Assembly: GCA_001768075.1 (NCBI GenBank)
Contig: MEMX01000070.1
Span: 174,637-214,404 of the forward strand
Source: Anaeromyxobacter sp. RBG_16_69_14
GTDB lineage: Bacteria > Myxococcota > Myxococcia > Myxococcales > Anaeromyxobacteraceae
DNA length: 39,768 nucleotides
Reading direction: 5' to 3'
Both the position numbers and the translations under genes were made by a program. The notes beneath the pieces were generated by a model, which was not told where the DNA came from, searched no databases, and was given only the letters and a program-made list of their open reading frames with translations. Positions 1-39,768 of the stretch are shown here, in pieces; position 1 is the stretch's first letter, and every line of letters begins with the position of its first letter.

Positions 1-152
1 CCGATGCGGATGCCGTACCCGGCGAGGTTCTCCTTGACCATGGCTTCTTTGACCATCTCGACCGCCTTGGCGGTGAGGGTCAAGGGGCTCGGCGCGACCG
101 GCTCGGTCGGGGTGCGGGCGATCGGGGTGGCGGTCGTGGTCTCCATGCTCAT
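1..152 (-). CDS. HesB/IscA family iron-sulfur cluster assembly accessory protein, 5' part (runs off the window edge)
   Basis: Manual minus-strand translation from ATG at 152 (GGAG RBS upstream): MSMETTTATP...LTLTAKAVEMVKEAMVKENLAGYGIRIG, the typical A-type carrier N-terminus. Not in the ORF track. Confidence 0.8.
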   Translation of the reverse strand, partial: MSMETTTATPIARTPTEPVAPSPLTLTAKAVEMVKEAMVKENLAGYGIRI

Positions 153-259
153 CCTGTCTCCGTTCTGGTCCGGCAAATTGATGTGGAACAAAGATAGTAA
201 CAGGCCCGAAGGCGAGCTTCAACGCTGGCCCGTCACATGACGAAGGGTTACCCTGGATT

Positions 260-967
260 TCAACCGATCCTTCCGCTCAACCGGCGGCCTCCGTCCACCG
301 GCAACACGGCCCCGGTCACGAACGCCGCCCCGGCGAGGTAGCGCACCGCCTCTGCGACATCGAGCGGCGTGCCCGCCCGGCGCAAGGGGATCCTCCTGGC
401 CAGCTCGCGGCGACGCTGCGCGCTGTAGCCGTCAGGCCAGAGAACGGTGCCCGGAGCCACCGCGTTCACCCGCACCTCGGGCGCCAGCTCCAGGGCAAGG
501 CACTCGGTCAGGCGGACGAGCGCGGCCTTGGAGGCTGCATAGGCGGAGTAACCCGCCCATGGCACCATCCCGCCACCGACATCCGCGACGTTGACGATCG
601 ACCCGTGGCACCGCCGCAGCAGCGGCGCGAAGGCGCGCGCGAGCAGGAGGGGCGCTCGGGCGTTGAGGTCCATCTGGGAGTCGAACGCGCCGGCGTCGGT
701 CTGGTCGAGCGGTCGGGCCTCGAACCCGGCGGCGAAGCAGACGAGGAGGTCGAGCCGCCGGAAGCGCGCCCGGAAGGCGCGAGCCAGCGCATCGGCGCCC
801 TCGGGCGCCGCCAGGTCGGCCTGCAGCGCGACCATCCTGCCCGGCGGGCGATGGCTGTGGTAGTGCGCCGCGACCCGAAAACCGTTGCGCTCGAGATCTC
901 GCGCGATGGCGAGCCCGACGCGGACGCCCGCGCCGGTGACCAGCGCTACCCTGTGCCCTCGCGGCAT
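260..967 (-). CDS. SDR family oxidoreductase, pteridine reductase/FolM-like
   Basis: TGAGVRVG Rossmann motif, YAASK catalytic YxxxK, VNAVAPG, and C-terminal VTGAVLPVDGG. Confidence 0.85.
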   Translation of the reverse strand: MPRGHRVALVTGAGVRVGLAIARDLERNGFRVAAHYHSHRPPGRMVALQADLAAPEGADALARAFRARFRRLDLLVCFAAGFEARPLDQTDAGAFDSQMDLNARAPLLLARAFAPLLRRCHGSIVNVADVGGGMVPWAGYSAYAASKAALVRLTECLALELAPEVRVNAVAPGTVLWPDGYSAQRRRELARRIPLRRAGTPLDVAEAVRYLAGAAFVTGAVLPVDGGRRLSGRIG

Positions 968-1016
968 GCCCCCTCCCGCCCTGGAGAAGCCCGGCCCCGG
1001 GAAGGGGCGAGTCTCA

Positions 1017-1574
1017 TCACTTTGCGTGGCGGGGATCCCAAATGACCTCGGCCACCTTGGCCCGATGGTTCGCGACCCGCGCCGCGACGAACAGGAAATC
1101 GGACAGGCGATTGAGCAGCGTCAGGACGTCCGCGGCCACGCGGTCGTGGTGGTTCAACGCCACCACGCGCCGCTCGGCGCGCCGGCAGACGGTGCGCGCC
1201 AGGTGGAGGTCGGCGCCGAGCGCGCTGCCGCCCGGCAGGACGAAGTGCCGGAGCGGCGGCAGCTCCGCCTCGAATCGGTCGATGGCGTCCTCGAGCGCGC
1301 TCGTCCACGCGGGTGCGATGGGAGGCACGGCGGAGTGCGCCCTGGCGCCTGGAGGCGTGGCGAGATCGGCGCCGACCGTGAAGAGCTGGTCCTGCACCGC
1401 CGCCAGCAACCCGTCGATCTCGGCGTCGGCGCCGCGGGCGCGTGCCACGCCGAGCGCCGCGTTGAGCTCGTCCACCGCGCCGTAGGCCTCGACGCGCACG
1501 TCGTCCTTCGCGACGCGCGGTCCCCCGAACAGGCCAGTCTCTCCAGCGTCGCCGGTCTTCGTGTAGATCTTCAT
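1017..1574 (-). CDS. pduO: ATP:cob(I)alamin adenosyltransferase (PduO type)
   Basis: MKIYTKTGDAGET, YGAVDELN, ARTVCRRAER and LNRLSDFLF signatures. Start moved to ATG 1574. Confidence 0.92.
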   Translation of the reverse strand: MKIYTKTGDAGETGLFGGPRVAKDDVRVEAYGAVDELNAALGVARARGADAEIDGLLAAVQDQLFTVGADLATPPGARAHSAVPPIAPAWTSALEDAIDRFEAELPPLRHFVLPGGSALGADLHLARTVCRRAERRVVALNHHDRVAADVLTLLNRLSDFLFVAARVANHRAKVAEVIWDPRHAK

Positions 1575-1659
1575 CCCAGAGCGAGCTAACACCGCTCGTT
1601 ACCCTCCCGCAACCCCTCCGTCCTGCTCTCCGGAGAGCGGGCTCGAACCGTAGGTCCAC

Positions 1660-3117
1660 ATGACCCCCTTCACCGAGGACGCCCTCGCAGACGTAGGCGC
1701 CGCCGCCGCCCGCACCGCCTGGCAGGGCGGCATGTCGGTGCTCCGGCCCGACGGCGTCGTCGTCGAGATCCCGCTCGTGGCCGAGCCGGAGGTCTTCACG
1801 CGCTCGGCCCTCGCCGCGCTCGCCGCCGAGGCGCGCGCCATTCTCTCCGGCGCTGTGAAGCTCGCGCGCGCCCTCGTCGCGCAGGGCGACGCGCGCGATC
1901 GAGAGGCGCTGCTCGGGCCCTTCGAGGGGCTCGAGGCCGAGGCGATGGCGCGCCTGTTCGAGGAGGCGCCTTGCGCGGCGGTGGTGGCGCGCGTGGATTT
2001 CCTGCAGCCTGGCGAGCCCGATCAACGCGGCGGAGCCGCCTTCCCTGTCCGGGGCCCCCTGGGGGGCGAGCCCGCTCAACGCGGTGGGGAAGCCTTTCTC
2101 GTCCGGGGCACCGGGGAAGGTGCGGTGCCCGGCTTCGCGGCCCTGCCGCGTGCGCTGGAACTGAACGCCACCATCCCGGCCATGCCCGCCTACGCCGACC
2201 TGGCGGCGCACGCATGGCTCCGCGCGGCGGCGAGAGCGCGAGGCATGACCCCGCGCCAGGCGGATGGCCTCGTCGCCGCCTGCGGCTCGAACATGGAGAA
2301 CCTGCGCGAGGCGCTCGTCGCCTACTACCGCGCGCGAGGAGGCTCGCGCGAGCGCCCGTCCGTCGCCCTCGTCGCTCGACCTGGCGACGCGCAGCTCGGG
2401 GAGCTGCGCCGGCTCGCCGAGCACTTTCGCCAGATGGGCCACCAGGCGGAGAACCTGGTTCCCTCCGGATGCGAGCCCGAGCAGTGGGACCTGCTCTACC
2501 GCCACGTCTGGGCGCACAACACCCCGCCGGAGAGCCCGTTTGCGAGGGCGCTCCGGGCCCCGGCGAGGTTCGTCCTCGCCAACCCGGTGAATGGCATGCT
2601 GGAGGCGAAGGCGCTCTTCGCGCGCCTCTCCGAGTGTGCCGAGGACGCGCGTCTGGCCCGGCTCGCAGGGCTGGACGAGGCGGAGCTCGCGGCCGCGCGG
2701 AGGCTGCCGGTCACGCGCCGTCTCGACGCGGCGCTCGCCCCGCGCCTCCTCGCCGAGCGCGAGCAGTGGGTGCTGAAGCGGAGCTGGGACTACGGCGGCA
2801 AGAGCGTCCACCTGGGCCGCGAGCTCCTGCCCGACGAATGGGCCCGCGTGGTCGAGGCGGCCCTGGCCGACCGGCGCGGCGGCGGATTCGTGGCGCAGGA
2901 GCGGATCTTCGCCGCGCGCCGTCCCGCCACGCGCGTCGCGCCGGAGGGCGTCGGGCGGTCGGACCTCTATCGCGACGTGTCCACCTACACCGGGCTCGGT
3001 CCCTTTGCGCCCTCAGGCAGCGTGGTGCGCGCCGCAGCATCGCCAGTCGTGAACATCCTCGGGGGCGGCGGCCTGGCGCCCGTGATCCCCGAGGACGTGC
3101 TCGCCGCCCTGCGATGA
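1660..3117 (+). CDS. Circularly permuted ATP-grasp / glutathionylspermidine-synthase-like ligase
   Basis: RVDF...ELN pair, WVLKRSWDYGGKSV, FVAQE and C-terminal VVNILGGGG; strong GC3 codon bias. Confidence 0.65.
   Translation: MTPFTEDALADVGAAAARTAWQGGMSVLRPDGVVVEIPLVAEPEVFTRSALAALAAEARAILSGAVKLARALVAQGDARDREALLGPFEGLEAEAMARLFEEAPCAAVVARVDFLQPGEPDQRGGAAFPVRGPLGGEPAQRGGEAFLVRGTGEGAVPGFAALPRALELNATIPAMPAYADLAAHAWLRAAARARGMTPRQADGLVAACGSNMENLREALVAYYRARGGSRERPSVALVARPGDAQLGELRRLAEHFRQMGHQAENLVPSGCEPEQWDLLYRHVWAHNTPPESPFARALRAPARFVLANPVNGMLEAKALFARLSECAEDARLARLAGLDEAELAAARRLPVTRRLDAALAPRLLAEREQWVLKRSWDYGGKSVHLGRELLPDEWARVVEAALADRRGGGFVAQERIFAARRPATRVAPEGVGRSDLYRDVSTYTGLGPFAPSGSVVRAAASPVVNILGGGGLAPVIPEDVLAALR
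2011..2118 (+). repeat. Two imperfect 54-bp tandem units in frame inside the ATP-grasp gene
   Basis: ggcgagcccgatcaacgcggcgg... at 2011 and ggcgagcccgctcaacgcggtgg... at 2065; peptides GEPDQRGGAAFPVRGPLG and GEPAQRGGEAFLVRGTGE. Confidence 0.85.
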
Positions 3118-3296
3118 TTGGCCTCCTCTTGGTCCGGTGGGGAAATCACTCACAGCGGCGACCGGTTGATGTGATTCTCCAGCGTCACCGCCGCCGCTGT
3201 GAGCTGATGTCCGGCGCCTTGCGGCGCCTCAGGCGGAGGGGAGAACTCTCCCCCCGCGCCCCCCATCTCGAGCGTCAGTTCATGTGGCATGCGCTA

Positions 3297-3497
3297 TCAG
3301 ACTCGCCTCTGAAAGCGCTCGGTGAGCACGAGAAACGGTGAAAGGCCCCTTTGATCCGGTGGGGGGATTGGGGGGAGCGGCGGTCGCTCCCCCAAAAATG
3401 AGGGTTCGCTGCGCGAAGCGCAGCGGGCCCGGAAATCACTCAGACTCGCCTCTGAAAGCGCTCGGTGAGCACGAGAAACGGTGAAAGGCGAGTCTGA
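3297..3497. repeat. Composite REP/MITE-like element: exact 50-bp direct repeat flanking a two-hairpin core, with 12-bp terminal inverted repeats
   Basis: tcagactcgcctctgaaagcgctcggtgagcacgagaaacggtgaaaggc at 3297-3346 and 3440-3489; hairpins at 3371-3393 and 3402-3430; ends tcagactcgcct / aggcgagtctga. Confidence 0.85.
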
Positions 3498-3668
3498 ATG
3501 AGTGGCGTCGCGTCCCTACCCGAGTCATCTGTTACCCATCGGGCAGCGCCAAGGGGGAGGTGCGTTCGCTCGGCACGGACCGTGCTGTACCGAGGGTGTA
3601 GTGATGCTGGGCTCCGGACGCAGGGACGCTGCTGATGTGCGCCCGCGCCACTGGGAAGGCGTGAAGCC

Positions 3669-4703
3669 ATGAGCGAGGCGACGCGCCCAACCGGCGCCTC
3701 GGCGAGCCATGAAGAGGGCGGCCGCTCGGCTGTCCCCCCTCCGCGGGTGCTCGTGGTCGAAGACTCCCCTACCCAGGCCCAGTGGCTGGCGCAGGTGCTC
3801 GCGGGAGAGGGTTACCAGGTGCGGGTGGCGGCGGACGGGCGCGAGGCCATTCGCGGCGTGCGCACCGACCCGCCCGATCTCGTCCTCCTCGACATGATCC
3901 TGCCTGACATGAACGGGCTCGAGGTGCTGCGCTTCATCAAGTCGCCGTCCGGCGACCAGTTCATCCCGGTCATCTTGCTTTCCGTGAAGTCGGATCTCGA
4001 CTCCCGCGTGGTGGGGCTGCGCCTGGGCGCCGACGACTTCCTCGCCAAGCCCTACGCCGACGCCGAGATCAAGGCGCGCGCTGCGGCCATGCTGCGCATC
4101 AAGAGCCTGCAGGACCAGCTGCGGGGGGCGAAGGCGCAGCTCGAGAGGCTCTCGGTCACCGACGGACTCACCGGCCTCTACAACCACCTCCACTTCGGGA
4201 AGCGGCTCGGCGAGGAGTTCGCCCGCAGCCAGCGCTACAGCGACCCCCTGTCGCTCATCATGCTCGACCTCGACCACTTCAAGCGCGTGAACGACGAGCA
4301 CGGACATCCGTTCGGCGACCGGGTGCTGCGGGGGACGGCGGAGCTCATGACCACGAGCTTTCGAGGCTCGGACGTCTGTGCGCGTTACGGCGGCGAGGAG
4401 TTCGCCGTCATCCTCCCGTACACCCTCGTCCAGGGCGCGCAGGCGGTGGCGGAGCGCTTCGTCAAGAAGGTGCGCGAGAAGACCTACCCTATCGAGGGGG
4501 GTAATACTCTTGGTGGCAATCCCGTCGAGGTCCGGGTCACGGTCTCGGCCGGCATCGCTTCCTTTCCTTCGGAGGGCGTCGACAGTCAGGAGACCTTGGT
4601 CAAGTTGGCGGACGAGGCGCTCTACCGCGCGAAGAGCGAGGGGCGAGACAGGACTTGCCTGTACCGACCGGAATCGCCTCGCCCCGCTGGTGACGGTCCT
4701 TGA
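3669..4703 (+). CDS. Response regulator diguanylate cyclase (REC-GGDEF)
   Basis: REC domain (VLVVED, LLDMILP, FLAKP), TDGLTGLYN, DLDHFKRVND, RGSD I-site five residues before GGEEF. Confidence 0.93.
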   Translation: MSEATRPTGASASHEEGGRSAVPPPRVLVVEDSPTQAQWLAQVLAGEGYQVRVAADGREAIRGVRTDPPDLVLLDMILPDMNGLEVLRFIKSPSGDQFIPVILLSVKSDLDSRVVGLRLGADDFLAKPYADAEIKARAAAMLRIKSLQDQLRGAKAQLERLSVTDGLTGLYNHLHFGKRLGEEFARSQRYSDPLSLIMLDLDHFKRVNDEHGHPFGDRVLRGTAELMTTSFRGSDVCARYGGEEFAVILPYTLVQGAQAVAERFVKKVREKTYPIEGGNTLGGNPVEVRVTVSAGIASFPSEGVDSQETLVKLADEALYRAKSEGRDRTCLYRPESPRPAGDGP

Positions 4704-4837
4704 CCCCTACCGACAGGGTGCGCGGAGACCCACCGGGTGATAATCTACCCGGGTCTGCCCAGGACCAAGTATCCGTAAGTACGGGTAAATGGTCAGTTCG
4801 CACCCGGATCGGTGCATGCACCCAGCCGGGCGGGCCC

Positions 4838-6379
4838 ATGGATGCACACGTTCATTCCGATTCTGCCAGCACCGTGATCCGGAACGACCAGGCGTCGATC
4901 CTGGTCGTGGACGACGACGAGCACGTCAGGCGCGCTCTCAAGCGCGTCCTGAAGCGAGCTCGCTGCCAGCTCCACGAGGCGCCCGACGCAGATGGAGCGC
5001 TGGCGCTCCTCGCCGTCGAGCCCGTGCACGTGATCGTGTCCGACTACCGCATGCCCGGCATGTCGGGCGTCGAGTTCCTCCGCGTGGTCAAGGAGCGCTG
5101 GCCGCGGGTGCAGCGCGTCCTCCTCACCGGCCAGGCCGACACCGCCGCCATCGAGGAGGCGGTGAACCACTCCGAGATCTTCCGGTTCATCTGGAAGCCC
5201 TGGGACGACGCGCACCTCCTCCTCACCATCCAGAGTGCCATCGACCAGTACTGGCTGGTCGAGGAGAACGCGCGCCTCTCCGACCTGCTCACGCAGCGCA
5301 ACGCCGAGCTCGAGCTCGTCAACCGCGAGCTGGAGGCGAAGGTCGAGCAGCGCTCGAAAGCGCTGGTGCGGGCCGCGGACGAGTGGCGCGCTTGCTTCGA
5401 CGCCATCGTCGACCCGCTCGCCATCCTGCGCCACGACGGCGAGGTGGTGCGGGCCAACACCGCCTTCGCCCGCCACGCCGAGGTCGCGCTGCGAAGCCTG
5501 AGGGGAATGAGGCCGGCCGCCGGCACCTACGGGGGGCTCCCCGGAGCCGAGGGCCCGGGTTCGGACGAGCTGCTCGGGACGCAGGAGCTGCAGCACGGCG
5601 ACCGCAGCTGGCTCGTGCGCGCCTTCCCCTTCGCGGAGGGCGGCGCAGTGGTGGTCTGGAAGGACGTCACCGAGGAGCGCGAGGTCACCCGCCGACTGCT
5701 CCAGGCCGAGAAGATGGCGGCCGTGGGCCAGCTGGCGGGCGGCGTGGCGCACGAGATCAACAACCCGCTCGGCGGGATCCTCGCCTTCGCGCAGCTCATG
5801 CTGCAAGACGAGCGGCCCGAGAGCGATCGCGAGCCGTTGCGGCTCATCCAGGATGCGGCCGTGCGCGCGAAGCGCATCGTCGAGTCGCTGCTCCGCTTCT
5901 CGCGTCGCCCGCGTGACGACGAGCGCGGCGAGGTGGATCTCGCGCGCCTGGCCGAGGACGCTCTCTTCCTCATGCAGTCCCAGATGAAGGAGGGGCAGGT
6001 ACAGGTGGTGCGCGAGCTCGAGCCGGCATTCACCATCGGGAACGGCAATCAGATCCAGCAGATCATCGTGAACCTGCTCGTCAACGCGATGCAGGCGATC
6101 GGCAAGAAGGGCCGCATCATGGTCAGCACCGGCGCGGGCCAGCCCGGGCGCGTGCAGCTCTCCGTCTCCGACGACGGGCCCGGCGTCCCGGCCGAGATCG
6201 CGGGGCGCATCTTCGAGCCTTTCTTCACCACCAAGCCCGAGGGGCAGGGTACCGGCCTCGGCCTCTCGATCTGCTACCGCATCGCCGATGAGCATGGGGG
6301 CACCATCCGCCAGGAAGTCGTGCCGGAGGGTGGAGCCTGTTTCGTCGTGGACTTCCCGGCAGCACCCGTCAATTCGTGA
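4838..6379 (+). CDS. Hybrid histidine kinase (N-terminal REC, PAS-like region, HisKA, HATPase); HsfB-like architecture
   Basis: REC ([15 protein letters not shown]), H-box AHEINNPL, N-box NLLVNA, DDGPG, FFTTK, GTGLGL. No transmembrane segment. Start placed at ATG 4838. Confidence 0.9.
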
Positions 6380-6391
6380 GGAGAGGGCATC

Positions 6392-7867
6392 ATGGACAGC
6401 ACCACCGATAGGGTCGTTCGCGTCCTCGTCGTCGACGATGAGCCCGTGCTCCTCAAGGCTCTGGAGGCGCTGCTGACCAAGAAGGGCCACCACGTCACGG
6501 CGCTGGACTCGCCCATCGCGGCGACGCAGCGGCTGGCCCAGGAGGACTTCGACGTCGCGCTGCTCGACGTGAAGATGCCCGACCTCTCCGGCCTGGAGCT
6601 CCTCACCGCGGTGAAGCACCGGCGGCCCGAGGTCGAGGTCATCATGATGACCGGCCACGCCACCGTCGAGACTGCGCTGTCGGCGGTGAAGGCCGGCGCC
6701 TACGACTACCTCACCAAGCCCTTCGAGGACGTGGAGCTGGTCGCTCGCGCGGTGACGAAGGCGGCCGAGCGCAAGCACCTCTTCGACCGCAATCGCGAGC
6801 TGGAGACGGCGTTGCGCGAGAAGGAGGGTGGCGTCCAGAGTGACGGCCTGGTCGGCAACTCCGGCCCCATGCGCGACGTGACGCGCATGATCGACGCGGT
6901 CGCCTACAGCGCCGCCACGGTGCTGGTCCAGGGCGAGAGTGGCACCGGCAAGGAGCTGGTCGCCCGCGCGCTGCACGTGAAGAGTCCGCGCCGTGGCGAG
7001 CCCTTCGTCGCTCTCAACTGCGGCGCGCTCACCGAGACGTTGCTCGAGTCGGAGCTGTTCGGCCACGTGAAGGGCGCCTTCACAGGAGCGCAGCGCGACC
7101 AGAAGGGCCTCTTCGACGCCGCCGACGGGGGCACGATCTTCCTCGACGAGATCGGCGACATCCCTCCCGCCACCCAGGTGCGGCTGTTGCGCGTGCTGCA
7201 GGAGGGCGAGCTGAAGCGCGTCGGCTCGGCCGAGTCGATCAAGGTGGACGTGCGCGTCATCGCCGCCACCCACCGTGACCTGCCGAAGCTGGTCAAGAGC
7301 GGCAGGTTCCGCGAGGACCTCTTCTACCGGCTGAACGTCATCGCCATCCCGCTGCCGCCGCTGCGCGACCGCATCGAGGACGTGCCGCTGCTCGCCCACC
7401 ACTTCCTGCGCCGCTACACCGAGCGGCTTGGCAAGAAGGTGAAGACGCTCACAGCCGAGGCCGTGGAGCTCCTTTGCGGTTACCGCTGGCCCGGCAACGT
7501 GCGCGAGCTGGAGAACGCCCTCGAGCGCGCGGTGGTCCTGTGCCGGGGCGAGACCGTCACCCCCGCCGATCTGCCGCCTTCCGTCTCCGGCCGCACCGCC
7601 CCGCTCATCCGCGAGGCGCCCTCCGCCGGCGACGACGCGACGTGGGCCTCCATGAGCTATGCGGCGGCCAAGGAGCAGGCGCTGCGGCGGTTCGAGAAGG
7701 GCTACGTCGAGGCGCTCATGCGAGCCTGCGACAACAACATCTCGGGCGCGGCGCGCAAGGCCGGCATGGACCGCTCGAACTTCAAGCGCGTGCTGCGCAA
7801 GTACCGGATCGACATCGACTACGATTCGGGGGACGAGGGGCCGGAGCTGAACAGGGCGAACGGCTAG
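6392..7867 (+). CDS. Sigma54-dependent NtrC-family response regulator (HsfA-like by context)
   Basis: REC, GESGTGKE Walker A, GAFTGA loop, FLDEIG, WPGNVRELEN, Fis-type HTH; GGAGAGG RBS. Confidence 0.93.
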   Translation: MDSTTDRVVRVLVVDDEPVLLKALEALLTKKGHHVTALDSPIAATQRLAQEDFDVALLDVKMPDLSGLELLTAVKHRRPEVEVIMMTGHATVETALSAVKAGAYDYLTKPFEDVELVARAVTKAAERKHLFDRNRELETALREKEGGVQSDGLVGNSGPMRDVTRMIDAVAYSAATVLVQGESGTGKELVARALHVKSPRRGEPFVALNCGALTETLLESELFGHVKGAFTGAQRDQKGLFDAADGGTIFLDEIGDIPPATQVRLLRVLQEGELKRVGSAESIKVDVRVIAATHRDLPKLVKSGRFREDLFYRLNVIAIPLPPLRDRIEDVPLLAHHFLRRYTERLGKKVKTLTAEAVELLCGYRWPGNVRELENALERAVVLCRGETVTPADLPPSVSGRTAPLIREAPSAGDDATWASMSYAAAKEQALRRFEKGYVEALMRACDNNISGAARKAGMDRSNFKRVLRKYRIDIDYDSGDEGPELNRANG

Positions 7868-7927
7868 CCCTTCGCCCGGGCAAGGCGATGGTCGATCGTC
7901 CTGTAGGGCGGGAGCTTGTCCCCCGCC

Positions 7928-8569
7928 CTACGGAGTCAGGAACGCGCGCGCCTCCTCGAAGATCCGGTCGATCGACGCGATGAGCTCGTGGCCGTCGTCG
8001 AGGGGGACGAGCCGCGCTGTCGGCGTCATCGCGACGAAGCGCTCCACGTCCTCGAACGGGACCACCTCGTCCCGACGACCGGCGAGACAGAGCGCCGGGA
8101 TGTGCACCTCCGGGTACGCCGGCAGGGTCGCCGCGTCCTCCATGAAGGACCACCCCAGGCGGCGTTTGCGGTTCGTGGCGTGGTGGAACACCTCGAGGCC
8201 CTCGGCTCGCCAGCGCCGCTCCTCCTCCGGCGCGAGCCGCGCGCGCCACCGTTCGAAGAGGTGGAACGCCGGAGCGAGCAGGACGAGGCGCTCGATCGAC
8301 GCGTGGCGTGGCGCGAGCAGCGCCGCGAGGTATCCGCCGAGCGAGCTGCCCATGAGGACGCTCGGGCGGTGAGCTGCGAGGAGCCGCTCCGCCTCGGCCA
8401 GCATGGTGAGGGGCGTCGATCGCTCGAACCCTTGCTCACCCGGCGTCAGGTCGGCGCGGTGGAGCGGCACGCCTTGGGCACCGAAGAGCTGCTCGAGCGC
8501 GCGGCCCTTGGTGGAGCCGGGGCCCGAGGCGAAGCCGTGCAGGTAGAGGATCACCTCGCCCCTGTTCAT
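7928..8569 (-). CDS. YqiA/YcfP-like alpha/beta-fold esterase
   Basis: YLHGFASGP, GSSLGG nucleophile elbow, DEVVP and DGHEL. Overlaps the rarA stop (ATGA). Confidence 0.88.
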   Translation of the reverse strand: MNRGEVILYLHGFASGPGSTKGRALEQLFGAQGVPLHRADLTPGEQGFERSTPLTMLAEAERLLAAHRPSVLMGSSLGGYLAALLAPRHASIERLVLLAPAFHLFERWRARLAPEEERRWRAEGLEVFHHATNRKRRLGWSFMEDAATLPAYPEVHIPALCLAGRRDEVVPFEDVERFVAMTPTARLVPLDDGHELIASIDRIFEEARAFLTP

Positions 8570-9882
8570 TCGCCGTCCCGTTTCTTCCGCAGCGCAGCCA
8601 GCCGTTCCCGGAGCTCCTTCTCGAGCCCGCTCTCCGAGAGGCGCACCACCCGCTCGCCGCGGATCGCGTCGGGGAGGTACGTCTCCGCGACGTAGTGTCC
8701 CTCGAAGTCGTGCGGGTAGCGGTAGCCATCCCCGTAGCCGAGCCCTTCCATGAGCCGGGTGGGCGCGTTGCGGAGCCTCTTCGGGATCGGGAGCGGCCCC
8801 TTCTCCTTCACGAGCTGCCGGGCGGCGGCGTAGGCGGTGAGCGAGGTGTTCGACTTGGGGGCGAGCGCGAGGTAGATGGCCGCCTGGCTCATGGGGAGGA
8901 CCCCCTCGGGGAGGCCCACCAGCTCCACCGCCTGCAGCGCGTCCACGGTGACGCCGAGCGCGCGCGGGTCGGCGTTACCCACGTCCTCGCTCGCGAAGAT
9001 GACCATCCGGCGCAGGATGAAGCGCGGATCCTCGCCCGCCTCCAGCATCCGGACCATGTAGTAGACCGCGGCGTCGGGGTCGCTGCCGCGCAGCGACTTG
9101 ATGAAGGCGGAGACGACGTTGTAGTGCTCCTCTCCCGACTTGTCGTAGAGGAGGGCCTTGTGCTGGATTGCCTCCTCGGCGTCGGCGGGGAGGATCGCCT
9201 TCCGGCCGGCGAGGCGAACCGCCGCGGCCGCCACCTCCAGGGCGTTGAGCGCTCGCCGGGCGTCGCCGTACGCGTACCGCGCGAAGATCTCCCTCGCGCT
9301 ACCCTCGAGCGTGAGGTCGCCGCCCAGCCCCTGCGGCGAGGGCACTGCTCGATCGAGCAGCGTGGCTATCTCTTCCTCGGTGAGCGCCCTCAGGGTGATC
9401 ACGCGGCAGCGCGAGAGGAGCGCTGCGTTGATCTCGAAGGAGGGGTTCTCCGTGGTGGCCCCGACGAGCGTCAAGGCGCCCGACTCGACGTGCGGCAGGA
9501 AGGCGTCCTGCTGCGACTTCGTGAAGCGGTGGATCTCGTCCACGAAGAGGATGGTGCGCTGCCGCTGCATCCGGCGCCGGTCGCGGGCCGCCTGCACGAT
9601 CTCGCGGACCTCCTTCACGCCTCCCAGCACCGCGCTGAACGGGACGAAGAACGCCCCTGTGCGCCTGGCCACGATGCGCGCCAGGGTGGTCTTGCCGGTG
9701 CCGGGTGGACCCCAGAGGACCAGCGAGGGCACCTGGTCGGCCTCGATGGCGCGGCGGAGGGCGCTCGCGGGCCCGAGCACGTGCTCCTGCCCCACGAAGT
9801 CCGTGAGCGTCCGCGGCCGCAGCCGTTCCGCCAGCGGTTTCGAGGTTTCGTCCTTCTCGATCGCATGGTCGAAGAGGTCCAT
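8566..9882 (-). CDS. rarA: Replication-associated recombination protein A (AAA+ ATPase)
   Basis: PLAERLRP, GPPGTGKTT, DEIHRF, GATTENPSFE, SAFIKSLRGSDPDA, YRYPHD. True start is ATG 9882 (MDLFDH). Confidence 0.95.
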   Translation of the reverse strand: MDLFDHAIEKDETSKPLAERLRPRTLTDFVGQEHVLGPASALRRAIEADQVPSLVLWGPPGTGKTTLARIVARRTGAFFVPFSAVLGGVKEVREIVQAARDRRRMQRQRTILFVDEIHRFTKSQQDAFLPHVESGALTLVGATTENPSFEINAALLSRCRVITLRALTEEEIATLLDRAVPSPQGLGGDLTLEGSAREIFARYAYGDARRALNALEVAAAAVRLAGRKAILPADAEEAIQHKALLYDKSGEEHYNVVSAFIKSLRGSDPDAAVYYMVRMLEAGEDPRFILRRMVIFASEDVGNADPRALGVTVDALQAVELVGLPEGVLPMSQAAIYLALAPKSNTSLTAYAAARQLVKEKGPLPIPKRLRNAPTRLMEGLGYGDGYRYPHDFEGHYVAETYLPDAIRGERVVRLSESGLEKELRERLAALRKKRDGE

Positions 9883-9909
9883 CGCTCGACCCCTTATATA
9901 ATGACAGGG

Positions 9910-10752
9910 ATGGACCGCCAGCCCTGCCCCGTCCCGCGCCTCGTCGGCATCGTCCACAAGCGGAGTGCGCCGGCGGCGGCCGCGTGCGCGGCTGCCGTCT
10001 CGCAGTACCTCGTCTCGCGCGGGCTGGAGGTGTTCGAGGACGAAGGCGAGATCGCCCGGCGCGCCGACCTCGTCCTCGTCCTCGGCGGCGACGGCACGCT
10101 CATCCACGCGGCGCGCATCCTCGACGGCAGGCCAGCGCCCATCCTGGGCGTGAACATGGGGAGCCTCGGCTTCCTCACCGAGGTGCCGCAGGCGGAGCTC
10201 TACCAGGCGATCGAGCACGTCCTCTCGGGCAAGGCCGAGGTCACGAACCGCATGAAGCTGCGCGTGCACGTCCACCGCGGCATCGCCCCCGGGGCCAAGG
10301 TCGTCGACGGCGAGGTGCTGAACGACGCCGTCATGGCGAAGGGCACCCTCTCGCGCATGGCGGATTTCGAGGCCACCGCCGGGGGCAACTACGTCACGAG
10401 CTACAAGGCCGACGGGATCATCGTGGCGACTCCGACCGGCTCGACCGCCTATTCGCTGGCCGCGAATGGGCCCATCCTCTTCCCGTCCATGCGCGGGATG
10501 ATCCTGGCCCCCATATGCCCTCACACGCTCACACAGCGGCCGCTCGTGCTGCCCGACGACCAGACGGTCAACATCGTCCTCATCTCCGACAGCGAGGTGT
10601 TCCTCACCCTCGACGGTCAGAGCGGCGAGCAGCTCCAGCGCGGAGATCGCGTCCAGATCAAGCAGTCGCAGAACCGCGTCCAGCTCGTGTGCAATCCCAA
10701 CATCGACTACTTCGGGATCCTGAGGGCAAAGCTGAGGTGGGGAACGCGCTGA
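9910..10752 (+). CDS. nadK: NAD(+) kinase
   Basis: LGGDGT, GVNMGSLGFL, VLND, ADGIIVATPTGSTAYSL, PICPHTL. Start at ATG 9910 (alternative 9901). Confidence 0.95.
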   Translation: MDRQPCPVPRLVGIVHKRSAPAAAACAAAVSQYLVSRGLEVFEDEGEIARRADLVLVLGGDGTLIHAARILDGRPAPILGVNMGSLGFLTEVPQAELYQAIEHVLSGKAEVTNRMKLRVHVHRGIAPGAKVVDGEVLNDAVMAKGTLSRMADFEATAGGNYVTSYKADGIIVATPTGSTAYSLAANGPILFPSMRGMILAPICPHTLTQRPLVLPDDQTVNIVLISDSEVFLTLDGQSGEQLQRGDRVQIKQSQNRVQLVCNPNIDYFGILRAKLRWGTR

Positions 10753-10782
10753 CCTGATGGAGGGCTCGCCGAGATCCTGGGC

Positions 10783-11403
10783 TCACCGCGCCGTGGCGTC
10801 GAGTCGCAGCACCTCGACGATGTGATCCGAAGCGACGATCACCCGAAAGACGCCGCCGTTCGGGATCCCGTGCAGCGCCCAACCCGCCGACGAGGGCCCG
10901 GGAATCGAGGTGTGCTCGCCGAGAAGTGCGCGGATCGCCCCGCCATGCATGACGACGAGCGCGGGCGTCGCGAAGACCTCGGCGATTCGACGCATGGCCT
11001 CGCGGACGCGTGCGACGAGCGCCGGGTAGGACTCGCCGTCGGGAGGTGTGGTGCGCCAGTCGGCCACGTAGCGCGCCCACTCTTCGGGAAAACGCGCCGC
11101 GCTGTCGGTCCGCGTCAGCCCCTCGAAGCACCCGTAGTGCTGCTCACGAAGGTCGGGATCGGTGTGGATCCCGGTGATTCCGAGCGCCTCGGCGACGATC
11201 TCGGCCGTCGCGCGCGCGCGTGAGAGATCGCTGGACGCGATGGCCGCTATCCCCTCGCGCCGCATGCGTTCCGCGAGCGCGTGCGCCTGCGCGCTGCCGT
11301 TCGCGTTGAGCGGCACGTCGGTCTGCCCTTGCCACCGCCCCTCGGCGTTCCAGTCGGTCTCGCCGTGCCGGGCGAGGAAGAGGGTCCTCCGTGTGTCGCT
11401 CAC
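10783..11403 (-). CDS. Histidine phosphatase (phosphoglycerate mutase family)
   Basis: RHGETDWN, SSDLSRA, LRE and HGG motifs. GTG start at 11403 is coupled to the upstream stop (GTGA). Confidence 0.9.
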   Translation of the reverse strand: MSDTRRTLFLARHGETDWNAEGRWQGQTDVPLNANGSAQAHALAERMRREGIAAIASSDLSRARATAEIVAEALGITGIHTDPDLREQHYGCFEGLTRTDSAARFPEEWARYVADWRTTPPDGESYPALVARVREAMRRIAEVFATPALVVMHGGAIRALLGEHTSIPGPSSAGWALHGIPNGGVFRVIVASDHIVEVLRLDATAR

Positions 11404-12338
11404 TGAAAGGCATCCTGCTTGGGCATCCCTGGACCCGCGCGCAAGGAGTTGCGCAGCCGGGCCGCGTTGGCCGGCAAGGGCTGCGTCGCGCGAATGAAAT
11501 CGAGCAGGACCCGGGCGAAGCGCTCGGGGTCGTCGAGGTGCGGATAGTGTCCCGCGGCAGGGAAGATCTCGATCCGGCTCCAGGGCATCAGGTCGTGGGC
11601 GCGCTGGGCATGGGCGACCGGGATCAGCGAGTCCCGTTCCCCCCAGATCACCATCGTGGGGAGCTCGGCGGCCAGGTAGAGCCTCTGGGTCGCGCTGATG
11701 CGCTGGCCGCGGAGGTCGATGACGCCCTTCACGGTCTGGAGGAAGGCCTTGCGCGCCGCGGGCTCCTCGAGCGCGACGAAGTTGCGCCACGTCTCTCCGA
11801 AGTCGGTGCTCGCCCGGAAGCCGAACCTGCCCATCGTCTTCACCAGCATCCCGATGGTGCGGGTCCCGGCTACCCTGACCCAGGGGAGCAACACGTCGGC
11901 GCCGGGGATCACCGCGGCCCTGAGGATCGGATGCACCTCGCGGCCCAGGCCGCCCGCGGCGACGAGGACCAGCCGCTCGCAGCGCTCGGGGAACTGGTAG
12001 ACGAACTGCATGGCCACTCCGCCACCCAGGGAGTGACCGACGATGGTGCAGCGGTCGTGGCCGAGCGCCTCGAGGAGGTCGCGGACCAGGTTCGCATAGG
12101 CCCCCAGGGAGTAGTCACCGGGCGGCTTGGCCGACTTGCCGTGGCCGAGGAGATCGGGGGCGATCACCGTGTGGTGGCCGGCGAGGCGCGGGATCACCTC
12201 TTCCCAGGTAGCCGAGCTCGCCGCGATGCCGTGGAGCAGGATCACGAGCGAGCCGCTGCCAGCGGTGCGATAGGTGTAGCGCTGGCCGTGCAGCTCGATC
12301 TCGCGCCGTTCGACGCGCTGGGCCGGCGGCGTGCTCAT
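11400..12338 (-). CDS. Alpha/beta fold hydrolase
   Basis: LLHGI, DLLGHG, GHSLGG, WGERD and GHYPH catalytic triad motifs. Start approximate (12338 or 12344). Confidence 0.9.
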   Translation of the reverse strand: MSTPPAQRVERREIELHGQRYTYRTAGSGSLVILLHGIAASSATWEEVIPRLAGHHTVIAPDLLGHGKSAKPPGDYSLGAYANLVRDLLEALGHDRCTIVGHSLGGGVAMQFVYQFPERCERLVLVAAGGLGREVHPILRAAVIPGADVLLPWVRVAGTRTIGMLVKTMGRFGFRASTDFGETWRNFVALEEPAARKAFLQTVKGVIDLRGQRISATQRLYLAAELPTMVIWGERDSLIPVAHAQRAHDLMPWSRIEIFPAAGHYPHLDDPERFARVLLDFIRATQPLPANAARLRNSLRAGPGMPKQDAFQ

Positions 12339-12480
12339 CGGCATCCTCGAACACATGGCGCGAAGGGTCGCTCCGCGCAAGCGCCACGAGAGATCGGTCC
12401 ATTGTCGCATCCCCTCATCTTTTCCGAGCCCGAGCCCGAGCACGATAGCGGAGAGGGGATACCTCAGGATCGATGCCGAT

Positions 12481-12520
12481 TACTGAAAACTTGCGCAGTG
12501 TCGTACCCTGGGCGCATAGT
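12481..12520 (+). promoter_or_regulatory. Putative recN promoter with an overlapping LexA-like box
   Basis: TACTGAAAACTTGCGCAGTG (CTG-N10-CAG) overlaps TTGCGC-N18-CATAGT; ATG follows 6 nt after the -10. Confidence 0.45.
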
Positions 12521-12526
12521 GCGCCC

Positions 12527-14467
12527 ATGCTGACGACGCTGCGCATCTCCGGGTTCGCGATCGTCGACCAGGTCGAGGTCGGATTCGGGTCAGGTCTGAA
12601 CGTCCTCACTGGCGAGACGGGCGCCGGGAAGTCGATCCTGCTCGAGGCGCTCCACCTGGTCCTCGGTGGACGCATGAGCGCGGACGTGTTGCGCGAGGGA
12701 GTCAGCGAGGCCACCGTCGAGGCGCTCTTCGAGCTTCCCCCCGACCATCCGGTGGCCGCGCGTCTGGCAGCGGGAGGTGTGCCGATGGGTGCCGGCTCGA
12801 CCGAGGTCCTCGTCCGCCGTACTGCGTCCCGCAGCGGGCGGGGGCGCGCCTTCGTGAATGGCGTGCTCTGCACCGTCTCGATGCTGGAGGCGTCGCTGCG
12901 CGGTCTCGTGGACGTCACCGGTCAGCACGAGCACGTGGCGCTCCTCGACGAGGCCACCCACCTGGCGCTGCTGGACGCCCATGCCGCCGGGGGACAAACC
13001 CCGGCCCTACCAGGCGGACAGACCGCTGGCTCGCCCGGGGGACGAGCCCTCGCCCTACCGACGGGGCAGACCGCCGCTCTATTTGAAGTGGAGGCGCCCG
13101 CCCCACCTGAGAGGCAAACGTCCGACCCGTACCCGGGTAGGGCAAACGACGGCACCATCCTCGAGCGGTATCGCTCGGCGTACGCGGTGCTCGCCGCGGC
13201 CGTCCGCGAGCGGGACGCGCTCCTCTTGGCACGCGAGGAGCGGGCCCGGCGGGCCGATTACCTCGCCTACCAGCTCCGCGAGCTGGAGGCGGCGGAGCCG
13301 CGCCCCGGCGAGGACGCCGAGCTGGAGCGCGAGCGGCAGGCGCTCGCCGGTGCGGAGAAGTTGCGGGGGGCTGCGCAGACTGCGGAAGCCCTCGTCTATG
13401 GCGACGAGGGGAGCGCCGCGGAGCACCTCGGTCGAGCGACGCGTGCGCTCGGCGAGGTGGCCGCGCTCGACGCGCGGCTCGACCCGGCGCTCTTGCTCCT
13501 GCGCTCGGCGCTCGCCGAGGCGCAGGAGGCGGGAAGGGCCCTGGCGAGCTACTGCGACGCGTCAGGCGGCGATCCCGCCCGCCTCCGCGAGCGCCTCAGC
13601 GAGATTGAAGAGAGGCTCGAGTTGCTGAGGGCCCTGGCGCGCAAGCACGGTGGCAGCCTCGAGGCGGCGCTCGCGAGGGCAGATGCCATGCGCGCGGAGC
13701 TTGCGTCCGTGGAGAGTAGCGCAGAGCGCCTGGAGCGCCTCGAGGCGGAGATCGCCGAGGCAGGGAGACAGGCGGTCGGGCTCGCGCGTGCTCTCTCCCG
13801 GGTGCGTGCGGAGACGGCGCGCGCTTTTGCGCGCGACGTGCGCCGAGAGCTGGAGGCTCTCGCCATGGGCCGATGCCTGGTCGATGTGGCGTTTCTGCCA
13901 CCGGAGAACGCGCTCCTACACGCAGGCGTGGCGCTCGGCCCGGACGGCGCGGAGCGCGCGCAGATCCTGCTGGCGCCAAATCCGGGCGAGCCCGCGCGGC
14001 CACTCGCGCGCATCGCGTCGGGCGGGGAGCTCTCGCGGGTGCTCCTTGCCGTGAAGCGAAGCCTCGCACGTGCCGACCCGGTCGGGACCTACGTCTTCGA
14101 CGAGGTGGACTCGGGCATCGGCGGTGGCGTGGCGGAGGCGGTGGGGCGACTCATCTCGGAGGTCTCGCGCGAGCGACAGGTGATCTGCGTCACGCACCTG
14201 CCCCAAGTGGCGGCCTTCGCCGATCGCCATCTCAGGGTCAGCAAGCGGGTCCAGGGCAAGAGGACCTCCGCTTCGGTCGTCGCGCTCGAATCGAAGGACG
14301 AGCGCAAGGCGGAGGTGGCTCGCATGCTCGCCGGGTTCACGCTGACCGACTCGGCGCTCGAGCACGCAGGGGCGCTCATCGCGGCAGCGCGGTCCGCTCC
14401 TGCCTGTGCACTGCACGGCCACAGGGCGATTCCGGCGCGCGGTGCAGCGCGTCGAGCGGGGAGGTAG
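12527..14467 (+). CDS. recN: DNA repair protein RecN
   Basis: LTGETGAGKS Walker A, GQHE Q-loop, ASGGELSR signature, VFDEVDSG Walker B, VTHLPQVAA. Confidence 0.96.
   Translation: MLTTLRISGFAIVDQVEVGFGSGLNVLTGETGAGKSILLEALHLVLGGRMSADVLREGVSEATVEALFELPPDHPVAARLAAGGVPMGAGSTEVLVRRTASRSGRGRAFVNGVLCTVSMLEASLRGLVDVTGQHEHVALLDEATHLALLDAHAAGGQTPALPGGQTAGSPGGRALALPTGQTAALFEVEAPAPPERQTSDPYPGRANDGTILERYRSAYAVLAAAVRERDALLLAREERARRADYLAYQLRELEAAEPRPGEDAELERERQALAGAEKLRGAAQTAEALVYGDEGSAAEHLGRATRALGEVAALDARLDPALLLLRSALAEAQEAGRALASYCDASGGDPARLRERLSEIEERLELLRALARKHGGSLEAALARADAMRAELASVESSAERLERLEAEIAEAGRQAVGLARALSRVRAETARAFARDVRRELEALAMGRCLVDVAFLPPENALLHAGVALGPDGAERAQILLAPNPGEPARPLARIASGGELSRVLLAVKRSLARADPVGTYVFDEVDSGIGGGVAEAVGRLISEVSRERQVICVTHLPQVAAFADRHLRVSKRVQGKRTSASVVALESKDERKAEVARMLAGFTLTDSALEHAGALIAAARSAPACALHGHRAIPARGAARRAGR
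12989..13132 (+). repeat. Degenerate 24-bp (8-aa) tandem repeat inserted in recN
   Basis: GGQTPALP / GGQTAGSP / GGRALALP / TGQTAALF / EVEAPAPP / ERQTSDPY; several CTA/CCA codons that are rare elsewhere in the window. Confidence 0.7.
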
Positions 14468-14524
14468 GATGTGTGTCTCCGTTCGCATCGGGTGAACGAT
14501 TCGTGAGTTGGTCGTCTCAGGTCG

Positions 14525-14554
14525 TTGACCCGTCGTATCGGGGGTTGATACGAT
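14525..14554 (+). promoter_or_regulatory. Putative sigma70 promoter of the PP2C gene with an internal inverted repeat
   Basis: TTGACC-N18-TACGAT with TGn extension; TCGTATC-N7-GATACGA at 14533-14553. Confidence 0.5.
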
Positions 14555-14587
14555 CTACATCGTGCAGAAGACCGGTGCTCTATCCCC

Positions 14588-15343
14588 ATGAACATCGCGG
14601 CCCGGGGCCAGACGGACGTCGGCCGGAAGCGAGATCACAACGAGGACTCGTTCCTGGTGGACGAGGATCTGGGGTTGTACCTCGTGGCCGATGGCATGGG
14701 CGGGCACGCGGGCGGCGGGACTGCCTCGCGGATCGCAGTCCAGACCATTCGCGCCAGCCTGCAGACGGCGCGCGAGGCGGATCCGGAGCTCTTCAGCCGC
14801 CTCGGGGCGTTGGAGGAGAGTCCGCTGCGCGAGGTGCTGCGCGAGGCAGTGGAGACCGCCTGCCAGAGGATATATCAGGCTGCGCAGAGCGACCCTTCCC
14901 TGGCGGGCATGGGCACGACCGTGACCGCCGCTGTCCTCGCGGGATCCAACACTTTCGTGGCTCATGTCGGCGACAGTCGCTGCTATATCGCCCGAAAAGG
15001 GCACATCTATCAGGTCTCGGAAGACCATTCGCTCGTCAACGAGCAGCTCAAGGCGGGTGCGATAACCCCGGAAGAGGCGCGCAACAGCCGGTTCAAGAAC
15101 ATCATCACCCGTTCGGTCGGCTTCGAGGCCGACGTCACGGTCGACATGATGGGGCTCGAGCTCGAACCAGGAGATCGGCTCGTCATCTGTTGCGACGGCC
15201 TCTCGAACCTGGTGGACGACGAGGAGATCCTGGAGATCGTCACCCAGATCCCGCTGGAGGCCGCGCCCGAGAGGCTCATCGAGCTCGCGAACGATCGCGG
15301 CGGCGATGACAACATCACCGCCATCGTGATCCAGGTGTCCTAG
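14588..15343 (+). CDS. PP2C/Stp1-family Ser/Thr protein phosphatase
   Basis: RDHNED, VADGMGG, GMGTT, HVGDSR, SEDHS, CCDGLS, GGDDNIT. Confidence 0.95.
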   Translation: MNIAARGQTDVGRKRDHNEDSFLVDEDLGLYLVADGMGGHAGGGTASRIAVQTIRASLQTAREADPELFSRLGALEESPLREVLREAVETACQRIYQAAQSDPSLAGMGTTVTAAVLAGSNTFVAHVGDSRCYIARKGHIYQVSEDHSLVNEQLKAGAITPEEARNSRFKNIITRSVGFEADVTVDMMGLELEPGDRLVICCDGLSNLVDDEEILEIVTQIPLEAAPERLIELANDRGGDDNITAIVIQVS

Positions 15344-15450
15344 GGTATGGCCTCATCCCGGCACCGCACGGTCGATTCCAGGGGTCGTCGGGCTGCAGGG
15401 GCCGCTGTGCGGAGAGGTGCGCGCTAGATTCGCGGCCTCGATACTTCTCG

Positions 15451-15480
15451 TTGACACCTCTGAAGGGGCGATGCTAACCG
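15451..15480 (+). promoter_or_regulatory. Putative sigma70 promoter upstream of the M23 peptidase and secA
   Basis: TTGACA-N18-TAACCG with TGn extension. Confidence 0.45.
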
Positions 15481-15579
15481 TGTACCGAAACGTGGTTCGC
15501 GGTGATCCGCTCTTCCCGGCGTGCGCCTGCGCCCCTAGCTTTGCGCGGATGCTCGTGAAGCCCTAGGGACGGTAAGGGG

Positions 15580-16494
15580 ATGCCGGCACCTCAGAGAACT
15601 CAACAATACACCGTCATCGTGGTCAGCGACCACTCGCAGGCAGTTCGCAAGTTTCGCCTGTTGAGGCGCTCGGTGACGAATGGTGCGGCAGCGCTCGGCG
15701 CTCTCGCCCTGGTCGGGCTCATCACTGGTGGTCACTATTTCTCTCTGCTCGGGGTCGGATCCGAGAACCGCGTGCTCAAGGAGGAGAACGCACAGCTTCG
15801 CTCGCAGGTCCTCCTCGTGCAGGAGAAGGTCGCCCACATCTCGGCGACCCTCGATCGGGTGGAGCGGTTCGACGCGAAGCTCCGTACGGCGGTGACGCAG
15901 CTTCAGGATCCGGAGCGGAATCTGGCCATCGGTCCGGTCGGCAAGCCCGACGAGCCGGGCATTCCCGGTCCGGGGCCGGCGGCGCAGGAGAACCTCTCCG
16001 CGCTGCCCTCGCGCCTCGCCACCCTGGAGACGGAGGCATCGCGCCAGGAGTCCTCGCTCCGCGAGCTGCAAGAGTACTTCGACGACCAGAAGTCGCTCCT
16101 GGCCTCCACCCCGTCGCTGTGGCCGACGCGTGGCTGGGTGACCTCCGACTTCGGGGTGCGCCTCGACCCCTACAGTGCCGAGCGCCTGATGCACCATGGG
16201 CTCGACATCGCGACACCGCGTGGGCAGGCGATCTACGCACCTTCGGATGGCACGGTCGTGTTCTCCGGTACCGAGGGCGGATACGGGAAGGTACTGGTCA
16301 TCGACCATGGCTACGGCGTGAAGACGCGCTACGGCCATCTCTCCGAGATCTTCGTGAAGCTCGGCAACCAGGTGAAGCGCGGCGCGCGGGTGGCTGCAGT
16401 CGGAAACACCGGGCGCTCGACCGGCCCACACCTGCACTACGAGGTGCGGGTGAACGGGATCCCGGAGAACCCCAGGAAGTTCATCCTGGAGTAG
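15580..16494 (+). CDS. M23 family metallopeptidase with N-terminal TM helix and coiled coil
   Basis: HHGLDIA (HxxxD), TRYGHL and TGRSTGPHLHYEV (HxH). Confidence 0.93.
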   Translation: MPAPQRTQQYTVIVVSDHSQAVRKFRLLRRSVTNGAAALGALALVGLITGGHYFSLLGVGSENRVLKEENAQLRSQVLLVQEKVAHISATLDRVERFDAKLRTAVTQLQDPERNLAIGPVGKPDEPGIPGPGPAAQENLSALPSRLATLETEASRQESSLRELQEYFDDQKSLLASTPSLWPTRGWVTSDFGVRLDPYSAERLMHHGLDIATPRGQAIYAPSDGTVVFSGTEGGYGKVLVIDHGYGVKTRYGHLSEIFVKLGNQVKRGARVAAVGNTGRSTGPHLHYEVRVNGIPENPRKFILE

Positions 16495-16768
16495 GGCAGG
16501 GGCTCGTCCCCGCCAGGAGAGGGCTGGCGGGGTTGCGCTCCCGCGTCCCCGTTCGCATTTGCTTTCATCTGGCGATGCATTACCTAAGGGGGTAGGTTCC
16601 GGTCCTCCGGGTAGGCGCCGGGCTGGCCGCAGCTCGATTTCGGCCCGGCGGGTGCGCTGACGGCTTGGCAGACGACCCGACGGTAGCGTTCGCGGGCGCT
16701 TGCGCCGGAATACCAGGGTGCGAGCGCTCGTCGTCTCTGGACGCCGCGCGAACACGAGGGAACGCCGG

Positions 16769-19597
<2,829 letters not shown>

Positions 19598-19672
19598 CTG
19601 CCCGCTCAGGACTGGGGCAACCCACCTCCCCTCTCGATGCCTGTTGTTGAGCAACCTTTGCGCGTGGTCGCG

Positions 19673-20698
19673 TCATGACCCGTCTCGAGGTTGCATCCCT
19701 GGACCCTCGTGGCGGTGCTCGGTTGGCGATCGCCCCGTCCAGCGCTTGAAGGCGCGAGCAAATGCGCTCTGCTCGGAGAATCCGAGCAGCCAGCTCACTT
19801 CGGCGAGCGACACGTCTCCCGCGCTCAGGAAGACCTGCGCCCTCTCGCGCCGGACCGCGTCCGTCAGCTCTCCGAATGTGGTCTTCCGCGCCTCGAGGGA
19901 TCGCTGCAGCGACCGCCGGCTCGTCCCGATCCGGCGAGCCACGGCCGCGAGCGACGGGCGCACGCCCGGGAGCTCGACCGCGATGGCGAGGCGGACCCGG
20001 GCGACGAGGTCTGCGCCCGCCGGGTCGCGGTCGAGCAGAAGGCGCGCGTGGGCGTCGAGGAGCGCGAAGAGCTCAGGATCCCCCGCGCGCGCCGGGAGCT
20101 CCCAAGCGTCGCGAGAGAAGGTCACCGCGGCGGAATCGGCGTCGAAGCGTGGTCGGACGCGGAAGAGGCGAACGTGTTCTCCGACGTTGTCGGGGCGCGC
20201 GAAGGTGAATCTGACGCCGAGCGGGTCCCACGGCTGGGCCGTCACCTCGCGGGCGCGCAGCACCAGGATGGCCAGCGTGAACTCCTGCGCCGCTGCGGGG
20301 ACCGGCGTCCCATCCACCGCACTGAACACCAGGCCCACCTGGTCGCCTGACTCCTCCACGCGCAGGTCACCGCGAGGATCGATCAGGCGGAAGTAGGCGG
20401 CCACGCGCCGCAGTCCGTCGCCTAGCGTCGGCCCGGTCGTGCCGAGGTAGTCGAGGACGCGGTAGGCGCCGAAGCGGGCCGCCTCCGCCGCGTGCAGCGC
20501 GAGGTGCGGATCCCGTGCGGTGGCGTAGGCCTCACGCCAGAGCGCGTCCGAAGCTGCGGCAGGCACCCGAGTTTCGGGATCCCGGAGCGCGTCCCAGCCC
20601 AGTCCAGCGCGCGCCAGAATGGCGCCGGCGTCGAGCCCGAGGCGGCCGCAGGCTTCAAGGAGCGCGCGGCACGCGACCGGCGCCACGAGCGGGACCAT
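19673..20698 (-). CDS. AraC family transcriptional regulator (OruR/VqsM-like N-terminal domain)
   Basis: C-terminal SRRSLQRSL and LLGFSEQSAFARAFKRWTG double HTH. Confidence 0.92.
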   Translation of the reverse strand: MVPLVAPVACRALLEACGRLGLDAGAILARAGLGWDALRDPETRVPAAASDALWREAYATARDPHLALHAAEAARFGAYRVLDYLGTTGPTLGDGLRRVAAYFRLIDPRGDLRVEESGDQVGLVFSAVDGTPVPAAAQEFTLAILVLRAREVTAQPWDPLGVRFTFARPDNVGEHVRLFRVRPRFDADSAAVTFSRDAWELPARAGDPELFALLDAHARLLLDRDPAGADLVARVRLAIAVELPGVRPSLAAVARRIGTSRRSLQRSLEARKTTFGELTDAVRRERAQVFLSAGDVSLAEVSWLLGFSEQSAFARAFKRWTGRSPTEHRHEGPGMQPRDGS

Positions 20699-20724
20699 GG
20701 CGCCAGGCTATCACGCTCGCCGCC

Positions 20725-21741
20725 TTAGTTCGGCGCGCCGAGGTAGCGGCGCACTGCCGCCAAGCTCTCGGCGGGCTTCTCGCCGAACATGGTGTGCCCC
20801 GCTCCCTCGATGACCTCGAGCTCGGCGTTCGGGAAGTACCGCATGTGGCGACGTTGCTGGGCCTCGCCGATCACGGTGTTGCAGCTCCCGGCGAGGAACA
20901 GGACCTTGCGGCGGAACTGCTCCACGCCCGTGATGAACTCGACCCTGGGGTCCCCCTCTTTGTCGAATCCCTCCCGAAACAGGGCGGCGTTGGCTCGCGC
21001 GCCGAAGCGCCAGGTCTCCATCCTGGCAGTGGAGAGATCCCGCCCGCAGTAGTAGCCCGCCATGGGGTGGCCCGCGACGCGGGCGGTCATGAGGGCGTTG
21101 GCGCGGTAGTCATGGCGCGCCTCCTCGTCGAGGCCGTCAACGTCGAGCGACTCGAACCACACTCTCGTGCCCGCCCAGATGAGGCCGAAGCTCACCGCCG
21201 GGCGCATGCGGTTCGTCGCAGCCATCAGGATCCGGCCGGTCTCGACGGAGAGCATCCCCGGCTCAGCAAGCACGACGTGGTCGATCTTCTCTGGGTGCTG
21301 CCCGACATAGCCAGAGGCGAGCATGGCTCCCCAAGAGTGCCCGATGAGGCTCACCGTCCGGCCGCGGCTGAAATGGTCGACCACGGCGTCGAGCTCCGCG
21401 TAGAAGTCGGCGAGCTTCAGGCGATCCTCGCCCACGCGCTCGGAGAGCCCGCTGCCGCGCTGGTCGTAGAAGACCACGTGGTACTGATCCGCGAGCGCCT
21501 CGAGAGGCAAGAGGCTCCGGTGGTCGCCTCCGGGTCCGCCATGGAGGACGAGGACTGTCGGGTTGTTCGGGTCGCCCGAGGTCCGGAAGTGAAGCCTCAC
21601 GTGTCCGACCTCCAGGCTCGAGAGGGAGGGGTCGTCCGACACCGTTCGCGGGATGCTGGCCGCCGCGCAACCAGCGGCAAGGAGCAGCAGGGCCGCCCCA
21701 TGGCCCGTTCCGGGATGGAGCATCGCAGGTCGTCGAATCAT
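20725..21741 (-). CDS. Alpha/beta hydrolase (proline iminopeptidase-like), probable lipoprotein
   Basis: LLLLAAGC lipobox, VLHGGPG, YDQRGSG, GHSWG, GAGH. Start approximate (21741 or 21723). Confidence 0.82.
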   Translation of the reverse strand: MIRRPAMLHPGTGHGAALLLLAAGCAAASIPRTVSDDPSLSSLEVGHVRLHFRTSGDPNNPTVLVLHGGPGGDHRSLLPLEALADQYHVVFYDQRGSGLSERVGEDRLKLADFYAELDAVVDHFSRGRTVSLIGHSWGAMLASGYVGQHPEKIDHVVLAEPGMLSVETGRILMAATNRMRPAVSFGLIWAGTRVWFESLDVDGLDEEARHDYRANALMTARVAGHPMAGYYCGRDLSTARMETWRFGARANAALFREGFDKEGDPRVEFITGVEQFRRKVLFLAGSCNTVIGEAQQRRHMRYFPNAELEVIEGAGHTMFGEKPAESLAAVRRYLGAPN

Positions 21742-21890
21742 GCGGCGACAGTGGGCCAGTCGCGCCGGGGCTCGCTTGACGACGCGTGCCAAAAGGCCGA
21801 CCGCGCGCGCCAGGGCACTGGAAGTGAGCGGTGAGCTACGGCGCCCACGCGCGGTACGGCCTTCGGACTCTGCGCGTGGTGTTACCTTGC

Positions 21891-22065
21891 GGTGACGCAC
21901 CCGTGGTTGCCCAAGGCTACGAGGCAGGTGGCCACCGCGGCACGTTCTTCGGGCAGGCGGAAGATGCGTTCGTGGGGACCCTCGCGCTCGTGCCACAGCT
22001 TGCCGACCGGCTCCGCGTCCCCGTGATCGCGGCGGGCGGCATCATGGACGGCCGCGGCGTCGTTC
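21891..22065 (+). pseudogene. Internal fragment of a nitronate monooxygenase (2-nitropropane dioxygenase) family gene
   Basis: [15 protein letters not shown]...[28 protein letters not shown]; only about 58 codons, with both ends of the enzyme missing. Confidence 0.8.
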
Positions 22066-22231
22066 GCGAGGCCGAAGAGGCGCGCACCAGCCTCGAGGGG
22101 TCGAGGCGGTGAGGCGCCCGCCGTGCGGGTCGCGAGGGAGGCAGTGGCTGGATGCGTCACGCGTCACAGCGCGGCCTCCTCCCATGGGAAGACCAAGTGA
22201 CACGCGCCTGACCTCGACCCTGCGCAGGCCG

Positions 22232-22285
22232 AAACAGGACATTTCTACTTTGCTAGAAAGCGGACATTCCTACTTTGCGTTGAAA
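22232..22285. mobile_element. Orphan IS terminal region (ISNCY/IS1202-like end with repeated transposase-binding motifs)
   Basis: AT-rich ggacatttctactttgc (22237) and ggacattcctactttgc (22262), 25 bp apart, followed by gttgaaa, one change from a TGTCAAC terminus. No transposase in the window. Confidence 0.55.
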
Positions 22286-22332
22286 CCGCGCCGTCTCCTG
22301 CGCGTGACGTAGCCTATGGCCCGTGGACGTCT

Positions 22333-22947
22333 TTACGCGCCATCGACCTCCTTCGGCAGCGCCAGTTCGGGCTCAGGAGGCAGGTTCAGCACCGTCTCCG
22401 GGATGAGCTCCACCACGAAGTCGATCACGTCGCGGATGGAGAGCATGCCCACCGGTACGCCCTGATCGTCGACGAGCGGGATGTGACGGAAGCGGCCCAC
22501 GCTCATCTTGTTGAGCGCGTAGGCGAGGCTGTCCTTCGGGTGAAGCGTCTCGGGCGCCTTCGTCATCACCTTCTCCAGCGCGATCCGCCCGTAGCCCTTC
22601 TTGGCGAGCACGCGCTGCAGGAGATCGCGCTCGGTGAGGATGCCGGCGAGCTTGCGCGGCCGCTTCTTCGCGACCACCATCACCGCCCCGACCTTCTTCT
22701 TGCGCATGGTCTCGATCGCCTTCGACACCGGCGCGTCCAGGGGCAGGGTCACCGGAGACGACGTGGTGACGTCCTGGATGCGGGTCTCGAGGATGGCGCG
22801 CCCGACGTCAGCGTGGCGATCGATCTCGGGCGCCCCCTCGTCGCCCTCCATCGGCGCGTCGAGCGGGGACTCACGAGGCTGTTCGGCCTCTTCGGTGCGG
22901 TGCTCTTCGTGGCGGGGTTCTTCGTCGCGAATCTGTTCCGGTGGCAT
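22333..22947 (-). CDS. CBS domain-containing protein
   Basis: GILTERDLL, VMTKAP, FRHIPLVD, GMLSIRD; strong GGAGGAGG RBS before ATG 22947. Confidence 0.9.
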   Translation of the reverse strand: MPPEQIRDEEPRHEEHRTEEAEQPRESPLDAPMEGDEGAPEIDRHADVGRAILETRIQDVTTSSPVTLPLDAPVSKAIETMRKKKVGAVMVVAKKRPRKLAGILTERDLLQRVLAKKGYGRIALEKVMTKAPETLHPKDSLAYALNKMSVGRFRHIPLVDDQGVPVGMLSIRDVIDFVVELIPETVLNLPPEPELALPKEVDGA

Positions 22948-23097
22948 GGCACCTCCTCCGGCGAGGGGTGGAACCGCCTGTGATTGTGTGAAGGTCGGCC
23001 CACATGAGCACACGAACGGTCAAGGGCCTGCAACGACCCTGAGAGGGGCCGCCCAAAACAGCGGTCCCGTCGGCATCCTGAGAATCCCGATGAGGGG

Positions 23098-24039
23098 GTG
23101 AGCGTGGAGACGCCGATACCCTTCGATCTCGACCTCACGGTCCGCAGCCACGGGTTCTACGACCTCGCGCCCTGGTCCTACGATCCGGCACGGCGCCTGC
23201 TAGCGCGCCCGCTCCTCCTCGCGAGCCGTCGGAGGGTCTCCGTGGAGGTCGCGCCCCGCGAGAGCGCCAGCGCGGGGCTGGCGCTCAGGATCGCGGTCGA
23301 GGGACGGCTCTCGGCGGCTGACGCGCGCGGCGCGCGATCCCTGGTGCGCGCCTGTCTCGCGCTCGACGAGGACCTGTCGCCCTTCTACTCGCGCATCAGA
23401 GAGCTGGAACATGCGCGGCCCACGCGGAGGCCTCTGCCCCAGCTCGCCTGGGTGGTGGACCGCGGCGCCGGACGCCTCCTGAGGTCGCCGAGCGTCTTCG
23501 AGGACGCGATGAAGACGCTCTGCACCACCAACTGCACCTGGGCGCTCACGCGGGTGATGGTGAAGAACCTCGTCGAGAAGCTGGGGAAGCCGGCGCCGCT
23601 CGGCGGCCATACCTTCCCGACACCCGAGGCGATGGCGGAGCAGCCGGAGCGTTTTTACCGGGACCTCATCCGCGCCGGGTACCGCTCGGGGGCCATGCTC
23701 ACCATCGCACGGGAAGTGGCCTCTGGGACGCTCGACATGGAACGCTGGCGCGGTTCCGCGCTGCCCACGGACGAGCTCGCCGTGCGCATCCGGGAGCTGC
23801 CCGGTTTCGGACCCTACGCGACCGAGCATCTCCTGAAGCTGCTCGGGCGCTACGATCACCTCGCGCTGGATTCGTGGACGCGCAGCAAGCTCGCCCGCCT
23901 GAGAGGATCCCGGCGCGCGCCGTCCGACCGCGCCATGAAGCGTTGGTACGAGCCGTACGGCCGCTTCGCCGGACTCGCCATGTGGCTCGAGGTCACGGCT
24001 GACTGGCACGGAGCAGCGCCGAGCTGGCCTAGCTGCTAG
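23098..24039 (+). CDS. HhH-GPD superfamily DNA glycosylase (AlkA/OGG-like)
   Basis: SPSVFEDAMKTLCTTNC, FPTPEAMA, AGYRS, HhH motif LPGFGPYA, and LALD catalytic Asp region. Confidence 0.82.
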   Translation: MSVETPIPFDLDLTVRSHGFYDLAPWSYDPARRLLARPLLLASRRRVSVEVAPRESASAGLALRIAVEGRLSAADARGARSLVRACLALDEDLSPFYSRIRELEHARPTRRPLPQLAWVVDRGAGRLLRSPSVFEDAMKTLCTTNCTWALTRVMVKNLVEKLGKPAPLGGHTFPTPEAMAEQPERFYRDLIRAGYRSGAMLTIAREVASGTLDMERWRGSALPTDELAVRIRELPGFGPYATEHLLKLLGRYDHLALDSWTRSKLARLRGSRRAPSDRAMKRWYEPYGRFAGLAMWLEVTADWHGAAPSWPSC

Positions 24040-24299
24040 GGCAAGGCTCACTCCCCGCCTCGGACGGTATTCGTATTCGTTACGATGGGTTTTCGCCTTG
24101 CCACCGCGTCGGACCGTTCTGGTATGAGGACTCGCGTCAACGACCCTGGAGGCTGCTGATCCCCCCAGCTGCCCGGTTTCACGAAGGAACCCTCGATGCC
24201 TCTGTCATCCATGCGTCACACCGCTCGACGAGCTCGAGCGGGTGGCGTCCCCCACCAGGAAGCTGTCGCGAGCAACTGCGCCCCGGGAACCCTGGGCAC

Positions 24300-24842
24300 A
24301 TGAACTGGTTCAGGCGCCTCTTCACTCCCGGACGCGAACCGACGCCGGCCCTGCTCGAGGCACCGGCCCCGGTGCCTCCCTGGGCTCTCGATCTGCTGGA
24401 GGGAGTCCAGAAGGCCGGCCGCGCGCAAGCCAGAGCCATGGCGCGCATCGAGGCGCTCGAATCGAAGCTCGAGGGTGGCTTCGCCGACCTGCGCTCCAGG
24501 GTCAGCCCCAGACCTGCCGCTGCGCTCTCCTTCGACGAGGTGCTAGACGCCATGGACATCCTGGACGAGGCGTGCCGGACCCTCGAGGGGGCCGGGAACG
24601 CGCCAGCGGCGCAAGGCCTTCGCGGAGTCGTCGATCGGCTGCAGCGTTTTCTCGCCCGGATGGGACTCACGCGTGTGGCGGAGCCGCCTGTTACGCTGGA
24701 CGGCAGGCTCTTTCGCGCTGTCGGTATCGTGGAGCGCCCCGACCTCGCAGATGGTGCACCGGCGCAGGTGGTGCGCGCCGCGACCCTCGCAGGCGAGCGC
24801 GTCGTTCGAGAGGGAGAAGTCTTGATCAATCGGAGGCCTTGA
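24300..24842 (+). CDS. GrpE-like nucleotide exchange factor (divergent paralog)
   Basis: N-terminal coiled coil, VLDAMDILDEA, GLRGVVDRLQRFLARMGL and C-terminal VVREGEVLI beta domain; 2 bp upstream of the Hsp70 gene. Confidence 0.78.
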   Translation: MNWFRRLFTPGREPTPALLEAPAPVPPWALDLLEGVQKAGRAQARAMARIEALESKLEGGFADLRSRVSPRPAAALSFDEVLDAMDILDEACRTLEGAGNAPAAQGLRGVVDRLQRFLARMGLTRVAEPPVTLDGRLFRAVGIVERPDLADGAPAQVVRAATLAGERVVREGEVLINRRP

Positions 24843-24844
24843 GC

Positions 24845-26512
<1,668 letters not shown>

Positions 26513-26527
26513 AACACGGAGGCGGCC

Positions 26528-28576
26528 ATGGCGAGACCGAACCGGGAAGAGCGGCAACGGCAACAGGCGCTCCAGGACCTGTCGACGGGGCTCGCGCGTG
26601 GTGACGCGGAGCGGGCGGTCTCGGCTCTGCTCCGGCTGCCGGCTCCCGAGAGGGCCTCCGGCCTCGCCGACGTCGCCCCGCTCTTCCGCGCCACCGTGGC
26701 GAGGGAGTTTCGCGCAGGAAACTGGTCGCGCCTCGTGTCCTGCGCGGCGCGCGCCGAGCGCGAGCCGCGCCTCTTGGTGGAGGACGCCGCCGCCGAGGAC
26801 GAACGAGAGGCGCGCTGGGCGCTGATGTGGGGCGCCGCCCGCTCGCGCGAATGGGCGCGCGCTCGCCTCCATTTCTCCGCGCTCGCCGCCCACCTGCCGG
26901 CGCGCCTCGCCGCTGCAATTCAAGCGTACCTGGCCGCGGACGGTGCGCCGGAACCGGAGCTCTTCCTGGCGCTGCGGCCGCCGCCACAGGAGAGCCCGGC
27001 CGATCCCCGACTTGGCTATGACCCCGGGCAGCGCGCGGCGTCCAGAGGCGCGTCGGCACGCGCTCCGATGGGCCCCGAGGAGGTCGAGCCTGCCGTGCTC
27101 GCCAGCCGGGCGCTCCTCGGACCCGCGGAGTTCGTGGTCGCGATGGAGAGATGGGCCGACGGGGTTCCTCCCGGCCTGGCGCCGGCGCTCCTCACCTTGG
27201 CGGCACGACTCGTCGCAGGTGACGTCTGCGCGCGGCTCGTGGCAGGCGCTCCCGCCTGGGAACCGGCGCGGGCGGTGGCGCGCTTCTTCCGCCGCCTCGG
27301 AGCGCCGGCAGAGCTCGCCGCCGAGGCAACGCTCGCGCTGCGGGCCGCGGGCGCCGCGGCGCGGGAGCGGAGCGAGGGCCTCGGTCGCGAGGAGGCGCTG
27401 TCCGTCGCCGAGATCGTGGGCGCCGCGGCCCTGCACCCGGGATTGCGCGGCGCCGCGGTGGCTCTCGCCGCACACACGCCCTTCGCGATCGGGGCGCGGT
27501 CGATCGCGCTGGACATGCTGAAGGAGCTGTGTCAGCTGCCGGACGGCTCGCCGCTGCTCCTCAAGGCCCTGGGGGTCTGGGCCACCAGGGCCGAGCCTGG
27601 CGCCTGCCCGCCACCATGGATCGAGCGTGGATTCACCCAGCTCCTCGACCGCCAAGGCGAGCTCGCCCGATGCCTTCGCGAGGTGCCCCTCCGCACGCAG
27701 CAGGCGGCGGTCGCGACCGCTCCCGCCTCCTTGCCGGTTGCCGACGCGGAGCGCTTCCTCGACCAGGCGTGGCGGTGGGCAGACGACGGCGCGAAACAGG
27801 CGCTGCTGGACGGCTTCGACGAGCTGCTCTCGCGGGTGCGCGCCACCCAGGGAAGGCCGCCCGCGTTGCCCCCCGCGCTCCTGCAAGGGCTCTTGCTGGA
27901 GATGGCCGCCGAGATGGGGATGGAGCCGAACGAGGGTGAGCTGCGCGAGATGCTCGACTCTCCGATGGGGCGTCAGCTGGCGCGCCGCATGATGGCCGGG
28001 GCGATGCCTGATACCGGCGAGCGGCTCCCGGAGGTGGCCCGCCGCCTCTGGGATCGCTTCGCGGAGAGGATCGTGCCGTACCGGATCTCGTATCTGGAAA
28101 CGGCGCTGGAGAACTCGAAGGGCAAGGTCGAGCGCGATCGCGCCGCCGAGCGCTACCTCGGCGACAGGAGCGGCGACGCCCTCACCATGCTCGAGGCCAT
28201 CCGGTCGGCAGAGCGCGAGGACTGTCCGCGCGCGTCCAAGGCGATGCTCGAGCGCCTCGTGGGGCGCCTCAAGGGGGATCGCGACGGCCTCGCTCGGGCC
28301 TTGCTGGAGGCGGGGCGGCTGCGCCTTCGCCGGGGTATTCGAGGGCCTCTGGCGCGCGCCTTCGAAGCCGTGGACACGCAGGCGCGCGCGCGCGGCGAAG
28401 CGGAGTCGCGCGACGTGGCGCCGGCTCGACTCGAGGCGAGTCTACTGGATCGCCGGCGTCGGCCTTCGCGCGCGAACGCACGTGGAAGGCCCGCGAAGAA
28501 GAGGGATGCGGGCCGGAAACAGAGGCACGAGCAGCAGCAGCTCTTCCCGCTGGAACAGAGCGGCACGCGCAGGTGA
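26528..28576 (+). CDS. Large alpha-helical hypothetical protein of the Hsp70 operon
   Basis: 682 aa with GGAGG RBS, 15 bp after the Hsp70 stop and 6 bp before the J-domain gene; Ala/Arg/Leu-rich; basic C-terminal tail ending QQQLFPLEQSGTRR. No recognisable catalytic motif. Confidence 0.8.
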   Translation: MARPNREERQRQQALQDLSTGLARGDAERAVSALLRLPAPERASGLADVAPLFRATVAREFRAGNWSRLVSCAARAEREPRLLVEDAAAEDEREARWALMWGAARSREWARARLHFSALAAHLPARLAAAIQAYLAADGAPEPELFLALRPPPQESPADPRLGYDPGQRAASRGASARAPMGPEEVEPAVLASRALLGPAEFVVAMERWADGVPPGLAPALLTLAARLVAGDVCARLVAGAPAWEPARAVARFFRRLGAPAELAAEATLALRAAGAAARERSEGLGREEALSVAEIVGAAALHPGLRGAAVALAAHTPFAIGARSIALDMLKELCQLPDGSPLLLKALGVWATRAEPGACPPPWIERGFTQLLDRQGELARCLREVPLRTQQAAVATAPASLPVADAERFLDQAWRWADDGAKQALLDGFDELLSRVRATQGRPPALPPALLQGLLLEMAAEMGMEPNEGELREMLDSPMGRQLARRMMAGAMPDTGERLPEVARRLWDRFAERIVPYRISYLETALENSKGKVERDRAAERYLGDRSGDALTMLEAIRSAEREDCPRASKAMLERLVGRLKGDRDGLARALLEAGRLRLRRGIRGPLARAFEAVDTQARARGEAESRDVAPARLEASLLDRRRRPSRANARGRPAKKRDAGRKQRHEQQQLFPLEQSGTRR

Positions 28577-28582
28577 GCCGGC

Positions 28583-28984
28583 ATGGCAGACAAAGACCCT
28601 TTCGAGGCCCTCGAGATCACCGCCACCCTGGATGTGGCGCAGGTGAAGCGCGCATACTTCGCGCTCCTGCAAAGGCATCCGCCGCACATCGATCCTGAGG
28701 GGTTCCGCCGCATCCGGGCCGCATACGAGGCGCTCATGGCTCCGGGGGCCCGGGGCCTGGCCTATGCGACCGCGCCGATCGGGGCAGCCGAGGAGCTGGC
28801 CCGATGGCACGGGCGCTGGGACGCGCCGATGCAACAGGCCCTCTCGCATTTCAATGAGGCGAGCGCGCGAGCCACGGCCATCGAGTCATTCGTGGCGGGG
28901 GCGTCGAGAATGACCTTGTCCGGCGCCGCTGCGATGTTCGGCGCACCCGGGCTCGCCGGCCAAGGTGACGGTGGTGACGGCTGA
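28583..28984 (+). CDS. Small J-domain (DnaJ-like) protein with HPP variant motif
   Basis: DPFEALEI...VKRAYFALLQRHPPHIDPEGFRRIRAAYEAL matches the J-domain helix pattern. Confidence 0.85.
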   Translation: MADKDPFEALEITATLDVAQVKRAYFALLQRHPPHIDPEGFRRIRAAYEALMAPGARGLAYATAPIGAAEELARWHGRWDAPMQQALSHFNEASARATAIESFVAGASRMTLSGAAAMFGAPGLAGQGDGGDG

Positions 28985-29055
28985 CCGTTGCGGCTCGAGG
29001 CCACGGCCAACTGGAACGGGGTGGCTCCAACGGGAGTCCCCTGACGCGGGGCGTC

Positions 29056-29112
29056 TTGACGCGAGGCGTCACCGCAATCAGACTGGCAGTGTCGTTGACT
29101 CGAAAATCAACG
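29056..29112 (+). promoter_or_regulatory. Putative promoter and operator of the acyl-CoA dehydrogenase gene
   Basis: TTGACG-N17-CAGACT, followed by inverted repeat CGTTGA-N8-TCAACG at 29093-29112, just before the GGAG RBS. Confidence 0.5.
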
Positions 29113-29121
29113 GAGCCCGAC

Positions 29122-30912
29122 ATGGCCTCTCCAGCCGAGAAGATGAACCTCCCGCCCCTCCCTCCAGGTGGAGGGTTTCTCATCGCCCCGGTCGGCTCGG
29201 AGCGCATCCGAACCGCCGACGACTTCACCGACGATCAGCGCGCGTTCTTGAAGACCGCGGAGAAGTTCGCCGTCGAGCGCGTCCTGGCCAACGCCGAGCG
29301 GATCGAGCACAAGGACTTCCCGCTCCTGCGCCGGCTCCTGCGCGAGGCGGGCGAGCTCGGCCTGCTCGGGCTCGATGTTCCGGAGGCGTATGGTGGCCTC
29401 GCCCAGGACGAGACCTCCTCGATGCTCGTCACCGAGGCGATGGCCAAGAACGGTTCGTGGTCGGTGACGTTCGGCGCGCAAGCCGGCATCGGCACCCTCC
29501 CCATCGTCTACTTCGGCTCCGAGGCGCAGAAGCAGAGGTACCTCCCCAGGCTGGTGAGCGGCGAGCTCGTCTCCGCATATGCGCTCAGTGAAGCGTCGTC
29601 CGGCTCCGATGCCCTCGGGGCGCGGACGAAGGCGGTGCTCTCGCCCGACGGCAAACAGTGGGTCCTGAACGGCTCGAAGCAGTGGATCACGAACGCAGGC
29701 TTCGCCGACCTCTTCATCGTCTTCGCCAAGATCGACGGTGAGGGCTTCAGCGCCTTCATCGTCGAGAAGGGCGCTCCCGGATTCACGGTCGGTCCCGAGG
29801 AGCACAAGATGGGGATTCGCGGCAGCTCGACCTGCGCGCTCGTCTTCGAGGACGCCACGATCCCGTTCGAGAACCTGCTCGGAGAGCCCGGCAAGGGGCA
29901 CCGCGTCGCCTTCAACATCCTGAACATCGGCCGGCTCAAGCTGGGCGTGGCCTGCGTCGCCGGTTGCCGCAACGCCATCCAGCTCGCGGTCCAGTACGGT
30001 AAGGACCGCAAGGCGTTCGGCCAGGCCATCACCGCGTTCGGGCTCATCCGCGAGAAGCTCGCCCACATGGTGGCGCTCGTCTACGCGGGTGAGGCGATGA
30101 GCTATCGAACCACCGGCCTCATCGACGACCGCATCGCGCTCTCGTCTGCGAAGCGCGGCTCGCTCGAGCACGACAAGGACGTCATCGCCGCCATCGAGGA
30201 GTACAACATCGAGGCCTCCATCCTGAAGGTGTGGGGCTCCGAGGCCCTCTCGCAGGTCGCCGACGAGGCGCTCCAGATCCACGGCGGGTACGGCTTCGTC
30301 GAGGAGTACGCCATCGAGCGGGTCTACCGCGACAACCGCGTCAACCGGATCTTCGAGGGCACGAACGAGATCAACCGGATGCTCATCCCGGGGACCATGC
30401 TGAAGCGGGCCGCGAAGGGTCAGTTCCCGCTCCTCGAGCTGGCCCGCTCGGTCGGCCAGGCCATCGCCCGGGGCGAGCTGCCACGGATCGGCCCTGGCCC
30501 GCTGGCGCGCGAGAAGCGCATGGCGGAGCTCAACAAGTACCTCATGGTCCACGCGCTGCAAACCGCCGTCGATACCTTCGGTCCGGCGCTCTCCGACAGG
30601 CAGGAGGTCCTGGGCGCGCTGGCCGACATCGCCATCGAGGCGTACGCGGTGGACAGCGCCGTGGCGCGCGCGCTCCAGTCGGCGCGAGCGGGCGCGGTGG
30701 ATCCGGTGGCCGAGGCGTGCGTGAAGCTGTACGCGCTCGAGTCGCACGAGCGCGCCTACGCGCGGGCGAAGAAGGCCATCCGCGCCACGGTGGTGGACCC
30801 GTCGGCCTGTCGAGGCCACCTGTCCACGCTGCGCGAGCTCTTCGACGAGGGTCCCGCGGACGTGACGGCGCTCCGCGAGATCATCGTCGCGAGGACTCTG
30901 GAGAGCGTCTAG
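29122..30912 (+). CDS. Acyl-CoA dehydrogenase (long, FadE/VLCAD-like)
   Basis: YALSEASSGSD, NGSKQWITN, KMGIRGS, QIHGGYG, RIFEGTNEI. Start at ATG 29122. Confidence 0.95.
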   Translation: MASPAEKMNLPPLPPGGGFLIAPVGSERIRTADDFTDDQRAFLKTAEKFAVERVLANAERIEHKDFPLLRRLLREAGELGLLGLDVPEAYGGLAQDETSSMLVTEAMAKNGSWSVTFGAQAGIGTLPIVYFGSEAQKQRYLPRLVSGELVSAYALSEASSGSDALGARTKAVLSPDGKQWVLNGSKQWITNAGFADLFIVFAKIDGEGFSAFIVEKGAPGFTVGPEEHKMGIRGSSTCALVFEDATIPFENLLGEPGKGHRVAFNILNIGRLKLGVACVAGCRNAIQLAVQYGKDRKAFGQAITAFGLIREKLAHMVALVYAGEAMSYRTTGLIDDRIALSSAKRGSLEHDKDVIAAIEEYNIEASILKVWGSEALSQVADEALQIHGGYGFVEEYAIERVYRDNRVNRIFEGTNEINRMLIPGTMLKRAAKGQFPLLELARSVGQAIARGELPRIGPGPLAREKRMAELNKYLMVHALQTAVDTFGPALSDRQEVLGALADIAIEAYAVDSAVARALQSARAGAVDPVAEACVKLYALESHERAYARAKKAIRATVVDPSACRGHLSTLRELFDEGPADVTALREIIVARTLESV

Positions 30913-30913
30913 G

Positions 30914-31342
30914 CTAGCCCTCCTCTATCCGGGGGAGGACGGGCTTGATGTCGACGATCGGCGTCCCATCCATCGCCTCCAGCGGGCGAACCCTGAGGCG
31001 GGTCGGTCCTCCGACCTCCATCACCTCCACCCGGTGCAGGCCGATGGGATTGGGCCGGTCCGGGGACCGCGTCGAGAAGACCCCCCGAGGAGGTCGGGCA
31101 AGGTCCCCCCTGGGGTTGACCTTGAGGACGTCGCGGCGCCCCTGGTGGAGCCAAGTGAGGACGAGGATCTCGGAGCCTGCTTCGATGCCGTCGAGTGCGT
31201 CCGCGAACGCCGGATCGATCTCGAGCCAGGCGTCAGGTGCTCCTTCCCGGCCCTGCTTCGGGCACTGTTCCCTCGACAGGAGAGGCGAACGGACGCTTCC
31301 CACCGGACGAAGGACGTATTCGGGCACGCATCCGGCATCCAT
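30914..31342 (-). CDS. tsaA: TsaA/TrmO-like SAM-binding tRNA methyltransferase domain protein
   Basis: LRPVGSVRS, GVFSTRSPDRPNPIGL, MDGTPIVDIKP. Start approximate. Confidence 0.88.
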   Translation of the reverse strand: MDAGCVPEYVLRPVGSVRSPLLSREQCPKQGREGAPDAWLEIDPAFADALDGIEAGSEILVLTWLHQGRRDVLKVNPRGDLARPPRGVFSTRSPDRPNPIGLHRVEVMEVGGPTRLRVRPLEAMDGTPIVDIKPVLPRIEEG

Positions 31343-31380
31343 AGGGTGGCTCCTCGACTCGCACGGGTACCCGTGGCTAG

Positions 31381-32420
31381 CTAGCTCCCGAAGTCGCGGC
31401 GGTACATGCGGACCACCGCGACGAGAAACGAGACAGCGAGCGGCCCGATCAGGAAGCCGACCGGGCCGAAGACCGCCAGGCCGCCGAAGAGGGCGAAGAA
31501 GATGATCGCGCCGTGGATGGGGACGCCGCCCCGGATGATGATCGGCTTCACCACGTTGTCGATCATCGCCACCACCCCGAAGGCGTAGGCGCCGAGGAAG
31601 ATGCCGGCGGCGGTGTGGCCGGTGGCGATCTTCACCACCGCCACGAGCACGACGACGATCGTCGCGCCCAGGAACGGCACGAGCGAGAGGACGAAGGTCA
31701 TGACGGCGAAGAAGATCGGGTTCGGCACGCCCGCGATGAGGAAGCCCACGAACGCGACCACCGACTGCACCCCGCCGGTGGCGATGGTGGAGACGAGCAC
31801 GGTGACGGTGACGCGCCGGAACTCGCGCAGGAGCTCCGTGACCTGCCCGCGCTTGAGCGGGATGGCCTCGTTCAGCCAGTTCACCAGCGCAGGGCCGTCC
31901 AGGAGCAGGAAGTAGAGCGCGACGAGCATGAGCACGCTGTGGAAGAGGAAGCTGCCGGTGGCGGAGAGCAGGTTCCCGACGACCGCCGCCGCGCGCGCCC
32001 CCTGAGCCGTCGCGATCTCCTGGAACCGCTCGAGGGTGCCCGGGAGCGCCTGCTGCAGGTGCTCGGCGAGCGGGCGCAGCACCGTGGGGACCCGTTGCAC
32101 GAGGCCGTCGAGGACGTCGCCGTGGATCGCCTGGCGCAGCCAGCCCACCCCGTTCTGGATCTGGGGGACGAGCACGGCGCCCAGCGCCGAGAGCGGCCCC
32201 GCACCGCCACCACGATCGACGCGGTGAGGAGGGAGGCGGAAAGGGTGCGGCGGCCACCCAGCGCGGTGGCGAGACGCGTCGTCCAGGGTGCGAGGGCGCC
32301 TGCCAGCACCGCCGCCACGAAGAGCGAGGTGCCGAAAGGCAGCATGATGGCGATGAGCAGCAGGACCGCCAGGACCGCCAGGATGACGAGGACCGCGTGC
32401 GCGGTGCGAGCCGGTACCAT
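31381..32420 (-). pseudogene. AI-2E family transporter with a single-base frameshift (pseudogene or sequencing error)
   Basis: The hydrophobic N-terminus (ATG 32420) and the C-terminal ORF 31381-32175 (FLLLDG, IDNVVKP, GFLIGP) are in different frames. The span of 1040 nt is one base short of 347 codons, and adding one base near 32202 restores VAGPLSALGAVLVPQI. Confidence 0.85.
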
Positions 32421-32492
32421 GGGCTAGCGCTGCTCCTGGTCGGCATGCTCGGCGCGCACGATGAGGCAGTTTACCATAGGTACGCTCGTCCC

Positions 32493-32565
32493 GGCGGCGG
32501 GCCTCCGGCGCGTTCGCTCGCTGGCGCGAGCGAGCCGCCGGCTCCCGCCGCCTCTCGGATCCGAG
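32493..32565. repeat. Long intergenic GC-rich stem-loop (REP-like)
   Basis: ggcggcggg..ccggcg..cgctcgc-tggc-gcgagcg..cgccgg..cccgccgcc (32493-32552), followed by palindrome ctcggatccgag. Confidence 0.65.
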
Positions 32566-32644
32566 GGGACTCCGTCCCGCCCCTCCCGCTGCGCGGGGTG
32601 AGGGGGATGGGACACAGGATCGACGTGTCGTCCCGCGCGCGGCA

Positions 32645-33355
32645 CTAGAAGTTGAGGTGGACGCGCTCGGGCGGGATGCCGGCGCGGGCCAGGGTGGCTT
32701 TCACGTCGTCGACCATGGCGGTCATCCCGCAGACGAATGCGACGGAGCTCTCGGGCGGCGAGCCGCCGAAGCCAAGGGAGTGCGCCACCTCCTGGACGCG
32801 ACCGCGCACCCCCTTCCACGCCTCGTCTTCACGGGAGGGGCACAGGACCACGCGCACCCCGCCCCGCTCCCAGGTGAGGTGCTCCCGCGTGTAGGCGAAG
32901 TCACCCCCACGGCGTTGGCCGTAGAAGAGCGTCACCCGGTCGAAGGCATCGCGGTGCGCCAGGATGTGCTGCACGAGGGCGCGGATGGGCGCGATCCCGG
33001 AGCCGGCGGCGAAGAGGAGGACGTGCCGGCCGCGCCCCTCCTCCAAGGGGAAGCCCTTGCCGAACGGCGCCGAGACGTCGAGCGCGCGGTCGGGGATGCC
33101 GCCGGCGATGGCGGCGTCCGCGACGCGCCCGCCGCGCTTGACGAGCAGCTCCATCACTCCGTCAGGCGACGGCGCGGTCGCGAGCGCGAAGTACGCCTCC
33201 CCGGCCGGCGTGTGGAGCTTCACGACTTGTCCCGGCCGCTCATGTGCGCCGGCGAGCCGAGGGGGGAGCTCGAGGCGCAGCGCGTGCAGGGTGGGCGTCT
33301 CGTCCCAGGCGCCGAGTACGCGCGCTGGAGCGAGAGGGGCGGCGGCGAGCGTCAC
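32645..33355 (-). CDS. FAD/NAD(P)-binding oxidoreductase (ferredoxin reductase-like)
   Basis: RPGQVV, APFGKGF, AAGSGIAP, LFYGQR, GRVQ, FVCG, terminal LNF. Confidence 0.88.
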   Translation of the reverse strand: MTLAAAPLAPARVLGAWDETPTLHALRLELPPRLAGAHERPGQVVKLHTPAGEAYFALATAPSPDGVMELLVKRGGRVADAAIAGGIPDRALDVSAPFGKGFPLEEGRGRHVLLFAAGSGIAPIRALVQHILAHRDAFDRVTLFYGQRRGGDFAYTREHLTWERGGVRVVLCPSREDEAWKGVRGRVQEVAHSLGFGGSPPESSVAFVCGMTAMVDDVKATLARAGIPPERVHLNF

Positions 33356-33533
33356 CCCGTTCCTTTAGCAGTTCCCGGCAGCGCGCGCGGCGCTGGTTTG
33401 GGCAGGCGGCGCCACGCCCCCTGCCACTCCCCATGGTCGCGGGAGAGGGTCCTTCACCGGCCGCCGAATGCGCCGGGTGACCGGTGTGAAGGAGCTGGAT
33501 CGGGGCGCGAGCCACCACGCCACGAGATGCCGC

Positions 33534-34055
33534 CTACGACACGCGACCCAGGACCCCGAGCATGGCCCGGCCGAACGCCGGGAGGTCCTTCGGTACGCGC
33601 GCCGAGACGACGTTGCCGTCCACCACCGCGGGCTCGTCGATCCAGCGCGCCCCAGCGTTCACCAGATCGTCACGGATGCCCACCGTGGAGGTCATACGCC
33701 GCCCGCGCACGATACCGGCCGAGATGAGCACCCAGGGGCCGTGACAGATGGTGGCGATCATCCTGCCCGCCTCGTGCACCTCGCGCACTCGCCGCAGCAC
33801 CTCCGGATCGCGGCGCAGCTTGTCGGGCGCCCAGCCGCCGGGGACGACGAGCCCGACCAGATCCTCGGCGCGGAAGTCCGCCACGCTGCCGTCCACCGGG
33901 CACGGATAGCCGTGCTTCCCGCGGTACTCGCGCTCGCCGATGCCGGCGAGCTTCACCACGTAGCCTGACTCCTCCAGCCGCAGCTTCGGGTACCAGACCT
34001 CGAGATCCTCGTACTCGGGACCGACCACGATGAGGATGGTGCGCTCGGCGGGCAT
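33534..34055 (-). CDS. PfpI/DJ-1 family type 1 glutamine amidotransferase-like protein
   Basis: YEDLE, VPGGWAPDKLR, TICHGP nucleophile; AGGAGG RBS before ATG 34055. Confidence 0.93.
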   Translation of the reverse strand: MPAERTILIVVGPEYEDLEVWYPKLRLEESGYVVKLAGIGEREYRGKHGYPCPVDGSVADFRAEDLVGLVVPGGWAPDKLRRDPEVLRRVREVHEAGRMIATICHGPWVLISAGIVRGRRMTSTVGIRDDLVNAGARWIDEPAVVDGNVVSARVPKDLPAFGRAMLGVLGRVS

Positions 34056-34100
34056 GATGCGCCTCCTGGGGGTAGCGGCCCCCACGGTGCAAACGTAGCG

Positions 34101-34225
34101 GTAGCGGGGGTGACAGCCAGTGACTAGTGGCCTTGCCCCTCGGTGCTCATTGACACCTTCGAGGGAGAGTCAAGGCTCTCCACCTTCGTTCGTAACCCGT
34201 TGAATTCATGGATGCATGAGCCCCG
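34101..34225 (+). repeat. Left copy of a ~125-bp diverged direct repeat (att-arm-like)
   Basis: Shares ggtgacagccagtga, gctcattgac.ccttcgagggagagtc and tcgtaacccgttgaattcatggatgc with 37805-37932. Confidence 0.9.
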
Positions 34226-34451
34226 TTCGGGTGACCTCACCGCCACAGATTACACGGCGGGGCCGCTACCTCTACCGGGGCTGAAGGTTGGTTTCCCGGT
34301 CTCGGTGGTGGCCATCGAAGGTATGGTAAGGCTTCTCGGACGGGTGCGCTCGGCGCCATCAACGCCCTCGCGAATGCCCCGCAAGTAGGACCGCGCGTCA
34401 GCACCCTGGGATCGAGGCCTGGGCTGCGCACCGCGCCCAGGCCGCCCCTGG

Positions 34452-37289
34452 CTACGCGATTCGAACAAACTGCGCATCGGACGGAACGCCGGCCCCGTTG
34501 ACGATGAACAGCAAGTAGAACCCGGGCGGCGCGATGTTGCCGTGCGCAGGAGCATGCGTGTCCAGGCTGGTCGGCGTTCGGCTCACGATCGGCAACTTGA
34601 TGTAGCGCTGCCCCGCGTCGGTGTGGTGGGTCACCGAGATAGGCGCGAGCAGCACGACCGATTCGATCTCGTTGGACTGCGGCGTCTGGATCGTGAAGCC
34701 CGCCCCGTACACCGCATTCGGTGGCGCGGCTGAAATCACTGGGCGCGCGCCGCGGTTCAGGTAACCCGGTGTATAGACCTCCGCGGACATCAGTTGCGGC
34801 TCGCCGCCCGCATAGAGCAGCCGCGCATCGGGCATCAGCACGCACACCGAGTGGTACTGGCGCCCGACTGACAGCGGCGCTGTCGGCGTCCACTGGTCGA
34901 GTTCGGGGTCGTAGATCTCGGTCGGGAGGACGACCGAGCCGGGATTGCGGCTGCCGATGCTGCATCCCCCGACGATCATGATCTTGCCATCGGGCATCAC
35001 GACGGCCGCCACGTTGGACCGCGGGTTGTTCATGTCGGCCAGCCGTTGCCAGGCCGCACCGCCGAGGCCGCCGCTGAACTCGATCATTTCGGCCGAGAGC
35101 GGATTGCGCGTGGTCGCCATGCCGGACGGACCACCGCCGAACACGAACACCCGCGTGCGCTCCGGGGTGACCGTGGTGTCGATCATCACGAGGCTCATGC
35201 CTTCCTGGCGGTTCGGGAACTGCTGCGTCCCGAAGTCGGTCCAGTTGCCCGAAGTGGGCCCCGTGAGGGTCAGGTGCGCGGTGTTCGTGCCCGGCAGCGG
35301 GTTCCACGACGTGCGGGTGTGGAAGACGTGCCCGCTGGGCAGCAGGTGCATGCCCGGGTAGAGGCCGGTGAAGCTGCGTGCAGCGCCAGTGACCATCTGC
35401 CAGTTCGCCCCGTCGAAGACCTCCACGCTGCTGTTCCCGTCGCCCGAGAAGGCCAGCACACGCCCGTCGGCAAGGCGCACGCCGGTGGGATACCAGCGCC
35501 CCTGTGACATGCCACCGGTCGCGCCAAACGTTCCGGCATCCGGATTCATCGGGTCGGGGGTGAAGACATACGCCCGGCTGTTCGAGTGCCCGGGCGCGTC
35601 GCCGCCGATGACGAGGAGCCGGCCATCGGCCAGGAAGGTGTGCCCGGCGCAGAAGAAGTCCTCCGGCATCGCGATGGCGGCGGAGAAGGTCCGGTTGACC
35701 GGATTGAACAGCCGCGCCTCGAGCGGCAGACCCCGTTCCGCGTGGCCCGAGAAGAGCAGGACACGGCCGTTGTGGAGCTGCGCGCCATGCACGATGAAGA
35801 TCGGCGCATCGGGCGTGCGTTCCCAGCCGTCTCGATCCCCGCAGCTGTGATGGTCGACGTCCGGGCATTCATGCAGGTGCACACGCTGCTTCGGGAGATG
35901 GAAGCACAGCTTGTGCAGTTCCTGCTCGGTCAGCTCGACCTCCTGCAGCGATCGCACCAGCCCAGCCATGCCCTCCATCATGTGCATCTCGACGTGGCAG
36001 TGGAACAGGAAGTCGCCCTGCAGCTGGAACTTCCGCTTCTTCGGCCGATGATGGCGCGGCTCGTCCGCTGCGCCGTGTGCGGGCGGTTCGTCGTGGTCCG
36101 CCTGCGGTTCGCAGTCGCACTCGCACGGGGGCGGCCACAGCAGTGCTGGCGGCACGACGGAGTCCAGGGTGAACGATTCGGCCGGCCCGATCGACTTGGT
36201 GTCGACCGATCCGTCGGCCGTCTTCCAGCGCTGCCCGTGCAGGTGGAAGTTGTGCCACATCATGCCCAGGTCCAGATTGAAGACGTGCCAGCGGATCCGC
36301 TTGCCCGACTTCGCCACGATCGTCGGCGTGTTGCCGATGAACGAGCGGCCATTGATGACCAGCGACTCCAACGCGGCGCTCGAACTGTCCGATGCCGTGT
36401 GGTCCTGGATACCGCCGTTCTGCCAGGTGACGGTGCCGCCCGGTGCAATCGTCACGTCGTCGGGGTCGAAGCGCGAGGGCGCGTCGAGGATGCTGACGGT
36501 CCTGGCCATCGCGCCACCGGCGGTGACGCGCACGGTACCGCGCATGCCGGGGTGGATCTTGCAGAAGTATTCGTAGGTGCCCTGATCGGCGAACAGGTGC
36601 GAGAACGTCCCCCCCGGTGCGAGCGTTCCGCTGTCGAACAGCGGCCGGCCCACCGACGGCACGAGGCGATGCAGGAACACCGGCGCCTCGATGTCCACCT
36701 TGTCGCAGTGAGGATCGCGCACGACCAGCCCGCCGAACAAACCCCGATTCACCGCTTCCGCCAGGTGTATCGAGTGGTCGTGGAACGGCCAGGGCCCGAT
36801 GGTGGTCTCGTCGATGTCGAAGACGTAGCACCACCGCCTTCCCGGACAGATCGCATCGCTGCGGTTGCCGTCGTCCTGGTGAACGCCGAACGGCCAGCTG
36901 CCGTCCGAGTCGATGCCGTAGTGCACGCCATGCACGTGGAAGCTGTGCGGCTCGTCGTCGGCGTTGAGGACGTGCACGTATAGGCGCTCGCCGGGGTGTG
37001 CGTAGAGCACGGTGCCTGGAATGCGACGATCGAAGCTCGGCTCGTTGATGTCGGCGGCGATCAACGGGTCGGTCTTCGGTAGCGTGAAGTCCTTGTCGAG
37101 GTACTCGCGGTACACCAGGGCATCGAGCGTGCGGCGCAGAACCTCGGACGGGGGGATCGTGGCGTCCTCGTGCCCGTGGTTGCGCATGCAATCCCGGGGC
37201 TCGCGATGGTGATCGTGGGCGTCGGGAGCAACCGGGCTGTACTCGCGCAGCTTCTCGATCTTCAGGTAGACGTGACGCACTGCGGCCAT
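34452..37289 (-). CDS. Fusion protein: two-domain multicopper oxidase + inserted cupredoxin + galactose/glyoxal-oxidase-like Kelch domain + DUF1929-like Ig domain
   Basis: MCO ligands HSFHVHG, WPFHDH, HNFHLHG, HCHVEMHMMEGM; cupredoxin YFCKIHPGM and QDHT; copper radical oxidase motifs FCAGH, RWYPT, RQYHS, VTHH; C-terminal APPGFYLLF. GGAGG RBS before ATG 37289. Confidence 0.92.
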   Translation of the reverse strand: MAAVRHVYLKIEKLREYSPVAPDAHDHHREPRDCMRNHGHEDATIPPSEVLRRTLDALVYREYLDKDFTLPKTDPLIAADINEPSFDRRIPGTVLYAHPGERLYVHVLNADDEPHSFHVHGVHYGIDSDGSWPFGVHQDDGNRSDAICPGRRWCYVFDIDETTIGPWPFHDHSIHLAEAVNRGLFGGLVVRDPHCDKVDIEAPVFLHRLVPSVGRPLFDSGTLAPGGTFSHLFADQGTYEYFCKIHPGMRGTVRVTAGGAMARTVSILDAPSRFDPDDVTIAPGGTVTWQNGGIQDHTASDSSSAALESLVINGRSFIGNTPTIVAKSGKRIRWHVFNLDLGMMWHNFHLHGQRWKTADGSVDTKSIGPAESFTLDSVVPPALLWPPPCECDCEPQADHDEPPAHGAADEPRHHRPKKRKFQLQGDFLFHCHVEMHMMEGMAGLVRSLQEVELTEQELHKLCFHLPKQRVHLHECPDVDHHSCGDRDGWERTPDAPIFIVHGAQLHNGRVLLFSGHAERGLPLEARLFNPVNRTFSAAIAMPEDFFCAGHTFLADGRLLVIGGDAPGHSNSRAYVFTPDPMNPDAGTFGATGGMSQGRWYPTGVRLADGRVLAFSGDGNSSVEVFDGANWQMVTGAARSFTGLYPGMHLLPSGHVFHTRTSWNPLPGTNTAHLTLTGPTSGNWTDFGTQQFPNRQEGMSLVMIDTTVTPERTRVFVFGGGPSGMATTRNPLSAEMIEFSGGLGGAAWQRLADMNNPRSNVAAVVMPDGKIMIVGGCSIGSRNPGSVVLPTEIYDPELDQWTPTAPLSVGRQYHSVCVLMPDARLLYAGGEPQLMSAEVYTPGYLNRGARPVISAAPPNAVYGAGFTIQTPQSNEIESVVLLAPISVTHHTDAGQRYIKLPIVSRTPTSLDTHAPAHGNIAPPGFYLLFIVNGAGVPSDAQFVRIA

Positions 37290-37564
37290 GACCAAGCCCT
37301 CCACCGCAATTCATGCCTTCTCATGACTCCTCCTCAGCGGCCGTTCTTCTCCGGTGGTGCGGCTTCCCGGTGATCGCTCGGCGGCCACCGGCGGGAGCCC
37401 TTGGTGCATCGAGCGGGCTCCACCAAGGAGTCGGCGGGCGACGTCACCGTGACATGGCAGTCCCACGTGAGCCTAAGGAGGGGGTCCATGGGGGCAGGCG
37501 TGAGCAGTCAGCGCGGCGAAGGCCGCACCAAACGCTCTAAGCGGTTCGTCAAAGGCAGAGCGCT

Positions 37565-37858
37565 ATGCCGGATGGCCCGGACAAGACCAACGGCATCGCC
37601 GTCGGCGATGTCGCCGACTATCAACTCCTCGCCGCGCGCGCCCGCGGCGGCTTCGACGCCGACGTGCCGTACGTCCAGCCTCCGCCCGGCCCCGGCGTCT
37701 TCAAGCCGGTGGCGCCGACGCCTCCCGTCGACATCAAGCTGAAGCAGGGGGGATCTCTCCTCGTGGTGAACCACCCCGAGTACCCGCCGGTGCATGCGAC
37801 CTTCGTAGCGGCGGTGACAGCCAGTGATTACGTGGCTTTGCGCCCCAGCGCTCATTGA
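37565..37858 (+). pseudogene. Relic of a vanadium-dependent haloperoxidase / PAP2-superfamily gene
   Basis: PDGPDKTNGIAVG...LLAARA..G...PPPGPGVF.P resembles the N-terminal region and NHPEYPPVH resembles the HPEYPSxH active-site motif. The usual intervening sequence is missing and the 3' end runs into the right direct repeat. Confidence 0.65.
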
Positions 37859-37932
37859 CGCCTTCGAGGGAGAGTCGGGGCTCTCGGGGCTTACGGTCGT
37901 AACCCGTTGAATTCATGGATGCGTGGGCCCCG
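37805..37932 (+). repeat. Right copy of the ~125-bp diverged direct repeat
   Basis: Aligns end to end with 34101-34225, with scattered substitutions and small indels. Confidence 0.9.
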
Positions 37933-38210
37933 CCCCATCTGGAAACGCGCGCGCACTCAGCAGGAGCGCTGCGTCGAAGTCTCGGCGAGGCCGCGCTTCG
38001 CGAAGCGCCTTGCCGTGAACTCGAGCCACCCAACATTCCGCAGTCGAACTGCGCGCCGTTCACCGCTTCTGCTCCCGTGACGTTCGTCAAGCGACGGCAG
38101 CATGAAATATTCGCCCTTGCTCGCTGTATTCATCTCGGAGTCCACGGGCGTGCTAGAAATGGCTCCTGCGACTGCGGCATGACTATTCGTTAACGACAAA
38201 GAGAGCGCCC

Positions 38211-38816
38211 ATGAGCGATGAAACCGTCAAGCGCTGCCCATGCTGTGGCTCGCACTATCAGCGCGTGCGACCCCCGGAGGAGCGCCACCCGGAACCGGCG
38301 GGCGAGATCCGGGCCGTGCAAGCCGCCCTCGCCGCCTCCCGCGTCGAGGTCGACGATCTGCGCCAGAGTCTCGAGGCGTGCCAGTTCGCGGCCGGGGAGT
38401 GCGCCTGGGCGGCGATCCGGGTCTTGCGCGACGCATGCCAGGTGAGTGGGGCCGAGCTCTCGCCCGGCGAGCAGGATCGCGTGACGCGCGCCCTCGAGCG
38501 CGTCGAGTGGTTCGAATGGTGCGACGCCCGACCGGAGTCTGAGTCACGCCGGGAGCTGCGGGCGGTCCTCGCGGCGCTCAAGGTTTCGCGGTCTGTCCAC
38601 GTGGAGCCCGCCGCGGAGCCAGGCGGGATCCACGCCGAGACGGAGCGCGACGGGGGTCGGGCATTCGACCGGCCAGACGTGCTGGGTCGTCCTCCGGCGC
38701 CGCGACGAGCTGGAGGGGGCCCTGGCGCCGTCAGGTTGCAGTGTTGCACCCAGGAAGACCCTTGTACGACGGACGGTTCGTCGAGCGTGGCCGCGCCTGC
38801 GAGCAAGATCCCGTGA
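38211..38816 (+). CDS. Hypothetical protein with N-terminal CPCC motif and coiled coil
   Basis: ATG with purine-rich RBS after an AT-rich upstream region; RCPCCG then a helical segment. The C-terminal third looks low-complexity or degenerate. Confidence 0.5.
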   Translation: MSDETVKRCPCCGSHYQRVRPPEERHPEPAGEIRAVQAALAASRVEVDDLRQSLEACQFAAGECAWAAIRVLRDACQVSGAELSPGEQDRVTRALERVEWFEWCDARPESESRRELRAVLAALKVSRSVHVEPAAEPGGIHAETERDGGRAFDRPDVLGRPPAPRRAGGGPGAVRLQCCTQEDPCTTDGSSSVAAPASKIP

Positions 38817-38925
38817 CGCGCGTGGTGGAGCAGGTCGAGGCCGCAGGGTAAGCCTGTCGCATGCTCGTGCACGTCGAGATCCGGCATCCCGGGGTTCGGC
38901 ATGACCCGGGCCTCGGCTCCGGGCC

Positions 38926-39708
38926 TCAGGGGAGGTAGGAGAGCGGGTTTCTCGGCCGAGTGCCCTCGCGCACCTCGAAGTGCAAGTGCGGTCCGGTGGT
39001 CCGCCCTGACCGGCCAACCTTTGCGATGGGTTGGCCTGCGCCCACGCGGTCGCCATGGCGCACCAGGAGCCTGCTGGCGTGGGCGTAGAGCGTGAGGAGC
39101 CCCCCTTCGTGCCGCAGGATGACGATCGAGCCGTAGCCTGACTGCTCGCCCGCGTAGACGACAGTGCCGGTGGCGGCGGCGCCGATACCCGTGCCCTCCG
39201 GAGCGGCGATGTCGATGCCGTCGTGGCGCCGGCCCTGGCGGGGGCCGTAGCGGCTGTAGAGCACGCCTTGCAGTGGCCAGCGCAGCCTCGCCTCCTTCGC
39301 GCCAGCAGGCGGGCGGACGGGGAGGAGCGGCGCAGGCTTGGGCTCGGCCACCTGCTGCTCGGGCTGCGAGCCGGGCGGGAGAGGTGCCGGTTCCCGCGTG
39401 CGCGTGGCGCCGGGCACGAAGATCTCCATTCCCACCTCGAGCTGGCGTGGGTCGCGCAGGCCGTTCACGTCCAGCAGCTCGCGCGGCGGGATCCCGTAGC
39501 TCTTCGCGATGCGGTAGAGGGTCTCGCCGCGCTTCACCACATGTACGACGCCGACCAGGTCGGGCTCGACGTGCGGCTCCGGACTGGTGAGCGGCGACGG
39601 TGGCTCCGAGGTGCCAGTAGGGCCATGCGCGCAGGAGAGGAGCGCGAGCGCCACCGCCAGCGGCCTTCCCTTGAGACTCGCCTTCTGCTGGTCCGGGCGC
39701 TGACTCAT
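38926..39708 (-). CDS. LysM + M23 peptidase lipoprotein (NlpD-like)
   Basis: ALLSC lipobox, LysM HVVKRGETLYRIAKSY, HDGIDI, TLYAH, TTGPHLHFEV. Confidence 0.93.
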   Translation of the reverse strand: MSQRPDQQKASLKGRPLAVALALLSCAHGPTGTSEPPSPLTSPEPHVEPDLVGVVHVVKRGETLYRIAKSYGIPPRELLDVNGLRDPRQLEVGMEIFVPGATRTREPAPLPPGSQPEQQVAEPKPAPLLPVRPPAGAKEARLRWPLQGVLYSRYGPRQGRRHDGIDIAAPEGTGIGAAATGTVVYAGEQSGYGSIVILRHEGGLLTLYAHASRLLVRHGDRVGAGQPIAKVGRSGRTTGPHLHFEVREGTRPRNPLSYLP

Positions 39709-39768
39709 CGCTTCCGAGGTGAGTCCGAGTGATTTCCGGGCCCGTTGCGCTTCGCGCAGCGGGCCCTC
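39709..39768 (-). repeat. Second copy (truncated by the window edge) of the 3.4-kb hairpin element
   Basis: Reverse complement gagggcccgctgcgcgaagcgcaacgggcccggaaatcactcggactcacctcggaagcg matches 3400-3460. Confidence 0.88.

Follow-up and report, generated by a model that had tools for sequence, protein, structure and literature searches.

The gene P0001, carried by the analysed window (a stretch of 39,768 nucleotides from Anaeromyxobacter sp. RBG_16_69_14), encodes a protein of 945 residues in which a two-domain laccase, a plastocyanin-like cupredoxin and a copper radical oxidase are joined in one chain. It is likely, at a probability that we put at roughly 0.5, that this protein is a self-recharging radical oxidase, in which a one-electron wire from the propeller through the cupredoxin and the laccase to O2 restores the Cys-Tyr radical. 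The chains would form trimers like those of other type-B two-domain laccases, with the O2-reducing copper clusters between subunits. The propeller would make the C547-Y600 cross-link and carry out the two-electron oxidation of an alcohol or aldehyde with release of H2O2; as the radical decays to inactive Cu(II)-tyrosine, a single electron would pass to the cupredoxin copper, on to the laccase T1 copper and finally to O2. Such a wire would take the place of the partner peroxidase of fungal copper radical oxidases.

The reading frame is uninterrupted from the ATG at 37289 to the stop at 34452 (minus strand), and this ATG is preferred over an in-frame GTG at 37304 because a GGAGGG lies 7 nt upstream of it. 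Pfam models cover both parts of the chain: Cu-oxidase_3 (residues 86–193, E 1e-14), Copper-bind (223–255) and Cu-oxidase_2 (306–446) are followed by Glyoxal_oxid_N, Kelch and GO-like_E_set (849–944, E 3e-23). These domains and the ligand sets bear out the triple architecture proposed by the first-pass annotation, and the motifs that it listed are all in the translation: HSFHVHG 115–121, HDH 170–172, YFCKIHPGM 241–249, H297, HNFHLHG 346–352 and HCHVEMHMMEGM 430–441 for the laccase and cupredoxin; FCAGH 546–550, RWYP 598–601, RQYHS 810–814 and THH 887–889 for the radical oxidase. The ligand sets, 21 residues with those of the cofactor, are complete for six predicted copper ions in each chain, and all 21 co-occur in 119 of the 121 sequences of our best-hit alignment (the query and the best 120 of 1008 hits). 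The relative placement of the modules is uncertain because the full-length model has a pTM of 0.59.

Table 1. Features of the P0001 locus, in positions of the window
Feature	Position	Strand	Residues	Remarks
Miniature element with inverted ends, about 204 bp	34069..34272	.		Inner part 34101–34225 is repeat copy 1
Fusion gene P0001	34452..37289	-	945 aa	Laccase of two domains with a cupredoxin insert, followed by a copper radical oxidase
Galactose-oxidase E-set domain (DUF1929)	34455..34745	-	849–945	Carries H888
Kelch beta-propeller	34746..35828	-	488–848	C547, W599, Y600, Y812, H813
Inter-module linker	35829..35924	-	456–487	Invariant C475, C483
Laccase domain 2, remainder	35925..36377	-	305–455	T1 H346, C431, H436, M441; T2/T3 H349, H351, H430, H432
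Circularly permuted type-1 cupredoxin	36378..36662	-	about 210–304	C243, H246, M249 precede H297; swapped-order alignments
Laccase domain 2, first strand, preceding the insertion	36663..36692	-	200–209	Secondary structure in models
Laccase domain 1	36705..37289	-	1–195	T2/T3 H118, H120, H170, H172; no T1 site
Ribosome-binding site GGAGGG	37297..37302	-		7 nt before ATG 37289; sequence
Repeat copy 2	37805..37932	+		84% identical to copy 1 over 128 columns, E 2e-32

The laccase half is predicted, from the T1 placement, the eight T2/T3 histidines and the modeled fold, to be a type-B two-domain multicopper oxidase that reduces O2. Domain 1 has the HDH motif but no Cys, and the T1 site is therefore in domain 2 only, as in type-B enzymes. 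In the best-hit alignment the T1 set is kept in 121 of 121 sequences, as are seven of the T2/T3 histidines (H118, H120, H170, H172, H349, H351 and H430), with H432 in 120. The fold of the N-terminal module is similar to small laccases (Foldseek TM 0.66–0.69 by target length). SLAC (3cg8), Ssl1 (4m3h), SgfSL of S. griseoflavus (6s0o) and CjMCO of Cellvibrio share with P0001 the two cupredoxin domains, the T1 set (His, Cys, His, Met) in domain 2 and the 4+4 split of the T2/T3 histidines. P0001 differs from them in having no Tat signal, a 95-residue cupredoxin in the hairpin equivalent to that of Met199, and a C-terminal radical oxidase. Identity as a nitrite reductase (NirK) was rejected on the position of T1 in domain 2 and the presence of all T3 ligands. 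Domain 1 also has a conserved D33-C34-M35...H40 and C148.

The first-pass annotation had taken the cupredoxin for a separate domain; it is instead a circularly permuted insert within laccase domain 2. Its halves align in swapped order with 9cck, 5fc9 and two amicyanins (all four alignments shown), segment residues 7–45 with 9cck 370–408 and 62–93 with 9cck 337–368, and the canonical type-1 order, with the N-terminal His ahead of the Cys-His-Met loop, is absent from P0001; the reversed ligand order and the swapped halves therefore indicate a circular permutation. In the best-hit alignment H297, C243 and M249 are present in 121 of 121 sequences and H246 in 119. V311 is aligned to chain position 200 of the laccase from S. 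griseoflavus, which puts the end of the insert immediately ahead of the Asp198/Met199 hairpin, one wall of the T1 substrate pocket in that enzyme (PMC8744557, available part). By sequence, the cupredoxin is thus inserted in the hairpin bordering this pocket in small laccases of Streptomyces.

The best PDB match of the cupredoxin is Nmar_1354 (MCO4) from Nitrosopumilus maritimus (9cck, E 2e-8), a two-domain laccase in which, likewise, an additional T1 cupredoxin lies close to the laccase T1, at 13.5 A in a T1-T1 relay (PMC11761707). That cupredoxin is C-terminal, in normal order and on a 15-residue linker, whereas that of P0001 is internal and permuted with a radical oxidase after it; a pendant C-terminal cupredoxin of the MCO4 type is missing from P0001. 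The match, together with the numerous carriers among ammonia oxidisers and methanotrophs (Nitrosomonas, Nitrosospira, Nitrososphaera, Crenothrix and Methyloglobulus), could point to a nitrogen-oxide enzyme like Nmar_1354 that converts hydroxylamine to HNO at the laccase-cupredoxin module. We give this hardly any credence: the 9cck match is confined to the cupredoxin (residues 217–255), carriers are also found in Acidobacteriota, Actinomycetota and Bacteroidota, most Nitrosomonadaceae copies fall in a single clade of the laccase-half tree, and the propeller would be left without explanation. A role of the family in ammonia oxidisers was not addressed in the literature searched.

The C-terminal half is predicted, from sequence and structural models, to be a copper radical oxidase of the AA5 or GlxA kind, with cross-link, radical and H2O2 formation expected. 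The propeller matches 25 structural entries with Z of 40–46, among them GlxA of Streptomyces lividans (4unm; Z 46.3, rmsd 2.4 A, 447 aligned residues, about 26% identity), and shares the Kelch propeller and E-set with GlxA, galactose oxidase (1gof) and CgrAlcOx (5c92). The Cys, Tyr, Tyr, His, His site of these enzymes corresponds to C547, Y600, Y812, H813 and H888, which align to the GlxA site and are present in 121 of 121 sequences of the best-hit alignment; W599 occupies the position of GlxA W288. P0001 differs from GlxA and the AA5 enzymes in the fused laccase and in having no membrane anchor or signal, and the lid insertion of GlxA is missing from it (chain 108–242 of GlxA is skipped in the alignment). 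Its score of 202.8 bits against the GlxA equivalog NF052501 is far under the curated cut-off of 800.

The His/Cys-rich linkers of the first-pass annotation are partly upheld: DAHDHH, CECDCE and HLHECPDVDHHSC are in the translation, but the true inter-module linker is 456–487 only. DAHDHH and CECDCE are weakly conserved, a His/Cys-rich loop at 385–418 in laccase domain 2 is variable, and C34, C148, C475 and C483 are near-invariant in the best-hit alignment. These cysteines and the His/Cys/Met-rich segments, with genes for heavy-metal P-type ATPase, DUF326 or CusS adjoining four relatives (L051, L062, L069 and L081), would fit a role in copper handling, the laccase being a cuprous oxidase fed by the rich segments that detoxifies Cu(I) or loads the propeller with copper. 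Such a role appears very unlikely, as metal-gene neighbours occur at only a minority of loci and the His-rich loops are poorly conserved, while the query's clade keeps the radical site intact throughout. The reported absence of a Sec/Tat signal agrees with a crude hydrophobicity and twin-arginine screen, which flags none of the 121 N-termini in the best-hit alignment. The wire reading does not account for how a signal-less protein would be loaded with copper and carry out O2 chemistry in the cytoplasm.

The best 120 of 1008 hits are full-length fusions of 931–1208 aa, and whole fusions occur over many phyla, isolate genomes included; numerous soil microbes keep the design. With a 97% identical protein on another contig, these rule against an assembly artefact, and the question whether homologs are always split, raised by the first-pass annotation, is answered in the negative. 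Contigs from four public soil or sediment runs match the gene piecewise, none over the whole stretch, and one of them crosses from the propeller into the linker. Three clusters in the ESM Atlas have the same Pfam set, without structure. Among 29 representatives scanned, two apparently complete laccase modules have no propeller (P0139 with the cupredoxin, P0138 without); these count against the wire reading. The fusion is not described in the literature searched (titles and abstract openings, with most subscription journals outside the scope), in agreement with the first-pass annotation, which knew of no characterised enzyme with this architecture.

In a sister clade comprising 23 of 53 full-length relatives, the cofactor Cys (C547) is replaced by Ser, with F546W in 22 of the 23 and W599F in all 23. 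When the laccase-half tree is labelled by propeller type, one change is enough to part the Ser from the Cys types (support 99; a value this low in 0 of 500 shuffles), and from this congruence the two halves appear to have travelled together. All 23 Ser members retain the propeller copper ligands and every wire ligand save the axial Met of the laccase, so recharging of Cys-Tyr cannot be the only purpose of the wire. At the axial position Leu is found in 19 of the 23, as against Met in 25 of 25 members of the query's clade, and a T1 site without axial Met has a higher potential (PMC13151041). This clade would fit an obligatory electron drain, in which the propeller copper would oxidise the substrate and the pair of electrons would run over both T1 sites into the laccase cluster, yielding water and little H2O2. 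We regard the drain as unlikely: galactose oxidase has no significant activity with one-electron acceptors (PMC4370742), which also weakens the earlier suggestion that substrate oxidation is coupled through the wire to O2 reduction, and the query has the full canonical cofactor. Because a five-member Cys clade also has Leu, the link between Leu and Ser may be one inherited state.

For the self-recharging wire, the placement of the cupredoxin at the T1 pocket wall, the 13.5 A relay of Nmar_1354 and a weak docking pass are in favor; the narrow form of the first-pass proposal, in which the wire is there to regenerate Cys-Tyr, has the Ser clade against it. The predicted complex of residues 1–470 with 484–945 scored 0.57 (0.57, 0.64 and 0.57 in the runs; best control 0.00), graded weak by the tool; the docking mark is reached by 116 of 157 solved complexes and 2 of 215 mismatches, of which 18 of the solved complexes and both mismatches lie at or below 0.60. 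The runs share at least 74% of contacts, with partner pLDDT of at least 90. Copper radical oxidases require a one-electron oxidant, and ferricyanide (424 mV) is enough for galactose oxidase, whereas its W290H variant is at 892 mV and some radical sites demand far stronger oxidants, a point against the wire (PMC11611005, available part). A Met-ligated type-B T1 reaches 537 mV (PMC13151041). A dedicated, genetically linked one-electron activator, as proposed for P0001, is known in the tandem peroxidase-alcohol oxidase pairs of Colletotrichum and Magnaporthe, where according to the available part of the source it is a separate secreted heme peroxidase acting on H2O2 (PMC11611005); that of P0001 would be a fused copper wire acting on O2. 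Type-B T1 sites open onto a central tunnel (PMC13151041), and by analogy the T1 of P0001 would lie far from the unaided reach of a 460-residue propeller, which counts against the wire.

Gene neighborhoods of relatives were scanned in fetched DNA up to 6 kb either side of each locus. Tyrosinase is near 18 of 77 GTDB loci, in five phyla, and 6 of 40 metagenome loci, and in none of 14 control genomes; LodA is near 4 of the 77 and in L024 is fused to a paralogue. Genes of the tyrosinase, multicopper oxidase and LodA types cluster around L024, L026, L037 and L063, the same three oxidase kinds as in LodA group ID operons (tyrosinase, multicopper oxidase and lodA/lodB), which in the available part of the source have laccase-type domains only, with no fusion to a Kelch or radical-oxidase part (the word 'kelch' occurs 0 times; PMC4417212). 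The tyrosinase and LodA neighbors suggest a signal-less oxidase set making H2O2, aldehydes and quinones. They would also suit a protein whose two catalysts share a scaffold but no direct wire. In that case the laccase and cupredoxin would turn diffusible phenols or catechols, such as the products of tyrosinase, into radicals and quinones; aldehydes and H2O2 would come from the propeller, and the set would build a pigment or cross-linked polymer. Any activation would then come from a diffusible mediator, and glyoxal oxidase is activated by diffusible radicals (PMC11611005, available part). We consider this arrangement rather doubtful, as it does not explain an invariant cupredoxin grafted at the T1 pocket, and 9 of the 18 tyrosinase loci are from Nitrosomonadaceae and thus not independent. 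Neither tyrosinase nor LodA was found in the present genome (92% complete), and the P0001 locus differs from the group ID operons in having no such neighbors.

P0001 is not part of a conserved operon in this genome. Next to it lie genes for PfpI, an NAD-binding oxidoreductase and an M23 peptidase, and neither Pfam nor NCBIfam has a match for the ORFs at 37565 and 38211. The copy was inserted recently and was not found in the 60 related genomes searched. The two repeat copies lie on either side of the gene, and a partial match to the repeat was seen in 1 of 60 genomes. The repeats were rejected as RNA genes: Rfam gave no match, no tRNA or tmRNA was found, and folding z-scores ranged from -0.77 to +0.33. 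Inverted repeats of the Tn3 family are about 38 bp and begin with GGGG, and we take the ends of the miniature element to resemble them. Ends similar to this pattern lie at 34069, at 34272 and at no fewer than four other sites in the genome; no Tn3 transposase (PF01526) was found in this 92% complete genome.

Copper radical oxidases lose activity by one-electron decay, so that a peroxidase or chemical oxidant must be added, and the requirement for horseradish peroxidase is a burden on their industrial use. With a natural fusion to an O2-driven one-electron sink, the question of how bacteria reactivate these enzymes becomes testable in a single purified protein and two point mutants, and the fusion could serve as a template for self-sufficient alcohol or aldehyde oxidases. 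On a broader and more tentative view, P0001 may represent an ancient, widespread trimeric 18-copper family, the first self-activating copper radical oxidase, in which a permuted cupredoxin in the laccase substrate pocket links O2 reduction to a radical site of the same chain; in the Ser clade the wire may drive a Tyr or Trp radical that has no cross-link, which would be a copper-radical centre of a new kind. The Ser clade provides a natural test of whether an enzyme with a wire can do without the Cys-Tyr cross-link, in a family that is common among ammonia oxidisers.

The start of the fusion gene is backed by a GGAGGG motif 7 nt upstream, and the GC3 of the gene (0.875) lies inside the range of the neighbouring genes. 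The copper and active-site motifs named in the first-pass annotation were all found in the translation and alignment, and the ligand sets predict that each chain binds six copper ions: one T1, one T2 and two T3 ions in the laccase, the T1 ion of the cupredoxin, and the copper of the radical oxidase. The arrangement of laccase, cupredoxin and radical oxidase in one chain, also proposed there, was borne out by the Pfam domains of the query and its best 120 relatives.

Features of the fusion gene, its protein, the inserted region and related repeats (window positions unless a residue range or a contig, C, is given)
Feature	Position	Strand	Remarks
Laccase-cupredoxin-radical oxidase fusion gene	ATG 37289 to stop 34452	-	945 aa, internal stops 0
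Cu-oxidase_3	residues 86-193		Pfam
Copper-bind	residues 223-255		Pfam
Cu-oxidase_2	residues 306-446		Pfam
Glyoxal oxidase and Kelch models	residues 538-830		Pfam
Galactose-oxidase E-set domain	residues 849-944		Pfam
204-bp element	34069-34272		inverted-repeat-like ends; at start of 4.8-kb insert
ORF, 97 aa	37565-37858	+	inside inserted region, ends within repeat copy 2
ORF, 201 aa	38211-38816	+	inside inserted region
Hsp70-like gene, DUF6109 gene, short DnaJ-domain gene	24242-28984	+	in tandem
Inverted-repeat-like ends starting GGGGTAGCGGCCCC	C42:4023, C49:5782, C139:1489, C147:51624 of the window's genome (G000)		same family as window 34069-34272 and 37805-37932
Right part of flanking repeat	C10:1523-1563, C14:56756-56802, C143:2859-2900 of G000		three further partial copies, ~41-47 bp

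A protein search with the query returned 1008 clusters at E <= 0.001 out of 7993 candidates scored. The best 120 of these are all 931-1208 residues long and all contain the laccase and galactose-oxidase Pfam families; full-length fusions throughout them rule out an assembly artefact as the source of the fusion. It is a real enzyme family. When the best 120 matches and the query were aligned, 21 ligand and cofactor residues were jointly present in 119/121, a figure that overstates family-wide conservation because the aligned sequences are the closest matches. A GTDB scan gave 405 confirmed matches, of which the best 80 were kept as 77 loci; the YH and HCH residues were partly selected for in these, since the scan patterns included both motifs. 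The carriers include Nitrosomonas, Nitrosospira, methanotrophs, Nitrospira and one Nitrososphaera record, and further Acidobacteriota, Actinomycetota, Bacteroidota and Planctomycetota. A search with the laccase half recovered mostly the same fusion or fragments thereof (29 of 150 matches scanned), and among those scanned were two apparently complete laccase modules lacking the propeller, as we term the Kelch radical-oxidase half (P0139 and P0138). Proteins with repeated cupredoxin domains (P0150, P0164 and similar), having 7-14 matched stretches each, were also numerous among the laccase-half matches.

In the full-length model (mean pLDDT 83.1, pTM 0.59) the domains are confidently predicted and their mutual arrangement is uncertain. 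The modelled C-terminal half is similar to Streptomyces lividans GlxA (4unm; Z 46.3, rmsd 2.4 Å, 447 residues aligned) and is also matched by galactose oxidases; W599 is placed at the GlxA W288 position because structures of GlxA W288A show RAYP there. A model of the N-terminal part (pLDDT 80.5, pTM 0.71) has the fold of small laccases from Streptomyces (TM by target, 0.66-0.69). Structure searches found no solved structure spanning both halves. The cupredoxin had been described as a separate type-1 site; the T1 site is present, but the cupredoxin domain is inserted inside laccase domain 2, after its first strand, and is circularly permuted. In 4/4 alignments shown, the first half of the insert corresponds to the C-terminal halves of known cupredoxins, and the second half to their N-terminal halves; in 9cck, the Nitrosopumilus maritimus laccase Nmar_1354, the breakpoint falls between residues 368 and 370. 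V311 of the query aligns to chain position 200 of the S. griseoflavus laccase (taken as equal to PMC8744557 numbering), and therefore the insert ends just ahead of the Asp198/Met199 hairpin, which, according to excerpts of that paper, forms one wall of the substrate pocket at T1. A simple screen of the best 120 matches and the query flagged hydrophobic or twin-arginine N-termini in 0/121, in agreement with the earlier remark that no Sec/Tat signal is obvious. An N-terminal extension of >60 residues occurs in 33/121, and one extended protein, P0122, has a transthyretin-like match.

Copper radical oxidases reach an inactive state by one-electron decay, and ferricyanide (424 mV) or peroxidase restores their activity (passages of PMC11611005 and PMC10928124); a W290H variant needs 892 mV, and a dedicated tandem peroxidase accompanies some fungal enzymes (same part of PMC11611005). 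Type-B laccases are trimers with T1 facing a central tunnel, and a Met-ligated example has a potential of 537 mV (excerpts of PMC13151041). The extra cupredoxin of Nmar_1354 lies 13.5 Å from the laccase T1 (PMC11761707, in part). In the fusion, the grafted cupredoxin would extend the buried laccase T1 outward and may accept single electrons from the propeller site. We give a probability of about one half to the reading that the chain recharges its own Cys-Tyr radical (C547-Y600) through such a wire, from propeller to cupredoxin to laccase to O2. The wire itself is plausible but unproven. An obligatory drain of electrons through it seems unlikely: according to excerpts of PMC4370742, one-electron acceptors sustain no significant turnover of galactose oxidase, which favours occasional recharging. 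Residues 1-470 and 484-945, modelled as a complex, scored 0.57 vs 0.00 for the best control, which the tool grades as weak support; at least 74% of contacts agree between runs and partner pLDDT is at least 90, with no interface given. In calibration the mark was reached by 116/157 solved complexes and 2/215 mismatches, and scores at 0.60 or under comprised only 18 of those solved complexes but both mismatches. That the two halves are independent catalysts linked by a diffusible mediator we regard as doubtful.

A Pfam survey of the 137 nearest ORFs at 38 loci found tyrosinase, LodA/LodB and some copper-homeostasis genes; a function in copper handling is, in our estimate, quite improbable. Seeded searches placed tyrosinase at 18/77 GTDB loci in five phyla (many loci being short), half of them (9/18) in Nitrosomonadaceae, and LodA at 4/77. 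Hydroxylamine chemistry is a very improbable function. Among metagenome loci (40 examined of 57), 6/40 had tyrosinase and 1/40 LodA; a seeded search did not find tyrosinase in 14 control genomes or in that of Anaeromyxobacter sp. RBG_16_69_14. One of the four GTDB loci with LodA encodes a 1443-residue four-part protein in which LodA is fused to laccase, permuted cupredoxin and radical oxidase (L024:9319-13647); its gene adjoins a second fusion paralogue, tyrosinase and lodB. A second, divergent two-domain laccase lies directly upstream of the fusion in two tyrosinase-lodA clusters (L026:2168-4057, with a C-terminal cupredoxin-like segment, and L037:4837-6717). At the Nitrosospira loci L016, L017, L027, L034 and L036, a divergent upstream cluster encodes tyrosinase and a small His-rich protein, which we take to resemble tyrosinase caddie proteins and which had no Pfam match at 1e-5. 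Small Cys-rich proteins with Kazal-type domains flank the fusion gene at the Nitrosomonas loci L011, L013-L015, L022 and L067. Passages of PMC4417212 describe LodA group ID operons that combine tyrosinase and multicopper oxidase genes with that for LodA, and mention no Kelch domain there; those of PMC4937300 present CorE2 as a stand-alone Kelch oxidase and describe no laccase-cupredoxin fusion.

The 77 loci yielded 54 intact ORFs, leaving out fragments, frameshifted copies and unrelated oxidases; two laccase-only paralogues were then removed, giving 53 rows including the query. A quick IQ-TREE run on the laccase half, midpoint-rooted and with SH-aLRT as its only support measure, separated the query's clade (n=25), a second Cys clade (n=5) and a clade with Ser at C547 (n=23; L044, L045, L049-L057, L059-L064, L066, L068, L070, L073, L076, L081), with Ser as one change (support 99). 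This Ser clade retains Y600, Y812, H813 and H888, together with the ligands of the cupredoxin and the His and Cys ligands of the laccase, in 23/23, and has a swapped Trp/Phe pair, with Trp at 546 in 22/23 and Phe at 599 in 23/23. At the axial position of the laccase T1 site, Met occurs in 25/25 of the query's clade and Leu in 19/23 of the Ser clade and 5/5 of the second Cys clade. A higher-potential T1 next to a site without the cross-link would be in keeping with a wire, which is only suggestive: the pairing of Leu with Ser is one event, and Leu may be ancestral. The Ser-clade copy on the Nitrososphaera record (L056, NZ_JBOGQF010000038.1) is sister to Nitrosomonas and betaproteobacterial copies. 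Among the 121 aligned sequences, the query and the three sequences closest to it are alone in lacking E642, and they also lack the Trp after residue 781 (present in 116/121), so their substrate pocket likely differs from that of the rest of the clade.

The copy in Anaeromyxobacter sp. RBG_16_69_14 is a recent arrival. A match spanning both halves occurred in 0/60 related genomes, where the best matches were propeller-only (best E 6e-59). The gap between the PfpI and M23 genes of two same-genus genomes holds a gene, presumably apt-like, which is found on another contig in the window's genome; in the window this gap instead holds 4.8 kb of DNA that starts at 34069. The inner 125 bp of the 204-bp element recur at 37805-37932, so that two copies bracket the fusion gene. 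The ends of the element resemble the inverted repeats of the Tn3 family; a Tn3 transposase was not found in this genome (92% complete). In G023 (L089), an end related to this family abuts a sequence that encodes a putative C-terminus of a Tn3 transposase. The two ORFs inside the inserted region had no match in Pfam or NCBIfam.

Each module of the fusion belongs to a known kind, and precedents exist for a laccase-cupredoxin fusion and for a linked activator of a radical oxidase. Literature searched by title and abstract contained neither the chain of three modules, the permuted cupredoxin inserted at the T1 pocket nor the Ser clade, and, as the first-pass annotation had supposed, no characterised enzyme with this architecture. 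The family is an uncharacterised, new combination of known modules, and its Ser clade possibly has a new Tyr- or Trp-radical copper site.
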